This document shows positions 1 to 64,000 of a stretch of 64,000 nt of DNA, in pieces (position 1 is the first letter of the stretch; each line of letters starts with the position of its first letter). The position numbers and the translations under genes are program-made. This DNA comes from Thermoanaerobaculia bacterium (GTDB taxonomy: Bacteria; Acidobacteriota; Thermoanaerobaculia; Multivoradales; UBA5704). The notes beneath the pieces were generated by a model. It did not search any database. It was not told the DNA's origin and was given only the letters and a program-made list of their open reading frames with translations. The stretch spans positions 6,535-70,534 of the forward strand of contig DASVEF010000255.1 of the NCBI GenBank assembly GCA_036380715.1, written 5' to 3'.

Positions 1-2
1 TG

Positions 3-755
3 GGGAGCGCCAAGACCTTCCTGGTCGAGTGCTTCTCCAACGAGATCGGCTTCCCCTGCGTCAAGCTCAAGAACTTCCGCTCCATGTGGGTCGGCTCGAC
101 CGAGTCCAATCTGGAGCGCATCCTCAAGATCCTCGCCTCGCTCACCCCGGTGGGCGTGGTCGTGGACGAGGCCGACACCGCGCTCGGCAACCGCGAGCAG
201 CAGGGGGACTCCGGCACGCAGAGCCGCGTCTTCGGGCAGATCGCCTCGTTCATGGGCGACACGCGCAACCGCGGCAAGATCCTCTGGTTCCTGATCACGG
301 CGCGGCCCGACCTGTTGCCGATCGACCTCAAGCGGCAGGGGCGCGCCGAGGAGCACATCCCGCTCTTCTATCCGGAGACGGTGCAGGAGTACGACGAGAT
401 CTACGCCGTGATGCTCAAGAAGCTGGGGATCCGGACCTCGGTCGCGAAGCTCTCGGAGATCGCGACCGAGGACCAGTTCCTCGGCCTGTCGGGCTCGGAC
501 CTGGAGGCCGTGCTGGTGCGCGCCGTGCTGGAGGCCGAGGCCGCAGAGTCCTCCGAAGTGACCGCCGACCACCTCAAGAAGGCCATCGCCGACTTCATCC
601 CCTCGGCCAACACCCGCGAGCGCGAGATGCAGATCCTCTGCGCCATCCTGGAATGCACCAGCCGCGAGCTGCTCCCCGAGCGCTACCGCACCCTCGACCG
701 CGGCGAGGTCCAGGCGCGGATCAGCGAGATCAAGAGAGAGCTGCGGCTGGCGTGA
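3..755 (+). CDS. AAA+ ATPase, C-terminal portion (5' end outside the window)
   Basis: Frame 3 is open from the window edge. Translation reads GSAKTFLVECF (end of a Walker A GxxGKT), VGVVVDEADTAL (Walker B) and ITARPDLLPIDLKRQGRAEEHI (sensor / Arg-finger region), as in classic-clade AAA ATPases. TGA stop at 753-755. Confidence 0.8.
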   Translation, partial: GSAKTFLVECFSNEIGFPCVKLKNFRSMWVGSTESNLERILKILASLTPVGVVVDEADTALGNREQQGDSGTQSRVFGQIASFMGDTRNRGKILWFLITARPDLLPIDLKRQGRAEEHIPLFYPETVQEYDEIYAVMLKKLGIRTSVAKLSEIATEDQFLGLSGSDLEAVLVRAVLEAEAAESSEVTADHLKKAIADFIPSANTREREMQILCAILECTSRELLPERYRTLDRGEVQARISEIKRELRLA

Positions 756-759
756 AAGA

Positions 760-831
760 CCCTCACCCCCCTGGCCCCCTCTCCCACCCGCACTCCCAGT
801 CCCCCGGGAGAGGGGGCCAGGGGGGTGAGGG
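760..831. repeat. REP-like long palindrome (copy R1), probable bidirectional terminator
   Basis: CCCTCACCCCCCTGGCCCCCTCTCCC, about 20 nt, then GGGAGAGGGGGCCAGGGGGGTGAGGG gives about 26-bp perfect arms. It fills the gap between two convergent stop codons (755 and 837). It belongs to the same family as copies at 5417, 13552, 43913, 45979 and 63024. Confidence 0.8.
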
Positions 832-836
832 TTCCC

Positions 837-3134
837 TCAGGCCCGGACCCGCTTGACCACCACGATCGTGGTGTCGTCCGGCGGCTCCTCGGAGCCGAGG
901 TGGCGCCGCCAGTCGGCGAGCAGGACGTCCAGGATCCTCTCCGCCGACGACCCGTGCGCGCCGCGCAGGATCTCTTGCGGCCGGTCGAAGCCGTACGGGG
1001 TCTCGCTCCAGTCGTTCGTCTCGATCAGGCCGTCCGAGCAGAAGACGAGGGAGGCGCCCGGCACCAGGCGGATCTCGAGGTCCTGGTACTGGCGCTGCGG
1101 ACCCTGACCCAGGGGGAGGCCCGGCAGGACGATCTCCGACACGTGCCCGTCCACCATCAGGAACGGGAAGGGGTGACCGGCGTTGCTCAGCAGGGCCTCG
1201 CCGGTCGCGGGATCGAGCCGCAGCAGGGCCAGGCTGGCGAAGTTGCGCGGCGAGCCGCCGCGCCGGATCACCCGGTCGACCCGGTGCAGCACCTCGGACG
1301 GAGTGCGGCCGGGGGTGATCAGGCTGGTGAGGGCGGCCGTGGTCATCGCCTGCACGATGGCGCAGGAGTAGCCGTGGCCGGCCACGTCGCCGGCGGCGAT
1401 CCACAGCTTCCCCTCGTCGTCCTGGAGGAAGTCGTAGAGGTCACCTCCCGCCTCGGTGGCGAGAATCGAGCGCGCCGCGATCTGCCATCCCGGGAGATCG
1501 GGCAGCGTCTCGGGGAGCAGCCCCTCCTGCATGCGCGCCAGCAGGTCCATCTCGTACTTGAGCCGGCGCTCCTCCTCCAGCCGGCGCATGAACGCGGGCG
1601 GCTTGAGCCGCTCGGCTTCGACCTCGTGCGAGCGCTGGAGCCCCACGAGGCCGAGGAGGAAGAGGGCCGCTGCGGCGCCGGCCGTGGCGGCGAACGTGCC
1701 GGGCAGCCAGTCGGCATGGAGGCCGGAGAAGACGGCCGCCGGAAGCAGGAAGGCGGAGATGGCGGCGGTGAGCAGGGCGGTGAGGCCGTAGCGCCGGCAG
1801 AAGACGACGAGCACGGCGAAGATGAGGAAGTTTGCGGCGACCTCGAACGGCCAGGGCTGCAAGCGCAGCGGCGGAAGCACGAGCGCGCCGGCCAGGGCCG
1901 CCACCCACGGAATCCAGCGGACGGGCACCACCCGCCGCGCCAGCGCCAGGAGCATGACGGCGGTGGCGGCGAGCCCGACTCCGGCGTTGAAGGGATTCCG
2001 CCCCATGGAAACCGGGAGGAAGACGCTGAGCTCCAGTGGCTGGAGGGCCGGAACCGCCATGGCCAGCGCCCGCAACGACAGAGCCAGCCCGGCGACAGCG
2101 GCTCCGACGGCGAGCCCGGCGATCAGCGCTCTTCCGGCCCGCGGCCCCAGCCGGCCCACGCGCAGCGAGTCGAGGCTGGTGGTGAAGCTCGAATCCGTAG
2201 CCCGTAGGAACGACTCGCTCGCCGACCAGAACAGGAAGACCCAGAGCGTGCGCCCGAACGGACCCAGGAGAGGGAGCACCGACCCCTCTTCCGAGACCCG
2301 CAGGAGGCTCGCCGGCAGCGTGAGGAGAAGGGTGATGCCGGCCAGGATCGCGCCGTTGACGAGATCGATGCGCCGGCGCGAGAGCAGGACGATGAACAGC
2401 ACCGCGACGCCCAGGAGACGGAGCGTCGGCGCGATGCCCTGGATATAGGGGGTGAAGAGCGACAAGGCGCGGAGGCTGGAGGCGCTGACCTCCGGGTCGC
2501 CGGGCCGGCGGTCCGCGAAAACGCTGCCCGCGTACCCCGCGATCCCGGTCATGTGCTGCGCCGGCGAGGCGTCGCGGACGGAAGCGAACAGCGCCTGCTG
2601 AGCGACGAAGGCCCCCCGCACGGGCTCGTCCAGGGTCTCGCCCGGAGCGATGAGCTGATCCATCACAGACTTCACCAGCTCTTCGGAAGCCGCAGGCTCG
2701 GCCGCGGGGATGAACAGCTCAGGCGTCGACAGCATCCACCGGACCGCCCTCGGCTGACCCTCGCGCGAGAACCGGACGGCCAGGTTCTTGACCGGGCGTC
2801 CGGGCAGGTATCCCCGGTGCGTGACCTCGACGCGCAGGCCCCGGCACAGCGATCGGACCGTCTCCGAACGCGCCAGGCCTCGCATCTCGCAAGGGATCCA
2901 CTCGTCGAAGAAGCCATCGTTCAGCTTCACCCGGGGTTCCCCGGGCATCAGCTTGATGCCGATCCGGGAAGCGGTCTCGCGATAGCGTTCGACGAAGAGG
3001 CGCTCGTCCGGCAGATCGCCGGGTTGCCATTCCGGGATCCACTGCCGGGCCAGGGCCAGCCCAGCCATGAAGAAGAGGGCGCCCAGGCCGAGGGCGATCA
3101 GCAGACGGGTTCTCTCGGATCGGGTCTCTTTCAT
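837..3134 (-). CDS. Membrane-bound SpoIIE/PP2C-family protein phosphatase
   Basis: ORF 837..3569 trimmed to the ATG at 3134 (MKETRSERTRLLIALGLG, start of the first hydrophobic helix). The middle part carries many hydrophobic helices. The C-terminal SpoIIE/PP2C signature is GGDLYDF, IAAGDVAGHGYSCA, FCSDGLIE, PPDDTTIVVVK. Confidence 0.85.
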   Translation of the reverse strand: MKETRSERTRLLIALGLGALFFMAGLALARQWIPEWQPGDLPDERLFVERYRETASRIGIKLMPGEPRVKLNDGFFDEWIPCEMRGLARSETVRSLCRGLRVEVTHRGYLPGRPVKNLAVRFSREGQPRAVRWMLSTPELFIPAAEPAASEELVKSVMDQLIAPGETLDEPVRGAFVAQQALFASVRDASPAQHMTGIAGYAGSVFADRRPGDPEVSASSLRALSLFTPYIQGIAPTLRLLGVAVLFIVLLSRRRIDLVNGAILAGITLLLTLPASLLRVSEEGSVLPLLGPFGRTLWVFLFWSASESFLRATDSSFTTSLDSLRVGRLGPRAGRALIAGLAVGAAVAGLALSLRALAMAVPALQPLELSVFLPVSMGRNPFNAGVGLAATAVMLLALARRVVPVRWIPWVAALAGALVLPPLRLQPWPFEVAANFLIFAVLVVFCRRYGLTALLTAAISAFLLPAAVFSGLHADWLPGTFAATAGAAAALFLLGLVGLQRSHEVEAERLKPPAFMRRLEEERRLKYEMDLLARMQEGLLPETLPDLPGWQIAARSILATEAGGDLYDFLQDDEGKLWIAAGDVAGHGYSCAIVQAMTTAALTSLITPGRTPSEVLHRVDRVIRRGGSPRNFASLALLRLDPATGEALLSNAGHPFPFLMVDGHVSEIVLPGLPLGQGPQRQYQDLEIRLVPGASLVFCSDGLIETNDWSETPYGFDRPQEILRGAHGSSAERILDVLLADWRRHLGSEEPPDDTTIVVVKRVRA

Positions 3135-3252
3135 GGTCGCCGCTCGGGCAGTACCTAGATACGGTATTCCATTCCGCGGGTTTTCGGGCGGTTTGCTAGA
3201 ATGCCGCGTCCGGTCGAAAAAACGCAGAACGATCCTGAAAGCCTTGAAGAAG

Positions 3253-5415
3253 ATGACAGATATTCTCCACCCGCTCCGTAAGACCGCGCTCGCCCTGGCG
3301 GCGCTCCTCGTTCTCGCCCTCCCTCTCCCTGCGCAGGAAGGGGGCCAGAAGCTCATCGTCCTCGGTTTTGATGGCGCAGACGCCAAGCTGACCCAGAAAT
3401 GGATGGACGAGGGGAAGCTCCCCAACCTGGCCAGGCTGCGCGGCCAGGGGACCTTCTCGCCGCTGCGCTCGACCATCCCGTCGCAGACGCCGGTCTCCTG
3501 GTCCACCTTCGCGACCGGTCTGAACCCCGGCCGCCACGGCGTCTTCGACTTCCTGAAGCGGGACGTCAAGACCTACACGCCGAGCTTCGCCGCGTTCGAC
3601 CAGGGCAAGGAGCCCTTCCTCTGGGGGACGAAGACGCCCTGGATCGTCGGGCTGATCGCGGCGGCCGTCGTGCTCCTCCTCTTCTTCCTGGCGCTCAAGC
3701 TGTTCAAGGTGCGCACGGTGATCGCCGCCGCGGTCGCCGTGACGCTGGCGCTCGCCGCCGGCGGCGGCGCGGGCGTCGCAGCCGACCGCCTGCTCCCCAA
3801 GGAGCGGCCGGTCGCCAAGAACCGCCAGCAGGGGGACACCTTCTGGGCGCTGCTCGGCCAGTCGGGCAAGCGGGTGCGGGTCCTGCGTATCCCGGTCACC
3901 TTCCCGCCGGTCGCCTACGAGCACGGCGAGCTGCTGACCGGCCTCGGCACGCCGGACCTCTCCGGACGCATCGGCAAGCCCTTCTACTTCACCTCCGAGC
4001 TGTTCTTCACTCCCAAGGGAGGAGGCGACTTCTCGGTCGAGGTCGTCGAGCTGGTCGACAACAAGGGGGAGATCGAGACCGAGATCCAGGGGCCGCCGAA
4101 CGAGCTGTTCCCGGACCAGAGCGACTACATCAAGATCCCGATGAAGCTGGTCGTGCCCGAGGACCGCGGCTCGTTGCGCATCCAGGTGTCGGGCCAGGAC
4201 CTCAGCCTGAAGCCGGGGGAGTGGAGCGACTGGGTCACCTTCACCTTCCCGTTCAACCAGCTCATCAAGCTGCAGGGGATCGGCAAGTTCCGCCTGCTCT
4301 CCGTGGAGCCCGAGGTGCGGCTCTACCTGTCGCCGATCCAGTTCGATCCCGAGAAGCTGCCGCCCGGCTTCGACATCACCACCCCGGCGGGCTTCGTGGA
4401 CAAGATGACCGACCGGTTCGGCCGCTTCAAGACCATCGGCTGGATGATCGACACCTGGTCGATCTCCAACGGCACGACCGACGAGAACGTCTTCCTGGAA
4501 GACGTGCGCATGACGATCGCGAAGGACAAGGAGATCCTCGACAGCTCCCTGGCCGACGGCGAGTGGGACGTGCTGGTCCACTACTTCGAGTTCACCGACC
4601 GGGTGCAGCACATGATGTTCCGCTACTTCGATCCCAAGCACCCGCTCAACACGCCCGAGGGCGCGGCCAAGTGGGGCGGCGAGATCCTGAAGTCGTACCA
4701 GCAGATGGACGCCATCGTCGGCGACGTGATGCGGAAGATGCCGGCGGGGACCCGGCTGATGGTGGTCTCCGACCACGGCTTCGCCTCGTTCCGGCGCGGC
4801 ATGAACTACAACACCTGGCTGGCCAAGAACGGCTTCATGACGCTGACCGGCGAGGACGCCGGCCGGAAGAACCTGGAGGACCTGTTCGACCAGGGCGACT
4901 TCTTCACCAACGTCGACTGGTCGAAGACCAGGGCCTATGCGCTCGGCCTCGGGCAGATCTACATCAACCTCGAAGGGCGCGAGGCCAAGGGGATCGTCAA
5001 GCCGGGCGAGGAGTACCGGCAGGTGGCCGCCGCGATCAAGCAGGGTCTCGAGGCGTTCGTGGACGAGGAGACCGGCGAGCGTCCGGTGGCCCACGTCTTC
5101 ACCCGCGACGAGGCCTACGGCACCTACGACCCCGAGCTGATCCCGGACCTGATCCCGTCGAACAGCGAGGGCTACCGAGTCGGCTGGCAGGACAGCCTGG
5201 GCGGCATCGCCAAGACGATCGTGGAGCCGAACACCGAGATCTGGAGCGGCGACCACTGCTCGGTCTATCCGCCGCTCGTCGAGGGCATCCTCTTCGCCAA
5301 CTTCAAGCTGACCGAAGGCGGCGCCTACATGGGCGACGTCATGCCGACGATCCTCGATCTTTATGGGGTGAAACCGACCGCGAAGCTGGATGGCCGGAGC
5401 CTGGTGGCGAAGTAG
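3253..5415 (+). CDS. Alkaline-phosphatase-superfamily enzyme (type I phosphodiesterase / nucleotide pyrophosphatase family)
   Basis: ORF 3067..5415 trimmed to the ATG at 3253 (MTDILHPLRKTALALAALLVLALP, signal-like). Motifs are LIVLGFDGAD, SQTPVSWSTFATG (nucleophile region) and VVSDHGF (metal ligands). The alternative start at 3067 would overlap the divergent phosphatase gene. Confidence 0.8.
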   Translation: MTDILHPLRKTALALAALLVLALPLPAQEGGQKLIVLGFDGADAKLTQKWMDEGKLPNLARLRGQGTFSPLRSTIPSQTPVSWSTFATGLNPGRHGVFDFLKRDVKTYTPSFAAFDQGKEPFLWGTKTPWIVGLIAAAVVLLLFFLALKLFKVRTVIAAAVAVTLALAAGGGAGVAADRLLPKERPVAKNRQQGDTFWALLGQSGKRVRVLRIPVTFPPVAYEHGELLTGLGTPDLSGRIGKPFYFTSELFFTPKGGGDFSVEVVELVDNKGEIETEIQGPPNELFPDQSDYIKIPMKLVVPEDRGSLRIQVSGQDLSLKPGEWSDWVTFTFPFNQLIKLQGIGKFRLLSVEPEVRLYLSPIQFDPEKLPPGFDITTPAGFVDKMTDRFGRFKTIGWMIDTWSISNGTTDENVFLEDVRMTIAKDKEILDSSLADGEWDVLVHYFEFTDRVQHMMFRYFDPKHPLNTPEGAAKWGGEILKSYQQMDAIVGDVMRKMPAGTRLMVVSDHGFASFRRGMNYNTWLAKNGFMTLTGEDAGRKNLEDLFDQGDFFTNVDWSKTRAYALGLGQIYINLEGREAKGIVKPGEEYRQVAAAIKQGLEAFVDEETGERPVAHVFTRDEAYGTYDPELIPDLIPSNSEGYRVGWQDSLGGIAKTIVEPNTEIWSGDHCSVYPPLVEGILFANFKLTEGGAYMGDVMPTILDLYGVKPTAKLDGRSLVAK

Positions 5416-5416
5416 G

Positions 5417-5532
5417 CCCTCACCCCCTGGCCCCCTCTCCCGTCCGCCGGGAGAGGGGGAAAAGCTCGGAAAATTCAGAATGGTTGGGTGGCGCCCCTCT
5501 CCCGTTGACGGGAGAGGGGGCGGGGGTGAGGG
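5417..5532. repeat. REP-like composite palindromic element (copy R2)
   Basis: Outer arms are CCCTCACCCCCTGGCCCCCTCTCCC and GGGAGAGGGGGCGGGGGTGAGGG. They enclose two inner hairpins (CCCTCTCCCG..CGGGAGAGGGG, twice) and a spacer that is near-identical to copy R5 (45979). It lies between convergent stops at 5415 and 5547. Confidence 0.8.
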
Positions 5533-5546
5533 TCCGGGAGGGGGGC

Positions 5547-7721
5547 CTATCTCCCCGGCCGCTGCCGCCCCAGCGCCGCCTCGGCCTTGTCGCGCTCATG
5601 GCGGGAGTTGATCGACTTGGCGACGTCGAGGTAGGCGTCCCGGGCCGCGCCCGTGAGGGTGTGCTTCTCGGCGAGCTCGACGAGCACCGTGGCCCGCTCG
5701 TAGTCGGATTCAACCCCCCGGATCACGCGCAGCACCGCGACCAAGGCCTCCTGGGAGAGGTCCGTCCTCTGGATCAGCGGTGAGAGGGTCTGCCGGCGCT
5801 CGTAGCCGGAGGCGATCGTATTCACCGCCTCGACGTAGGCGCGCTGGATCGCGGCATCGCCGAGAGCGGTCTTCCCGGCGACCGCGGCGAGCACCTGGCG
5901 CAGCTCGTAGTCGGATTCGATCCCGCGGGTGGCCCGGAGCACCGCGGCGAGGTTTTGGGAGGAGAGCCGGCCCTTCTCGATCAGCGCGACCAGGGTGGTG
6001 CGCTGCTCGTAGTCGGAGTCGAGGGACGCCGCCGCCTCGGCGAACGCCAGGGTGAGAGGCTCGGTCATCGCCTGATGCTCGGCCACGGCCGTGAGCACCT
6101 GGCGCAGCTCGTAATCCGACTCGACCTCCCGGCCCGCCTGCCGGATGGCGCGCTCGACCGTGCCCGGCGGCAGGTCGCGGCGCTCCAAGAGCTCTCCGAA
6201 GTAGATCCGCTTCACGTAGTCGCTCGGGAGCTGCGAGATCTCGGCGAAGACCCCTTCTGGCCCCTGGCGCTTCAGGAAATAGGCGACCCGCTGGTCCGCG
6301 GCGTAGCCGGTGCCGCGCACGAATTCGAGGAGCATGGCCTGGAGCCACTTGCGCCCCTCGGCGTCGAAGGCCCGCTCCCTGCCGTTGACCTTCCATTTGT
6401 AAACGGGCCGGCCGTCGCTCCCCGGCTCGACGTCGAGCCGCCGCTCGACGCCGTTCTCCTCCTCGATCCGCATCTCGGCGCCGGGGGAGAGGCTGGCGAT
6501 GCCCGTCCAGTCCTCGGTGAGCGTGACCTTGCCCTCCGTCCGGATGCGGAGCTTGTGGTCGTCCTCCGAGATCTGGAAGGTCTGGGTGCCGTCGTCCGAG
6601 CCGACGTTGATGGATACGGACTGCTGCTTGGATTTTGACTTCGGAGCGGGCTTCGCGCCGGGCGGAGCCGCATCCACAACCGGGGTGAGGACCGCCAGGG
6701 GGACCACCAGGCAGGCGGCGGCGAGCCACGCGGGGAAGGCGAGGAGGCCCGGGACGCTCCGGCGGTTGCGCTCGGCGTCGAGCACCGCGAGGAGCCTCCC
6801 CGTCAGCTCCGACGGGCGGGCCATGGCGAGGCCGGCCGGCGCGACAGCCCGGACGGCGCGCAACGACCGCGCGATGTCCACCAGCTCTCCGGCGTAGTCG
6901 CTGGCCCGGGTCCCGGCCGTGATCACCCGGTCGTCGCACGCGTGCTCGCTCTCCAGCCGCAGCTTGCGGGCCGCGATCCAGGCCAGCGGATTGAGCCAGT
7001 GGAGGGCGCGGGCCACCTCGGCGGCGAGCTGCGTCAGGTAGTCCCCCCGGGCCACGTGGGCGAGCTCGTGGAGCAGGACCGTCCGGCGCCGCGGCTCCGG
7101 CCAGGCTTCGGCGCTGGCCGGCAGCAGCACCGCGGGCCGGCGCCAGCCCCAGGTCATGGGCATGGCCTTCTCGCCCCCGGCGAACAGCTCGACCGGCCGG
7201 CGGATACCCAGCTCCGCGCACACGCAGTCGAGGAGCCCGGTCCAGGCCTCGTCCGCGATCGGCCGCGCGTGCCGGCGCTGCCACCGCACGCGGGCCAGGG
7301 CGACGCCGAGGGAGCCGAGCATCGAGAGAGCGCCCGCGAGCCAGATTCCGAACGCCGCCTGCTTCCAGGAGATCGTCCATCCAGCCGTCTCCTCTACGGC
7401 GGGAGAGGGCAGGGCCGGCGAGGGTACGTTGAAAGAGGCCGTGGACACCGGGAGAGGAGATGGCTCCCGCGGCGCCGGCGCCGGCGAGGCGGCCGGCTGG
7501 GATCTCTCCACCAGCAGCGGCAGCGAGACTCTCCAGGCCGGGAGCACAGCCGCGAGCGCCGGCAGAGCGAGCAGCCCGGCGATCGCAAGCCGCCAGACCA
7601 GGTGCCGGGCGGCGGCGGAGGCTTGCCGCAGCATCAGGACGGCCGCTCCCGCGGCGAGGCAGAGAAGGAGCCCCTTGAGCGAGGCGTCGAGGAGCGCCGC
7701 GAGCCACAGGTCGAGCATCAC
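5547..7721 (-). CDS. M56-family BlaR1-like membrane metallopeptidase / signal transducer with an atypical repeat sensor domain
   Basis: HELAHVARGDY (HExxH of peptidase M56) follows the N-terminal TM helices. The start (GTG 7721 or ATG 7718) overlaps the stop of the upstream BlaI-type gene. The C-terminal region of about 330 aa is not a penicillin-binding domain and carries about 6 SDYE-containing repeats. Confidence 0.85.
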   Translation of the reverse strand: MMLDLWLAALLDASLKGLLLCLAAGAAVLMLRQASAAARHLVWRLAIAGLLALPALAAVLPAWRVSLPLLVERSQPAASPAPAPREPSPLPVSTASFNVPSPALPSPAVEETAGWTISWKQAAFGIWLAGALSMLGSLGVALARVRWQRRHARPIADEAWTGLLDCVCAELGIRRPVELFAGGEKAMPMTWGWRRPAVLLPASAEAWPEPRRRTVLLHELAHVARGDYLTQLAAEVARALHWLNPLAWIAARKLRLESEHACDDRVITAGTRASDYAGELVDIARSLRAVRAVAPAGLAMARPSELTGRLLAVLDAERNRRSVPGLLAFPAWLAAACLVVPLAVLTPVVDAAPPGAKPAPKSKSKQQSVSINVGSDDGTQTFQISEDDHKLRIRTEGKVTLTEDWTGIASLSPGAEMRIEEENGVERRLDVEPGSDGRPVYKWKVNGRERAFDAEGRKWLQAMLLEFVRGTGYAADQRVAYFLKRQGPEGVFAEISQLPSDYVKRIYFGELLERRDLPPGTVERAIRQAGREVESDYELRQVLTAVAEHQAMTEPLTLAFAEAAASLDSDYEQRTTLVALIEKGRLSSQNLAAVLRATRGIESDYELRQVLAAVAGKTALGDAAIQRAYVEAVNTIASGYERRQTLSPLIQRTDLSQEALVAVLRVIRGVESDYERATVLVELAEKHTLTGAARDAYLDVAKSINSRHERDKAEAALGRQRPGR

Positions 7722-8119
7722 CTTTCTCCTTTCTTGGCTTCCTGGATCAGGGCGGAGAGGCGGTCGAGCTCCTCGTCGGTCATCTCTCCGGCCGACCGGT
7801 CGAGGAGGGCCATGACCGCCTTTTCCGCCGAGCCGTCGAAGAACGTCCGCACCAGCCGGTCGAGCGCGGACTCGCGCGCCTCGTCGCGCGGCACGGTGGC
7901 GAGGTAGAGGTACCGCGGGCCGTCCTGCCGGTGCTGGAGAAGGCCTTTGGCCTCCAGCTTGCCGAGCATGGCCCGCACCGCCGAATAACCCGGAGGGTCC
8001 GGCAGCTCGGCGATCACGTCCGACACGGTGGCGCTCCCCAGCCGGTAGACCGCCTCCATGATCTGCCGCTCGCGGCGGCTCAGGTCGAGAGGGGATCGTT
8101 CGTGCTGCATACGTAGCAT
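7718..8119 (-). CDS. BlaI/MecI/CopY-family transcriptional repressor
   Basis: The N-terminus is a winged helix (RERQIMEAVYRLGSATVSDVIAELP..YSAVRAMLGKLEAKGLL), with a C-terminal dimerisation helix. It sits directly upstream of the M56 gene and overlaps it. The start could instead be the second ATG (8110). Confidence 0.85.
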   Translation of the reverse strand: MLRMQHERSPLDLSRRERQIMEAVYRLGSATVSDVIAELPDPPGYSAVRAMLGKLEAKGLLQHRQDGPRYLYLATVPRDEARESALDRLVRTFFDGSAEKAVMALLDRSAGEMTDEELDRLSALIQEAKKGER

Positions 8120-8138
8120 GATGCTACGAAAGTAGCAT
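8113..8138. promoter_or_regulatory. Putative BlaI operator (three GTAGCAT / ATGCTAC half-sites)
   Basis: GTAGCAT (8113-8119), ATGCTAC (8121-8127) and GTAGCAT (8132-8138). ATGCTAC-GAAA-GTAGCAT is a perfect 7-bp dyad immediately 5' of, and partly overlapping, the blaI-like start codon. Assigning it as the operator is inference. Confidence 0.45.
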
Positions 8139-8169
8139 CGACTCGAACGGGCGTCAAGCTAGCCGGTCG

Positions 8170-9240
8170 TTACTGCTCCTCCGGCGGTTCCATCTGCGCC
8201 ATGTCGCACTCGGTGCTGATGTGGGGGATGACCCGAGGCCCCAGTCTCGCTTGCGTGAAGGGGGGGAGGTCCTTCCAGGCATTCCCAAGCTTGTCCTCGA
8301 ATTTATCCAGGTCCTGTTCACACAACCCGGTGCTGCCACGGTCGAGACGGAACGTGTGCCGGCGCACAGGCCGTTTGACGATCTCCTTTCCCAACAGATT
8401 GTAAAACGACAGGAAATGGTGCTCGGGATGGGGATACTCCGGCTTCGGGACATAGGGACTCTGCCAGTTGCCCACGAGGAGCGTGATTCTTCCATTCTTC
8501 GGTGTAAGAACCGCACAGGCCTTGCGAGTGCTCCTCGGCAGATCCCAGGACTCGAGACTGATCTCGTTCGCTTCGATCTCGAACTCAACGCGGGCCGCAT
8601 CGGCGACGGCCTGATGGAAGTCGCTGGCCGGCGCGCCGGACGCCCAGAATTTGAACATCTCCAGTTGTGAGAACTCGTTATGGAGGAGGTGACAGGCGAT
8701 CACGTCACCTCCCTGGATGCGGAACCGAGCGCTGATCGGGCAAGCGTCCGCCTCGCGCAGACAGTTCTCTTTGACCTCTCCTGCGCCGGCCGTGAGGAGG
8801 CTCACGCTGGGAATCCACGACAGATCTCGGCTCGCCAGGTCCGTCTCAGGGAGCCTGACCGGCCTCCCCAGCAGCGTGGGGCGGCCGCTCCGTACGAGGT
8901 TCACTCCCGTGACTCCGCCCGCGAACTGCAGGTGCTCCTTGTAGAGCCACCAGCGCAGTGGGAAATCGTCCTTGCTTCCCATGAGAACCAGGGGGTGCGG
9001 CAAGGGAGGGCGGGCCTTTTCAGCCATCTCGATGATGTGCTGAGGCGCGCGCTCGCAGTCCCCCGTGCACTCCCCCTTGAGCAGCCATACGCGGGCGGCG
9101 TGCTCCGGCACGGTGTGCTGGTCGTGCGGGCCCTGGACAGCGGGCGGGTCTGCGAGCAACGCGAACATCTCAACCGGCGGCTGCTGGTCCGGGGCGAGGG
9201 CGATCAACCCCCAGAAGATCACTTCCACGGTGACACCCAT
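8170..9240 (-). CDS. Hypothetical protein (356 aa), no recognisable family; translationally coupled to the CHAT gene
   Basis: The ATG at 9240 is preceded by AGGAGA, which overlaps the TAA stop (9250-9252) of the upstream CHAT gene. The frame is open to the TAA at 8170. There is no signal peptide or TM helix. The stretch is visibly more A/T-rich than its neighbours. Confidence 0.7.
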   Translation of the reverse strand: MGVTVEVIFWGLIALAPDQQPPVEMFALLADPPAVQGPHDQHTVPEHAARVWLLKGECTGDCERAPQHIIEMAEKARPPLPHPLVLMGSKDDFPLRWWLYKEHLQFAGGVTGVNLVRSGRPTLLGRPVRLPETDLASRDLSWIPSVSLLTAGAGEVKENCLREADACPISARFRIQGGDVIACHLLHNEFSQLEMFKFWASGAPASDFHQAVADAARVEFEIEANEISLESWDLPRSTRKACAVLTPKNGRITLLVGNWQSPYVPKPEYPHPEHHFLSFYNLLGKEIVKRPVRRHTFRLDRGSTGLCEQDLDKFEDKLGNAWKDLPPFTQARLGPRVIPHISTECDMAQMEPPEEQ

Positions 9241-9249
9241 GGCTTCTCC

Positions 9250-12200
9250 TTACCGGAATGTCGGGGCGGCAGGAGCCGCGCCGTAGAGTTGGAGCATCGT
9301 GCAGCGGAGGACTTCGCGCGGCGCGTCAGCCCTTCCAGAGAGGCATTCGAGCTGCGCGTTGCGGAGAGCGGCGGCCGGTTCCTCGCCGGCGGCGATCCGC
9401 CGGTGCAGGGCTGCGGAGAGCCGGGCCGCGGCGGCGTCGTCCACCCGGCGCAGGCTGGCGACCACCCTGGGAACGCCGCGGGAAAGCAGAGGCCAGACGA
9501 GGCCCGCGACCCCTTCACCCTGCGGGTTGCTTCCGGCCGACTGGCAGGCCGACAGGACGACGAGCCGCGTCGCTCCCGCCGGACGGCCCAGGAGCTCCCG
9601 GGCATAGAGGACTCCGGAGTCTCCGCCGTCGGGAGCCAGGGCGAGCTGGGACAGGAGAGGGCTGCCGGCACTGAGGATGCCATGCCCCGCGAAGTGGACG
9701 ATCCCGTAGCGGCCGATCCCGTCCAGGAGCGCTCGCCGGGTCGCTTCACCGCCGCGGAGCACGCGGACCCGCGGGTAGGCCGCGGCCACCGCTCTGCTCT
9801 CCTCGCCGGCCGCGGAAAGCCTGGGCAGGCCCGGGAACAGAGACTGATCGAAGGCGGGATCGGCGACGACCAGGACCTCGGTATCCGCAAGCTCTGTTCC
9901 GGCGCTCCTCGCGGAGAGCCGGACGAGCGCGTTCAGACTCGGAGCGATGGCGAACGGCCACTGCTCGACGAGCAGACGGCCGCTCCTCGCATCGCGGAGA
10001 GCGCCGAACGGCACCTGGTCCAGCGGCTCCTCCGGCACGAAGACGATCCTCCGACCCGAAGCCAGGTCGCCGGCCACCGGCCGGATCACGGCGTCATAGA
10101 GCTGCTCCGCATCCTTGGCGCTCCCATGCCACAGCCTGCGGACCTGCTTTTCCAGGCGCGCTGCCGCGATCCTGGACTCTCGCAGGCGGATCGAGCCCTG
10201 ATCCACGACCCAGATCAGCAGCTTCTCCGGGAGGACCTGGTAGCAGACGACCACGAGGCCGGGGGGGAGTTGGCGCTGCAACTCGCGGACAGGGTCCGGG
10301 CGGACGGGAGTGGACAGCGCGGAGAGCTCGGTGCCGGCCGGCGCCGGGAGGGCCAGGCTCCAATCGAGCAGCGTACGGGCGCGCGAGCGCTCGAGGACAT
10401 TCAGAGCCTGTTCCGTTCGCCCTCTCTCCACCTGGAGAGCGACCATCTCGTCGTACACGGAGCCCCAGCGATTGAAGAACGCCAGCCGGTGCTCGGTGGC
10501 CGGAAGGCTGCCGCGTTCCTCTTCAATCCGCTCCATGGCATCCCAGAGATCGGCTTCCGCCTCGTCCGGCTTTCCCGCCGACGCGTAGGCGTGGGCCCGT
10601 TCCTGAAGGGCTCTGGAGGCGAGCAGATGCCGGCCGCTCCGCGAGTACAGTGTCAAGGCCTCGCTCAGAGAGTTGGCTGCGTCGCGAGGCCGGCCGGTCA
10701 CCAGCGCCCGGCCTTGGAGGAGGAGGAGATCGGCGATCACGCTCTCCCGCACGTTGACATCCTCGATCCGGGAGGCCTGCGCGCGAGCCGCCCGCAGCTC
10801 TTCGAGAGCCTTCGCTGTGGCGCCGGTGCGGACCAGGAGGACCGCACGGTTGAGCAGTGCGGTGGCGGTCTGCAGGGGCTCTCCCGCGAGGTCCAGGGCT
10901 TCCGTCTGGAGGACGAGCGCCGCGTCCAGGTACCCTGACTCCGCGGCTGCCATGGCCGTCTCGGTGAGAGCGATGCGAAGGCGGGCCGGCTCGTTCCGGG
11001 AGGCCAACTCGCGCAACGCCAGGTGGCGATGCCGCCAGGCCGGGCCGGTGTCTCCGATCTCCTGATAGGCGCTGGCGAGAAGAGTATGGACGGCGGCCAG
11101 GTGGCCGCGCTCCCCGGCCCCTTCAAACCGCACCAGGGCGAGCCGGTACAGGTCCAGGGCTTCGGCAGGCCGCCCCTGAGCCATCCGGGTAGTCCCGAGC
11201 ACCCAGAGGGTCCGCCCTACGAGCGCGTGGTACCTCGATCCGCTCCACCGCTCCAGCAGCTCCTGTGCCCGCCACTGGACCTCCGCGAAGTCGGAACGCT
11301 GATACGCGCAGCGCAAGAGGAGGAAACGCGCCCAGGCTGCCAGCGGGCAACGGACCTTCTCCAGGAGCCGCTGCGCCCGATCCAGGGGCGCTTCGGCTCT
11401 CGCGAAGCTCCGGGCTGTCACCCATCTGAGCCCCTCGGCGTACGCGTGCAATCCGGCGATGAGGTCCGCTCGCCGCTGCGGCTCCCCAGTCAGGGCCTGA
11501 TCGATAGCCGCGATCGAGTCAGCGAGCATCGCCTCTCCGGAGGTCTCCCGGAGGGCGCGGCCGATGGATCGGGCCGAGGCCAGCGTCGCCCGGGCCTGAT
11601 CCCTCCGGCCGCTCCGTTCCTGGTTCGCCCAGGCGATCAGAAGCTGTTCTTCCGCCAAGGTCCGGGCCTCCTGCCGGAACCGTCCCACGAGAGAGGCGAC
11701 CGCCCCTCCGTCCTCCTGCTGCGCCGCGCTCTCGAGCCGGCTCCGCGCCTCCGGCCATAGGTCCTTCTCGGCGCGGTTCGTCAGGGCTGCCAACGCCGTC
11801 CGGGCCTCCTTCGCCCAATCGGACTCAGAATCTCGTTCCAGGTATTCATCCCAGGCCCGCGACGCTTGGCCGGACAGGTGCAGCCGTTGACGTGCCAGGG
11901 CACGGTTGAACAGGGCTTCCGGGCTCGCCGGGCTTCGCGCCACCGCCCTCTCGGCGCAATCCAAGGCTGCGATCAGATCGAGCGGCTGGTCCTGCGCCGA
12001 CCCCCTTACCAGGAAGGCCGCCGCCAAGTCCGAGAGGACTCCGGGATCGCCGGGTTTCTCGGCCAGGGCCTGTTCCAGCGTGGCAATTGCGCGGTCTGGC
12101 TGGCCCGCAAGCAGAAGGAGAGCGGCCTGGCCTTGCCGGGCGCCGCGCACGTGCCCCCTCAACTCGGAGGCGATCCGCCTGGCGGGACGGCGCAGCATTT

Positions 12201-12333
12201 CGTGGACCTCCTGGGCGGTCGGGCGCGATCCAGGATCGAGAGGACCATGTGAAAAACCACACCAGAGGCGCGGCTCGATCCAGCGGCGGACGCTGACAGA
12301 GGCCGCCAGCGACAGGTGACCCGGCGTGCACAC
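9250..12333 (-). CDS. TPR-repeat / CHAT-domain (caspase-like) protease
   Basis: The C-terminal CHAT domain shows the dyad contexts GIVHFAGHG and RLVVLSACQSAG. About 650 aa of TPR-like repeats lie upstream. The annotated start is GTG 12333, but the frame stays open to 12522 and encodes a lipoprotein-type signal peptide without a canonical start (see findings). Confidence 0.85.
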   Translation of the reverse strand: MCTPGHLSLAASVSVRRWIEPRLWCGFSHGPLDPGSRPTAQEVHEMLRRPARRIASELRGHVRGARQGQAALLLLAGQPDRAIATLEQALAEKPGDPGVLSDLAAAFLVRGSAQDQPLDLIAALDCAERAVARSPASPEALFNRALARQRLHLSGQASRAWDEYLERDSESDWAKEARTALAALTNRAEKDLWPEARSRLESAAQQEDGGAVASLVGRFRQEARTLAEEQLLIAWANQERSGRRDQARATLASARSIGRALRETSGEAMLADSIAAIDQALTGEPQRRADLIAGLHAYAEGLRWVTARSFARAEAPLDRAQRLLEKVRCPLAAWARFLLLRCAYQRSDFAEVQWRAQELLERWSGSRYHALVGRTLWVLGTTRMAQGRPAEALDLYRLALVRFEGAGERGHLAAVHTLLASAYQEIGDTGPAWRHRHLALRELASRNEPARLRIALTETAMAAAESGYLDAALVLQTEALDLAGEPLQTATALLNRAVLLVRTGATAKALEELRAARAQASRIEDVNVRESVIADLLLLQGRALVTGRPRDAANSLSEALTLYSRSGRHLLASRALQERAHAYASAGKPDEAEADLWDAMERIEEERGSLPATEHRLAFFNRWGSVYDEMVALQVERGRTEQALNVLERSRARTLLDWSLALPAPAGTELSALSTPVRPDPVRELQRQLPPGLVVVCYQVLPEKLLIWVVDQGSIRLRESRIAAARLEKQVRRLWHGSAKDAEQLYDAVIRPVAGDLASGRRIVFVPEEPLDQVPFGALRDARSGRLLVEQWPFAIAPSLNALVRLSARSAGTELADTEVLVVADPAFDQSLFPGLPRLSAAGEESRAVAAAYPRVRVLRGGEATRRALLDGIGRYGIVHFAGHGILSAGSPLLSQLALAPDGGDSGVLYARELLGRPAGATRLVVLSACQSAGSNPQGEGVAGLVWPLLSRGVPRVVASLRRVDDAAAARLSAALHRRIAAGEEPAAALRNAQLECLSGRADAPREVLRCTMLQLYGAAPAAPTFR

Positions 12334-12615
12334 GTCGATGCGAGCCGAGCCTGGCGAGGGCGAATTCCGGCAGGCGATCAGGAGCAGACCGACGACGAAA
12401 GCCAGGAACAGGCCCAGACGACAGGCTGCTGCAGAAGATCGGATCAGCTCACCTCCGGCGATCTTTGGAAGGCTCGTCCGGATTCTGTCACAGGTACGGG
12501 CCCCCTCTCCCTGTGAACCAGTTCACAGCCGCCCAGTGGAGCGGCTAGCAGCGGCGCTCGCCGGAAGGGACTAGCCTTCTTCCATCGGACATACTTTTCC
12601 GGGAAGGAGACTGTC

Positions 12616-13551
12616 ATGTACGAGCATCGTCGAATCCAGCAGTACCTCCCGTTGCTCGCCCTTATCTTCGCGGTCACGCTCTCCGCGTGCAGCGAGAAGC
12701 ACCGTTCCCCGACCGAGCCCGACTTCGTCAGCGCGAGCACCTCCGGCGTGACCAGCGCCTCCGGCGCGGCGCGCGGCGGCAACGGAGGCGGCAATGGGAA
12801 TGGCAACGGCGGGGGACGCAACCCGAGAGGCAATCCGGGAAGCGGGCTCACCCTGGAGATCCACCCCGACACGTGGAACACCAACTGGGAGCACAGCCAG
12901 GGCACGGTTTCGGCGCTGATCCGCGGCCAGGGGCTCGCCGACGTCGAGCTCTCCTCCATCCAACTCGTCGGTACCGATGCGGCCGCCGGCTCGGTCCCGG
13001 CGCTGCGCACGCAGCGCGCCGGCAATCACATCCGGGTCTTTTTCCGCCAGAGCGACGCCATCGAGACCCTGGACACTCCGCAGCGCGGCGAGGTTCACGA
13101 GGTGAAGATCGAGCTCATCGTAGACGACGAGGAGACGACCCTCACCGATCGGGTCCGTATCGTCGGTCCGGCCGGCGGCGGTGGCGGTGGTGGTGACGAC
13201 GAAGAGGTGGACCTCTCGGTAGAGATCCAGCCGGATAGCTGGAACATGAACTGGGGCAACAGCGCCGGCACGGTGAGCGCGCTGATCCGCGGCACCGGTC
13301 TCGACGAGGTCGACCTGCGATCGATCGGGCTGGAGGGCACCGATGCGGGCGCCGCGCCGGTCCCGGCACTGCGGGCGCAGCGCGCCGGCAACCACATCCG
13401 GGCGTTCTTCGACAAGGGCGACGCCTTCGACACACTCGACACGCCGCGGCCGGGCGAGACGCACCGGATCATCATCCGCCTGTCGGCCGGGGAAGACGAC
13501 GAAGAGATCGAGCTGACCGACCGCATCCGCGTCGTCGGTCCTTCCCGCTGA
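12616..13551 (+). CDS. Lipoprotein with two tandem ~105-aa repeat domains
   Basis: GGAAGGAGA Shine-Dalgarno 5 nt before the ATG at 12616. The signal peptide has lipobox LSAC. A Gly/Asn-rich linker is followed by two homologous modules (LTLEIHPDTWNTNWEHSQGTVSALIRG.. and LSVEIQPDSWNMNWGNSAGTVSALIRG..). Confidence 0.8.
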   Translation: MYEHRRIQQYLPLLALIFAVTLSACSEKHRSPTEPDFVSASTSGVTSASGAARGGNGGGNGNGNGGGRNPRGNPGSGLTLEIHPDTWNTNWEHSQGTVSALIRGQGLADVELSSIQLVGTDAAAGSVPALRTQRAGNHIRVFFRQSDAIETLDTPQRGEVHEVKIELIVDDEETTLTDRVRIVGPAGGGGGGGDDEEVDLSVEIQPDSWNMNWGNSAGTVSALIRGTGLDEVDLRSIGLEGTDAGAAPVPALRAQRAGNHIRAFFDKGDAFDTLDTPRPGETHRIIIRLSAGEDDEEIELTDRIRVVGPSR

Positions 13552-13600
13552 CCCTCACCCCATCCCCTCTCCCGGTCACCGGGAGAGGGGCGCCCCCACC
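13552..13600. repeat. REP-like element, short form (copy R3)
   Basis: CCCTCACCCC, then the hairpin CCCCTCTCCCGGTCACCGGGAGAGGGG (13564-13590). It lies between convergent stops at 13551 and 13601. Confidence 0.7.
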
Positions 13601-14989
13601 CTAGGCCTTTCGCAACAACGCCGAGACCCGGCGGGTCGCCATGCTCTCCGGCGGCTCGCCCCAGCGGTTAATCGAAGTTTCGCGGTCGGCTCCCGCGGCG
13701 AGCAGGGCCTCGACCACGGCGAGGTAGTCATCGTCCGCGTTCCGGCAGTGGGAGGAGCCGTGGCCGGCCCAGCCGAGCGGTGAGCTGCCGAACTGGCGGT
13801 CGCGGACGTTCACCGGCGCTCCCAGCTCCAGGAGCAGGCGCACCATGGCCACGTTGCCGCGCCAAGCGGCGTGGTGCAGCGGCGTGCCCCCCCACGGTCC
13901 TTCCCAGTCCAGGCCGAAACCCAGCTCGGCCATGAGCCGGACGCTCGCCTCCCGCCCCTCCTCGACGGCCAGGAGGAGTGCCTGCCGGTCCTCCGGAGTC
14001 AGCTCGGCCGGCAGCCCCGGATGGCGCGCGAGCAGGGTCCGCGCCGCGGCCGCGTCGGCGCGCAGGCAGGCGCCGAGCAACTCGTCCACCGGGGTGGCCT
14101 TGCCGGGATCCGCGCCGCGCTGGCGCAGGAGGTCCGCGACCGCGGCGTTGTCCGCGCGGACGGCGAGCCCATAGGCCGTACGGCCGTCGGCGCGCGGCTT
14201 GTCGACCTCCGCTCCATGCGCGAGCAGGAGCTCCACGATGGCCGGTGCCCGGCCGAACGCGGCGACGCGGTGGAGCGGCGTCTCGTCCGTAGGACGGCTG
14301 GTCACATTGGGGTCCGCGCCGTGCTCCAGCAGCCAGCGCATCCCCTCCGTGGCCGTGGGGCAGTTGCGGTCGGCTTCCTTGTATCCGGCCAGGAAGTACA
14401 GCGGCGTGTTTCCCCAATGAGGGTGCGCGCCGCTGATCTCCGCTCCGTGCGCGAGCAGCAGCTCCAGGCACTCGCAGTGGTTCAGCTCGGCCGCGTGGTA
14501 GACCGACTCGCCGTCGTTCGGATCGGCGCCGCGTTCGAGCAGTAGCCGCACGACCGGCACGTTGCCGCTCACGCAGGCGAAGTACAGCGCGGGCAGCTTG
14601 CCCTCTCCCTCGGGACCCTTCCAGACCATGTGGCTGTTCGGATCGGCGCCGCGTTCGAGCAGCAGCTCGGCGCACCGCAGGATGCCCCGCGCCCGCTCCG
14701 GGCTGCCGGCGTGGAGAGGCGACGAGCTGGCGTAGAGCAGGGGAGCCCAGCCGTCCGGCTCGTGCCGGGCGATCGCGAGCTGCGGATCGGCGGCGAGCGC
14801 CTTTTCCACGAAATCCGCCTCTCCCGCGCAACAGGCGGCGAAGAGATGGGCGCGGGCGATGCCGGGGTGCCGTTCGAGCAGCCGCTCCGCACCGGCCGCA
14901 TCCCGGTCGCGGACCGCAGCCAGGAGCTGCTCGGCCTGGGGCTCCAGAGACTGCGAGTCGGGATTCGAGGGGAGCTTTTCGGTGTCCAC
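13601..14989 (-). CDS. Ankyrin-repeat protein
   Basis: Multiple ANK units are present (TPLHHAAWRGNVAMVRLLLELGAPVNVRD, TPLYFLAGYKEADRN.., ESVYHAAELNHCECLELLLAHGAEI). The start is GTG at 14989. Confidence 0.85.
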   Translation of the reverse strand: MDTEKLPSNPDSQSLEPQAEQLLAAVRDRDAAGAERLLERHPGIARAHLFAACCAGEADFVEKALAADPQLAIARHEPDGWAPLLYASSSPLHAGSPERARGILRCAELLLERGADPNSHMVWKGPEGEGKLPALYFACVSGNVPVVRLLLERGADPNDGESVYHAAELNHCECLELLLAHGAEISGAHPHWGNTPLYFLAGYKEADRNCPTATEGMRWLLEHGADPNVTSRPTDETPLHRVAAFGRAPAIVELLLAHGAEVDKPRADGRTAYGLAVRADNAAVADLLRQRGADPGKATPVDELLGACLRADAAAARTLLARHPGLPAELTPEDRQALLLAVEEGREASVRLMAELGFGLDWEGPWGGTPLHHAAWRGNVAMVRLLLELGAPVNVRDRQFGSSPLGWAGHGSSHCRNADDDYLAVVEALLAAGADRETSINRWGEPPESMATRRVSALLRKA

Positions 14990-15130
14990 AGCCAGAGTGA
15001 CATGGAGTCAGCTTCAGCGGCTCAGCCCAGGTGGGATCGTTCCTTCCCGCGGACGGGGTGCGCCCTGTGCGCGAGAGTGATTATAGCCGGCTTCCGGTAC
15101 ACTTTTCGCGTCCATCAGGAGGTGGCCCCT

Positions 15131-15958
15131 ATGTCAACATCAACCTGGACGAGAAACGCCGGACTCCTTCTGCTCGTCTTCCTCGCCTTCGCCTCTCACC
15201 CTGCCGGAGGAGCGGACCGTCCTCCGATCGATCTCGCGGGCACTCGGGTCATCGACCTGACCCACTCCTTCGACGAGAAGACGATCTACTGGCCGACCGC
15301 GCCGACGACCTTCAAGCTCGACCGCCTCTCCTATGGCAAGACCGAGGCCGGCTTCTTCTACGCCGCCAACGCCTTCTGCACGCCGGAGCACGGCGGCACC
15401 CACCTCGACGCTCCGATCCACTTCGCGGAAGGGAAGCGCACGGCCGACCAGATCCCGGTCGAGCAGCTCATCGGCCCGGCCGCGGTGATCGACGTCGCCG
15501 CGAAGGCGGCGGCCGATCCCGACTACCGCCTGACGCCGGCGGACGTGAAGGCGTGGGAAGAGCGGCACGGCCCCGTGACGCAGGGCGCCATCGTCCTGCT
15601 GCGCACCGGCTGGGGCAAGCGTTGGCCGGACCGCAAGCGCTACCTGGGAGACGACAAGCCGGGCGACGCCTCGAACCTTCACTTCCCCTCCTACGGCGCC
15701 GAAGCCGCCCGCTACCTGATCGAGAAGCGCAAGGTCAAGGCCCTCGGCGTTGACACCGCGAGCATCGACCACGGCCCCTCGAAAGACTTCATCGTCCACC
15801 AGATCGCCGGCGGCGTCAACGTCCCCGGCTTGGAGAACGTGGCGAACCTGGAAGATCTGCCGGAGACGGGCGCCTGGGTCATCGCCCTGCCCATGAAGAT
15901 CGCGGGAGGATCGGGAGGGCCGGTGCGGATCGTGGCGCTGGTGCCCGCGAGGCCATAG
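15131..15958 (+). CDS. Cyclase-family protein (kynurenine formamidase-like), secreted
   Basis: ORF 14630..15958 trimmed to the ATG at 15131, which follows GGAGGTG. The signal peptide is MSTSTWTRNAGLLLLVFLAFASHPAGG. The putative-cyclase motif is EHGGTHLDAPIHF. Confidence 0.85.
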   Translation: MSTSTWTRNAGLLLLVFLAFASHPAGGADRPPIDLAGTRVIDLTHSFDEKTIYWPTAPTTFKLDRLSYGKTEAGFFYAANAFCTPEHGGTHLDAPIHFAEGKRTADQIPVEQLIGPAAVIDVAAKAAADPDYRLTPADVKAWEERHGPVTQGAIVLLRTGWGKRWPDRKRYLGDDKPGDASNLHFPSYGAEAARYLIEKRKVKALGVDTASIDHGPSKDFIVHQIAGGVNVPGLENVANLEDLPETGAWVIALPMKIAGGSGGPVRIVALVPARP

Positions 15959-15991
15959 TCCGAACAGCGTGAGCCTGTCCGTAGAGCGCTT

Positions 15992-17518
15992 ATGCAGAAG
16001 CACGTCTTCATCAGCTACTCCTCCAAGGATGCCGCCTCGGCGAAGGGGATCTGCGAATCCCTCGAGAGGCAAGGCATCGCCTGCTGGATCGCACCCCGGG
16101 ACGTTGCTCCAGGGCACGATTACGATGAGGAGATCATCGATGCGATCGATGCCACGAGCGCGCTGTTGCTGATCTTGTCCGAACACTCCAACGAATCTGT
16201 CCATGTGAAGCACGAGGTAGAGCGGGCGGTGAGGACCGGAAAACCTATTTTCCCTGTCCGCATCCAGGATGTGCAGCCGTCGAAAAAGCTGGCGCTCCAC
16301 ATCTCCACGCGGCACTGGCTCGACGCCTGGGAACCCCCTCTCGAGCCGAAACTGGTCCAGCTTGCCGCAGGCGTACGGCGGCTTGCCAAGATTCCGGAAG
16401 ATCCGCGTCAGGTCACGGCTGAGCAGTTGCCGCCAGCCTCCGCCGAAGCACCAGCGCCAATTCTACCGACGGCAGTCCCGGAATCGGCCGCTGTTCCTCC
16501 CACGACAGAGCCCATGGCAACGGAATCCAGGTCCGTAGAAGCCTCGACCTCTCCGCTTCCTCACGACCCCAGCGCTCGGGAGGCCGTGGAGCGGGCTCTC
16601 GGCGAGATCCAAATCAAAACCGGAGCCCATATGGGAGGCCTCTGGTTGAAGGATGAGAACTCCTCCGTCGTGTGGATGAAGCTGTACAGAGAGTGGCGGC
16701 AAAGAGCCGTATCGGAGTTGTGCAGTCTACTGACAGAGCCCGGACAGGACAGCGAGAGGCAACTCAAGGCCATCCTCCTTCTGAAGCAGGCGGTATTCAC
16801 GCCGGAAGGCAGGCGGTCGATCTTGTTGATCCTGGACTCTGTTCATGAATTTGTCAGCGAGGCCGACCAGCGTGGGAAAGCGGCCCTGGAGTTGATCAGC
16901 GCGGCTCCCGTCCCGCCCAAGGTAAAATGGGAGCGGGTCTTTCCCCTTCTCGAGACCGCGCCCAAAGGCGCACGGCAAATGATTCTCATGGCCTTGCCCA
17001 GTATGACTCCTCCTGAGGAGAAGGCGCGTACGGGAGAAGCCATCCTCGACCTCTTCACCTTTGCGCCAACAGCAGACGGCAGCTATGAGGTCTCCGCAAT
17101 CCGTGCTCTGGATTACCGTGCAGGCATACCAATGATCCGGGACCTGGTCACTTCTTCACCCTTGGGGAAGGCCGAGCTCTTGGCGGAGCTCCTGGCCAGA
17201 TGGCGAGACAAGGACTCGGTTTCCTCCATCCGCGAGGCCATCGAAAACTGGCGTTACACGGCTCCCGACCTCGGAAGGCTGATCGAAAGCCTGCAGGAGT
17301 TGGATGGCCCTGCTTGCGCGTCCTACCTCGCCAAGATCCTTCTGGACGGCACGCCAGCCCTGCAATGGAACATGCTGGAGTACCACCGCCTCAAGGATTA
17401 TCGCGATGACCCCTCCGTTCTCGAGGCCGTCAGAAAGGTGGAGGCTACAGCATCCGATCCTCGGATCAAGAAGCTCGCACAGGATTTCTTGAGCCAAGGA
17501 AAGAATCCAGGCGTCTGA
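15992..17518 (+). CDS. TIR-domain protein with a helical-repeat C-terminal region
   Basis: The N-terminus is a bacterial TIR pattern (MQKHVFISYSSKDAASAKGICESLERQGIACWIAPRD..LLLILSEHSNESVHVKHEVERAV). A Pro-rich linker follows, then about 330 aa of predicted helical, HEAT/ARM-like sequence. The stretch is A/T-richer than its flanks. Confidence 0.85.
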   Translation: MQKHVFISYSSKDAASAKGICESLERQGIACWIAPRDVAPGHDYDEEIIDAIDATSALLLILSEHSNESVHVKHEVERAVRTGKPIFPVRIQDVQPSKKLALHISTRHWLDAWEPPLEPKLVQLAAGVRRLAKIPEDPRQVTAEQLPPASAEAPAPILPTAVPESAAVPPTTEPMATESRSVEASTSPLPHDPSAREAVERALGEIQIKTGAHMGGLWLKDENSSVVWMKLYREWRQRAVSELCSLLTEPGQDSERQLKAILLLKQAVFTPEGRRSILLILDSVHEFVSEADQRGKAALELISAAPVPPKVKWERVFPLLETAPKGARQMILMALPSMTPPEEKARTGEAILDLFTFAPTADGSYEVSAIRALDYRAGIPMIRDLVTSSPLGKAELLAELLARWRDKDSVSSIREAIENWRYTAPDLGRLIESLQELDGPACASYLAKILLDGTPALQWNMLEYHRLKDYRDDPSVLEAVRKVEATASDPRIKKLAQDFLSQGKNPGV

Positions 17519-17696
17519 GTCCGGCTCGACCTGATCCCCGGCGGACTCCCCCCCCGGCGATTCTCGCACTTGGCAAAACCCATCTAAGGCCGTACAGTAG
17601 CCACACCAATCTGGGCTGTCCGCATCCCGATCGCCGGCCTGTCCCGGCGATGTTCGCCGATTCTGCTGCGTCTTCAGGAAGTGTGGAGGAGGACGG

Positions 17697-19610
17697 ATGG
17701 CGACGCGAAGAGATCTTCTCAAGCTCGGGCTCGTGGCGGGCGGCGCGGGCCTCCTGCATCCCGGCGGCGCCACGGCGCAGCACAGGGAGCTGATCAAGTT
17801 CCTCTGTCCGCCCGACGACCGGCCGCGGGAGCTCGACGACCAGCCGGCGAGCCCGCCGGCGCGGCCTTTCGTGGCCGAGCTGTTCGTGCCGCCGGTCATG
17901 CCGCCGGTGCCCAGCCTCGACCCGCCGCCCGACCCGCAGGCCCACCAACGCTATCAGGAGTTTCTGCCACAGAAGCTCTACGAGATCCACGAGACCGAAT
18001 TCATCTGGCAGTACCATCCGGACCCGCCGTACGCGTCCGGCAGCTACTCGTGGGGTTTTCAGGCGGGGAACCTGCCGCCGAGCACGCCCGGCCCCACCTA
18101 CCAGGCGCGCTACGGGGAGCCCGTCCTCGTGCGCCGGGTCAACAACCTGCCAACGGTGGGGCACGCCAACGTCTTCTGGGCGCTCCCTTCGACCACGAGC
18201 CACCTCCACAACGGCCACACGGCCTCGGAGAGCGACGGCAACCCCGTGGACTGGATCGACTCCGGCGAGTTCTGGGACCATCACTACGCCAATTTCCCCG
18301 CCGGGTTCAATCCCCTCGAGAAGCTCACCACGCTCTGGTATCACGATCACCGCCTCGACTTCACGGCGGCCAATGTGTACGCGGGCCTGGCCGGCTTCTA
18401 TCTCCTTTTCGACGAGGACGACACCGGCGACGAGACCACGGGCTGGCGGCTCCCCAGCTTCCCGCAGTACGACATCCCCCTGCTCTTCCAGGACATCAAG
18501 TTCAAGGAGGCCGACGGCGGCGCGCAGGTCGTCTTCGACGCCTGGAACACGGACGGCATGCTGGGCGACCGCATGACGGTCAACCGGCGGATCACGCCAT
18601 TCTTCCGCGTCGAGGCGCGCAAGTACCGCTTCCGTATGCTCAACGGCGGGCCCTCGCGTTTCTACGAGCTGTTCCTGCGCTCCGACCGCAAGGTGGACGG
18701 CACCGACACCCCGCCGTTCATCGCCATCACCGGCGACGGCAACTTCCTGCCGCAGCCGGTCGTCACCCAGAGCCTCTTCCTCGCCGTGGGGCAGCGGGCC
18801 GACGTCATCCTCGACTTCTCCCACTACAGGCCGGGCGACCATGTCTACCTCCACAACCTGCTCGCCCAGACGAACGGCGCCGGGCCTTCGGGAGCCCGGC
18901 TCGACTTCGCGGACCCGCAGAGCTTCCTCATGCGCTTCGACGTGGTGGAGGCCCGAGAGCCGGACCGCAGCCGGATCCCGGACTACTTCCGCCCTCTGCC
19001 GGCGGTTGATCTCAGCGAGGTCCGGAGATACCGGACCTGGACGTTCGACTACCAGGGCGGCCTGTGGACGATCAACAGCAGGGTCATGGATCCCAACCGC
19101 ATCGACGCCGGCATTGATCAGAACAGCGCCGAAATCTGGACGTTCCGCAACGGCGGCCGCAACTGGTCGCACCCGATCCACAGCCATTTCGTGGAGTTCC
19201 TGCTGCTTGAGGTCAACGGCAGGCCGTACAAGCCCACTCAGATTACGGACATCGAAAACCGCGAGCTGACGTTGGTCGAGTACTTCCAACTGTCGCCGGA
19301 GCGGCGCAAGCCCATCCAGTCGTTCTTCGGCGGCAAGCGCAGGGATATCGCCGTCCTGCTCCCGGAAGACGAGGTCAAGGTCTACATGCGGTGGCCGGAC
19401 TTCCTGGGCAAGTACGTCATGCACTGCCACAACGTGGTCCATGAGGACCACGCCATGATGATCCGTTGGGACATCGTCGAGCCGGGCAAAGGCTTCGATA
19501 CGCCGCGGGACGTTCCAGCGGGGCCGCCGCACGTCGAGGAGCGGCCCGCCAGCCCGACGATCCAGGACAGCGGCGAGGGATCGAACGATGGAGGAGGGCC
19601 GGAGTCATGA
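17697..19610 (+). CDS. Multicopper oxidase (CotA / bilirubin-oxidase-like), Tat-exported
   Basis: The Tat signal is MATRRDLLKLGLVAGGAG. All four copper-ligand motifs are present: HLHNGH, WYHDH, HPIHSH and HCHNVVHEDHAMM. GGAGGAGG precedes the ATG. Confidence 0.9.
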   Translation: MATRRDLLKLGLVAGGAGLLHPGGATAQHRELIKFLCPPDDRPRELDDQPASPPARPFVAELFVPPVMPPVPSLDPPPDPQAHQRYQEFLPQKLYEIHETEFIWQYHPDPPYASGSYSWGFQAGNLPPSTPGPTYQARYGEPVLVRRVNNLPTVGHANVFWALPSTTSHLHNGHTASESDGNPVDWIDSGEFWDHHYANFPAGFNPLEKLTTLWYHDHRLDFTAANVYAGLAGFYLLFDEDDTGDETTGWRLPSFPQYDIPLLFQDIKFKEADGGAQVVFDAWNTDGMLGDRMTVNRRITPFFRVEARKYRFRMLNGGPSRFYELFLRSDRKVDGTDTPPFIAITGDGNFLPQPVVTQSLFLAVGQRADVILDFSHYRPGDHVYLHNLLAQTNGAGPSGARLDFADPQSFLMRFDVVEAREPDRSRIPDYFRPLPAVDLSEVRRYRTWTFDYQGGLWTINSRVMDPNRIDAGIDQNSAEIWTFRNGGRNWSHPIHSHFVEFLLLEVNGRPYKPTQITDIENRELTLVEYFQLSPERRKPIQSFFGGKRRDIAVLLPEDEVKVYMRWPDFLGKYVMHCHNVVHEDHAMMIRWDIVEPGKGFDTPRDVPAGPPHVEERPASPTIQDSGEGSNDGGGPES

Positions 19611-20266
19611 AAGACCGCAGAGAGCTGATCACGGGAGGCGTGGGAGCGATCTCCGAGATCGCCCTCGGAGCGCCGGCCGAAGAGAGGTGCGTCCGTCCTG
19701 GCCGGGGGCCCAACGCCGACTATTTTCCCAACGTGGTGGTCCATACGCACCAGGGCCAACGGGCACTCTTCTACGACGACCTGCTGACCGGCCGGACCGT
19801 CCTGGTCCATTGCATGTCCATCGCGACCGAGCCCGTCTATCGCTCGGTCGAGAGGCTGGCTCGGGTGCAGCCGTTCCTGGGCGACCGCCGCGGCCGCGAG
19901 GTCTTCATCTACTCCCTGACCGTCGACCCCCAGCGCGACACGCCCCGGGCGCTGCGGGACTTCGCGGAGCGGATCGGGGTGCGGTCCGGATGGCTGTTCC
20001 TGACCGGCGCGCCGACGGACATGGAGCTGTTGCGGTCGCGGCTCTTCGTCCGCGGCGCGCCCCACCACCACAGCGCCGGACCCGGCGAGGACTGCTCCAT
20101 GGGGCTCGCCCGCTACGGCAACGCCGCGGTCGGCCTGTGGGGCTCGGTCCCGGCGCAGGCGAACCCGGAGTGGATTGCCCGGCGGCTCGCCTGGGTCCAG
20201 CCGCGCGAGCGTCCGGCCGGGCCGCCCCGGCGCCGCGGCCCGGGTCCGCAAGGAGCACCGGCATGA
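19607..20266 (+). CDS. SCO/TlpA-like thioredoxin-fold protein lacking the CxxxC copper motif
   Basis: The ATG at 19607 overlaps the MCO stop (ATGA). The N-terminus is Tat-like (MKDRRELITGG). SCO-like blocks are present (TVLVHCMSIATEPVYRSV where SCO1 has CPDVCP; IYSLTVDPQRDTPRALRDFAERIG). Confidence 0.7.
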   Translation: MKDRRELITGGVGAISEIALGAPAEERCVRPGRGPNADYFPNVVVHTHQGQRALFYDDLLTGRTVLVHCMSIATEPVYRSVERLARVQPFLGDRRGREVFIYSLTVDPQRDTPRALRDFAERIGVRSGWLFLTGAPTDMELLRSRLFVRGAPHHHSAGPGEDCSMGLARYGNAAVGLWGSVPAQANPEWIARRLAWVQPRERPAGPPRRRGPGPQGAPA

Positions 20267-22122
20267 ACGTATCGAGCCGTTTCGCCAAACCTCTCAGGCT
20301 CGCCCTCGTCCTGGGGCTGGCCGGAGCCGCGCTGTCCCTCTCGCAGCCGTCGCCGCAGCCGGCTCCGGAATGGAATTACCTGCCCTGCCCCTATCCCGGC
20401 TCGCCGGGGTATCCGCCCCTCAAAGGCATCTGCCATCCGTATCCGCAGCCGCGGCCCAAGCCGTCGCAGCAGACCACGACCGGTTGCCCGGGCGACTGCT
20501 TCACTCAGGTGGCGACCGGCGAGGGCATTTATCCGCCCAGCAATCCGTTCAACTACAAGACCTTCCCTGGGACCAACTTCCTGCCCACGATCTACACCAA
20601 CATGTTCGACGGCACCGGTGCCGAGATGCCCAATACCCTCCCGTCGACGCCTGACAACCCGTACAACCTGCACGACGGCGATCCGGTCATCTCGCAGATC
20701 AATCCGACCTCGCCCGAGGACGACCTGCGCAATCTGTTCAACATCGTCATCCACCGGGGCTCGGAAGAGGTCTCGGGCCCCGGCGAGGAGGCCAAGCGGG
20801 AGGCCGTGCGCGCCGCCATCCTGGCGGGGCTGGATATCCTGGAGGGCCGTCCCGTCGCGAACCGCGCCTACAGTGGCCTCCCCCTCCTTCACTACACCGG
20901 CCCGGAGAAGGTCAAGAAGGTGCAGCCGATCAAGGACGAGAGCGGAAACGTGATCGGTGGCAACGTCGACGTCCACCAGGTCTGGTTCGGGCAACGCATC
21001 GAGTCGGACACCGCCTTCCTCGACCTGAGCCAGGTCCAGGACGTCCCCTGGACGATCACCTACACCGTCGACATGCTGAACCGCGGCCGCGACGACTTCT
21101 CTCCGTTCGTCATGTATTTCGACAATCCGAGCCTCGTCCCGGCGGGCACGATGCCGCTGCCTCACGTCGGCATGGACCAATCGTTTTTCAACATGGACGA
21201 GGGGACGCGTACGGTCTTCCGGATCAAGATGACGCTCGGCAAGTACTACAACCTCGTCTACACCTGGGGCTGGAGGATGCACCCGCCGCGCGTCCAGGTC
21301 ATGGAGAACGCCGCCAAGAAGATCAACTATGGGACCTCGCCGCCTCCCGTCTGCCCCGGGCAGTACCAGGGCCTGACGCTGCCGCAGGTCGAGCAGGCCG
21401 TGTTCTGCCCGTCCGGCGATACCGGTTGCACGTCCGTGCGCTGCAAGCCGGGGGAGCCGCGCGCCGGCGCGGACGGCAAGCCGACGCCGTGCGAGAACGC
21501 GATGCTTCACGCGATTGCCCAGATCGGCGAGCTGGCGCCCGAGAAGCGGATGTGGCGCGCCCTGCTCGACGCCCGCACGGCGGCCGACCGCGGAAACCTG
21601 CGGGACGCCGCCGAGATCGTGCGGACGCGGGCGCTGCCCGCCTACTTCGACTGGCTGGACCGCGACGCGCTGCCGGCCGGGGTCGAGCCCGATCCGCATT
21701 CGGACCTCACGATCGTCTACCTGAACAATACGATCTACGGCTGGCTCACGAGCGGGGCTTGGGGCCGCTGGGACGTGTGGGAGGAGCGGCCGAAGACGCT
21801 CAAAGTCACGGCCATAAACGGCGACAACTTCGTGCACTCGTACACGATCGCGGACTTCGGCGGCAACCGCGGTTGGGAAAACCAGTTCAAATCCTCGGTC
21901 AAATTCGCCGGCTCCGGCTGCTGGTTCACGTTCGGCCGCGCCCACTGGTCCATGCCGGTGGGAGGCCCGGCCAACGCGTACGTCTGCGTTCCGCAAGCGC
22001 AGAACGGCAAGCCCGGCCGCCAACGTCTCGAGGTCCAATTCAACTTCGATCCGTCGCGGCGGCTGCGGTTCTATCAGTTCGATCCGATGCACCATGACGT
22101 GGCGATCTTTTCGATTCATTAG
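20263..22122 (+). CDS. Secreted hypothetical protein (619 aa), unknown family
   Basis: The ATG at 20263 overlaps the preceding stop (ATGA). The Sec signal is MNVSSRFAKPLRLALVLGLAGAALSLS. The N-terminal segment is Pro/Cys-rich. I see no recognisable motif. It is embedded in the copper-oxidase operon. Confidence 0.75.
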   Translation: MNVSSRFAKPLRLALVLGLAGAALSLSQPSPQPAPEWNYLPCPYPGSPGYPPLKGICHPYPQPRPKPSQQTTTGCPGDCFTQVATGEGIYPPSNPFNYKTFPGTNFLPTIYTNMFDGTGAEMPNTLPSTPDNPYNLHDGDPVISQINPTSPEDDLRNLFNIVIHRGSEEVSGPGEEAKREAVRAAILAGLDILEGRPVANRAYSGLPLLHYTGPEKVKKVQPIKDESGNVIGGNVDVHQVWFGQRIESDTAFLDLSQVQDVPWTITYTVDMLNRGRDDFSPFVMYFDNPSLVPAGTMPLPHVGMDQSFFNMDEGTRTVFRIKMTLGKYYNLVYTWGWRMHPPRVQVMENAAKKINYGTSPPPVCPGQYQGLTLPQVEQAVFCPSGDTGCTSVRCKPGEPRAGADGKPTPCENAMLHAIAQIGELAPEKRMWRALLDARTAADRGNLRDAAEIVRTRALPAYFDWLDRDALPAGVEPDPHSDLTIVYLNNTIYGWLTSGAWGRWDVWEERPKTLKVTAINGDNFVHSYTIADFGGNRGWENQFKSSVKFAGSGCWFTFGRAHWSMPVGGPANAYVCVPQAQNGKPGRQRLEVQFNFDPSRRLRFYQFDPMHHDVAIFSIH

Positions 22123-25100
22123 CCGATCGGCCTGCCTTGCCGCCGCAGCGCTCTGCGCACCGGCGTTCGGCCAGCAGCCCTACGTCCGCTCGGTCGCCGA
22201 GCCCACGCCGCCGGACGTGGTCCTGGTGGACATGGATGGAACGAGAGCTCCGCTCCGCGCTGTGATCGACGAGCCGGGGCCGGTTTTCCTGCAATTCATC
22301 TTCACCACCTGCCCGACCGTCTGCCCGGCGCTCAGTGCGACGTTCGCCGCAACCCAGGGCCGCGCCGACGTCCGCTTGGTCTCGATCTCCATCGATCCGG
22401 AGCACGACACGCCGGAACGCCTGCGGGAGTACGCCCGCCGCTTTCAGGCCGGGCCGCGATGGCGGTTCCTGACCGGGAGGCTGGAGGACGTCGTCGCGGT
22501 GCAGAAGGCTTTCGAGGTCTACCGCAGCGACAAGATGCAGCACGAGCCTTCGACGTTCCTCCGCGCCGCGCCGGACGAACCATGGTTGCGGCTCACCGGA
22601 CAGGTCGGCCCGGCGGACCTGATCGCCGAGCTCCAGCGGCTGATGGCCGCGGGGCCCGATCCGGAGCTGGGCCGGCGGATCTATCGGGAGGGGCTCGTGC
22701 CGTCGGGAGAGCCCTTGCGCGCCAGGCTTCCGGAAGACGTGGAGCTCGCCGGTCCGCACCTGGCCTGCTCGTCCTGCCACCGCCGCAGCGGGTTCGGGGC
22801 GAGCGAGGGAGGGACCTTGGTTCCGCCGGTGACCGGCCCGTTGCTCTTCGAGCCCCGGCGTCTGGAGCGGGCCGACCTTTTCCGCGAGCTCTACCAGGAG
22901 GTGCAGTCGAAGACCTATGAGGCCAGGGTGCGCGATCCGCGGTTGCGCCCGGCCTATACCGGCGCCAGCCTCGCCCACGCCGTCCGGGACGGCCTCGATC
23001 CCGCCGGACGGCAGCTCGACTCGTTGATGCCGCGCTACCGTCTGAGCGACGAGGACATGGGCCACCTGACCGCCTATCTGCGGACCTTGTCGGCCGCTCC
23101 CTCTCCGGGAGTCGACGCGGAAGCGATCCACTTCGCGGCCGTGTTCACGGGAGGTGTGCCCTCTGCCGAGCGCCAGGCCATGCTCGCGGTGATGGAGGCC
23201 TTCTTCCGGCGGAAGAACGCCGACACCGAGGGCCTCCGGCGCCATGCGGGCGGCTCTCCCTGGTACAAGGACGATCTCGCGGCGGGGTTCCGGAAGTGGG
23301 TCCTCCACGTGTGGGATCTCCAGGGACCGGCGGCGACCTGGCGCGGACAGCTCGAGGCGCACGTCCGGGAACAGTCCGTCTTCGCGCTCCTCTCTGGAGC
23401 CGGGGAGTGGGGGCCGGTGCACGACTTCTGCGAGCGGAACGAGGTGCCGTGCCTGTTCCCGAGCACGCTCCTGCCGGCCGCCTCGCCGGGCGCGTATACG
23501 CTCTACCTCAGCCGCGGCCTCATCGGCGACGCCGAAGCCCTCGCCCGGTACCTGACGGAGCCTCTGACGGACAAGGCGGGCAACGCAGGGCCTGCGCGGG
23601 TCGTCCAGGTCTACCGGAAGACCGAAGAGGGGCTCGCGCCGGCGCGGGCGCTGCGGGCGGCGCTCGCGGACCGGGCGCACGTCGAGGATCTCGGGATTGC
23701 CGCCGAGGCCCGGATCCCTGCTGCCCTCCGGTCCAACCTCGGCCGGCTTTCCGGCCGCAAGCCCGCCGCCGACCTCGTCCTGTGGCTGAACGGCCGGGAC
23801 GTGGCGGCGCTCACCGCCCTCCTGGCGGCGCCGGAGGCGCTCGCCGGGTTCCGGCAGGTCATCCTCTCCTACGACCTCCTGGAGCCCGATCTGCCGGCGC
23901 TCCCGGCGGTCCTGCGCGACAAGATCCGTCTGATTTATCCCTACACCCTGCCTGGGAAAGAGGGGCCGCACGTCTTCCGCGCCCGGGCCTGGCTCCGCTC
24001 CCGCGGCATCGCCAGGACGCACGAGCGCGTGCAGCTCAACACCTGGTTCACCCTCTCCCTCGCCGAGCACGCCCTCGATCACCTCGCCGGCAGCTTCTCC
24101 CGCGACTTCTTCGTCGAAAGCGTCGAGCGGGAGGCCGAAGTCGAACTCAACCCCGGAGTCTTTCCCCGCCTGAGCCTCGGCCCCGGCCAGCGCTTCGCCT
24201 CCAAGGGGAGCTATGTCGTCAGGCTCGACGAGAACGCTCCGGGCGGGCTCGCGCCGGTCGGCGAGTGGATCGTGCCCTAACTGCCAGAGCGGGTCGGCTT
24301 TTTCACCGGCCCGCTCCAGCAGGCGGTCGAGGTCCGGCCGCTGCAAGAGGCGCCCGCGCAGGACCACCGCCCCAATGCGTCCGACGTTGCGGACGTCGGC
24401 GAGCGGATCGCCTTCCAGGAGCACGAGGTCGGCGACCTTGCCGAGGGCGATCGTGCCGAGCGTATCCGCCGCGTTCAACAGACGCGCTGGCTCCGCCGTC
24501 GCCGCCTGAAGCGCCTCCATTGGGCTCAGGCCCGCCGCGACCAGGAGACCGATCTCGTCGTGGACGGAAAAGCCGGGCAGCACGTCCCTCCCGGCGAGAT
24601 CGGAGCCCACGGCGATGGCCACCCCGGCGTCGTGCATCCGCCGGGTCATCTCCAGGCCGAGCTCCACGAACTTCTGGCGCCGGGCGACGACCTCCGGGGT
24701 ACGGTCCCGCTCGGTGATCGGGAACGCGACATCCCAGTACTTCCGCAGGGAAGGAGGCACGTACCGCAGCCGAGGGTCCGGATTGGCGGCTAGCTCTCCG
24801 CGCCGGGTCCGCAGGTCATAGGCGATGATCGTAGGGACGAACGCCGTGCCGTTCCGCACGAAGATCTTCGCCAGGCGCGGCACCTCCTCCGCCACCCACC
24901 GGGGCATCGCCTCCAGGGCCGCGGCCTCATTGGAAAAGCGGCGCGTGTACGTGCCCTCGATCAGCGTCGCGATGTGCTCGACGCTGCGCTGGCCCGCCTC
25001 CGCGGCCTCCGCCGGCTCCACCGTCATCGGGACGTGTCCCGCGAACGGCATGCCTCGCCGCCGCGCCTCCTCGGCCAGCGCGAAGAAGGCGTCCCGGGGC

Positions 25101-25675
25101 ACGGCGTTGTGGATCTTGATCAGATCGACGCCGAGCTCCTGGAGGCGGGCGACGGCCGCCCGCGCCCCCTCCGGATTCGTGATGGTCAGCCGGTGCGGGA
25201 TATCGGGTTTGGGACCGTCGACGGTGGGACCCGCACGGAAGATGCGCGGCCCCACGAGCTCTCCCTTGTCGATGCGGGCGCGCCAAGCTTCCAGGACGTC
25301 CAGCTCGCCGCCCATGTCCCGCACGGCCGTGACCCCGTTGGCGACCAGCACCCCGAGAGTCGTCTCGTCGCCGTAGGTCACGTGAGCGTGAGCGTCCCAG
25401 AGTCCGGGGATGAGGAACCGCCCGCGTCCCTGCACCACCTGAGCGCCCGGAGGCGCCTTCAACGTGGCCGCGTCTCCGATCTCCTGAACGACTCCGGAGC
25501 GCACCAGCACCGACGCGTGCGGGCGGGGAGGCGCTCCCGTGCCGTCGATCAGGACGACGTCCTGCAGGAGGAGCGCCGGAGCGCCGGCCGGACGGTCGGG
25601 CCGGGTGGATCGACCTGCGCAGGCGCCGAGCGCGAGGCTGAGCACGAGCGCGGATGCTGCCCTGTGATAGATCAC
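22040..25675 (-). CDS. Amidohydrolase-family protein; only about 24290-25675 is homologous and the ORF has no stop at the expected end
   Basis: GTG 25675 follows GGAGGA. The signal/lipobox is LSLALGAC. Amidohydrolase motifs are GLWDAHAHV, HVPMTVEPAE and AIAVGSDL. The domain ends near LLERAGEKADPLWQ (about 24290), but the first in-frame stop is at 22040, which is 2.2 kb antisense into the SCO/cytochrome gene (see finding). Confidence 0.6.
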   Translation of the reverse strand: MIYHRAASALVLSLALGACAGRSTRPDRPAGAPALLLQDVVLIDGTGAPPRPHASVLVRSGVVQEIGDAATLKAPPGAQVVQGRGRFLIPGLWDAHAHVTYGDETTLGVLVANGVTAVRDMGGELDVLEAWRARIDKGELVGPRIFRAGPTVDGPKPDIPHRLTITNPEGARAAVARLQELGVDLIKIHNAVPRDAFFALAEEARRRGMPFAGHVPMTVEPAEAAEAGQRSVEHIATLIEGTYTRRFSNEAAALEAMPRWVAEEVPRLAKIFVRNGTAFVPTIIAYDLRTRRGELAANPDPRLRYVPPSLRKYWDVAFPITERDRTPEVVARRQKFVELGLEMTRRMHDAGVAIAVGSDLAGRDVLPGFSVHDEIGLLVAAGLSPMEALQAATAEPARLLNAADTLGTIALGKVADLVLLEGDPLADVRNVGRIGAVVLRGRLLQRPDLDRLLERAGEKADPLWQLGHDPLADRREPARSVLVEPDDIAPLGGEALAGAEAQAGKDSGVEFDFGLPLDAFDEEVAGEAAGEVIEGVLGEGEGEPGVELHALVRPGDAAGAEPGPGAEDVRPLFPRQGVGINQTDLVAQDRRERRQIGLQEVVGEDDLPEPGERLRRRQEGGERRHVPAVQPQDEVGGGLAAGKPAEVGPEGSRDPGLGGNPEILDVRPVRERRPQRPRRREPLFGLPVDLDDPRRPCVARLVRQRLRQVPGEGFGVADEAAAEVERIRARRGGRQERAREQARHLVPLAEVVHRPPLPGSREEREDGLFPDVRLELSAPGRRRSLEIPHVEDPLPEPRREIVLVPGRAARMAPEALGVGVLPPEEGLHHREHGLALGRGHTSREHGREVDRFRVDSRRGSGRQGPQIGGQVAHVLVAQTVARHQRVELPSGGIEAVPDGVGEAGAGIGRAQPRIAHPGLIGLRLHLLVELAEKVGPLQTPGLEEQRAGHRRNQGPSLARPEPAAAVAGRAGQVRTGELHVFRKPGAQGLSRRHEPLPIDPPAQLRIGPRGHQPLELGDQVRRADLSGEPQPWFVRRGAEERRRLVLHLVAAVDLESLLHRDDVLQPPGQEPPSRPGLKAAGVLPQAFRRVVLRIDGDRDQADVGAALGCGERRTERRADGRAGGEDELQENRPRLVDHSAERSSRSIHVHQDHVRRRGLGDRADVGLLAERRCAERCGGKAGRSANESKRSPRHGASDRTDRTAAAATDRS
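22094..24280 (+). CDS. Fusion protein: SCO1/SenC domain + c-type cytochrome motif + periplasmic-binding-protein-like domain
   Basis: A signal peptide is followed by a canonical SCO motif (FIFTTCPTVCPAL, SISIDPEHDTPERL). One CxxCH heme site is present (CSSCH). The C-terminal ~450 aa resembles type-1 periplasmic binding proteins, which is a weaker call. The start overlaps the previous gene by 29 nt. Confidence 0.8.
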   Translation: MTWRSFRFISRSACLAAAALCAPAFGQQPYVRSVAEPTPPDVVLVDMDGTRAPLRAVIDEPGPVFLQFIFTTCPTVCPALSATFAATQGRADVRLVSISIDPEHDTPERLREYARRFQAGPRWRFLTGRLEDVVAVQKAFEVYRSDKMQHEPSTFLRAAPDEPWLRLTGQVGPADLIAELQRLMAAGPDPELGRRIYREGLVPSGEPLRARLPEDVELAGPHLACSSCHRRSGFGASEGGTLVPPVTGPLLFEPRRLERADLFRELYQEVQSKTYEARVRDPRLRPAYTGASLAHAVRDGLDPAGRQLDSLMPRYRLSDEDMGHLTAYLRTLSAAPSPGVDAEAIHFAAVFTGGVPSAERQAMLAVMEAFFRRKNADTEGLRRHAGGSPWYKDDLAAGFRKWVLHVWDLQGPAATWRGQLEAHVREQSVFALLSGAGEWGPVHDFCERNEVPCLFPSTLLPAASPGAYTLYLSRGLIGDAEALARYLTEPLTDKAGNAGPARVVQVYRKTEEGLAPARALRAALADRAHVEDLGIAAEARIPAALRSNLGRLSGRKPAADLVLWLNGRDVAALTALLAAPEALAGFRQVILSYDLLEPDLPALPAVLRDKIRLIYPYTLPGKEGPHVFRARAWLRSRGIARTHERVQLNTWFTLSLAEHALDHLAGSFSRDFFVESVEREAEVELNPGVFPRLSLGPGQRFASKGSYVVRLDENAPGGLAPVGEWIVP

Positions 25676-25880
25676 GGTTCCTCCTTCGTGCCCGCCGTCC
25701 GAAACGACGGAGCGGCGCCCATTCTAGAACTCTGACGCCGCCAGTAGCGCGCGGACCGCGGCGGAAGGGTGCCGGAACGGCCGCGCCGGAAAGTGGCCCT
25801 CCGCGGCTGGCGCGGGACACGCCGCTGTCGGGATACGGGACATGGCGGGACGGAAGCGCGCCGCCACCAGTCCGGCCTGC

Positions 25881-26006
25881 GAGCGGACGCGGAACGCGGC
25901 CGAGCCGGTGTGGGACACAGAGGAGCGGACGCGGAACACGCACGAGCCGGCGCGGGACACGGCGGAGCCGGCGCGGAACACCCGCGTCGCGGCGCGGGAC
26001 GCGAAT
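25881..26006. repeat. Six tandem copies of a degenerate 21-bp repeat
   Basis: Units start at 25881, 25902, 25923, 25944, 25965 and 25986. The consensus is GAGCCGGCGCGGGACACGGCG. Further GGGAC/GGAAC motifs flank the array in both orientations (25814-25860, 26021-26100). Confidence 0.8.
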
Positions 26007-26346
26007 TTGCCGGAGCGGTTGTCCCGCGTCCCTTCCGCCGCCTCCCGCGCCGCCTTCACGGAGGCCTGCGCCGCAGCCGCGGCGTTCCGCGCCGGCACGA
26101 CCGCCGTCTGCATATCGGCGCGCGATGTCCGCGTTCTGGCGCCGGGCACGCGCGCCGGAACGTAGGCGCCGTGCGCCCCTTCCGCCGCGTCCCCCCGCCG
26201 TTCGCGGACAGTCCGCGCGCGTCAGCCGGTGCCGCGCTTCCTGTACCAGGTGGTGCGATTCCCGGCAGACCGCGGATACGCTCGTTTCCGAGTCTCAGCG
26301 CAACTACCTTTCTGGGCCTGCGCTAGAATCCCAAAGAGGAGGCTGT

Positions 26347-26541
26347 ATGGATCACCGGCTGACGATGGTTTACTGGAAGGGCGAGAAGTTCTGGCTCGGC
26401 AAGCTGCTGGAGTATCCCGAGATCATGACCCAGGGCGAGACGCTGGAAGAGCTGGAGGAGAACCTCAAGGACGCTTACCGAGCCCTGGTCCTGGAGGACG
26501 TGCCCGAAGAGCATCACACCAAAGAAATCGCGGTGGTGTGA
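26347..26541 (+). CDS. hicB: HicB-family antitoxin
   Basis: AGGAGG lies 6 nt before the ATG at 26347. The 64-aa product (MDHRLTMVYWKGEKFWLGKLLEYPEIMTQGETLEELEENLKDAY) is typical of short HicB/UPF0150 antitoxins. Its stop overlaps the hicA start. Confidence 0.85.
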   Translation: MDHRLTMVYWKGEKFWLGKLLEYPEIMTQGETLEELEENLKDAYRALVLEDVPEEHHTKEIAVV

Positions 26542-26720
26542 AGAGAGCCGACCTCATCCGCGAGCTGTTGGCGCAAGGCTGCGTGCTCCACCGGCACGGT
26601 GGCCGCCACGACATCTATCTCAACCCAGCGAACGGAAAGAAGCAGCCTGTTCCTCGCCACAACGAGATCGACCCCGTTCTCGCTCGGCATATCAAGAAAT
26701 CCCTGGGACTGAAGCCCTAA
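26538..26720 (+). CDS. hicA: HicA-family mRNA interferase toxin
   Basis: GTG 26538 overlaps the hicB stop (GTGTGA). The 60-aa product is VKRADLIRELLAQGCVLHRHGGRHDIYLNPANGKKQPVPRHNEIDPVLARHIKKSLGL, the YcfA/HicA pattern. Confidence 0.85.
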   Translation: MKRADLIRELLAQGCVLHRHGGRHDIYLNPANGKKQPVPRHNEIDPVLARHIKKSLGLKP

Positions 26721-26744
26721 CCCTCTGGGACCAGAGAGACAGAA

Positions 26745-26770
26745 GCCCGGCGGCCTAGCGGCCGCCGGGC
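26745..26770. terminator. GC-rich hairpin between convergent genes
   Basis: GCCCGGCGGCC-TAGC-GGCCGCCGGGC is a perfect 11-bp stem. It lies between the hicA stop (26720) and the isoamylase stop (26788). Confidence 0.6.
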
Positions 26771-26787
26771 AGGGTTGAATCAGCGCC

Positions 26788-29394
<2,607 letters not shown>

Positions 29395-29580
29395 GGCTTG
29401 TCTCCTCGGGTGGACGATGGGACGGGTGGAGCTGGCGCGGAGGATCCGGCGAGAGGCCGCCAGCGACACCGATTGTACTGTACCGCTGCCGTCTTCCGGA
29501 GAGGTTTCTTCCACTTCTGCGCGAATGAGCGCCCGGGGGGGCCGGGTGGTGCCGGGCCGAGGGTCCGCCCGTGCGGGGCT

Positions 29581-29970
29581 TCACCGGCCGTCGGTACGCG
29601 GCGGTTTCGGGGCGTAGCCGACGGTTAGCAGGGCCATCCTCAGATGATAGGCGAGCCCTTGCAGGTGCTCGTCGAGCGCGCGGAGCATCGGATCCTTGTC
29701 CGGCTCGGATGTGGCCTCGGTCATGCGGGCGAAGGCCTGCTCCGACAGAAGCCTCTCCTTGCGGGCCCGCTGGCACTCCTCTTCGAGCACCTCGACGGTG
29801 ACGCCCAGCCCTTGGGCGATCCGCGCGAAGGTCCTGAGGTTTGGTGGCCGCTTTCCGTTCTCGTACAGGCTCCAGTTCGAAGGGCTGATGTTCGCCCTTG
29901 CCGCAACCACCTTCTGGGGGCGTTCGGCCCGCAGCTTCTTCATAGCTTTGCCCAGGTCTTTTGGATTCAT
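29581..29970 (-). CDS. XRE-family helix-turn-helix regulator
   Basis: ORF trimmed to the ATG at 29970. The HTH is KVVAARANISPSNWSLYENGKRPPNLRTFARIAQGLGVTVEVL. Confidence 0.8.
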   Translation of the reverse strand: MNPKDLGKAMKKLRAERPQKVVAARANISPSNWSLYENGKRPPNLRTFARIAQGLGVTVEVLEEECQRARKERLLSEQAFARMTEATSEPDKDPMLRALDEHLQGLAYHLRMALLTVGYAPKPPRTDGR

Positions 29971-30217
29971 CGCGGGAGCATCATAGGGAGGAATTTCCCG
30001 GAAGGCAAGCCAACTGAAAGAAAACAAAGAAGTTATGTCTCCCGAGCAGAAGAGTATGGAAAGGCGGAATGCGGAAGGCGAACAATGGCGTCTCGCGCCA
30101 TCAGTTTCTCGTCTTTACGGAAAAAACTTTGCGTCCGGCGCGGCCTCGCAGGTTGCGTGTTTGTCGCGGAAAGGAGCAACGGCCAGGACCGGCGGGCGAG
30201 ATTTGAGCAGGTAAAAA

Positions 30218-30300
30218 ATGGTGAACGACTATGCGGGAGTTGGAACACTATCATGGGCTGGCTGCGAGAGGTCAAGGCATGGAGGCAGGCTGCGGAGGTG
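30218..30300. repeat. Cassette-boundary repeat seg1, copy a (degenerate)
   Basis: ATGGTGAACGAC-TATGCGGGAGTTGGAAC...GGCAGGCTGCGGAGGTGG aligns with copies at 31287-31386, 32399-32488 and a partial copy at 33213-33243. It has a 1-nt deletion relative to the others. Confidence 0.7.
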
Positions 30301-30366
30301 GAAACGACACCTATGGAAGGCCGTCGACATGGCCGAAGTGAGGATCGGAGGAGATGAGATCCGCAC
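30301..30366 (-). pseudogene. 3'-terminal remnant of a vapC (PIN) gene
   Basis: The reverse strand reads ADLISSDPHFGHVDGLP-stop, near-identical in DNA to the last codons of the intact vapC at 32522-32586 (ADLISSDPHFGHIDVLPW). No PIN sequence continues upstream of it. Confidence 0.75.
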
Positions 30367-30727
30367 TTGACGGCAGCGGTCCCTATTCGCGGGGGTGCTG
30401 CGCCGGAGAGGCCGCGGCCTACCTGCTGCTCGGCCTCTTCGGAGGAGGAGGCGGCAGTCTCCTCGGGGAGGAGAGGGCTGGAAGTCTCGTCGACAGGGAT
30501 TGGGGCCGAGATGACTGACGCTGAACGGGCCGCCCTGGAGGGAACATCGGTCGGAGGAACCAAGTGGGCAGATCTTCTCTCATCGTCCTCTAGAGGCTAG
30601 CACTTGGTCGGCTGAGACAGCTACCCACCCGCGCTCCGGTCTCCCCCGACCCCACCCCTATCCCGTGTTCCAGGCGCGCAAACGAGCAGGAAAGGCACCT
30701 TGTTTACGGTGGGCTTATCCATCACCT

Positions 30728-31003
30728 ATGAAGGAGACCGCTTTGAATCTAGCGAAAAATTTTCTACGCAGCCGCCTGAGCCTACTTCTGGTACTCCTCG
30801 CCATCTTCGCTGTGACCCTTGCTATGTCTCAGCCTGCTGCCGTGGCTAGCTGCCCCGATGCCGCAAACGTGAGATACTACAGCGACGCTACATACACCAC
30901 GCAGGTCGGATACTGCTATCACAACTGTTGCGAGCTTTGGACCTGTACCGGAAAGCTGACAGACTATTACATTGTAAGAAAGCGGCCATGCGACTTTAAC
31001 TAA
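30728..31003 (+). CDS. Small secreted cysteine-rich protein (about 51-aa mature peptide with 6 Cys)
   Basis: ATG 30728 opens a signal peptide (MKETALNLAKNFLRSRLSLLLVLLAIFAVTLAMSQPAAVA). The mature part is SCPDAANVRYYSDATYTTQVGYCYHNCCELWTCTGKLTDYYIVRKRPCDFN. This is the most A/T-rich stretch of the window. No clear SD is present, and an alternative GTG lies at 30665. Confidence 0.65.
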   Translation: MKETALNLAKNFLRSRLSLLLVLLAIFAVTLAMSQPAAVASCPDAANVRYYSDATYTTQVGYCYHNCCELWTCTGKLTDYYIVRKRPCDFN

Positions 31004-31286
31004 CGAATACGTAGGGAAGTCTGAAGTACAGGCGGGGGTGGTCGCGTCAGGTCCTGCGGTAGTACAAGGATTGCTAGGCAGCCACCCCGCCTTCCCTTCA
31101 TCGTCTTTCCACGCGGGGTTTGGACCCTCCAACGCACCCCACCCAGAGCGACCCAACGCAATCCCGGCGGGGCGTCCGCAACGTCTTCGGCCTCCCCGGC
31201 GATCCCGAGTGCTCCTCACCTAACTCCTGCGCCGCATCGAGTTGGCTCCCGGCATAGTCTGCCTGGTCGAAGCCGCCCTCCAGGGT

Positions 31287-31386
31287 GGAGGAAATGGTGG
31301 ACCTGCTGCGCGGCAGTTGGAACTCCCTGCTGTCCTGGCTGCGGGAAGTCCAGGTATGGGGGCAAGGAGCCGAGGCAGAGGGGTAG
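31287..31386. repeat. Cassette-boundary repeat seg1, copy b
   Basis: GGAGGAAATGGTGGACCTGCTGCGCGGCAGTTGGAACTC... The first ~40 nt are identical to copy c (32399) and the rest is about 70 percent similar. It lies immediately 3' of the Rpn-type gene. Confidence 0.75.
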
Positions 31387-31398
31387 GGCTGACCGAGA

Positions 31399-32442
31399 TC
31401 AGTCCTTGAAGACGCCCTGGAGGCTCTCGGCAGTCAAGATGCGCTCGCTCCACCCCAGGAGGTGATCCGCATCCGCAGAGCGCACCCGATCCTCGATCTC
31501 GGGATCCAGGGGACCGAACTTCAAGCGGAGGAGCCGAAGCACCACCCGGGCTTCTCCCTCCTGGCGTCCTTCCTCGCGGATCTCGCGGTTCCAACGGTCA
31601 ATGCTGTCAGCCAACATGGTTTCGATCTCCTCCAGTGTGGAAGCGGCAGAGGCTTCCTCCTGGGACAATCCGAGGCGCGGTAGGATGAGCTTCCGCAGCC
31701 AGGTCTCGAAAGCTCGCCTCAAGGAGGCCTCGCCCGGCGGGATACTCTGCCGCAGCCGATGAACGCTCGAACGGACCTCCAACCAGTCGCGGCTCTTCTC
31801 GATGCGGAACAGGTCGGCCACCGGACTGTTCAGCGCTGCCAGTTCCTCGGGAGAGTAGACCGCCTCATTCACCAGCCGGTAGCGCAACTGCGGCCGGTAG
31901 ATCTCCGCCGAAGAATCGAGCTCGCCGATCATGGAACCGAGGTCCGTCGCGACGTTCCACGGCTCCCATCCATTGTAGACGACGACGGGGATGACCAGCG
32001 GCAGCTTCCTCCAGTCCGTCGCCGGTTGGCCGGCCATCAGACGCTGATAGAAGAGACTCACATAGCCCATGAGCCGGACCGGCATGGAGGGATCCGGTCG
32101 CGACTGGAACTCCAGGAGGATGTAGACGAAAACCGGCTCTCCGTCATGGCGCCGGAACTTCCAGATGACGTCGCTCTCGCGATTCTCGTGCTTGGGGGAG
32201 ACGAAGGAGGCGTCGACGCGCTCGCCCGAGCCGAGGTCGATGCGCTCCACCCACTGTTCGCCCACGATCTCTCGCAGGAGATCCTGGATCATGCGCCGGT
32301 GTGCGAAGAAGAGCCGGTAGCTGAGGTCGTGTTGTCCCACGATTTTCCCGGGCGCGACTCTACCACGGGATCTCCTGGAACGACACAAATTTCTTGAAAG
32401 GAGGATGGTGGACCTGCTGCGCGGCAGTTGGAACTCTATCAC
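31399..32442 (-). CDS. Rpn-family recombination-promoting nuclease / putative transposase (PD-(D/E)XK, YhgA-like) with DUF4351-type C-terminus
   Basis: HDLSYRLFFAHRRMIQDLLREIV..ESDVIWKFRRHDGEPVFVYILLEFQSRPDPSMPVRLMGY matches the YhgA-like nuclease core. The C-terminus (EEGRQEGEARVVLRLLRLKFGPLDPEIEDRVRS) is DUF4351-like. The true start is uncertain: GTG 32442, or an internal GTG before GQHDLSY. Confidence 0.8.
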   Translation of the reverse strand: MIEFQLPRSRSTILLSRNLCRSRRSRGRVAPGKIVGQHDLSYRLFFAHRRMIQDLLREIVGEQWVERIDLGSGERVDASFVSPKHENRESDVIWKFRRHDGEPVFVYILLEFQSRPDPSMPVRLMGYVSLFYQRLMAGQPATDWRKLPLVIPVVVYNGWEPWNVATDLGSMIGELDSSAEIYRPQLRYRLVNEAVYSPEELAALNSPVADLFRIEKSRDWLEVRSSVHRLRQSIPPGEASLRRAFETWLRKLILPRLGLSQEEASAASTLEEIETMLADSIDRWNREIREEGRQEGEARVVLRLLRLKFGPLDPEIEDRVRSADADHLLGWSERILTAESLQGVFKD

Positions 32443-32488
32443 CGCATGGCTGCGTGAGGTCCAGGCCTGGGGGCAGGCTGCGGAGGTG
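32399..32488. repeat. Cassette-boundary repeat seg1, copy c
   Basis: AAGGAGGATGGTGGACCTGCTGCGCGGCAGTTGGAACTC...GGCAGGCTGCGGAGGTGG. It lies between the vapC stop (32512) and the Rpn-type gene and overlaps the 5' extension of the latter ORF. Confidence 0.75.
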
Positions 32489-32511
32489 GGTGGGGGATGG
32501 GTTGGGTGTGT

Positions 32512-32910
32512 TCAGACAGCCGGAAACGACACCCATGGAAGGACGTCAATATGGCCGAAGTGAGGATCGGAGGAGATGAGATCTGCGCTTACTTCCATCG
32601 CGTGTGCCGCAATCCAGATGTCGTTCGTCGGGATGGGCCGCCCCTTCTTCCGCAATGCGGCGGAAATGCGCCCGAACAGGTCGGCGGTATCCCAGGTGAC
32701 CGGCAGCAGGCGAACGTGCGGATCTTCGAGGAAGGACCTGAGCGCCCGGGCGTTCTCCTCATAACGAGAGCCGTTCCGGAAGCCGAACAGCAGCTCCCCT
32801 ACGACAACGATCGACAAGAGCACCTCTTCCGCGCTCCTCACTTGCTCGGCGACGAGCTCGTGACCCTGCAGTAAGGCCGAGTAGGCGTTGGTATCGAGAA
32901 GGACTTTCAC
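32512..32910 (-). CDS. vapC: PIN-domain toxin VapC
   Basis: GTG 32910 overlaps the antitoxin stop (GTGA). The sequence MKVLLDTNAYSALL..VVGELLFG..NDIWIAAHAMEVSADLISSDPHF carries the PIN acidic residues (D6, E, D, D). Confidence 0.9.
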   Translation of the reverse strand: MKVLLDTNAYSALLQGHELVAEQVRSAEEVLLSIVVVGELLFGFRNGSRYEENARALRSFLEDPHVRLLPVTWDTADLFGRISAALRKKGRPIPTNDIWIAAHAMEVSADLISSDPHFGHIDVLPWVSFPAV

Positions 32911-33248
32911 TGCCAGAAGGATTCGTCGACCTGCTCGAAGATCTCGACGGCCTTGAGGACTTCGGCTCCCTGTTCCGCCGACCAGGTGCCGATGAAGCGA
33001 TCCAGGGCATGGCCGATCGCTTTGGACGGCTCGGAGGAGCCCCGATCCTCTTGTCCTTCTTGGCGAACGAGCATCAGGCGCACTGTCCGACCGCCAGTGC
33101 TCGTGATGACGACCTCCTGCCCAGCGGCTGCCTCCTCAATCAGCTCGCCGAGATGTCCTTCTGCTTCCTTGAGGCTGACCTTGATCACGGGATGAGGATA
33201 CCACTCCTGTACAGGTCCAAGACAGGCTGCGGAGGCGGGTAGTATCAA
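32907..33248 (-). CDS. Type II antitoxin (Phd/YefM-like) of the vapC module
   Basis: IKVSLKEAEGHLGELIEEAAAGQEVVITSTGGRTVRLM is a Phd/YefM-type N-terminus. It overlaps the vapC start by 4 nt. The ORF begins at TTG 33248, but GTG 33188 (VIKVSL) is the more likely start. Confidence 0.8.
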   Translation of the reverse strand: MILPASAACLGPVQEWYPHPVIKVSLKEAEGHLGELIEEAAAGQEVVITSTGGRTVRLMLVRQEGQEDRGSSEPSKAIGHALDRFIGTWSAEQGAEVLKAVEIFEQVDESFWQ

Positions 33249-33306
33249 GAAGAGGCGCCGATGCCTCCCCAGGAGGCGGCGATAAGTGTCTTTTAGAGGA
33301 TATTGA

Positions 33307-33382
33307 TGGTGGAGCAGAAGGGATTCGAACCCTCGACCCCCACGTTGCGAACGTGGTGCTCTCCCAGCTGAGCTACTGCCCC
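33307..33382 (-). tRNA. tRNA-Ala: tRNA-Ala (anticodon CGC), CCA encoded
   Basis: The reverse strand reads GGGGCAGTAGCTCAGCTGGGAGAGCACCACGTTCGCAACGTGGGGGTCGAGGGTTCGAATCCCTTCTGCTCCACCA. It folds as a cloverleaf with a 7-bp acceptor stem including the G3:U70 alanine identity pair, anticodon loop TTCGCAA and T-loop TTCGAAT. Confidence 0.93.
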
Positions 33383-33425
33383 ACGGGTGCGGGAGGGCAG
33401 TATTGTACTTGCCGATCCCCGGGTG

Positions 33426-34709
33426 TCAAACAATTTGCGGGGCGTTTTCCTTCCGCTCCGCGATCAGCTCCGCCAGCGTGAGGCCGTCCAGCCGGTCGGC
33501 GCGGCACGTGGCGACGGTACCGACCAGCTCTTCCAGGCGTCCCGTCAGCTCTCCCCCCACCAGCTCGACGCCGCGCAGGGCGCGGTGGTCGTAGGCCTGG
33601 AGGACCTTCTCGACCGGCAGGCCGTGCGGGTCCGCGGCGAGCAGGTAGCCGCGGTCGTCCACGACGCGCAGCAGGTCGTGAGTGAGCAGCGGATGGAGGA
33701 TGCGCTCCAGCTCCCGCAGCGGGAGGCTCATGCGGGTGGCGAGCGCTTCGCGGGAGAGCACCGGCTCGCCGCGCGCAAAGCGCCGCGCGATCAGGGCGAG
33801 CGCGGCCAGGCCCACCCAGGCCGCCTGCACCGGCGGGTTGCGATGGTGGCCGCGCGCCAGGAGCCCGAAGTGCTGGGCGGTGTACGCGGCCTCGCTCCCC
33901 AACAGGATGATCATCCAGGTCAGCTCGATGGAGATCATGAAGAGGAGGGCGAGCGCGAAGCTGCCGTAGACCACGTTGACTCCCCGGAACAGCTCGACGT
34001 AGGAGCCGAAGCCCTGGCGCAGGATCTCCAGGAGGATCGCGGCCAGGAGCCCTCCGGCCAGTGCATTGCGCAGACGCACCACGGTGTAGGGGACCAGCCA
34101 GTAGAGGATCGTCAATCCCACGACGGTGGCCAGGAAGGGAGCGATGCTCAGCAGGAACGATTCTTCCACGAGCCGACGCAGCGCCGGGCTTTGGCGCAGC
34201 AAGATCAGGCTCGTGAAGGTGGCTCCCACGACCAGCGGCCCCCAGAAGAGGAGCAGGGCGAACGACAGCAACCGCACTTTGAACGGCCGCCGGCCCGACA
34301 CGTTCCAGATCCGGTTCAGGGTCTCCTCGACGGTGGCGAAGAGGAGCAGGGTGGAGGCGAAGAAAGCGAACAGCCCGAAGCCGTGGATGGTCTCGGCCTG
34401 GTCCAGGAACTCGGCGATCTTGTCGGTCACCGTCTCGTCGGAGTAGGGGAGGATCTGGACGAAGACCTCCAGGCTTCTCTGATGGTATTGGCTGAAAACC
34501 CGCGCTCCCACGTACGAGAAGGCGGTGAGCAGCGGGATCAGCGACAGGATGGTGACGAAGGCGAGCGCCGACGCGGTCAGCCAGACCGAGTCCTCGTTCG
34601 CCTGCCGGAAGGTGGTCGCCAGGTAGCGGGCGAGCTTGAGCCCGAAGGAGAGCGACCGGGGGTCGCCGCGGCCGGCCTGGGCGGCCGGCGCGCTCGGCGT
34701 GCTCACCAT
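33426..34709 (-). CDS. YihY/BrkB-family membrane protein with C-terminal winged-helix-like extension
   Basis: This is the part of ORF 33426..36233 that starts at ATG 34709 (MVSTPSAPAAQ). YihY blocks are WLTASALAFVTILSLIPLL and VVYGSFALALLFMISIELTWMIILLG. It overlaps the stop of the upstream gene by 7 nt. Confidence 0.85.
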   Translation of the reverse strand: MVSTPSAPAAQAGRGDPRSLSFGLKLARYLATTFRQANEDSVWLTASALAFVTILSLIPLLTAFSYVGARVFSQYHQRSLEVFVQILPYSDETVTDKIAEFLDQAETIHGFGLFAFFASTLLLFATVEETLNRIWNVSGRRPFKVRLLSFALLLFWGPLVVGATFTSLILLRQSPALRRLVEESFLLSIAPFLATVVGLTILYWLVPYTVVRLRNALAGGLLAAILLEILRQGFGSYVELFRGVNVVYGSFALALLFMISIELTWMIILLGSEAAYTAQHFGLLARGHHRNPPVQAAWVGLAALALIARRFARGEPVLSREALATRMSLPLRELERILHPLLTHDLLRVVDDRGYLLAADPHGLPVEKVLQAYDHRALRGVELVGGELTGRLEELVGTVATCRADRLDGLTLAELIAERKENAPQIV

Positions 34710-36100
34710 GGCACCGAATCCCCGGTCAGCGGCAGGACCGGACGGGGCCAGCCCGCCATTTCGGCAATGGACACGGAGAGGGCCTTGCGCGCCGCGTCTT
34801 CGCCGTGATTGAGGAAGATCCGCCGCGGCGCTCCCGGAAGCGCCTGGCACCAGCGCAGCAGCTCCTCCCGGTCGGCGTGGGCGGAGAGGCCGTGGAGCTG
34901 GTGGATGTGGGCGCGCACCCAGACGGTGTGGCCGTGGATGGCCACGGTCTCGGCGCCGTCGGCCAGAGCCCGGCCGCGGGTGCCGGCGGCCTGGTAGCCC
35001 ACCAGCACGACCGAGCTGCGCCGGTCGCCCAGCCGGTGCAGGAGGTGATGGACCACCCGCCCGCCCGCCGCCATGCCGCTGGAGGCCACGATCACCGCCG
35101 GTTCGCCGCGCGAGTTCAGCCGCTTCGACTGGTCGACCGTGCGGCAGCGCTGGAACCGGCTGGCGGCGAGCGGATCGGTCGGACCGCCGACGAGCGCCGC
35201 CAGGTCTTCGTCGTGCTCGGCCTCGGCGCGGCTGTAGATCTCGGTGGCGTCGATGGCCATCGGGCTGTCCAGGAAGACCGCCTCCGGATCGAGCCTCCCC
35301 TGCTCGGCCAGGGCGGAGAGGTGGTAGAGGACCTCCTGGGTGCGGCCGAGGGCGAAAGAGGGGATGATCACCATGCCGCCGCGGTCGAACGTCTCTTCGA
35401 TGATCCGCCCCAGGGCCTGCGCCGCGTCCTCTACGGCATGCGTCCGGTCCCCGTAGGTCGACTCGAGCAGCAGGGCGTCGGGCGTCTCCAGCGGCGGCTC
35501 CGGATCCTTGAGGATCGGCACTCCGTAGCGCCCCACGTCCCCCGAGAAGCACCAGCTCCTCCGCTCGCCGTCCGACCCCTTGGCCGAGACCTCGACGCTG
35601 GCCGCCCCCAGGAGATGGCCGGCGCGCCGGAAGCGGAAGCGCACGCCGGGGAAGAGCTCGTGATCGTGGTCGAACGGCAGCGGCCGGAGCAGCTTGAGCG
35701 TGCGCCGAACGTCGTCGGACGTGTAGAGGGGCTTCGGCTCGGCGTGCCGGCTGTACCCCTTCCGCAAGGCGTAGCGGTGCTCTTCCTCCTGGATCTCGCC
35801 GGCGTCCTGCAGGACCAGCGAAATCAGGGCGCGGCTGGGAGCCGTGCAGTAGACCGGGCCGGAGAACCCCGCGGCCACCAGGCGCGGGAGGAGGCCGGTG
35901 TGATCCAGATGGGCGTGGGTGAGGAGGACCGCTCCCAGCTCCGCCGGGCGGAACGGGAAGGGGCTCCAGTTGCGCTGCTCCAGCTCCTCGCCTCCCTGGT
36001 ACATCCCGCAGTCGACCAGCGCGCTGTTGCCCCCCCAGGCGAGATGGGTGGAGCTGCCGGTGACGCAGCCATACGCTCCGAGAAAAGTGACGGTTGCCAT
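34703..36100 (-). CDS. MBL-fold beta-CASP family hydrolase (RNA-metabolising metallo-beta-lactamase)
   Basis: MATVTFLGAYGCVTGS..LLTHAHLDHTG (HxHxDH), beta-CASP motifs (ESTYGDR, SAHAD) and a C-terminal RMMBL-like region. Confidence 0.9.
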   Translation of the reverse strand: MATVTFLGAYGCVTGSSTHLAWGGNSALVDCGMYQGGEELEQRNWSPFPFRPAELGAVLLTHAHLDHTGLLPRLVAAGFSGPVYCTAPSRALISLVLQDAGEIQEEEHRYALRKGYSRHAEPKPLYTSDDVRRTLKLLRPLPFDHDHELFPGVRFRFRRAGHLLGAASVEVSAKGSDGERRSWCFSGDVGRYGVPILKDPEPPLETPDALLLESTYGDRTHAVEDAAQALGRIIEETFDRGGMVIIPSFALGRTQEVLYHLSALAEQGRLDPEAVFLDSPMAIDATEIYSRAEAEHDEDLAALVGGPTDPLAASRFQRCRTVDQSKRLNSRGEPAVIVASSGMAAGGRVVHHLLHRLGDRRSSVVLVGYQAAGTRGRALADGAETVAIHGHTVWVRAHIHQLHGLSAHADREELLRWCQALPGAPRRIFLNHGEDAARKALSVSIAEMAGWPRPVLPLTGDSVPW

Positions 36101-36231
36101 GCCGCAAGGTTATCCCTGGAGGCACGATTTCTGCTACAACAGAGAGCGCAGCTCCCGGAGAAGGCCGGCGGAGGAGCCGGCCCTCCATCCCGTTGATCCG
36201 TCGTATCTCTACTAAGATATTGGAGGCAGCC

Positions 36232-36591
36232 ATGGCCGAAACAGAGGAAACCGGAGCGTCGGGGAATGCCGAAACGGCGCGCGAAGGTGACGCGGACCGG
36301 GTGGTCTCGGCACGTCAGCGGTTTCAGAGGATCTCGGAGGACGTCCGGCGCGGCGCCGAGCGCGCTTCCGGCGAGATCCGGCGCGGCGCCGAGGTGGCCC
36401 GCGGACGCTACGAGGAGGCCGCCGAGAGCGCGCGGGAGGGGTACGACAAGGTGCGGCAGAACGCCGGCCAGGTTTCCCGCGAGGTGGGGTTCTTCGTGCG
36501 GGACAACCCGGGCAAGGCGGTGCTGATCGCTGCCGGGGTCGGGTTCCTGCTCGGCCTGCTCATGCGCCGCGGCGGCGACTACGAGGAATAG
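36232..36591 (+). CDS. DUF883 (ElaB/YqjD-like) tail-anchored protein
   Basis: GGAGG precedes the ATG at 36232. The body is charged and helical, with the characteristic C-terminal anchor NPGKAVLIAAGVGFLLGLLMRR. Confidence 0.8.
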   Translation: MAETEETGASGNAETAREGDADRVVSARQRFQRISEDVRRGAERASGEIRRGAEVARGRYEEAAESAREGYDKVRQNAGQVSREVGFFVRDNPGKAVLIAAGVGFLLGLLMRRGGDYEE

Positions 36592-36663
36592 GTCATGCAT
36601 AGGGCCTGGGGACGGCATCCCGTCCCGGGCCGCTTGGACGAGACGGGGAAGGAGGATCAGACC

Positions 36664-36918
36664 ATGGAAGACTTCGTAGACGAGAACGCGCAGCATCCCT
36701 CCAGGCTCGACGACATTCTGGACGATCTCCTGCCGGAAGGGCTGGACTGGGAGCGGCTGGTCCGCACCTATCCGATTCCGGCTCTGGCAGTGGCGGCGGT
36801 CGGCGGGTTCCTGCTCGGGCGCAGCCACGGCCCGGCGATCCTCACCGCGATCTCCAGCTACGCCACGGCCGAGGTATCGAGGAACGTGAGCGAGCTGTTC
36901 GGGCAGGAGATCGGATAG
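36664..36918 (+). CDS. Small membrane protein (84 aa), unknown function
   Basis: ORF 36595..36918 trimmed to ATG 36664, which follows GGAAGGAGGA. It has one TM helix (YPIPALAVAAVGGFLLG). Confidence 0.6.
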   Translation: MEDFVDENAQHPSRLDDILDDLLPEGLDWERLVRTYPIPALAVAAVGGFLLGRSHGPAILTAISSYATAEVSRNVSELFGQEIG

Positions 36919-36931
36919 TCTCCCGGGGCGC

Positions 36932-37804
36932 GTGCGCACGATCTTCCACATCTCGGACGTCCACTTCGGGCCTCCTCACCTGCCGCAAGTGTCGCAGGGG
37001 GTGCTGGACTTCATCGAGCGCCAGCGGCCCGACCTCGTCGTGATCTCGGGCGACCTGACGCAGCGCGCCATGCCGGAGCAGTTCCGCGAGGCGCGCGCGT
37101 TCGTCGACCGCATCGCGGTGCCGAGCCTGGTGGTGCCCGGCAACCACGACGTCCCTCTCTACCGGGTCTGGGAGCGGCTCTTCGACCCCTACGGCGCGTA
37201 CCGGAAATACTTCAGCCCGGAGCTGGAGCCGATCTACCGCGACGAGGAGATGCTGGTGGTCGGCATCAACACCGCGTTCGGCTGGACGATCAAGGACGGC
37301 CGCATCAAGCTGCGGCGCCTCCTGGAGGTGGCCGAGCTTTTCGAGCAGGCGCCCGAGTCGCTCTTCAAGGTCGTGGTCGCCCACCATCACACGATTCCGC
37401 CGCCCAACTTCGGCAGCCAGCGGGTGCTCGGCAATGCCTACGAGGCGATCGACCTCTTCTCCAGCGCCGGGGTGGACCTGATCCTCTCCGGCCACCTGCA
37501 CCAGGCCTACATCGGCAACTCCGAGGAGTTCTATCCCAAGGGGCGTCCGCCGGTGGTCATCCTGCACTCGGGCACGACGACCTCGAACCGCGGGCGCGGC
37601 GGCGAGCGCGAGCGGAACACCTGCAACTGGATCCGGGTGGATCAGGACTCGATGATCGTCTCCCACTACCGCTGGCATCACAGCCTCAACCGTTTCGCCG
37701 AGCACAGCCGCCACTGGTACCCCCGCCAGGAGCGCTCCCCCTACACGCTCGAAGGGCTCACGGTGGACGACCCGGTCCCGGTGCCCGTGCCGGAAGCGAC
37801 GTAG
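36932..37804 (+). CDS. Metallophosphoesterase
   Basis: Calcineurin-like phosphoesterase blocks ISDVHFG, VISGDLTQ, VPGNHD and VVAHH. Confidence 0.9.
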   Translation: MRTIFHISDVHFGPPHLPQVSQGVLDFIERQRPDLVVISGDLTQRAMPEQFREARAFVDRIAVPSLVVPGNHDVPLYRVWERLFDPYGAYRKYFSPELEPIYRDEEMLVVGINTAFGWTIKDGRIKLRRLLEVAELFEQAPESLFKVVVAHHHTIPPPNFGSQRVLGNAYEAIDLFSSAGVDLILSGHLHQAYIGNSEEFYPKGRPPVVILHSGTTTSNRGRGGERERNTCNWIRVDQDSMIVSHYRWHHSLNRFAEHSRHWYPRQERSPYTLEGLTVDDPVPVPVPEAT

Positions 37805-37848
37805 TCCCTGCGATATGATCCAGGCTTCGAGCCTGGGGAGGTGTGACG

Positions 37849-38124
37849 ATGGCTGACAACACGTCTGGCAACTGGGAAACCGCGAGGATCGTCAACAGTG
37901 AGGAGGACGCCGCTCTGGTGGTGGGCTTCCTGAACAGCAACGGCATCGACGCCGAGGTGGAGTCGCTGCACGCCAGCGAGTTCCCGACCGATGTCGGGCG
38001 GCTGTCGGAGGTGCGGATCAAGGTCCCCGCCGACCGGCTGCAGGAGGCGGTCCTGCTCCTGGAGCAGAGCGACAACGACGCTGACGCGGCCGTGGCGGAC
38101 GAGGGGGAGCCGGAGACCCGGTGA
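37849..38124 (+). CDS. DUF2007-like small protein (putative signal-transducing protein)
   Basis: GGAGG lies 7 nt before the ATG at 37849. ARIVNSEEDAALVVGFLNSNGIDAEVES is the DUF2007 pattern. The stop overlaps the kinase start (GTGA). Confidence 0.7.
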   Translation: MADNTSGNWETARIVNSEEDAALVVGFLNSNGIDAEVESLHASEFPTDVGRLSEVRIKVPADRLQEAVLLLEQSDNDADAAVADEGEPETR

Positions 38125-40211
38125 GCGAGCCCGAGAGCGGCCGCAGCGTCGGGCGCTACCGCATCCTGGACTTCATCGGCGCCGGGGCGATGGGGGAGGT
38201 CTATCTCGCCGAGGACCCCCAGATTGAGCGCAAGCTGGCCATCAAGACGGTCCGCCTGGCCGGGCGTCCGCAGGAGGTCGAGGACCGCAAGCGCCGTCTC
38301 CTGCGCGAGGCGCGGGCCGCGGGCCGGCTGCTCCACCCGAACATCGTGACGCTGTTCGACGCCGGGGAGCAGGAGGGGCTCCTCTTCCTGGCCTTCGAGT
38401 ACGTCGAGGGGACGGACCTCGCGTCGCGGCTGGAGAACGGCTCTCCCCTGAGCCTGCGCGATGTGCTGCGCATCCTCCGCCAGGCGGCGGACGCCCTCGA
38501 CTACGCGCACCGCCAGGAGATCGTCCACCGCGACATCAAGCCGAGCAACATCCTGCTCGACAAGGCCGGCCGGGTGAAGGTCGCCGACTTCGGCATCGCC
38601 AAGATGGCGGGGCAGAGCACGGAGCTGACCGTGGCCGGCTCGGTCATGGGGAGCCCGCAGTACCTGTCGCCGGAGCAGATCCGCGGCGAGGAGCTGGACG
38701 GCCGGAGCGACATCTTCTCGCTCGGCGTCGTGCTCTACGAGCTGCTGTCCAAGAGGCGGCCGTTCGACGGCGAGACGATCACCACGCTGGTCTACCAGAT
38801 CCTGCACCAGGAGCCGCCGCCGATCTCGGATCTGCGCCAGGTGCCCGAGCGCCTGGAGGTCTTGCTGCGCCGCATGCTGGCCAAGGACCGCAACGAGCGC
38901 TTCGCCGTGGCGGGCGAGGTCGCCGCGGAGATCGCCGCGATCGAGCGCGAGCTGTCCGACGAGACGCTGTCGGCGCCGGCCTCGGAGCTCCCCATGCAGG
39001 AGACGCGGGTGCTGCCGCGGCACACCGGGGAGCCCATCCCCCCGGCCCCGGCTCTGGCGCGGGCCCCTGCTCCAGCCGCCCCGCCGACCGCTCCCGCGGC
39101 GAGCCCCCGCCCCGCGTCGGTCGCCGCGACGGCGAACGACCGGAGCGCGCGTCTCATCGTGGTGATCGCGCTCGTGGTGGCCGTGCTGGCCGTGGCCGCC
39201 GCCGCGGGCTGGTTCTTCTTCCTGCGCAAGCCCGCGGGCTCGGACGTGGCGCAGGCTCCTGCGCCGGCCGGCCCGGACCAGACGGCGTCCGCGTCCGAGC
39301 GTGGCAGCCTGGAGCCCGCGAGCCCGGCGCTCCCTTCCGCGGAGGAGCCGGACGCCGCTCCGCAGGATTCTCCGGTCACCCGCCAGCCAGTCCTGGAGCC
39401 CTCGCCTTCTCCGGCGGCGCCCCAATCTCTGAACAGATCTCCGGAGAGGTCTCCGGAGACGACCGAGCCGCAGCGCGAGCCGATCGCGGAGCCCCAGACT
39501 CCACCGCGGCCGCGAGACCTCCAGCCGGTCATCCCGCCGCCGGCCGCCTCGCCCGAGCCGCAGCCCGGCGGCAGGAGCGAGCCGGCCACTCCGGTCGTGG
39601 AGGAACGCGCCGAGGAGGCTTCTCCCACGGCGCCGAGCCCCCGGTCTGACGCCCCGCCGCAGGCGGACATGGTGCTGAAGAGCGGCCTGGAGCTCGCCTT
39701 CCGGACCACGCCGGCCGACGCCTTCGTGCTGGTCGACGGCACCAACATCGGCCGGGCTTCGGAGTGGAGCGGACAGAAGGGGGGGCGGACGTACACGCTC
39801 GACGGTCCCGGCGAGTATCTGATCAAGATCCGCAGCGCGGGCATGAAGGAGCACAGGATACTCGTGCAGGCGAGCGAGACCCGGGGCGTCACGCCCGTCC
39901 TCACCCGTCTCCAGCCGCTGGCGGGCGAGGAGGCGGAGACTTCGGACCTCCGGGTGATCCGGGTGCGCGAGGCGGTGGGTTTCCGGGTGGAGCCGCCGGC
40001 CGCCGGCATCCTCGTCGACGGCCAGCCCGTGGGGCTCGCGAAGCGGTACCCGGGGCGGCTGGGCATGCCGGGCACCTGGCTGCGCCTGCCGCTGGGCCGT
40101 CACCGCATCAGCGTGGTCGCGCCGGGGCTCGGCCGGCAGGACTTCGTCGTGGAGGTCACGGCGGGCGCCGAGAAGGAACGCGACCGGATCGAGGTGGACC
40201 TGAAGCCGTAG
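38121..40211 (+). CDS. Ser/Thr protein kinase with TM segment and C-terminal PEGA-like domains
   Basis: Hanks kinase motifs GAGAMGEVYLA, AIK, HRDIKPSNILLD, DFGIAK and SPEQ. A Pro-rich linker and a TM helix (LIVVIALVVAVLAVAAAAGWFFF) follow. The C-terminal modules TPADAFVLVDGTNIGRA and PPAAGILVDGQPVGLA look PEGA-like. Confidence 0.9.
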   Translation: MSEPESGRSVGRYRILDFIGAGAMGEVYLAEDPQIERKLAIKTVRLAGRPQEVEDRKRRLLREARAAGRLLHPNIVTLFDAGEQEGLLFLAFEYVEGTDLASRLENGSPLSLRDVLRILRQAADALDYAHRQEIVHRDIKPSNILLDKAGRVKVADFGIAKMAGQSTELTVAGSVMGSPQYLSPEQIRGEELDGRSDIFSLGVVLYELLSKRRPFDGETITTLVYQILHQEPPPISDLRQVPERLEVLLRRMLAKDRNERFAVAGEVAAEIAAIERELSDETLSAPASELPMQETRVLPRHTGEPIPPAPALARAPAPAAPPTAPAASPRPASVAATANDRSARLIVVIALVVAVLAVAAAAGWFFFLRKPAGSDVAQAPAPAGPDQTASASERGSLEPASPALPSAEEPDAAPQDSPVTRQPVLEPSPSPAAPQSLNRSPERSPETTEPQREPIAEPQTPPRPRDLQPVIPPPAASPEPQPGGRSEPATPVVEERAEEASPTAPSPRSDAPPQADMVLKSGLELAFRTTPADAFVLVDGTNIGRASEWSGQKGGRTYTLDGPGEYLIKIRSAGMKEHRILVQASETRGVTPVLTRLQPLAGEEAETSDLRVIRVREAVGFRVEPPAAGILVDGQPVGLAKRYPGRLGMPGTWLRLPLGRHRISVVAPGLGRQDFVVEVTAGAEKERDRIEVDLKP

Positions 40212-40219
40212 GGGGGCCG

Positions 40220-41533
40220 ATGAGACGGAGCTGGAAAGGAGCGCGATTTCACACGGTGGCGGAGGCGCTGGAGGTCCCGGCGGTCCTCCCGGGCACGCCG
40301 CGCCTGGAGCGCCTGGACAATGGCCTGACCGTCTGCCTGCTGGAGAACCGGCAGGCGCCGATCGTCACCTCCGCCCTGTTCTACCGCGCCGGCACGCGCG
40401 ACGAGGCGCCCGGGCACGGCGGCACGGCGCACTTCCTCGAGCACATGATGTTCAAGGGGTCCGCCCACTTCGGCCCCGGCGAGATCGATCGCCGGACGCA
40501 GGCGCTCGGCGGCGTCAACAACGCTTTCACGAGCCACGACGCCACCGCCTATTACTTCAATTTCGCCGCCGACCGCTGGACCGAGGCGCTGACCATCGAG
40601 GCCGATCGCATGGCCGCCCTCACGCTCGACCCTGAGCAGGTGACGAGCGAGCGCCAGGTCATCCTGGAAGAGATCGCGATGTATGAGAGCGAGCCATGGG
40701 ATGCCCTGGAGATGGAGGTGCAGGCGAACCTCTTCCGGAGCCATCCCTACGGTCTTCCGGTGCTCGGCACCCGCGAGGATCTGGTGGCCACCGGCCCGGA
40801 GGATCTGCGCACCTTCCATCGCCGCCTCTACCGGCCGGACAACGCCCTGCTGATCGTAGTGGGCGACCTGGACGGCGGCGCGCTGGACGCGGTCGACCGC
40901 ACCCTGGGGAGGCTGCCGTCCGGAGCGGAGAGGCGCAACGGCTCCACGCCGCCGCCCTCCCTGCCCGAATCGTTGTTGAGGATCGAGCGGCGGAAGGGAG
41001 AGGTGGCGCGGCTGATGCTCGCGCTGCCGGCTCCGGCGGGCTCTCACCCCGATCATCCGGCGCTGCGCCTGGTCACCATCCTGCTCGCCGGCGGGCGGAC
41101 CAGCCGGCTCCACCGCGCCCTGGTCGACGAGGGGCAGCTCTGCTCCTGGATCTCGGCGGACCTCTCGGAGAGCATGGACGCCAGCCAGGTGACGATCGCG
41201 GCCGAGGTCGTTCCGGGTATCGAGCCCGCCCGGGTGGAGGCCGAGGTGCTGCGCGTGCTGGACGACTTCCTCCGCGATCCCCCTTGCGAGGAGGAGATCG
41301 ACCGCGCCAAGCAGATCGCGACCGCCGACTGGGTCTTCGGCCACGAGCGCATGCACCAGCAGGCGATCTCGGTCGGCATGGCCATGACCCTCTTCGACCT
41401 CGACCACCTGGACCGCCACCTGCGCGGGCTTCTCGCGACCGGACGGGAGCGCATGCAGGAGGCCGCCTCGCGTTACCTCCGGCCCGAGCGGGGCGCCGTG
41501 CTCGGCTGGTCGCTGCCACGGGCGGAATCGTGA
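40220..41533 (+). CDS. M16-family zinc peptidase (active subunit)
   Basis: ORF trimmed to the ATG at 40220. The inverted zinc motif HFLEHMMFKG (HxxEH) is present, plus NAFTSHDATAYY. Confidence 0.9.
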   Translation: MRRSWKGARFHTVAEALEVPAVLPGTPRLERLDNGLTVCLLENRQAPIVTSALFYRAGTRDEAPGHGGTAHFLEHMMFKGSAHFGPGEIDRRTQALGGVNNAFTSHDATAYYFNFAADRWTEALTIEADRMAALTLDPEQVTSERQVILEEIAMYESEPWDALEMEVQANLFRSHPYGLPVLGTREDLVATGPEDLRTFHRRLYRPDNALLIVVGDLDGGALDAVDRTLGRLPSGAERRNGSTPPPSLPESLLRIERRKGEVARLMLALPAPAGSHPDHPALRLVTILLAGGRTSRLHRALVDEGQLCSWISADLSESMDASQVTIAAEVVPGIEPARVEAEVLRVLDDFLRDPPCEEEIDRAKQIATADWVFGHERMHQQAISVGMAMTLFDLDHLDRHLRGLLATGRERMQEAASRYLRPERGAVLGWSLPRAES

Positions 41534-42717
41534 CCGACGAGCAGATCCGTCACTGGCGGCGGGACACGCCCGGCTGCGCGGGGCGGGTGCACCTGAACAA
41601 CGCCGGCGCCTCCCTGATGCCACGGCCGGTGCTGGAGGCGATCCATCGCCATATCGACCTCGAAGCCGAGATCGGGGGATACGAGTCCGAGGACGCGGTC
41701 GCGGACCGGATCCGGACGACCTACGAGCACGTCGGCCGGCTCTTCGAGACCGGGCCGGAGAACGTCGCCCTGGTCGAGAACGCCACGGTCGCCGTGTCCC
41801 AGGCCCTGGCGGCGTTCGATTTTCAGCGCGGCGACGTGCTGGTGACCACCCAGAACGACTACACCTCGAACCAGCTCATGTATCTGTCCATGGCCCGGCG
41901 CCTCGGGATCGAGGTGCTGCGCGCCGACGACCTGCCCGAGGGGGGCGTCGATCCCGACTCGGTGCGGCGGCTGGCCGCGCACCCGCGCTGCCGCCTGGTG
42001 GCGCTGACCTGGGTGCCGACCAACTCCGGCCTGGTGCAGAGGGCCGAGGAGGTGGGGGAGGTCTGCGAGGAGGCCGGGGTCCCGTACCTGGTGGACGCCT
42101 GCCAGACCCTCGGGCAGCTCCCGGTCGATGTCGCGCGTCTGCGCTGTGACTTCCTGGCTGGGACCGCGCGCAAATTCCTGCGCGGGCCGCGCGGCATCGG
42201 CTTCCTCTACGTTTCCGACCGCATGCTGGCCCACGATGTCTACCCGCTGTTCGTCGATATGCGCGGCGCCGGCCTGCGCGATCCCGGCAGCTTCGAGCTG
42301 GCGCCCGGCGCGCGCCGTTTCGAGAACTGGGAGTTCAACTACGCCCTGGTGCTCGGCCTGGGCGAGGCGGCGCGCTATGCCGAAGAGGTGGGGATCGAGC
42401 GGGGTGGACGGCGGGCCATGGAGCTGGCGGCCTACGCCCGGGAGAAGCTGGCGGCCGTCCCGGGCCTGCGGATCGCGGACCGCGGCGAGCGCCTCTGCGC
42501 CCTCGTGACCTTGGAGGTCGAAGGCCAGGACGCCCGCGAGGTCGTCCGCCGCCTTCGCGCCGCCCGGGTCAACACCAGCGCGGCGCTCAGCGGCAAGGGG
42601 CCGTTCAACGCGCCCGGCGCCGCGACGCCGATCCTCCGGATCTCGCCTCACTACTACAACACCCGCGAGGAGATCGACACGGCCGTGGCCGCCCTGGAGG
42701 AGCTCCCGCGTGACTGA
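41530..42717 (+). CDS. Class V aminotransferase / cysteine-desulfurase-like PLP enzyme
   Basis: GTG 41530 overlaps the M16 stop (GTGA). Blocks are VHLNNAGASLMP, YLVDACQTLGQLPVDV and a PLP-lysine context (GTARKFLRGPRGIGFLYV). Confidence 0.85.
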   Translation: MTDEQIRHWRRDTPGCAGRVHLNNAGASLMPRPVLEAIHRHIDLEAEIGGYESEDAVADRIRTTYEHVGRLFETGPENVALVENATVAVSQALAAFDFQRGDVLVTTQNDYTSNQLMYLSMARRLGIEVLRADDLPEGGVDPDSVRRLAAHPRCRLVALTWVPTNSGLVQRAEEVGEVCEEAGVPYLVDACQTLGQLPVDVARLRCDFLAGTARKFLRGPRGIGFLYVSDRMLAHDVYPLFVDMRGAGLRDPGSFELAPGARRFENWEFNYALVLGLGEAARYAEEVGIERGGRRAMELAAYAREKLAAVPGLRIADRGERLCALVTLEVEGQDAREVVRRLRAARVNTSAALSGKGPFNAPGAATPILRISPHYYNTREEIDTAVAALEELPRD

Positions 42718-43927
42718 GAGGCTGACCGTCCGCGTGCGGCGGGTCGAAGGCGCGCCGGTGGTGGCCGTGCGCCTCTGGTCGTGCGCCGGCGCCCGGGTGG
42801 AAGAGGTTCCCGGACAGGCCCTGCTGACCGGCCGCATGCTCACCGAGGGGACCCGGGGGCGCGACTGGAAGCGGATCGCCGACGAGGCGGAGAGCAAGGG
42901 GATGGCCCTCTCCAGCTTCGGCACCTTCGAGTCCCACGGTGTGGCCATCGACGCCCTGTCCCGCGACTGGGAGCAGGCGCTCGACTGGGTGGCCGAGCTG
43001 CTGCTGGAGCCGTCGTTCCCCGAGGACCGCTGCGCCTGGCTGGCCACGCAGGCCGCCGCGGAGCTGGAGAGCCTGGCCGACCAACCGGAGGTCAAGACCG
43101 CCTGGGGATTCCTGGAGCAGCTCTACGCTCCGCACCCGCGGAGCCGGCCGCTCCACGGCAGCCTCGAGAGCCTGACGAGTCTCACCCCTGAAGACTGTGC
43201 CCGGTTCCACCGCGCCTCCCTGTCACACGGCGTCCTGGTGGGGGTGGCGGGCGTGGTGGACGAGGATGCGGTGCGCGCGCGGCTGGAGAGGTTGCTGTCC
43301 GGCCTGCCGGAAGCCGCCGGGCCAGCCCCGGAGCCCCCGCCGCCAAAGGGCTCCGGCGAGCGGCGCGAGGTCGCGACCGACGCCGAGGACCAGGCCCATC
43401 TCTATATCGGCCACCTCACCGTGCCGCGCCGGCATCCGGACTACACGGCCCTGGAGGTGGTGGCGGTGATCCTGGGATCGGGCGCCGGGTTGACCGGCCG
43501 CATCCCGGCGCGCATCCGCGAGCAGGAGGGGCTCGCCTACAGCACGAACGCCCAGACCATCGCGGGCGCCGGCCTCGATCCCGGCCGCCTGGTGGCCTAC
43601 GTCGGCACCTCGCCGATGACGGTGGGCAAGGCCGAGACCGGAGTGATCGAAGAGATTGCCCGCCTCGTGAAGGACGGAGTCGAGGACGCGGAGCTGGAGG
43701 AGGCGCGCGCCTACCTCCTGGGCCGCGAGCCTTTCCGCCGCGAGACCGCCCGCCAGTGGGCCGACATCCTCACCGAGGCCATTCACTACGATCTCCCGCT
43801 GGACGATCCCGAGCTGCGCAAGCGCGAGCTCGAAGCCCTCGACCGCGCCACGATTGAGAGGGTCATCCGCGAGCATATCCGGCCGGAGGCGCTGCGAGTC
43901 ACGGTCGGGTTGCCCCTCACCCCCTGA
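42710..43927 (+). CDS. M16-family peptidase, non-catalytic partner subunit (no HxxEH)
   Basis: The M16 fold pattern is present (GMALSSFGTFESHGVAIDALS, YLLGREPFRRET) but the zinc motif is absent. The start overlaps the aminotransferase by 8 nt. The last codons and the TGA come from REP copy R4. Confidence 0.85.
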   Translation: MTERLTVRVRRVEGAPVVAVRLWSCAGARVEEVPGQALLTGRMLTEGTRGRDWKRIADEAESKGMALSSFGTFESHGVAIDALSRDWEQALDWVAELLLEPSFPEDRCAWLATQAAAELESLADQPEVKTAWGFLEQLYAPHPRSRPLHGSLESLTSLTPEDCARFHRASLSHGVLVGVAGVVDEDAVRARLERLLSGLPEAAGPAPEPPPPKGSGERREVATDAEDQAHLYIGHLTVPRRHPDYTALEVVAVILGSGAGLTGRIPARIREQEGLAYSTNAQTIAGAGLDPGRLVAYVGTSPMTVGKAETGVIEEIARLVKDGVEDAELEEARAYLLGREPFRRETARQWADILTEAIHYDLPLDDPELRKRELEALDRATIERVIREHIRPEALRVTVGLPLTP

Positions 43928-44069
43928 CCCCCTCTCCCATCGCCCCCCTGCCCCCGGGAGAGGGGGAGCTCAGCAGGAAAGACAAAGCCCTTATCTCAGA
44001 CCTTCGCAGGCGTTCCCCCTCTCCCGGTTGGGTGGGACGGGGTGGGAGAGGGGGGCAGGGGGTGAGGGG
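43913..44069. repeat. REP-like composite palindromic element, long form (copy R4)
   Basis: CCCCTCACCCCCTGACCCCCTCTCCC...GGGAGAGGGGGA, a 47-nt spacer, then CCCCCTCTCCCGG...GGGAGAGGGGGGCAGGGGGTGAGGGG. It overlaps the 3' ends of both convergent genes (stops at 43927 and 43996). Confidence 0.8.
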
Positions 44070-45189
44070 TCGCCTCGATCAGCACGTTCGAATACGGCGT
44101 CCCCTCCGCCATGGGCGCCGAGGCGATCTCGAACCCGAGCCCTTCGAGCAGCCGGCCCCACTGCTCGCGGCTGCGGTAGTGGAAGCGCTGCCGCCAGTGC
44201 CGGCGGGCGAGCGCGCAGAGCCTCTCCTGGATACGCGTCGCCAGGAAGCGCCAGCCGCCGGCCGCGTCGGCGTCGCGGATCAGGAGCAGGCCGCCGGGCG
44301 GGAGGGCGCGGGCGATGCGGGCGAGGAGGTTCTCCTGATCCCGGGCCGGCAGGTAGTGGAGGACGTCCAGGAGGAGGATCGCGTCGGCTTCGGGGATCTC
44401 GGCGGTGCGCAGATCGGCGACCTCGATCCTCGCCTCGGCGCCGAGCGCCTGCCTCGCGACCTCGGCCGGCTTCGTTCCGCCTTCCATCCCGGATAGATCG
44501 AGGCGGGGAGGTGTTGACCAACCAGCGGGCCAACCGGCGGGCCAGACGCCTTGTCCGGCCTGCTCGCGGGCGGTGAGGAGGAGGGACAGCACGATCCCCC
44601 GGCCGCAGCCGAGGTCGAGGAGCCTCCCCTCGGCGGGCAGGACCCCCTGCCGCAGCAGGTGGAAGTAGACCGGGTCGTAGCGCAGCTTGGCGCGGACGAA
44701 CTCCCAATGGAACATGCCCGCCGCAAGGTAGCGGTAGGCGGTCTTCTCGATCAGCGCCACGATCTCGGGCTCTTTCTGCCGCCGGCGCGAGATCCAGTAG
44801 GTGGGAAGGGCGAACGCCACCGCGAGCACGGCGCCGACCACGGCGCTGCCGAGCAGGAGGTCGGCCCCGAACTGCCAGGGATCCATCTGCCGCAGGTCCG
44901 CCGGGCGGAGCGACAGCAGATTCTTGCCGCGCAGCAGGCGGCCGACCTGAAGCTCCCCCAGAACCAGGAGCGGCCAGACGCCCGGCAGGCTGATGTGCGC
45001 GGCGAGGTAGGTGAGGATCTGGTTCAGGCGGAAGAGACGGGCGAAGACGATGCAGAGCGCCAGGTGAAGGCCGTAGAAGGGGGAGCAGCCGATGAGCACC
45101 CCGACGCCGACGGCTCCTGCCTGCCGGCCCGGGGACTCCCCCTCGGTGCGGATGCGGTAGAGCAGCTCGCGGAGCTTCTGGAGCTTCAT
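43996..45189 (-). CDS. DUF2062 membrane domain fused to a class I SAM-dependent methyltransferase
   Basis: The N-terminus is GVGVLIGCSPFYGLHLALCIVFARLFRLNQILTYLAAHISLPG (DUF2062). The methyltransferase motif I is LLDLGCGRGIV, followed by ILLLDVLHYL. The last ~24 codons are encoded by REP copy R4. Confidence 0.8.
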   Translation of the reverse strand: MKLQKLRELLYRIRTEGESPGRQAGAVGVGVLIGCSPFYGLHLALCIVFARLFRLNQILTYLAAHISLPGVWPLLVLGELQVGRLLRGKNLLSLRPADLRQMDPWQFGADLLLGSAVVGAVLAVAFALPTYWISRRRQKEPEIVALIEKTAYRYLAAGMFHWEFVRAKLRYDPVYFHLLRQGVLPAEGRLLDLGCGRGIVLSLLLTAREQAGQGVWPAGWPAGWSTPPRLDLSGMEGGTKPAEVARQALGAEARIEVADLRTAEIPEADAILLLDVLHYLPARDQENLLARIARALPPGGLLLIRDADAAGGWRFLATRIQERLCALARRHWRQRFHYRSREQWGRLLEGLGFEIASAPMAEGTPYSNVLIEATPHPLPPSPTPSHPTGRGGTPAKV

Positions 45190-45974
45190 CCGGCGAGCGG
45201 CACCGAGCGGAGCCCGCGGGCGGCCATCGCGTCGAGCACCCGCGGCAGCGCCTCCAGGACGACCGGCCGGCCGTGCCGGTCCCGCGCCACGGAGCCGCCG
45301 TCGTGGAGGAGGAGGACGTCGCCGGCGGCGAGGCCGCGCAGGAGACGCGCCGCCACCTTCTCAGGGTCGCGCTCGACAGTATCGAAGCCGCGCCGGGTCC
45401 ACGCCGCGAGGGTGAGGCCGGCGGACCACAGCTCGCGGTCCAGGAAGAGGTTGCGGAAGCCGGCGGGCGCCCGGAAGAACCCGGGCCGGCGGCCGGTCGC
45501 CCGCTCGACGGCCTCCTGGGTGCGCCGGATCTCCCGGCGTTGCGCGCCGGGCGGATAGCAGGAGAAGGCATGTGGATGCGACCAGGTGTGGTTCTCGACT
45601 TGGTGCCCGCGGCGCGCGATCTCGGCGACGATCTCCGGAGCGGCCTCCACGCGCCGGCCGATGCAGAAGAAGGTCGCCCGCGCTCCGTGCCGGTCGAGCA
45701 GGTCGAGCACGCGGAGGGTGATTTCCGGGTCGGGACCGTCGTCGAACGTCAACGCCACCTCGGCCGCGCTCCCGGGCAGCCGGGTGAGGGTGGGGCCGAG
45801 CAGCCGGCTGCCCGGTGTAAGACCGGCCGCGGCCAGCGCGCAGTGGTTGGCGAACAGGGTGCCGGCGATCCATGGCCACTTCTGCGGCGCCAGGGCGAGG
45901 GCCACGGCGCCGGCCGCGTGCAGGGCGGCGGAGGTGAGAACGAGGGGGGAAGGGCGCCAGTGTGGCCGCTCCAT
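45186..45974 (-). CDS. Polysaccharide deacetylase (NodB homology domain)
   Basis: ALTFDDGPDPE, ATFFCIG and HQVENHTWSHP are NodB motifs. The stop overlaps the downstream start (ATGA-type). Confidence 0.9.
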   Translation of the reverse strand: MERPHWRPSPLVLTSAALHAAGAVALALAPQKWPWIAGTLFANHCALAAAGLTPGSRLLGPTLTRLPGSAAEVALTFDDGPDPEITLRVLDLLDRHGARATFFCIGRRVEAAPEIVAEIARRGHQVENHTWSHPHAFSCYPPGAQRREIRRTQEAVERATGRRPGFFRAPAGFRNLFLDRELWSAGLTLAAWTRRGFDTVERDPEKVAARLLRGLAAGDVLLLHDGGSVARDRHGRPVVLEALPRVLDAMAARGLRSVPLAG

Positions 45975-45978
45975 AGAG

Positions 45979-46086
45979 CCCTCACCCCCTGGCCCCCTCT
46001 CCCGTCACCGGGAGAGGGGGAAATCTGAATGCTTTGGGTGGTGGCGCCCCTCTCCCGGCGACGGGAGAGGGGGCGGGGGTGAGGGG
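45979..46086. repeat. REP-like composite palindromic element (copy R5)
   Basis: It is near-identical in architecture and spacer to R2: CCCTCACCCCCTGGCCCCCTCTCCCGTCACCGGGAGAGGGGGAAATCTGAATGCTTTGGGTGGTGGCGCCCCTCTCCCGGCGACGGGAGAGGGGGCGGGGGTGAGGGG. It lies between co-directional genes. Confidence 0.8.
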
Positions 46087-46090
46087 CCTC

Positions 46091-47536
46091 TCACGCATGG
46101 CGCACAACCTCCGCACCCAGAGCCATCAGGGCGGACCGGTCCAGCTTCCCTCGCGGCGTCCGCGGCATCTCCGGCACCAGGATCACGCTGCGCGGCACCT
46201 TGTGCGGCGCCAGGCGCTGCCGGCACCAGGCGAGGACCTCCTCGACCGAGACCCGGCCGGGGCGGCAGGCGATCACCGCGCGCAGCATCTCCCCGGACCT
46301 CTCCGGCATCGGCATTCCCAGCACCACCACCTCGTCGACGCCCGGCAGGTCGGCGAGCACCTCCTCGACCTCGCGCGGATTGACCTTCTTCCCCTTGATG
46401 TTGACCAGGTTGTCCAGACGGGCGCGCAGGACGAGCTCGCCGTCGCGCCACACGGCCAGGTCGCCGCCCACGAACCGGCCGTCCGCGAGCCGCGGATCGG
46501 GCTCGGGCAGGTAGTCAGACGCTACGGCTGGAGAATGGACGGTCACCACGCCCCCTCCATCCTGGGCATCGTCCGAGACCGGCTCCAGCACCACCCGCAC
46601 CCCCTCGACGGGCGTGCCGACCGTCCCGCGCTCCCCCGCCCCGCCCTCGCGGTCGTAGCAGATGCCACCGCACTCGCTGGCGCCGTAGAAGACGTGGACC
46701 GGCAATCCGTAGGTCTCGCGGAAGCGGCTGGCGGTCGCCGGCGCGAGCAGGGCGCCGGCGGTGAGCACCAGCCGCAGGGAGGAGGGCCAGGCCGGCGTCT
46801 CGGAGATCCGCAGCAGGGCGTCCAGATAGGCGGGGACCGTGGGGAAGACCGTGGCCTCCGCCTGCCGGGCCGCGGCCAGAGGGTCGAACAGCGTGCTCTC
46901 CTCGGGGAGGACCAGGACCGCGCCGCGGACCAGGGCGGTGACGGCCAGGCTCGACAGGCCGTAGGAATGAGACAGGGGGATCGCCGTCAGAAGCCGGTCG
47001 TCGTCCCGAATGCCCATGGTCGCCGCCAGGGCGGCCTCGTCGGCGGCCAGCGCCTCGGCCGGCGTCGCGATCCCGCGCGGCATCCCGGTCGAGCCCGAGG
47101 TGAGCTTCACCACGGCCACGTCAGGCAGAAGCGGCAGGGGAGGCGCGGCCTCCTCCAGATTCCGGGCGTCCTCCAGCGACCAGTCGTCCGGCCCCTCGGG
47201 CCAGCCGGTGCGGCAGCGGAGCAGGGCCGCGGCGCCGAGCCCGCGCACGATGCGCCGGCTCTCGGCCTCGGGCGTCTGGCCATCCATGAGGAGGGCGGCG
47301 AGACCGGCGCGGCGCAGGGCGACCAGCGAGGCGAGGAACCCCGGCCCGTTCGCGGCCACCAGACCGGCCACCGAGCCCGGCGGAAGGCCGAGCCTGGAGA
47401 GGACCGAGCCGGCGGCCCGGGCCAGGGCATCGACGTCGCCGCGGGTGGCCCGGCGCTCCGGGGAGACCACCAGCGGGGCGAGAGGGTCCTGCCGGGCAAG
47501 TCGTTCGAAAGACTGGAGGATAGAGTCCTGGGGCAT
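46091..47536 (-). CDS. AMP-dependent synthetase/ligase (acyl-CoA / acyl-ACP synthetase-like)
   Basis: AMP-binding motif VVKLTSGSTGMPRGI, then YGASECGGI, a GDLAVWRDGELVL hinge region and PRGKLDR. Confidence 0.9.
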   Translation of the reverse strand: MPQDSILQSFERLARQDPLAPLVVSPERRATRGDVDALARAAGSVLSRLGLPPGSVAGLVAANGPGFLASLVALRRAGLAALLMDGQTPEAESRRIVRGLGAAALLRCRTGWPEGPDDWSLEDARNLEEAAPPLPLLPDVAVVKLTSGSTGMPRGIATPAEALAADEAALAATMGIRDDDRLLTAIPLSHSYGLSSLAVTALVRGAVLVLPEESTLFDPLAAARQAEATVFPTVPAYLDALLRISETPAWPSSLRLVLTAGALLAPATASRFRETYGLPVHVFYGASECGGICYDREGGAGERGTVGTPVEGVRVVLEPVSDDAQDGGGVVTVHSPAVASDYLPEPDPRLADGRFVGGDLAVWRDGELVLRARLDNLVNIKGKKVNPREVEEVLADLPGVDEVVVLGMPMPERSGEMLRAVIACRPGRVSVEEVLAWCRQRLAPHKVPRSVILVPEMPRTPRGKLDRSALMALGAEVVRHA

Positions 47537-47772
47537 GCGGAGCGCGTCTCGAGGTCGCCGGACAGCCGATCATACCAGGACGCCCTTGGAGAGGTTTGTC
47601 CGGAAATTTGCCACCGCACCCATGCGCACGCTAGCATGGAAGACCCGGTGCGCCGAGATCTCGCGGGCGGATGGCACAGTGGAATGCCCAGGTGCGGCGG
47701 CGGTGTTGCGTCTCGTGCCCCCGGCTCCTGAGGAGCACGGGGATACCACTGGGGGGCCAGAGGTTTTCTTTT

Positions 47773-48033
47773 ATGTCGGAAGTCATCGCGGTCCCGAACA
47801 GGATCAAGCGTCTCATCGTCGAAAGCCTGCATCTCGAGGGGATCAGGCCCGAGATGATCGAAGACGAGGCTCCGCTTTTCGGCGAAGGTCTCGGGCTCGA
47901 CTCGGTCGACGCCCTGGAGCTGGTCGTCGCCCTGGAGAAGGAGTTCGGGATCAAGATCAAGAGCCAGGAGCTGGGCCGCGAGGTCTTCTCCTCCGTATCG
48001 AGCCTGTCGCAGTTCATCGAGGGACGAACCTAG
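47773..48033 (+). CDS. Acyl carrier protein
   Basis: ORF trimmed to the ATG at 47773. The phosphopantetheine attachment context is GLGLDSVDALELVVALEKEFG. Confidence 0.9.
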   Translation: MSEVIAVPNRIKRLIVESLHLEGIRPEMIEDEAPLFGEGLGLDSVDALELVVALEKEFGIKIKSQELGREVFSSVSSLSQFIEGRT

Positions 48034-48057
48034 GGTCCAGGACGGGGGTCTCTCCGC

Positions 48058-49356
48058 ATGGGACATGAGATGGCGGCCGGCCCGGTCCGCCGCGTTGTGG
48101 TGAGCGGCATCGGCGCCGTCAGCGGCCTCGGGTGGGGTGCGGAGGCCCTCTGGGAAGGGCTGCGCTCGGGACGCACGGCGATCCAGCCCTTCCGCCGCTT
48201 CGATCACACACTGCACCGCACCCACCTGGCGGCCGAGGCCGCCGATCCCCCGGCCGACTTCATCCGCAGCGTTCCCGGCTGGCAGCGCCTCAGCGTGGCC
48301 GACCGGTTCGCGCTCTTCGCCGCCCTGGAGGCGGTGCGCCAGGCCGGGATCGAGACTCCGTTCCATCTCCACGGAGACGCCCCAGTCGGGCAAGTCGGGC
48401 TCTGGTTCGGCAGCAGCACCGGCGCCATGTTCGAAGCCGAGTCCTTCTTCCACGCCTTTGTGACCGACCGGCGGCGTTCGCGCCTGCGCGACCTCGCCTC
48501 GCATCAGGTCAACGGCCCTGGGGACGCGGTCGCCCGCCACCTCGGCGTGACCGGGCCGGTGCAGACGGTCTCCTCGGCCTGCGCCTCGGGCGCCCTGGCG
48601 CTGGGCGCGGCCTTGGCGGCGGTCCGCTCCGGCGAGGTGGACGTGGCCATCGCCGGCGGCTCCGACTCCCTCTGCCAGCTCACCTACGCCGGCTTCAACG
48701 CCCTGCGCTCGGTCGACGAGGTCCCCTGCCGCCCGTTCCGCGGCAGCCGCGCCGGCATGTCGTTCGGCGAAGGGGCGGCCGTCCTGGTTTTGGAGCCGCT
48801 GGAACGGGTGCTGGCCCGGGGGGGCAGGCCGCTCGCCGAATTCTGCGGCGCCGGAGCGTCCTGCGACGCCCATCACATGACCGCGCCGGATCCCAGCGGA
48901 GTGGGCGCCGCGGCCGCCCTCTCGGCGGCTCTGCGCGACGCCGGGCTTCCCGCCGAGGCCGTGGGCTTCGTCAACGCCCACGGCACGGGCACGCCGCTCA
49001 ATGACGCGGCCGAGTGGAACGCCCTGCGGCGGGTCTTCGGCGACAGGGCGGGCGAGATTCCGGTGGTCGCGACCAAGGCGCTGCTCGGGCACCTGCTCGG
49101 CTCCGCCGGAGCGATCGAAGCGGTAGCGACCATCCTCTGCCTGCTCCATGGCGAGCTGCATCCGGTCCCCACCTGCCAGGAGGCGTCCGCCCTGGCCTCT
49201 GAAGAGACTTCGGACCTCCCCGTGAACCTGGTCCTCGACCGTCCGCTCCCACTACCCCCCCTGCCCGACACCCGGGCCGCGGTCTCGACCAGCCTGGCGT
49301 TCGGCGGATCGAACGCCGCTCTCGTCTTCTCGCGGTGGGTGGGCCCGGCCGCTTGA
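48058..49356 (+). CDS. Beta-ketoacyl-ACP synthase (KAS II-like, catalytic)
   Basis: The Cys-His-His triad contexts are VSSACASGALA, CDAHHMTAPD and VNAHGTGTPLND. Confidence 0.9.
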   Translation: MGHEMAAGPVRRVVVSGIGAVSGLGWGAEALWEGLRSGRTAIQPFRRFDHTLHRTHLAAEAADPPADFIRSVPGWQRLSVADRFALFAALEAVRQAGIETPFHLHGDAPVGQVGLWFGSSTGAMFEAESFFHAFVTDRRRSRLRDLASHQVNGPGDAVARHLGVTGPVQTVSSACASGALALGAALAAVRSGEVDVAIAGGSDSLCQLTYAGFNALRSVDEVPCRPFRGSRAGMSFGEGAAVLVLEPLERVLARGGRPLAEFCGAGASCDAHHMTAPDPSGVGAAAALSAALRDAGLPAEAVGFVNAHGTGTPLNDAAEWNALRRVFGDRAGEIPVVATKALLGHLLGSAGAIEAVATILCLLHGELHPVPTCQEASALASEETSDLPVNLVLDRPLPLPPLPDTRAAVSTSLAFGGSNAALVFSRWVGPAA

Positions 49357-50582
49357 GCCGCGCGGTCCTCGTCACCGGGCTGGGGACCGTTGGCGCCTAC
49401 GGCTGCGGCGGCGACAGCCTGCGGCGGCTCCTAGCCTCTTCCGATCCCTCCCCCCTGCTCTCCGAGGTCGACCGCTCCGCGGGCTACCACGCCGAGGGCG
49501 GCGCCCGGCTCGCCTTCCTGACCCGGGGCGTGAGCCTCGTCGAGCACGTGGCGCCTGGCGAGGCCCGGCGCATGAGCCCGCCCTCCAAGCTCGCCGTGGC
49601 CGCGGCCCGCATGGCCCTCCGCTGCGCCGGGTTCGCGGACGCCCGCTGCGACCGGGAGGAGACGGCCGTGGTGATCGCCACGGCGTTCGGCCCCTCCTCC
49701 TATTCCGAGGCCCTGCTCAGACAGATCCTCTTCGAAGGGCCGGAGTCGACGTCGCCGTTCTACTTCACCGAGAGCGTAGCCAACGCGCCCGCGGCCCAGG
49801 TCGCGATCCTCTGCCGGGCGCGCGGCCCGAGCGTGACGATCTGCCAGCGCGAAGCCGGAGCGCTCCAGGCCGTGGCCCAGGGCGCCGCCGACGTGCTCTC
49901 CGGCCGTGCTCCGCGCTCTCTCGCCGGCTCCGTCGAGGAGATGACGCCGCTGCTCCACGCCCTGCTCGACCGCTTCGGCGCTCTGGCGCGCCCCGACGAG
50001 GACGGCGAGGAGGCCGCGCGCCCCTTCGACCGCCGCCGCGACGGCTTCCTGGCCTCCGAAGGCGCGACGATGCTGCTGCTGGAGGACGAGGAAAGCGCCG
50101 GCGAGCGGGGGGGCCGCGCCCTGGCGCGCGTGCTCGCCTGGGGGAGCGCCTTCGATCCGACCGCCTCGCAGACCGGTTGGGGCACGGGACACACCCATCT
50201 CGCCCGCTCGCTGCGCCGCTGCCTGGAGCGCGCCGGGCTGAGGATTGAAGATATCGACCGCATCGTCTCCGGCGCCTCCGGCTCGCGCGGCGGCGACCGG
50301 CTGGAAGCGCTGACCCTGCGCGCCGCCTGGGGCGACCGCCCGCTGCCGCCGGTCCTCGCGCCCAAGGCGGCGGTGGGGGAGTACGGCGGCGGATTCCTGG
50401 GCGCCGCGGTGCTGGCCGCGGCCGGGAGCTGCTTCGGCCCGGCCGCCGGCTTCCAGGAGCCCGATCCCGAGCTCGGGATCGCCCTGCACGACGGCTCCCC
50501 CCTGCCGCGCCCGTCCACCGTCCTGGTTACCAGCCTCGCCGCCGGAGGCGCGGCCTCGTGGCTGGTGCTGGGATCGCCATAG
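49335..50582 (+). CDS. Ketosynthase-like protein lacking both catalytic histidines (chain-length-factor-like partner)
   Basis: KS fold blocks are present (VLVTGLGTVGAYG, AFGGSN-type C-terminus SLAAGGAASWLVL). The His positions read AFDPTASQTG and SGASGSRGGD. The start may instead be TTG 49353, which overlaps the upstream TGA. Confidence 0.8.
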   Translation: MGGPGRLSRAVLVTGLGTVGAYGCGGDSLRRLLASSDPSPLLSEVDRSAGYHAEGGARLAFLTRGVSLVEHVAPGEARRMSPPSKLAVAAARMALRCAGFADARCDREETAVVIATAFGPSSYSEALLRQILFEGPESTSPFYFTESVANAPAAQVAILCRARGPSVTICQREAGALQAVAQGAADVLSGRAPRSLAGSVEEMTPLLHALLDRFGALARPDEDGEEAARPFDRRRDGFLASEGATMLLLEDEESAGERGGRALARVLAWGSAFDPTASQTGWGTGHTHLARSLRRCLERAGLRIEDIDRIVSGASGSRGGDRLEALTLRAAWGDRPLPPVLAPKAAVGEYGGGFLGAAVLAAAGSCFGPAAGFQEPDPELGIALHDGSPLPRPSTVLVTSLAAGGAASWLVLGSP

Positions 50583-50593
50583 AATCCCACTCC

Positions 50594-51310
50594 ATGAGCG
50601 CCACGATGAGGACAACGGAGCTCCGCGTCGCCGCCGCCATCCCCGCCTACCAGGCCGCGCCGTCCGTCGGCGGCGTGGTACGGGGCGCCCTCCAGCTCCT
50701 CCCCGAGGTGCTGGTGATCGATGACGGATCGACCGACGCCACGGCCGAAGAGGCCGGGCGGGCGGGGGCGCGGGTGGTCTCGTTCTCCTGCAACCGGGGC
50801 AAGGGGGCGGCCCTGCATGCGGCCTTCGACGACCTGTTCGGCCGTGGCTACGACGGCGTGATCACCCTCGACGCCGACGGCCAACACCTGCCTGAGGAGA
50901 TCCCCAAGCTGCTCGCGGCCGTGGCCGGGGGGGGCGACCTGATCCTCGGAGTGCGCGATCACCTGTTCGGCGAGATGAGCGCCGTTCGCCGCGCCAGCAA
51001 CCGGCTCTCGTCCAAGGCCATCTCCTTCGCCGCCGGGCAGCGGCTGAACGACATCCAGACCGGTTTCCGCTTCTACAGCCGCCGCCTCGTCGAGACGGTC
51101 GGTTTCCCCGAAGCGCGCTTCGAGGCCGAGAGCGCGGTGGTGGTGCGGGCGGCGCGGCGCGGTTTCCACGTGGTCACCGTGCCCGTGCGCCTGGGCTTCG
51201 CGGACGGCCGGACCACCAGCCATTACCGTCCCCTGCTCGACAGTCTGAGGATCGCCGGCGCGGTCACCCGCGCCCGGCTGGAGATGCTGGGATGGGCACG
51301 GTCCTCGTAA
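50594..51310 (+). CDS. Family 2 glycosyltransferase
   Basis: AAIPAYQAAPSVGGVV..VLVIDDGSTDAT..ITLDADGQH is the GT2 DxD pattern. ORF trimmed to the ATG at 50594. Confidence 0.85.
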   Translation: MSATMRTTELRVAAAIPAYQAAPSVGGVVRGALQLLPEVLVIDDGSTDATAEEAGRAGARVVSFSCNRGKGAALHAAFDDLFGRGYDGVITLDADGQHLPEEIPKLLAAVAGGGDLILGVRDHLFGEMSAVRRASNRLSSKAISFAAGQRLNDIQTGFRFYSRRLVETVGFPEARFEAESAVVVRAARRGFHVVTVPVRLGFADGRTTSHYRPLLDSLRIAGAVTRARLEMLGWARSS

Positions 51311-52029
51311 CCGGCGGTACCCGCGGCATCGGCCGGGCGATCGTCGAGGCCCTGCTCGCGGAGACCGCGGAGCCCTCGGAACGCCGAGTGGCCTTCACCT
51401 GGCGCTCGGAGGAGGCCGCCGCGCGGGAGATCGAAGACGCTTCGCGAGGGCGGGCGCGCGCCTTCCAGCTCGACCTGCTCGACCGCGCCCGGCCGGACGA
51501 CGTGGTCGCCGAGGCCGAGGAGGCGCTGGGGCCGATCGAAGGGCTGGTCAACAACGCGGGCGTCCGCCGCGAGTCGCTGCTCGCGCTGACCTCGGACGAC
51601 GACTGGGACGCGGTCGTCGACACCAACCTGGGCGGCCTCTTCCGCTGCTGCCGGGCGGTGCTGCGGGGGATGATGGTGCGGCGGCGCGGCGCAATCGTCA
51701 ACGTCGCCTCGCTCTCCGCCTTCCACGGCGTGGCCGGCCAGGCCGCCTACGCCGCCTCCAAGGCCGGCATCCTCGGCCTCACCCGCTCGCTGGCGCGCGA
51801 GGTGGGCAAGCGAGGAGTGCGCGTCAACGCCGTCGTGCCCGGGTTCGTGGCCACCGACCTGACCGCGGGCCTGCCGCAATCGGCGGTCGATCGCCTGCGC
51901 GCCGGCGAGTGCCTGCCCGGCGGCGCCAGCGCGGGCTCGGTCGCCGACGCCGTGCTGTTCCTGCTCTCCGACCGCGCCGCCGCGATCACCGGCCAGACCC
52001 TGGTGGTGGACGCGGGGGCGTCGGCCTGA
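51292..52029 (+). CDS. fabG: 3-oxoacyl-ACP reductase (SDR family)
   Basis: VLVTGGTRGIGRAI (TGxxxGIG), NNAG and the YAASKAG catalytic Tyr-Lys motif. Confidence 0.9.
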   Translation: MGTVLVTGGTRGIGRAIVEALLAETAEPSERRVAFTWRSEEAAAREIEDASRGRARAFQLDLLDRARPDDVVAEAEEALGPIEGLVNNAGVRRESLLALTSDDDWDAVVDTNLGGLFRCCRAVLRGMMVRRRGAIVNVASLSAFHGVAGQAAYAASKAGILGLTRSLAREVGKRGVRVNAVVPGFVATDLTAGLPQSAVDRLRAGECLPGGASAGSVADAVLFLLSDRAAAITGQTLVVDAGASA

Positions 52030-52050
52030 GCCGGGCTCCGGTCGATCTCC

Positions 52051-54537
52051 ATGGCGCTCGCCACCCGTCTCGCCGCCGCGATCCTCCGCCGTCCGCGGAT
52101 CGTCCTCGCCGTCTCCCTGGCCGCGACGCTGGTGGCCCTCGTCCCGGCTTCCCGCTTCCGCGTGGACGCGAACCTCGCCTCCCTGCTGCCGGAACGGGCT
52201 CCGGCCGCGGAGGACTACCGGGTCTTCCTGGAGACCTTCGGCGGCTTCGAGAAGGTCTTTGTGCTGGTGCGCTCGCCCGGGACCCGGCTGGAAGACCCGG
52301 CGCCGCTGATCGACGCGGCCGAGTCGCTCGCGGCGATCCTCGGCCGGAGCCCCGAGGTGGCGGAGGCCCGCTCCGGTATTACCGAGGAAGACGAGCGGTT
52401 CTTCCTCGAATACGTCGGCCCCCGCATGCCCCTGCTGATGGGTGGAGACTGGCGCTCCGAGCTCGCTCCGCGGCTCGAGCCCGAGGCCATCCGCCGGCGG
52501 GTCGCGGCCATGCGGCAGGCGATGCGCGGCCCGGCCGGCGCGGTCGAGGCGCAGCTCTTCAAGGCCGATCCGCTCGGGCTCTCCGAAGGGATGATCGCCC
52601 GCGCCTCGGCCTCGCTGCCCGTGGAGCCGCTGAGCGGCGCGTTCCTGTCGCGCGAGGGGGACGCGACCCTGGTGATCCTCACGCCGTCGCGGGCGGAGAT
52701 CGACCCCGCGGGTGGGCGCGCCCTGCTCGCCGACCTGGAGAAGGCGTACGCCCAGGTGCGGCGGGAGTCCGGCATCCCCCTGGAATTCGACGCCGTGGGC
52801 GGGCCGATCTACGCGGCCCAGGACGAGGCCCTGCTGCGCTCCGACCTCACCCGGACGTCGCTGGCGTCGGCCACGGGCGTGCTGGTCCTACTGCTGCTCG
52901 GCTTCGGCGGCGGCTTCATCCCGGCGGTGATCCTGGCGTCGGTGATCGCCGGCCTGATCTGGACCGCCGCCGTGGCCGCGCTCTGGCTCGGCAGCATCTC
53001 GGTGGTCGGCGTGGGGTTCGCCGCCGCCCTGGTGGGCATGGGGGTCGAGTACGGCATCCACGCCGGCGCCCGTTTCCGCCAGCTCCGGCTGGAGGGGCGC
53101 GAGCCGGCCCTGGCGCTCGCCGGGACCTTCCGCGATCCGGGGCCGGGGATCGTCTCCTCCGCGCTGACCACCGCCGCCGGCCTCGGCGCGCTCTGCCTGG
53201 CGCACTTCCGGCCGCTCCGCGAGCTGGGCCAGGTGCTCACCGTGGGTGTGCTGGTGACCCTGGTGACCACGGCCACACTGGGCGCCTCGCTGCTGCTGGC
53301 GCTGCCGGGCGGATCGCGGGTGCGCACGCCCAGGCTCTGGCTGCGCTTCGGCTTCCCGGCGCTGAAAGCGGTCGTGGGCCAGGCCACCCGCCGCCCGCTC
53401 GTCACCTTGGGGATGGCCGCGCTCCTCTCGACCCTCTCGGTCTGGGGCGTCTCCCGCCTCGACCTGAGCACCGACCTGCGCTCCCTCCGCCCGGAGGACC
53501 ACCCTTCGCTGCGCGCCGAAGAGTTGCTGGTGGAGAAATTCGCCGTCGGGCTCGACACGTTCACTGTAATCGCCCGGGGGCGCGATCTCGGCGAGGCGCT
53601 GGACCGGGCGGCCAAGGTCCGGCCGATCCTGGAGGCCCGCCTGGGACCCGAGGCGGAGATCACGACGCCGTCCGACTGGCTCGTCCTGGGAGAGCGCCGG
53701 GCTCGGCGCCTGCGCGAGCTGAAGACCCTGCCACTGGAACGCGCCGCGGACGACTTCACGCGCGAGCTGACCGTCGCCGGCTTCAAGCTCGCCCCCTTCG
53801 CCCCGGGCCTGGACGTCCTGCGCGCCCTCGGAAGGGGGAAGGAGCCGGGCGTGCCCGCGCCGGAGGACTGGCCACGCTGGATGTCCGAGCTGGTGAAGAC
53901 CACCCCCGAGGGCGCGGCCGTGGCCGTCCACATCCGGGTGCCGCTGGGTCGTCTGGATCGGGCTTTTGCGGTCCCGGCGGAAGATCTGGCGCGGGATCTC
54001 GCCGCGGCCTCGCCGGGCCTGGCGCTCGCGTCGGTCCCCCGGGTGGGCGCCGAGCTGCGTGGCCTGGCCTTCCAGGACCTGCGGCGGTCGAGCGCCGTGG
54101 CTCTGGCCCTGGTCGCCCTCGTGGTGATCGTCTCCGTCCGCGGCCGGATGGCCGACGCGCTCCTCTCGGGGCTGCCGCTGGCCCTGGGCTGCCTGTGGAC
54201 CTTCGGCCTCTGGGGCGCCTTCGGTGGGCACGTGGACATCCTGGCGATCTCGACGCTGCCGGTCCTCTTCGGCACCGGGATCGACCTCGGGGTCCACGCC
54301 GTCCACGGCGGGCGCGTGCGGCCGGAGACGGGAATCCGCGGCACGGTTGAAGAATCCGGGCTCGCGATGCTGTTGATTACTTTGACGACGGGCGTGGGCT
54401 TCGGGAGCCTCGGCTCGTCGCGGGTCCCCGGCCTGCAGAACGCCGGGACCCTGGTCGCCTTGGGCGTCTCCGCCTGCCTCGTGGCCACCTTCCTGGTCCT
54501 GCCGGCGCTGGAGGCATTGTTCCGGAGGCGTGGATGA
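52051..54537 (+). CDS. MMPL/RND-superfamily exporter
   Basis: The 828-aa product has two blocks of about 6 TM helices separated by large loops. The N-terminus is typical of predicted lipid exporters (RPRIVLAVSLAATLVALVPASRFRVDANLASLLP). Confidence 0.85.
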   Translation: MALATRLAAAILRRPRIVLAVSLAATLVALVPASRFRVDANLASLLPERAPAAEDYRVFLETFGGFEKVFVLVRSPGTRLEDPAPLIDAAESLAAILGRSPEVAEARSGITEEDERFFLEYVGPRMPLLMGGDWRSELAPRLEPEAIRRRVAAMRQAMRGPAGAVEAQLFKADPLGLSEGMIARASASLPVEPLSGAFLSREGDATLVILTPSRAEIDPAGGRALLADLEKAYAQVRRESGIPLEFDAVGGPIYAAQDEALLRSDLTRTSLASATGVLVLLLLGFGGGFIPAVILASVIAGLIWTAAVAALWLGSISVVGVGFAAALVGMGVEYGIHAGARFRQLRLEGREPALALAGTFRDPGPGIVSSALTTAAGLGALCLAHFRPLRELGQVLTVGVLVTLVTTATLGASLLLALPGGSRVRTPRLWLRFGFPALKAVVGQATRRPLVTLGMAALLSTLSVWGVSRLDLSTDLRSLRPEDHPSLRAEELLVEKFAVGLDTFTVIARGRDLGEALDRAAKVRPILEARLGPEAEITTPSDWLVLGERRARRLRELKTLPLERAADDFTRELTVAGFKLAPFAPGLDVLRALGRGKEPGVPAPEDWPRWMSELVKTTPEGAAVAVHIRVPLGRLDRAFAVPAEDLARDLAAASPGLALASVPRVGAELRGLAFQDLRRSSAVALALVALVVIVSVRGRMADALLSGLPLALGCLWTFGLWGAFGGHVDILAISTLPVLFGTGIDLGVHAVHGGRVRPETGIRGTVEESGLAMLLITLTTGVGFGSLGSSRVPGLQNAGTLVALGVSACLVATFLVLPALEALFRRRG

Positions 54538-54589
54538 GCGAAAATAGATAAGCTCCCGAGAGTCGGTAAGAAGTCGAGGTCTCTGTTTC

Positions 54590-55549
54590 ATGGAAGCTGT
54601 CGTCTCACGCAGAGCTGCGCCTCAGGCGCCTCCTCACGCTCCAGAAGCCGGCTGGGTCCGGCGTCTGCTCGGGCCGTTCTACGTCACGGCCGTCTTCTGG
54701 TTCCGCCTCCACCGTTTCGGAGTGAGGATACTCCCCTCCTGGGCCATGAGCCTGCTCATGCCCTTCTTCGTCGGCTTCTTCTTCGTCGCCCTGCGCAACA
54801 TCCGGGCGGCGCTCGCGGCGAACCTGGTGCCGGTGCTCGGCCCTTGCGGCTGGTGGGAGCGCCAGCGCCGCATCTTCCGCAGCCTGTGGACCTTCTCCTG
54901 GTGCCTCTCGGAGCGCTACGAGCGGCTGAGCACCGAGCGCCAGTTCCTGGTCGGCGCCGAGGGGCTGGAGAACTGGAGGGAGCTGAATGCTTCGGGCAAG
55001 GGCTTCCTCCTGGTCACCGCGCACGTTGGGGCCTGGGAGGTGGGCTCGATGCTGCCCGCCTGCCAGGAGGCGCGCAAGGTCCACGTCGTCCGCGAGGCCG
55101 AGACCGATCCGAGGGCTCAGCGCTTCTTCGCGGACCTGATCCGCAAGGCCGGGGGAGACCTCTACACGACGCACTTCGCCGAAGACCCGCAACTCGGCAT
55201 GATCCTGCTCGACGCCTTGCGCGACGGCGAGATCGTGGCGCTCCAGGGTGACCGCCCGCGCTCGGGCGGCCGGACAGCGCGGATTACCCTCTTCGGGCGC
55301 TCTTTCCCGATGCCGGTCGGCCCTGCCATCCTGGCCCGCACCGCCGAAGTCCCCATCCTCCCGGTCTTCGTCTTCCGGGAAGGGCGCCTGCGCTACCGCT
55401 GCGCCATCCGTCCACCCATCCACGTGGCCAAGACCGCGAACCGTCACGCCGACCTGGAAGGGGCGATGCAGCGGTTCACCGATGAGCTCCAGTGGGCCAT
55501 CTCCCACCGGCCGCACCAGTGGTTCTGCTTCCGGAAGGTGTGGGAGTGA
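54590..55549 (+). CDS. LpxL/HtrB-like lysophospholipid (lipid A-type) acyltransferase
   Basis: FLLVTAHVGAWEV (HX4E/D acyltransferase block), GEIVALQGDRP and PVGPAILARTAEVPILPVF. Confidence 0.85.
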   Translation: MEAVVSRRAAPQAPPHAPEAGWVRRLLGPFYVTAVFWFRLHRFGVRILPSWAMSLLMPFFVGFFFVALRNIRAALAANLVPVLGPCGWWERQRRIFRSLWTFSWCLSERYERLSTERQFLVGAEGLENWRELNASGKGFLLVTAHVGAWEVGSMLPACQEARKVHVVREAETDPRAQRFFADLIRKAGGDLYTTHFAEDPQLGMILLDALRDGEIVALQGDRPRSGGRTARITLFGRSFPMPVGPAILARTAEVPILPVFVFREGRLRYRCAIRPPIHVAKTANRHADLEGAMQRFTDELQWAISHRPHQWFCFRKVWE

Positions 55550-55574
55550 CGATCTGGAGTGAGATAATGGAGCT

Positions 55575-55802
55575 ATGACTACGTTGACATTGGAGATTGA
55601 AGAGGACCTCGCGCGCCGGCTCGCCGAACGCGCCCGACGGCATGGAATCTCCCTGGAAGAAGAGGCTCGCAGCGCCCTCACAGAATCCCTCGAAAAGGAT
55701 TGGGCAAGCTTCTGGGCGAAGACGGAACAGATCCGCAAGAGCCTGAAAGGGCGAACTTTCACCGACAGTGCGGCTCTGATTCGCGAGGACCGGGACCGGT
55801 GA
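55575..55802 (+). CDS. Ribbon-helix-helix antitoxin (FitA/VapB-like)
   Basis: MTTLTLEIEEDLARRLAERARRHGISLEEEARSAL is an Arc/MetJ-type RHH. The stop overlaps the PIN gene start (GTGA). Confidence 0.85.
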   Translation: MTTLTLEIEEDLARRLAERARRHGISLEEEARSALTESLEKDWASFWAKTEQIRKSLKGRTFTDSAALIREDRDR

Positions 55803-56239
55803 GGTCCTGTGTCCTCGATGCTAGCGTCGTCACGAAGTGGTTTCTCGACGAGGTTGGCTCGAAGGCTGCGCGAGCGCTCCAAGGCGCTCACCTCGAAATG
55901 GCCGCCCCACAGTTCCTCTTTCTGGAGCTTGCCAATGTCCTTTGGAAGCAGGTCCGGAAAGGTGCTCTTGACGTGGCCGCAGGTTCAAAGATCCTCTCTA
56001 CGCTCGAAGAGGCTCCTATCCAGTGGCAAGAGGACGCACTCCTCTTCCATGACGCGTTTCTCCTTGCGGCGGACACAGGGCGGACCGCCTACGACTGCTT
56101 GTATCTGGCGCTAGCCAGAAGAAAGGGAAGTCCGCTCATTACGGCGGATCGGAAATTCTTCGACGCGATTTCTTCGGGACCGCTCGCCGAGCACATTCTC
56201 TGGATCGAGAGCGTGCCGGACGTTGTCTCGTCTGAGTAG
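55799..56239 (+). CDS. vapC: PIN-domain toxin VapC
   Basis: GTG 55799. VLDASVVTKWFLDE..FLFLELANVL..AYDCLYLALARRKGSPLITADRKF carries the conserved PIN acidic residues. Confidence 0.85.
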   Translation: MRSCVLDASVVTKWFLDEVGSKAARALQGAHLEMAAPQFLFLELANVLWKQVRKGALDVAAGSKILSTLEEAPIQWQEDALLFHDAFLLAADTGRTAYDCLYLALARRKGSPLITADRKFFDAISSGPLAEHILWIESVPDVVSSE

Positions 56240-56244
56240 GTGGC

Positions 56245-56322
56245 GGGCGATGCAGCAGTTCGCCGGCGAGCTCCAGTGGGCCACCGGCCGCACCAGTGGT
56301 TCTGCTTCCGGAAGGTGTGGAG
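56245..56322. repeat. Direct duplicate of the 3' end of the acyltransferase gene (partner copy 55461-55546)
   Basis: GGGCGATGCAGCAGTTCGCCGGCGAGCTCCAGTGGGCCACCGGCCGCACCAGTGGTTCTGCTTCCGGAAGGTGTGGAG aligns with GGGCGATGCAGCGGTTCACCGATGAGCTCCAGTGGGCCATCTCCCACCGGCCGCACCAGTGGTTCTGCTTCCGGAAGGTGTGGGAG. The differences are a 6-nt gap and a few substitutions. Confidence 0.85.
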
Positions 56323-56395
56323 AACAGATCCGGAAGGGCCTCCGGGGCAGCTCATTTCCTGATTGCAACTCCCGAGTGTCGGAGGACTCTTCCCC

Positions 56396-56652
56396 GGGGT
56401 CGGGAGAAGTCTTCCCAAGTCTCGGGATGGCCCTCCCTGGGGTCAGGAGAAGTCTTCCCGAGCCTCGGGACGGCTCTCCCTGGAGTCGGGAGAGGTCTTC
56501 CCGAGCTTCGGGACGGCCCTCCCTGGGGTCAGGAGAAGTCTTCCCGAGCTTCGGGACGGCTCTCCCTGAGGTCGGGAGAAGTCTTCCCGAGCCTCGGGAC
56601 GGCTCTCCCTGGGGTCAGGATGAGCTCTCCGGGCCTCGGGATGGCTTCTCCT
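56396..56652. repeat. Six tandem copies of a 43-bp hairpin-containing repeat
   Basis: Units start at 56396, 56439, 56482, 56525, 56568 and 56611, with a half unit at about 56375. The consensus is GGGGTCAGGAGAAGTCTTCCCGAGCCTCGGGACGGCTCTCCCT. Each unit holds the dyads CCCGAG-C-CTCGGG and TCTCCC-N7-GGGAGA. Confidence 0.9.
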
Positions 56653-56745
56653 GAGGCGACGCGGCCGGCGTCGCGGGCCTCATGGAGCCGGTTCTTGCGG
56701 GATCACGGCAGAGGTGGCAGAGTCGGCGCTAGGAGGGAGACGGCG

Positions 56746-57414
56746 ATGGCGATGTCGCGGCGAAGGATGATGCAGGCCCTGCTCGGGGCTGGCGCGGTGG
56801 TCCTTGGCGGTGGGGCGGCGGGCCTGGCTTGGCTCGACCAGAGGCTCACCTCGAAGAATCCCGTCAAGGATCCCCTCCCAGAGGGAAGCGGCGCGGCGCG
56901 GTCCCTGCCCCTGACGCCAGCCTGCAACGATGGCGACGAGGAACCCACGCCGTCTGTCATCGAGGGACCTTTCTATAAGCCGAACAGTCCCCAGAGGACG
57001 GTTCTGCGCGAGGCCGACACGGTGGGTACGCCTCTCGTCATCAAAGGACGCGTGCTGTCGCCGGACTGCGTACCCATCGCGGGAGCGGTGCTCGACTTCT
57101 GGAGCTGTGACGGCAAGGGCGTCTACGACAACGAGGGCTTCAGGCTCCGAGGACACCAGCTCACGGATGCGGCGGGCGTCTTCCGCGTCGAGACGGTGAA
57201 GCCGAGCGACTACAAGGATTTCGGAATTCACCGCACGCCCCACGTCCACGTGAGGGCGCAGGGACCCAGGACGGGCCTGCTGACCACGCAGCTCTTTTTT
57301 CCCGGCGAGCCCCTCAATGCCCAGGATTGGCTCCTCAAGGAGAGCCTGATCATGAACGTGGCGCGGTCCGGCGATGAATCGCTCGTCGCGAGGTTCGACT
57401 TCGTCCTAGCGTGA
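56746..57414 (+). CDS. Intradiol ring-cleavage dioxygenase-family protein, Tat-exported
   Basis: ORF 56296..57414 trimmed to the ATG at 56746, which follows AGGAGG. The Tat signal is MAMSRRRMMQALLGAGAVVLGG. IEGPFY, GRVLSPDCVPIAGAVLDFWSCDGKGVYD and HRTPHVHVRA match the intradiol dioxygenase core. Confidence 0.8.
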   Translation: MAMSRRRMMQALLGAGAVVLGGGAAGLAWLDQRLTSKNPVKDPLPEGSGAARSLPLTPACNDGDEEPTPSVIEGPFYKPNSPQRTVLREADTVGTPLVIKGRVLSPDCVPIAGAVLDFWSCDGKGVYDNEGFRLRGHQLTDAAGVFRVETVKPSDYKDFGIHRTPHVHVRAQGPRTGLLTTQLFFPGEPLNAQDWLLKESLIMNVARSGDESLVARFDFVLA

Positions 57415-57807
57415 GGCGGGTACGGGCCTCTTCCTTCTCATCAGGCCGTCGAGGCTCCACAGTCCTGATCCGCGAGCCGCGATGTAGAGGAAGGCGAAGC
57501 AGTAGAGCACCGCAGTCTCGCCCTGGTTCACGAGCGGCCAGAAGCCGTCCTTCGCATGAGCCATGAAGTAGGCGACGGCCATCTCACCGCTGGCGATGAA
57601 GGCGGCGATGCTGCCGAACAAGCCGACCGCGATCAGCAGACCTCCCAGAAACTCGATCCACCCCGCAGCCACGTACAGCGGCGCGCCCGCTTTCTGCCCC
57701 CCGAACATGCCGAAGAGCTTCTGGGCGCCGTGCGAGGCGAACAGCAGCCCGAAGATGATCCGGAACAGTGCGTAGATAGGCTCTGTAAAGCGTCCTAGGA
57801 ATCCCAT
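57406..57807 (-). CDS. DoxX-family membrane protein
   Basis: IFGLLFASHGAQKLFGMFGG..WIEFLGGLLIAVGLF is the DoxX pattern, with 4 TM helices. Confidence 0.85.
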   Translation of the reverse strand: MGFLGRFTEPIYALFRIIFGLLFASHGAQKLFGMFGGQKAGAPLYVAAGWIEFLGGLLIAVGLFGSIAAFIASGEMAVAYFMAHAKDGFWPLVNQGETAVLYCFAFLYIAARGSGLWSLDGLMRRKRPVPASR

Positions 57808-57903
57808 GAGACACCTCCCTTTCTGTGGCCGTCGGCCTGTCTCTGGCGCAAGCGGCCCCCTACCGCCGGGGGCAGCAATTCGCGTGCCGGTGCCGGTGCC
57901 GGA

Positions 57904-58722
57904 TCACGCCGTCAGGTAGGTGTTGACGGTCCCCCGCAGCAGCTCCTCGCCGTCCTCTCCCTTCACCGCGACCTCGTAGACCGACAGCGGCGGAGCGCTG
58001 CCGCTCAGGCGGACGGTGAAGGGGAACGGCCGGCGGGCGGGTAGGGAGGGGGTGCGGAACCGGGCGTTCCGGATGCCGACCAGGTAGCCGATCCTGGGGC
58101 CTGCGCTCTCCTTCCGGCTCAGCGCTTCCAGCACCGCGGCGCCCTGGGCGGCGGCCTCCAGCCCGACGAAAGCGGGGGCGAGGCCTCCTTGGACAAAGGG
58201 GTTGTCCGGCGGGATCTCGGCGATTCCGGCGAGGCTTTCCGCGGTGGCTTCGAGGACGTCCCGGACGAGCCGCGCCGGCGGAGCATGAGGGATCAGCCTG
58301 GGGTTGAAACCCCCAGGCTGGGCTGTGTCGCCCTGCGGGCGAGGATCGGGGGGGGGAGTCGCTCCTTGGAGCGAAACAACCCAGCCTGGGGTTTCAACCC
58401 CAGGCTGGCCCAGGCGCAGAACGCCGTTGCTGACCGGCTCTTCCCCCCGGCGCAGCTCGAAGCGGAGGACGCCGTCCTCGCCCGGCTCGTTGAGCCGCAG
58501 GTCGAGGACGTCTCCCGGATGGACCGGGTTGCGCAGCTTGAGGGTGGAGATCTCCGCGACCGGGGCTCCGCCGGCCGCCAGGGCGAGGTGGGCGATGCCG
58601 GGGAGGATCGGGTGGCCGGGGAAGTGGCCGGCGAAGAAGGGGCTTGCGGCCGGGATCTCGAAGCGGAGCCGGAGGCGGCCGTCCGGCTGCCGATCGGAGC
58701 CTTCCAGCCGGGGGAAGATCAT
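57904..58722 (-). CDS. Double hot-dog (FabA/FabZ-like) dehydratase
   Basis: ORF trimmed to the ATG at 58722, which overlaps the upstream stop (ATGA). The first hot-dog has FFAGHFPGHPILPGIAHLAL. The second hot-dog is GYLVGIRNARF... The two are joined by a linker encoded by a palindromic repeat element. Confidence 0.85.
   Translation of the reverse strand: MIFPRLEGSDRQPDGRLRLRFEIPAASPFFAGHFPGHPILPGIAHLALAAGGAPVAEISTLKLRNPVHPGDVLDLRLNEPGEDGVLRFELRRGEEPVSNGVLRLGQPGVETPGWVVSLQGATPPPDPRPQGDTAQPGGFNPRLIPHAPPARLVRDVLEATAESLAGIAEIPPDNPFVQGGLAPAFVGLEAAAQGAAVLEALSRKESAGPRIGYLVGIRNARFRTPSLPARRPFPFTVRLSGSAPPLSVYEVAVKGEDGEELLRGTVNTYLTA
58294..58408. repeat. MITE-like 115-bp element with palindromic ~27-bp termini, inside the dehydratase linker
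   Basis: The left end is CAGCCTGGGGTTGAAACCCCCAGGCTG (58294-58320). The right end is CCAGCCTGGGGTTTCAACCCCAGGCTGG (58381-58408). The two are reverse complements of each other and each is itself a 10-bp-stem hairpin. Confidence 0.75.
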
Positions 58723-60035
58723 CCGTAGGAGGCGGCTTCGCCGGAGGTCTCGACCGCGGTGGCTGGATTTTCCAGCAGCGAGAAGCGCTCGCGCCGCGGG
58801 ACCAGGGGGAGGTGGCGGTTGAGCCAGACGAAGAAGCCGAGCAGGCGCAGGCGCCAGCGCAGTGCGAAGGCCGGGCGCGGAAAGACGTTGCCCGCCAGGA
58901 TCGAGAGCGCCGCCCGGTGCACCTGGAGCGGCCCTTCGCCGTTCAGGAACAGCTCGCGGAACGAGTGGTCGTAGTACAGGTCGACCAGCTTGAAGAAGGC
59001 CGACGAGCTGTCGTCGACGTAGCGGATGTACCGCTCGCGCACGCGCGCCGGGTCCGCCCCGCTGCATAAGATCTCGACGATCCCCCGGCCGGCCTCCGCG
59101 CCGCTCATCATTCCCATGCAGACGCCGGTCGAGAAGATCGGATCGATGAAGGTGGCGGCGTCGCCGAGCAGGAAGTAGCCCGGGCCGGCGTAGGGCGCGC
59201 ACCGGTAGCTGAAGTCCGCGGCGACGTGGGTGCTCTCCGGGAAAGCCGCGCCGGCGGTGCGCTCGCGCATCGTCGGACAGCGGTGGATCCCCCAGAGGAG
59301 CATCTGATCGGCAGGGAGGCCGACTTCGCGCGCCTTGTCGGCGTCCATCACAAGGCCGATGCTCGTCCGCGTCTCGTCGAGCGGGATCGACCAGAACCAC
59401 CCCTCCTCGCACATGATGATGACCGGGAATCCGCCTTCGAGCCCGGGCCGCCGGTAGGCGTTGTCGAAATGGCCGAAGTACGCGATCTTGCGGTGCTGGG
59501 GCATCATCCGGCGGATCCCCAGATGTTTGCCCAGCAGCGTCGACTGGCCGCTGGCGTCGAGCAGGAAGCGGGCGGAGATCTCCCCCTCGTCCGTGGCGAT
59601 CTCGACGCGTCCGTCTTCCAGACGCAGGATCTTGCGCACGGCGCAGCTCTCGCTGACCTCGGCGCCGGCCTCGCGCGCGGCGTCGAGGAGCATGCTGTCG
59701 AAGGGGGCGCGCTCGACGTTCCAGGCCTGGGTCTCGGCCTTGAGGAGACCTTGGTAAAACCAGAACAGCGCCGGGCCTTCGCCGTGGCCCATCACGAACT
59801 CCGCGCCCCGCTTGTCGATCGTGGTGATCTTGTCGATCCAGGGCTCCAGGCCCAGCTCGCGGAACAGAACCTTGTTGCGCGGCAGCAGTGACTCGCCGAT
59901 GTGGAAGCGCGGGAAAGCCGAGCGCTCCAGGACCTTCACCCGCAGGCCCGCGCGAGCCAGGACCAGCGCGGCGGTGGCCCCGGCGGGGCCGCCCCCGATC
60001 ACGACCGCGTCATGGGTGGGAGCGGAGGGTGTCAT
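58719..60035 (-). CDS. Flavin-dependent halogenase-like FAD oxidoreductase
   Basis: The FAD fold is DAVVIGGGPAGATAALVLARAG. GWFWSIPL matches the WxWxIP motif typical of flavin-dependent halogenases. The start overlaps the upstream stop (ATGA). Confidence 0.8.
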   Translation of the reverse strand: MTPSAPTHDAVVIGGGPAGATAALVLARAGLRVKVLERSAFPRFHIGESLLPRNKVLFRELGLEPWIDKITTIDKRGAEFVMGHGEGPALFWFYQGLLKAETQAWNVERAPFDSMLLDAAREAGAEVSESCAVRKILRLEDGRVEIATDEGEISARFLLDASGQSTLLGKHLGIRRMMPQHRKIAYFGHFDNAYRRPGLEGGFPVIIMCEEGWFWSIPLDETRTSIGLVMDADKAREVGLPADQMLLWGIHRCPTMRERTAGAAFPESTHVAADFSYRCAPYAGPGYFLLGDAATFIDPIFSTGVCMGMMSGAEAGRGIVEILCSGADPARVRERYIRYVDDSSSAFFKLVDLYYDHSFRELFLNGEGPLQVHRAALSILAGNVFPRPAFALRWRLRLLGFFVWLNRHLPLVPRRERFSLLENPATAVETSGEAASYG

Positions 60036-60715
60036 GCCTCCTCACGCTCCAGCAGGTAAGTCCAGCGGCCGGGGTAGGCTTGCCGGCGCGTCAGCCGGAA
60101 GCGCCGCTCGAGGAGCGGCGACGAAATCCAACCCTCGGCGTCTGGCTGGAGCAGGCGGTACACTCCGGCTTCGAGGGTGCGGATCTCGAACTGGAGCCCT
60201 TTCTTGCGGGCGTCCACGAGCCACAGCTCCGGCACTCCGGCGGCGGCGTAGCGCTCCGGCAGGCGCTTGCGGTCCTTGCGGACCGAGCTGTCGCTGATGA
60301 CCTCCACCACCAGGTCCGGCGCTCCTTCGAGCTCGACGTACCGCCCAGGCTCCCCCTTGGCCGAAGGGATCTCCTTGACCTGGCCGCGTTCGAGCGATCC
60401 CCAGAAGAGGACCACCACGTCAGGCTCGGCCGAGAGGTCGGCCTGCGGCGAGCTCACACGCGACCGGTCGCTCACCACGTACCCGAGGCCCGGTCGGTCC
60501 ACGAGGAGATGGAGCTCCGATACGATGGCTGTCTTCACAGTCCCGTGGGTATAGAGATCCTCGGGGCTCATATCGATCTCCAGGTCCCCTGCCAGGAAAT
60601 CGATGCGCCCGTGCTCCGGGAATGTCCTGGACTGCGCCCAGGCGCGGAAGCCTTCGAGCCGGAAGGCCTTCGCGGGGATATGCAGCGTTTCGTAGGGCGG
60701 TATGATTTTTCCCAT
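60032..60715 (-). CDS. Uma2-family (DUF820) endonuclease
   Basis: ORF trimmed to the ATG at 60715. APDLVVEVISDSSVRKDRKRLPERYAAAGVPELWLVD is the PD-(D/E)XK Uma2 signature. Confidence 0.8.
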   Translation of the reverse strand: MGKIIPPYETLHIPAKAFRLEGFRAWAQSRTFPEHGRIDFLAGDLEIDMSPEDLYTHGTVKTAIVSELHLLVDRPGLGYVVSDRSRVSSPQADLSAEPDVVVLFWGSLERGQVKEIPSAKGEPGRYVELEGAPDLVVEVISDSSVRKDRKRLPERYAAAGVPELWLVDARKKGLQFEIRTLEAGVYRLLQPDAEGWISSPLLERRFRLTRRQAYPGRWTYLLEREEA

Positions 60716-60752
60716 CGAAATCTCGCCTCGGCGCTCAAGGTACCACACCGCC

Positions 60753-60974
60753 TCACCACCGGAAGACCTCCTCCAGCGAGGAGGCGTTGAGCAGGCGTTC
60801 GCCCCAGGCGAGCAGCCTTTCCGGGGGCGCCAGCTCGATCCGCATGCGGTCATGGGTGGCGAGCGGTCCGAACTTCCGTTCCGTCTGGCGGAGGAGCAGC
60901 TCGGCTCCTCCCTGTCTGCGGCCTTCCTCCTGCCACTGCCGGGTCCAGTCGAGGACCGTGTCCTGTCTCCTCAT
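60753..60974 (-). CDS. Stand-alone DUF4351-like domain protein (likely remnant of an Rpn-type gene)
   Basis: WQEEGRRQGGAELLLRQTERKFGPLATHDRMRIELAPPERLLAWGERLLNASSLEEVF parallels the C-terminus of the Rpn-type protein at 31399-32442. Confidence 0.6.
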   Translation of the reverse strand: MRRQDTVLDWTRQWQEEGRRQGGAELLLRQTERKFGPLATHDRMRIELAPPERLLAWGERLLNASSLEEVFRW

Positions 60975-61037
60975 GGGGCAACTTCCTCCTTGCCCCTATA
61001 AAGAACGGAAAACGGGTCCGGAACCTTGCGAGAATTT

Positions 61038-62201
61038 TCAGCCGGCGCCGGGCGCCGGGGCCATCGGCATGGCCGGCTGGGGCGTTCCGGTGCTCGCGGG
61101 GACAGCCAGCGCGCCGCTGGAGCGGACCATCAGGGCCAGGGCCTGGGTCGGGCTCAGCGACGGGTGCTTGCGCACGGACAGGGCGATCTGCCGCACGCTC
61201 GCGCGCACGTCCTCGCCCGCCAGGGCGTAGACCTGGTCGAGCTCTTCCAGGCCGCTCATGTAGATCCGGTTGGAGATCAGGCGGGCGTTGTTGAGCGGCC
61301 TGCGGGCGAGCCGGCTTCCAGAGTAGACCTCCAACTCGCGGTCGAGGCGGCCGGTCAGGGTGGCGCGGGCGCGGGCGAAGAGGGCTTCGCGCCGGGTCTC
61401 CAGGGCATGGTCCGGGAGCCGCGACTCGTAGAGGGCTTTGAGACTGCGCTCCAGCCGGACATAGAAGGCGGCCAGGCGCTTTTCGTCCCGCCACATGGCG
61501 GCGCAGCGCACGGCCGTCGCGTGGTCGCCCCGGCTGGCGAAGAAGGTCTCGGCGCCGCGGAAGCCGACGAAGTTCGCGTAGCTCTCGTTGAAACGGGCGT
61601 CGCCCGGCACCCAGAGCGTGTTGTGCGCGATCTCGTGGATCACGGTCACCACCAGCTCCGCCGGATCGCCGTCCAGCGCCGTCGAGAGGAGCGGATCGTC
61701 GAACCAGCCGAGGGTCGAGAACGCTCCCGACGGCCGCAGGTAGGTGTCGTAGCCCAGCCGGTCCAGCCGCCGTTGCTCGGCGCGGGCGGCCTCTTCGTCG
61801 AAGAAGCCCTTATAGGGGATGGCGCCAACCACCGGGTAGCGCCAGCGGTAGGCCGCCAGCCGGTAGCGCGGGCTGGCCGAGAGGACTTCCAGCAGCTTGC
61901 CGGTGCCGACGTCCGAGAAGGTGGTGTAGGTGTTCCCCGCCTCCAGGCCCAGCCGCTCGGCGGCGAAGGCGCGCGTTGCGAGCACCAGCTCGAACTGGGC
62001 GCGGCGCTCCGGCGGGGTCGCGGGGTCCGCGATCAGCTCTTCGAGCGGGCGCCGCTTGAGCAGGATGCCGGCCTCTTCGTAGCCAGCCCGCAGCACGAAG
62101 CGGGCCTCCGCGCTGACCGCCAGCAGGACGGCGAGAGCCAGGACCGAGAGGATCAGGCCGCGGACGAGGATTCTTCTAGTAGAGCGCAACGGTGGTTCCA
62201 T
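61038..62201 (-). CDS. Putative zinc aminopeptidase (DUF2265 / Aminopep family)
   Basis: YKGFFDEEAARAEQRRLDRLGYDTYLRPSGAFSTLGWFDDPLLST and VIHEIAHNTLWVPGDARFNESYANFVG (HExxH) match this family. There is an N-terminal TM/signal segment. Confidence 0.8.
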   Translation of the reverse strand: MEPPLRSTRRILVRGLILSVLALAVLLAVSAEARFVLRAGYEEAGILLKRRPLEELIADPATPPERRAQFELVLATRAFAAERLGLEAGNTYTTFSDVGTGKLLEVLSASPRYRLAAYRWRYPVVGAIPYKGFFDEEAARAEQRRLDRLGYDTYLRPSGAFSTLGWFDDPLLSTALDGDPAELVVTVIHEIAHNTLWVPGDARFNESYANFVGFRGAETFFASRGDHATAVRCAAMWRDEKRLAAFYVRLERSLKALYESRLPDHALETRREALFARARATLTGRLDRELEVYSGSRLARRPLNNARLISNRIYMSGLEELDQVYALAGEDVRASVRQIALSVRKHPSLSPTQALALMVRSSGALAVPASTGTPQPAMPMAPAPGAG

Positions 62202-63030
62202 CCGTGAAGCGGCAGGCGGGTTGTGGGGTGTGGCGAGGGACTCCGAAGAGACGGTACTCCTCCGCGCCGATCAGAGGGAGCCGCAGGCGGCGCCACGAGG
62301 GCTCCGCGGGCTGACCCAGCGTCAGCGTCCAGTGCGAAAGGATGTGATCCCATGCCTTGCGTCTCCAAAACATCCGGAAGTGGATGGGATCGATCCCGTA
62401 CCAGTCGGCCTGAGGCGCCACAAGGCAGAGCTGATGCTCCTCGGCCAGACGGCGCAGCCGGCCGTCCAGCTCGCGCGCTCGGGCCAGGAGCGTCCGCCAG
62501 GGAACCCCGCGACCAGGGAACAAGATTGATCTTGCAGCATGATAGCGGAAGACCGAGACCTTCTCAATACTGATCATCGGCAACGGCGTGCAGATCGTCT
62601 CCGCCCCATGGCGCAGCAGGCGCTCCAGGCACTCCCGGACCCAGCCGGCGATCGTCTCCGCCGTCTCTCCATAGAGGAGGTCGTTGCCGACGTCGGTGAT
62701 CAGCGCAATGGAGCGCAGGGGAGGTCGTTTTTCCAGATCAGCCCAGAGGCCGCAGCGCGTGATGCCGGGCAGAGAGCGCGCGCCGAAGAAGATGCGGCTC
62801 CGCTTGCCGTAGGAGCGGCCGTGGCCGCAGGCGGCGAGCACCTCGACGGGGCCGCCGGCCGCGTGCCGCAGGCGGCCGACGATACGCGGGAGCGACATCT
62901 TCAGGTTGCTGGCGCCGAGGAGGACGGCGCGCAGGGCGGGCGTCTGGTGAGCGTACGACATCTGGACGAAGACCTGGCCTTCTCGATACGACATACGTAG
63001 GAAGGCCGGGTTCCGTCCAGGGGCCCTCAC
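62176..63030 (-). CDS. SGNH/GDSL-like hydrolase-family protein (weak call)
   Basis: VLLGASN and TDVGNDLLYG resemble SGNH blocks I and III. The GTG at 63030 lies inside REP copy R6, so the real start is more likely ATG 62994 or 62961. It overlaps the downstream gene by 26 nt. Confidence 0.55.
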   Translation of the reverse strand: MRAPGRNPAFLRMSYREGQVFVQMSYAHQTPALRAVLLGASNLKMSLPRIVGRLRHAAGGPVEVLAACGHGRSYGKRSRIFFGARSLPGITRCGLWADLEKRPPLRSIALITDVGNDLLYGETAETIAGWVRECLERLLRHGAETICTPLPMISIEKVSVFRYHAARSILFPGRGVPWRTLLARARELDGRLRRLAEEHQLCLVAPQADWYGIDPIHFRMFWRRKAWDHILSHWTLTLGQPAEPSWRRLRLPLIGAEEYRLFGVPRHTPQPACRFTDGTTVALY

Positions 63031-63128
63031 CCCCTAACCCCCTCTCCCGATGGGAGAGGGGGGACCCGAATCGATGCTGGCGTTTTTCTCCCCCTCTCCC
63101 ATCGGGAGAGGGGGCCGGGGGGTGAGGG
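63024..63128. repeat. REP-like composite palindromic element (copy R6)
   Basis: CCCTCACCCCCTAACCCCCTCTCCCGATGGGAGAGGGGGG, a spacer, then CCCCCTCTCCCATCGGGAGAGGGGGCCGGGGGGTGAGGG. Confidence 0.8.
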
Positions 63129-63140
63129 CTCGCGGAAGGC

Positions 63141-64000
63141 CTACCGGCAGATCTTGGTCTTCTTGGCGCAGGCGCCCGAGCAGCACTGCGAGTTGGTGCT
63201 GCAGGCGGTGCCGCCGGGCAGGCAGGAGCCGCCGCCGCCCGAGCAGGTGCTGCTCTCCTTGCCGCCGATCGAGGTCAGGCCGGAGTTGTTCGGGTCGAGC
63301 CAGGAGGAGAGGCCGGCCGTCCAGGAGACGGAGAGCTTGCCGAACTCGTCCCAGCCGCCGGAGCAGTCCGCCGTGCCGCCGTGGAGCTGGCCGACGATCT
63401 GGTGATTCGCGTTGAACAGCGGACAGCCCGAGGAGCCGCCCTCGGTGGTGCCGACGTCCCAGCCGACGATCCGCCAGTGATCGTTGCCCCAGCCGCCGCT
63501 GAAGCCACCGCCGTCCTGGACCGCGTCGTTCTCGAAGCTGATCTTCTTGGCGGCGCCGGTCGGGTGATGGATCGCCACCGCGCTGGCCGGCGCGCTGGCC
63601 GAGCGGCTGAAGCCGGCGTAGTAGACGTTGTAGGCGGAATTGGGCGCGCTGTTGAGCTCCAGCAGGGTGAAGTCCGAGCTCGAGTTGGTGGCGCGCAGGC
63701 TCGAGCCGGTCGAGGTCTGGTTCGTCGGCGCGTTGCTGCCGCCGCAGGTGGAGTTCTCGTAGTTCCAGTAGAAGACCATGCCGGCCGCGGTCTGGCTGCG
63801 GCTGACGCAGTGGGCCGCGGTCAGGAAGAGGTTCCGGCAGTCCTGGCGCGCGTTGTTGATCAGGCTGCCCGTGCAGAGATAGCGGCCGTCATAGGTGCGC
63901 GCCACGGCCCGCTTGTCCGCCTGCCACTGGCTCCCCACGGAGCAGTTGACGTCCACCTCGCAGGCGCCCAGCCCGCCGCCCACCCACTGGATGGTGTCGA
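63141..64000 (-). CDS. S1-family lysyl-endopeptidase-like serine protease with a Cys-knot-like C-terminal tail (5' end outside the window)
   Basis: CTGSLINNARQDCRNLFLTAAHC (His), the SDFTLLEL region (Asp) and TEGGSSGCPLF (Ser). The frame is open to the window edge. The C-terminal 27 aa are CLPGGTACSTNSQCCSGACAKKTKICR. Confidence 0.85.
   Translation of the reverse strand, partial: DTIQWVGGGLGACEVDVNCSVGSQWQADKRAVARTYDGRYLCTGSLINNARQDCRNLFLTAAHCVSRSQTAAGMVFYWNYENSTCGGSNAPTNQTSTGSSLRATNSSSDFTLLELNSAPNSAYNVYYAGFSRSASAPASAVAIHHPTGAAKKISFENDAVQDGGGFSGGWGNDHWRIVGWDVGTTEGGSSGCPLFNANHQIVGQLHGGTADCSGGWDEFGKLSVSWTAGLSSWLDPNNSGLTSIGGKESSTCSGGGGSCLPGGTACSTNSQCCSGACAKKTKICR

Follow-up and report, generated by a model that had tools for sequence, protein, structure and literature searches.

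Two settings have been described for TPR-CHAT proteases: that of a cytoplasmic executioner, as in Craspase, and, in a single instance, that of the periplasmic portion of an anti-sigma factor. In another protease-partner pair, staphopain-staphostatin, an exported papain-like cysteine protease is followed in the same operon by a signal-less β-barrel inhibitor of about 110 aa. CHAT proteases in known systems are activated by a signal to cleave a partner into a toxic effector (10.1101/2022.08.17.504292; PMC10028731). The TPR-CHAT region of DdvA, a Myxococcus anti-sigma factor, is periplasmic by cryo-EM, and autocleavage of DdvA in trans has been proposed, though not shown (PMC11506125). MXAN_7287 is the gene that follows ddvA (PMC6061681).

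The window analyzed here (the whole stretch of 64,000 nucleotides) contains on its minus strand an ORF for a TPR-CHAT caspase-like protease (positions 9250 to 12333; 1027 aa as listed) that is followed by an ORF for a 356-aa partner protein (positions 8170 to 9240). This pair is a conserved two-gene module of soil Acidobacteriota. It is undescribed in Pfam, NCBIfam, PADLOC, PHROGs, and the searchable literature, in which our searches found the pair nowhere described; an earlier note, made from the sequence of the window alone, had likewise taken it for a module of an undescribed type.

The TPR-CHAT protease and its closest relatives

In the Pfam scan, the CHAT domain (PF12770, clan CD caspase-like) is located at aa 741 to 1004 (E 4.1e-56, 191 bits), and several TPR families match within aa 65 to 608. 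The catalytic His context is GIVHFAGHG (His880/His884; aa 877 to 885, positions 9679 to 9705, minus strand), and the catalytic Cys930 is found in RLVVLSACQSAG (aa 923 to 934, positions 9532 to 9567, minus strand). HFAGHG, with both His residues, and LSAC, with the Cys, are invariant in an alignment of 8 homologous sequences (A5), which means that the protein has the catalytic His and Cys expected of a CHAT protease. TPR repeats followed by a CHAT domain with a caspase-type dyad, as described in the earlier note, are borne out both by the Pfam match and by the invariant residues. The CHAT homologues that adjoin partner homologues are full length, with identities of 33 to 78%.

The best PDB match of the CHAT family profile is DdvA (chain 8rot_B, E 2.7e-18), and this match spans the post-membrane scaffold (residues 118 to 311) as well as the CHAT domain (residues 833 to 987). 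Compared with this value, Craspase and separase reach only E 0.005 to 0.02 against the same profile, the similarity to Craspase being marginal (E about 0.02) and that to separase weak and limited to the CHAT core (E about 0.005). Like DdvA, the window protease would have a membrane segment, a linker, a TPR scaffold, and a CHAT domain in the same layout, and the His/Cys dyad is present. Its predicted topology, in which a membrane segment is followed by an extracytoplasmic scaffold, TPR, and CHAT region, would be that of a DdvA-type protein, with the proviso that the window ORF would have to start at a non-canonical codon. However, DdvA carries a cytoplasmic zinc-binding anti-sigma domain (zf-HC2), for which the window CHAT protein has no match in the Pfam scan, and DdvA has a plain transmembrane helix, whereas many members of the window CHAT subfamily have a lipobox. 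A cognate ECF sigma factor gene, as expected beside a DdvA-type gene, does not adjoin the window module, and only two of the homologous loci (L005 and L014) have a sigma factor gene close by. In addition, the partner homologue is absent from two DdvA-like loci of other Myxococcota (L018 and L019), in contrast to the window CHAT gene, which has an obligate partner gene. Craspase resembles the window pair in that the TPR-CHAT protease Csx29 is encoded with a dedicated protein client, Csx30 (type III-E CRISPR-Cas), but Craspase is cytoplasmic and is activated by Cas7-11 and target RNA, and the window has no CRISPR repeat family at threshold in its 64 kb and no cas-like gene among the scanned ORFs.

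A linker motif, which is W-I-E-P-R-L in the window (positions 12265 to 12282, minus strand; family pattern R-x-x-E-P-R-L-S/T), lies 20 to 35 residues past the membrane anchor. The motif is present in most homologues, and all 8 aligned sequences share its Arg, Glu, and Arg. By analogy, it appears to correspond in position to the linker at which DdvA has been proposed to cleave itself (PMC11506125).

The GTG at 12333, at which the listed ORF begins, is probably not the true start of the CHAT product. The frame is open upstream of this codon and, downstream of a GGAGG (positions 12452 to 12456), encodes a signal-like segment (...CRLGLFLAFVVGLLLIAC) with a lipobox, L-I-A-C, whose Cys codon is at 12370 to 12372. 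The only start candidates ahead of this segment in the probable 5' extension (positions 12370 to 12456, minus strand) are CTG (12445 to 12447) and ATC (12442 to 12444), and the product probably starts near 12447. The extension has a dN/dS of 0.84 relative to the orthologous locus L001. Equivalent hydrophobic or lipobox segments are found in 10 of 11 CHAT homologues, whose N termini have hydrophobic stretches terminating in L-I-A-C, L-S-A-C, L-G-G-C, and similar sequences, and the CHAT proteins have at most about 15 residues ahead of the hydrophobic segment. These N termini suggest an anchored CHAT protease that is probably located on the outside of the cytoplasmic membrane. With no standard start before the signal-like segment, the window protein could alternatively begin at GTG 12333 and remain in the cytoplasm. 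A Tat signal that would permit hitch-hiking export was also considered for the CHAT protein and was rejected because most of the N termini carry a single Arg. The earlier note had implied a cytoplasmic, signal-activated executioner like Csx29 with Csx30; both the N-terminal hydrophobic or lipobox segment and the best match among solved structures, the periplasmic domain of DdvA, argue against this.

Coupling and pairing of the two genes

The partner ORF begins 9 nt beyond the CHAT ORF (TAA-GGAGAAGCC-ATG), and the sequence around the coupling junction (positions 9241 to 9252, minus strand) is ...TTC CGG TAA GGA GAA GCC ATG. The final A of the CHAT stop codon (TAA, 9250 to 9252) is also the first base of AGGAGA, and the partner ATG at 9240 follows the GGAG Shine-Dalgarno sequence after a 5-nt spacer. 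Both ORFs were recovered at the coordinates given in the earlier note, and the junction sequence agrees with its placement of the TAA inside the partner's Shine-Dalgarno sequence. The tight coupling extends to other loci, in which the CHAT and partner genes are separated by 10 to 50 nt or overlap by 1 to 4 nt (L007, L009, and L014). TAA and ATG are in frame in the window, but a CHAT-partner fusion produced by stop-codon read-through was rejected because the gap in the orthologous locus L001 is 10 nt. Scans for promoters, terminators, and Rfam families near the two genes yielded nothing useful.

A full-length homologue of the window CHAT protein adjoins the partner in 16 of 16 informative loci (window included), with partners down to about 25% identity. 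The order is mostly CHAT gene and then partner gene, with the reverse order in two loci (L005 and L056), and second partner copies are present in three (L003, L005, and L013). Four Acidobacteriota MAG loci were recovered by genome-contig scans with sub-alignments. In the reverse test, which covered 34 metagenome loci with CHAT relatives, the partner was found only beside high scorers against the subfamily profile, namely in L022 (570 bits) and L028 (a C-terminal fragment, 255 bits over 249 aa), and approximately 30 other TPR-CHAT proteins have no partner within 5 kb. The pairwise identities of the CHAT proteins and of the partners co-vary (Spearman 0.80, 45 pairs), and the loci have no additional conserved neighbor gene in common. 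The association far exceeds what chance would give, and the partner family is found only beside this CHAT subfamily. In the loci covered, these neighborhood statistics, which the earlier note had proposed to collect, speak against the possibility it raised that homologues of the partner lie mostly apart from CHAT genes.

The partner family

The partner (356 aa) belongs to an uncharacterized family of mostly β proteins of about 310 to 430 aa. This is a real family, with 199 cluster representatives at E ≤ 1e-3 in an exhaustive HMMER search, and the dN/dS of the partner is 0.26. The family is visible only by exhaustive HMMER; a word-indexed homology search found two relatives, and its repetition with a profile added two. 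The window partner has zero matches in Pfam, NCBIfam, PADLOC, PHROGs, and PDB sequences. A Pfam scan of 45 family members also gave zero matches, the best E value of the family profile against the PDB is only 0.08, and a cluster look-up returned only "hypothetical protein." An AlphaFold model from a 3-sequence alignment has a pLDDT of just 30, but the AF2 model has a pLDDT of 93.4 and a pTM of 0.93. Foldseek with the partner model found nothing at E ≤ 1e-3 in the PDB or BFVD, with TM ≤ 0.1 for the PDB.

These results are what the earlier note had anticipated in stating that the partner matches no recognizable family, and the confident model shows no PDB or BFVD match to the housekeeping enzyme fold that it had raised as an alternative. 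The partner is also, as claimed, rich in Cys, His, and Trp (8, 14, and 9 residues). The further claim that it is compositionally distinct stands only in part. The G+C content of the partner gene is lower than that of the CHAT gene (0.635 versus 0.707), but GC3 is nearly equal (0.80 versus 0.82), so the lower G+C reflects amino acid composition rather than foreign codon usage, and a foreign origin of the partner gene in the window was rejected on this basis.

His47, His275, and Cys345 are invariant across 136 partner sequences, and these residues look like a metal or active site. The Cys pairs C58/C62, C160/C167, and C183/C307 co-vary in the same 136 sequences, being gained and lost jointly, with one low-Cys subfamily accounting for part of this co-variation. 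An odd number of Cys residues is found in 109 of the 136 (p = 7e-13). This pattern, pairs of Cys around the single invariant Cys345, suggests that the partner contains disulfides, although the co-varying pairs could be metal ligands instead. A canonical signal peptide is absent from 131 of the 136 partner sequences, among them that of the window, for which the earlier note had made the same statement. At its N terminus, the window partner has Glu at the position of Arg or Lys in most members, and a few partners bear genuine signal or lipobox extensions (e.g., P0059 in L011). A type IV pilin-like N terminus was considered and rejected because the family consensus lacks both Gly at -1 and Glu at +5.

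Models for the function of the module

The obligate and specific pairing, the intact dyad, the homology to DdvA, the signal-like N termini, and the Cys pattern are directly supported by the analysis above. The reading that we favor, and to which we give about an even chance, is that the pair is a self-contained envelope module composed of a TPR-CHAT protease and its cognate client (a substrate or a gatekeeper), rather than a cytoplasmic abortive-infection executioner. The first gene would encode a TPR-CHAT cysteine protease of the separase/DdvA type, equipped at its N terminus with a signal or lipobox segment, and the TPR solenoid and caspase-like domain would be held outside the cytoplasmic membrane, tethered via the linker with the R-x-x-E-P-R-L-S motif. 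The second gene would be translated in step with the first to give a β-rich protein of about 350 aa with no recognized fold, probably disulfide stabilized, in which a single free Cys and two His residues, all three invariant, would form a putative metal or active site. This protein would be the dedicated client of the protease, docking on the TPR scaffold, and would either be cut by the His884/Cys930 dyad or restrain the dyad until a signal comes. Separase-securin provides an analogy for the gatekeeper version, since it also has a helical-repeat scaffold with a caspase-like domain and a partner tightly bound in the active site; however, that pair is eukaryotic, and its securin is a small disordered protein, in contrast to the window partner, which is predicted to be folded and β-rich. 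That both proteins are exported, that they bind one another, and that cleavage or gating takes place are inferred. Against this reading stands the lack of a canonical signal peptide in 131 of the 136 family members, which gives no explanation for how the partner would be exported.

That same lack is one argument for a model in which the partner is cytoplasmic and, as a pre-export safeguard, binds any molecule of the exported CHAT protease that folds too early, acting as an inhibitor or a holding chaperone in the manner of staphostatin. Most partners have no signal peptide while the CHAT protein has a predicted one, and the coupling is tight and mostly in the protease-to-partner order; staphopain-staphostatin shares this gene order and this distribution of signals, but it has a papain-like protease fold, an inhibitor of about 110 aa, and no known homology to the window pair. 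We regard the model as unlikely, since the odd, paired Cys pattern points to disulfides, some partners do bear a signal or lipobox extension, a simple inhibitor would not usually be 350 aa long or have an invariant His/His/Cys set, and three loci have two partner copies per protease. It is similarly doubtful that the module performs DdvA-like signaling, in which the partner would be a periplasmic co-sensor that gains or loses a ligand (a metal, an oxidant, or a foreign protein) at the His2Cys site and thereby triggers the CHAT protease, which would cut its own R-x-x-E-P-R-L-S linker so that TPR-CHAT is freed from the membrane as the output. This would fit with DdvA homology that spans the linker and scaffold region, with the conservation of the linker motif, and with the ECF sigma and anti-sigma genes that adjoin the module in L005 and the sigma factor near it in L014. 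However, the CHAT proteins have neither a zinc-binding anti-sigma domain nor any other cytoplasmic domain, a sigma factor is nearby in just 2 of 16 loci, and at the DdvA-like loci L018 and L019 the partner has no homologue.

A cytoplasmic anti-phage or abortive-infection pair, in which a signal, perhaps from the TIR protein encoded at 15992 to 17518, would activate the CHAT protease, whose cut would turn the partner toxic (as an effector in the style of Craspase, gasdermins, or type IV Thoeris), is quite improbable in our estimation. CHAT proteases do act in this way in known systems (10.1101/2022.08.17.504292; PMC10028731), the partner gene evolves faster and has a lower GC3 than the CHAT gene in several loci, and toxin-antitoxin or AbiEii genes are near the modules of L008, L011, and L056. 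The TIR link at which the earlier note had hinted is not sustained, since the TIR gene lies 3.7 kb and three genes away from the module on the other strand, and is absent among the Pfam-annotated or scanned neighbors in other loci (where annotation is incomplete); the co-operonic, co-conserved TIR and protease genes of a type IV Thoeris-like system are thus not seen. The immediate neighbors in the window are blaI/blaR1-like genes and a Gly-rich lipoprotein gene, and housekeeping genes make up most of the wider neighborhoods (EF-G, glycosyltransferase, carbamoyltransferase, ABC transporter, and isoamylase). PADLOC matches neither the CHAT protein nor the partner, no phage or plasmid match was found for the module, and neither a CRISPR array nor a cas gene turned up in the window. 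Bacterial gasdermin operons share the two-gene layout of protease and effector, but the partner model matches no PDB chain, gasdermins included, and the window protease is predicted to be exported. There is very little to recommend the view that the two genes are mere neighbors with unrelated functions, which we consider extremely improbable: they are adjacent in 16 of 16 loci across relatives of 25 to 77% identity, while the gene order changes, the other neighbors are unrelated, and stop and start codons overlap.

A bolder version of the envelope reading, which we consider a long shot, is that Acidobacteriota have a hitherto unrecognized periplasmic caspase-like system in which a lipoprotein TPR-CHAT protease acts with a fast-evolving, swappable, new-fold partner that lacks a classical signal peptide and yet gets to the envelope, as a device for envelope surveillance, self/non-self recognition, or programmed death. 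If this is true, the module would be to the bacterial envelope what protease-effector immune pairs are to the cytoplasm, and it would hint at an unknown export route. The disulfide-like Cys statistics set against the absent signal peptide make a small, well-defined protein-export puzzle. The partner family itself is well predicted (pLDDT 93) and has no structural relative in the PDB and an invariant putative His-His-Cys site. The module would represent a third setting for TPR-CHAT proteins, that of a free-standing envelope protease, probably lipid anchored and always paired with one particular protein. The partner is thereby a specific candidate for the protein that such envelope CHAT proteases would bind or cut, in a phylum, the Acidobacteriota, whose cell biology is poorly known.

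The coupled gene pair and its recurrence

The six-frame ORF list places the CHAT gene at 9250-12333 on the minus strand (1,027 aa) and the partner gene directly downstream at 8170-9240 on the same strand (356 aa). The junction between them reads TTC CGG TAA GGA GAA GCC ATG, in which AGGAGA starts at the last A of the CHAT stop codon and GGAG is spaced 5 nt from the partner ATG, confirming the coupled stop/Shine-Dalgarno/ATG arrangement described in the earlier note. The TPR-CHAT architecture proposed there is likewise found by Pfam, with TPR families matched between aa 65 and 608, the CHAT domain at aa 741-1004 (E = 4e-56), and the two dyad contexts, GIVHFAGHG (catalytic His) and that of the catalytic Cys, at aa 877-885 and aa 923-934. 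The partner gene had also been described as compositionally distinct. Its G+C is lower than that of the CHAT gene (0.635 versus 0.707), but third-position G+C (GC3) is nearly the same (0.80 versus 0.82), so in this window the difference is one of amino-acid composition.

Partner surroundings were examined at L001 (75% identity to the window partner), L003/L004, L005/L006, L007, L008, L009/L010, L011/L012, L013, L014 (identical to L020), L015, L016, L017, L022, L028, and L056. At every locus whose flank is present, the gene beside the partner encodes a CHAT protein; the sole uninformative locus, L002, is cut inside the partner gene. The adjoining CHAT proteins are homologous over their entire length (33 to 43% identity across 900 to 1,070 aa between lineages, and 77% between L001 and the window). 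The usual order is CHAT then partner, reversed in L005 and L056; stop and start overlap by 1 to 4 nt in L007, L009, and L014; and a second paralogue of the partner is present in L003, L005, and L013 (hhalign probability of 99.6% for L013). Besides CHAT, no neighbor gene is common to the loci compared. In the reverse direction, a metagenome-contig scan with the CHAT alignment gave 34 loci, and the partner was present only with high scorers on the subfamily profile, L022 (570 bits) and L028 (a C-terminal fragment, 255 bits over 249 aa), while about 30 other TPR-CHAT genes have no partner within 5 kb. The named genomes with the pair are all Acidobacteriota MAGs, Thermoanaerobaculia included, and the partner has no match among known plasmids or phages. 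We regard the pairing itself as close to certain, and it is obligate and specific to this CHAT subfamily.

Of the two proteins, the partner varies more: in the syntenic loci L011 and L015, the CHAT proteins are 74% identical and the partners just 31%. Partner G+C is below that of the adjacent CHAT gene in 9 of 10 pairs, with a large GC3 drop (0.12 to 0.32) in five: L003 (0.52 versus 0.79), the second copy of L005 (0.58 versus 0.90), L011 (0.61 versus 0.78), L015 (0.59 versus 0.71), and L016 (0.49 versus 0.70). The pattern suggests that, in some lineages, the partner gene turns over more quickly or is exchanged; the drop is not seen in the window pair.

The partner family

The window partner has no match in Pfam, NCBIfam, PADLOC, PHROGs, or the PDB sequence set, as the earlier note had anticipated. 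A word-indexed search found just the 75%-identical orthologue and one fragment. When 1.8 billion representatives were searched exhaustively with a profile, 199 proteins scored E ≤ 1e-3, 88 of them E ≤ 1e-10. Apart from a few shorter fragments among the matches, members span ~300 to 430 aa when full length; Pfam matched none of the 45 members scanned, and their only annotation name is "hypothetical protein." A dN/dS of 0.26 against the L001 orthologue indicates that the gene is under purifying selection. The AlphaFold2 model, built from a 136-sequence alignment (pLDDT 93.4, pTM 0.93), is mostly beta, with eight long strands in a row (residues 169-260) and a few helices. Neither PDB nor BFVD gave a Foldseek match to this model at E ≤ 1e-3 (TM-scores of ~0.1), and a profile search of PDB sequences with the family also found nothing; "no known fold" here means no solved (PDB) or viral (BFVD) relative. 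The partner is a real, uncharacterized family.

His47, His275, and Cys345 are invariant in the 136 sequences, and Gly11, Leu12, Pro131, and Trp142 are nearly so. The other conserved cysteines come and go as pairs, with C58 and C62 both present 110 times and both absent 14 times, C160 and C167 105 and 26 times, and C183 and C307 110 and 20 times, a covariation that is inflated by phylogenetic nonindependence. A three-Cys subfamily has lost C160/C167 and C183/C307 along with H184, E308, and H340. Of the 136 members, 109 have an odd Cys total (P = 7e-13; mode 9, range 3 to 17), which is the pattern given by pairs plus one free Cys. Our reading is that the pairs form disulfides and that there is a His2Cys metal or active site in addition, although the pairs may instead be metal binding.

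Cellular location of the protease and its partner

Upstream of the GTG at 12333, the CHAT reading frame remains open and encodes ...IRSSAAACRLGLFLAFVVGLLLIAC-RNSPSPG..., for which the L001 counterpart is MRRRAPWVWLPIGLLLATC. Within this extension (12334-12456), the signal-like segment has no ATG, GTG, or TTG ahead of it, and the only possible starts, CTG and ATC, come after a GGAGG. This genome's copy would then either use a rare start codon or have lost its export signal; the dN/dS of the extension (0.84) is uninformative. A hydrophobic stretch occupies the equivalent place in 10 of 11 CHAT homologues, frequently with a lipobox (L-I-A-C, L-S-A-C, or L-G-G-C) at its end, and a conserved R-x-x-E-P-R-L-S/T motif follows 20 to 35 residues later.

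By far the best PDB chain for the CHAT family profile is 8rot_B/8rw5 (991 aa, E = 2.7e-18, spanning residues 118-311 and 833-987), the Myxococcus xanthus protein DdvA; E values for Craspase CHAT chains and separase are no better than 0.005 to 0.02. Cryo-EM (PMC11506125) places the zinc-binding anti-sigma domain of DdvA in the cytoplasm and its scaffold-TPR-CHAT in the periplasm, with a single transmembrane helix and a flexible linker between them. Based on the profile match, the window protein would share DdvA's extracytoplasmic part. Unlike DdvA, it has no anti-sigma domain in Pfam, and an ECF-type sigma factor adjoins the module in only 2 of 16 loci, L005 (148-1931, where a zf-HC2 anti-sigma factor accompanies it) and L014 (1707-2525), an arrangement reminiscent of DdvS-DdvA. 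The CHAT protease most likely resides in the envelope, anchored by a lipid or a helix; the noncanonical start of the window copy is the weak point of this reading.

If the protease is outside and the partner disulfide bonded, the partner should be exported. However, 131 of 136 partners start 0 to 9 residues (mostly 2 to 6) ahead of the strand M-x-F-T-L-R-I-I-F-x-G-L-I-A-F-V-P, which lies in a beta hairpin predicted by AlphaFold at a pLDDT of ~95 and whose Gly-Leu is almost invariant. Among the 136, a 30- to 45-aa signal or lipobox extension is found only in P0031, P0059, P0093, P0103, and perhaps P0108; for P0059 and P0031 the adjoining gene is again a subfamily CHAT.

Genomic neighborhood and competing explanations

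Just downstream of the partner are a BlaI-like penicillinase-repressor gene (7718-8119) and then a BlaR1/M56 gene (5547-7721). Two overlapping palindromes at 8103-8139, TGCTGCATACGTAGCAT / ATGCTACGAAAGTAGCA and GATGCTAC-N4-GTAGCATC, lie across the BlaI-like start codon and are probably the repressor's own operator, so this pair would be a separate transcription unit. Divergent from the CHAT gene is a predicted Gly-rich lipoprotein gene (12616-13551) with two copies of a ~120-aa segment (IQPD[TS]WN.NW..S.GTVSALIRG.GL...), conserved beside the module in L001 only. A 462-aa ankyrin-repeat gene (13601-14989) separates it from a cyclase gene and is missing from the otherwise syntenic L001, in which the cyclase gene comes straight after that for the lipoprotein. 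A multicopper oxidase ORF (17697-19610) opens with a twin-arginine-type signal (MATRRDLLKLGLVAGGAG). More distant window genes encode a SpoIIE phosphatase, a phosphodiesterase, an amidohydrolase, and an isoamylase.

One alternative is that the two proteins are a cytoplasmic defense pair, and the earlier note had pointed to a conflict setting and to a nearby TIR-domain gene (15992-17518, 508 aa). That gene is on the strand opposite to the CHAT pair, and we found no link between them; its G+C and GC3 (0.60 and 0.72) are the lowest in the comparison of genes near the module, and it is a better candidate for recent acquisition than the partner. The window has no CRISPR array and no RNA family except one tRNA, neither protein has a PADLOC match, and neighbors at other loci are EF-G, glycosyltransferase, carbamoyltransferase, ABC transporter, or toxin-antitoxin genes. 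A defense-island role is therefore not indicated.

Another alternative is that the partner is a cytoplasmic inhibitor that safeguards the cell against the protease before its export. The missing signal on most partners is the main evidence for this, and the window partner also has Glu at a position holding Arg or Lys in 103 of 136 members; disulfide bonding would instead place the partner outside. A third is a sensor that, in the manner of DdvA, would cleave itself, the partner acting as co-sensor; the profile match to DdvA speaks for it and the missing anti-sigma domain against it.

The libraries and literature searched contain no description of the pair, in keeping with the earlier proposal of a module of an undescribed type. 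It is a conserved, tightly coupled pair of a probable envelope TPR-CHAT protease of the DdvA/separase type and a cognate protein of unrecognized fold. The mechanism we prefer, at roughly even odds, is that the partner would be the protease's envelope client, serving as its substrate or as its gatekeeper.
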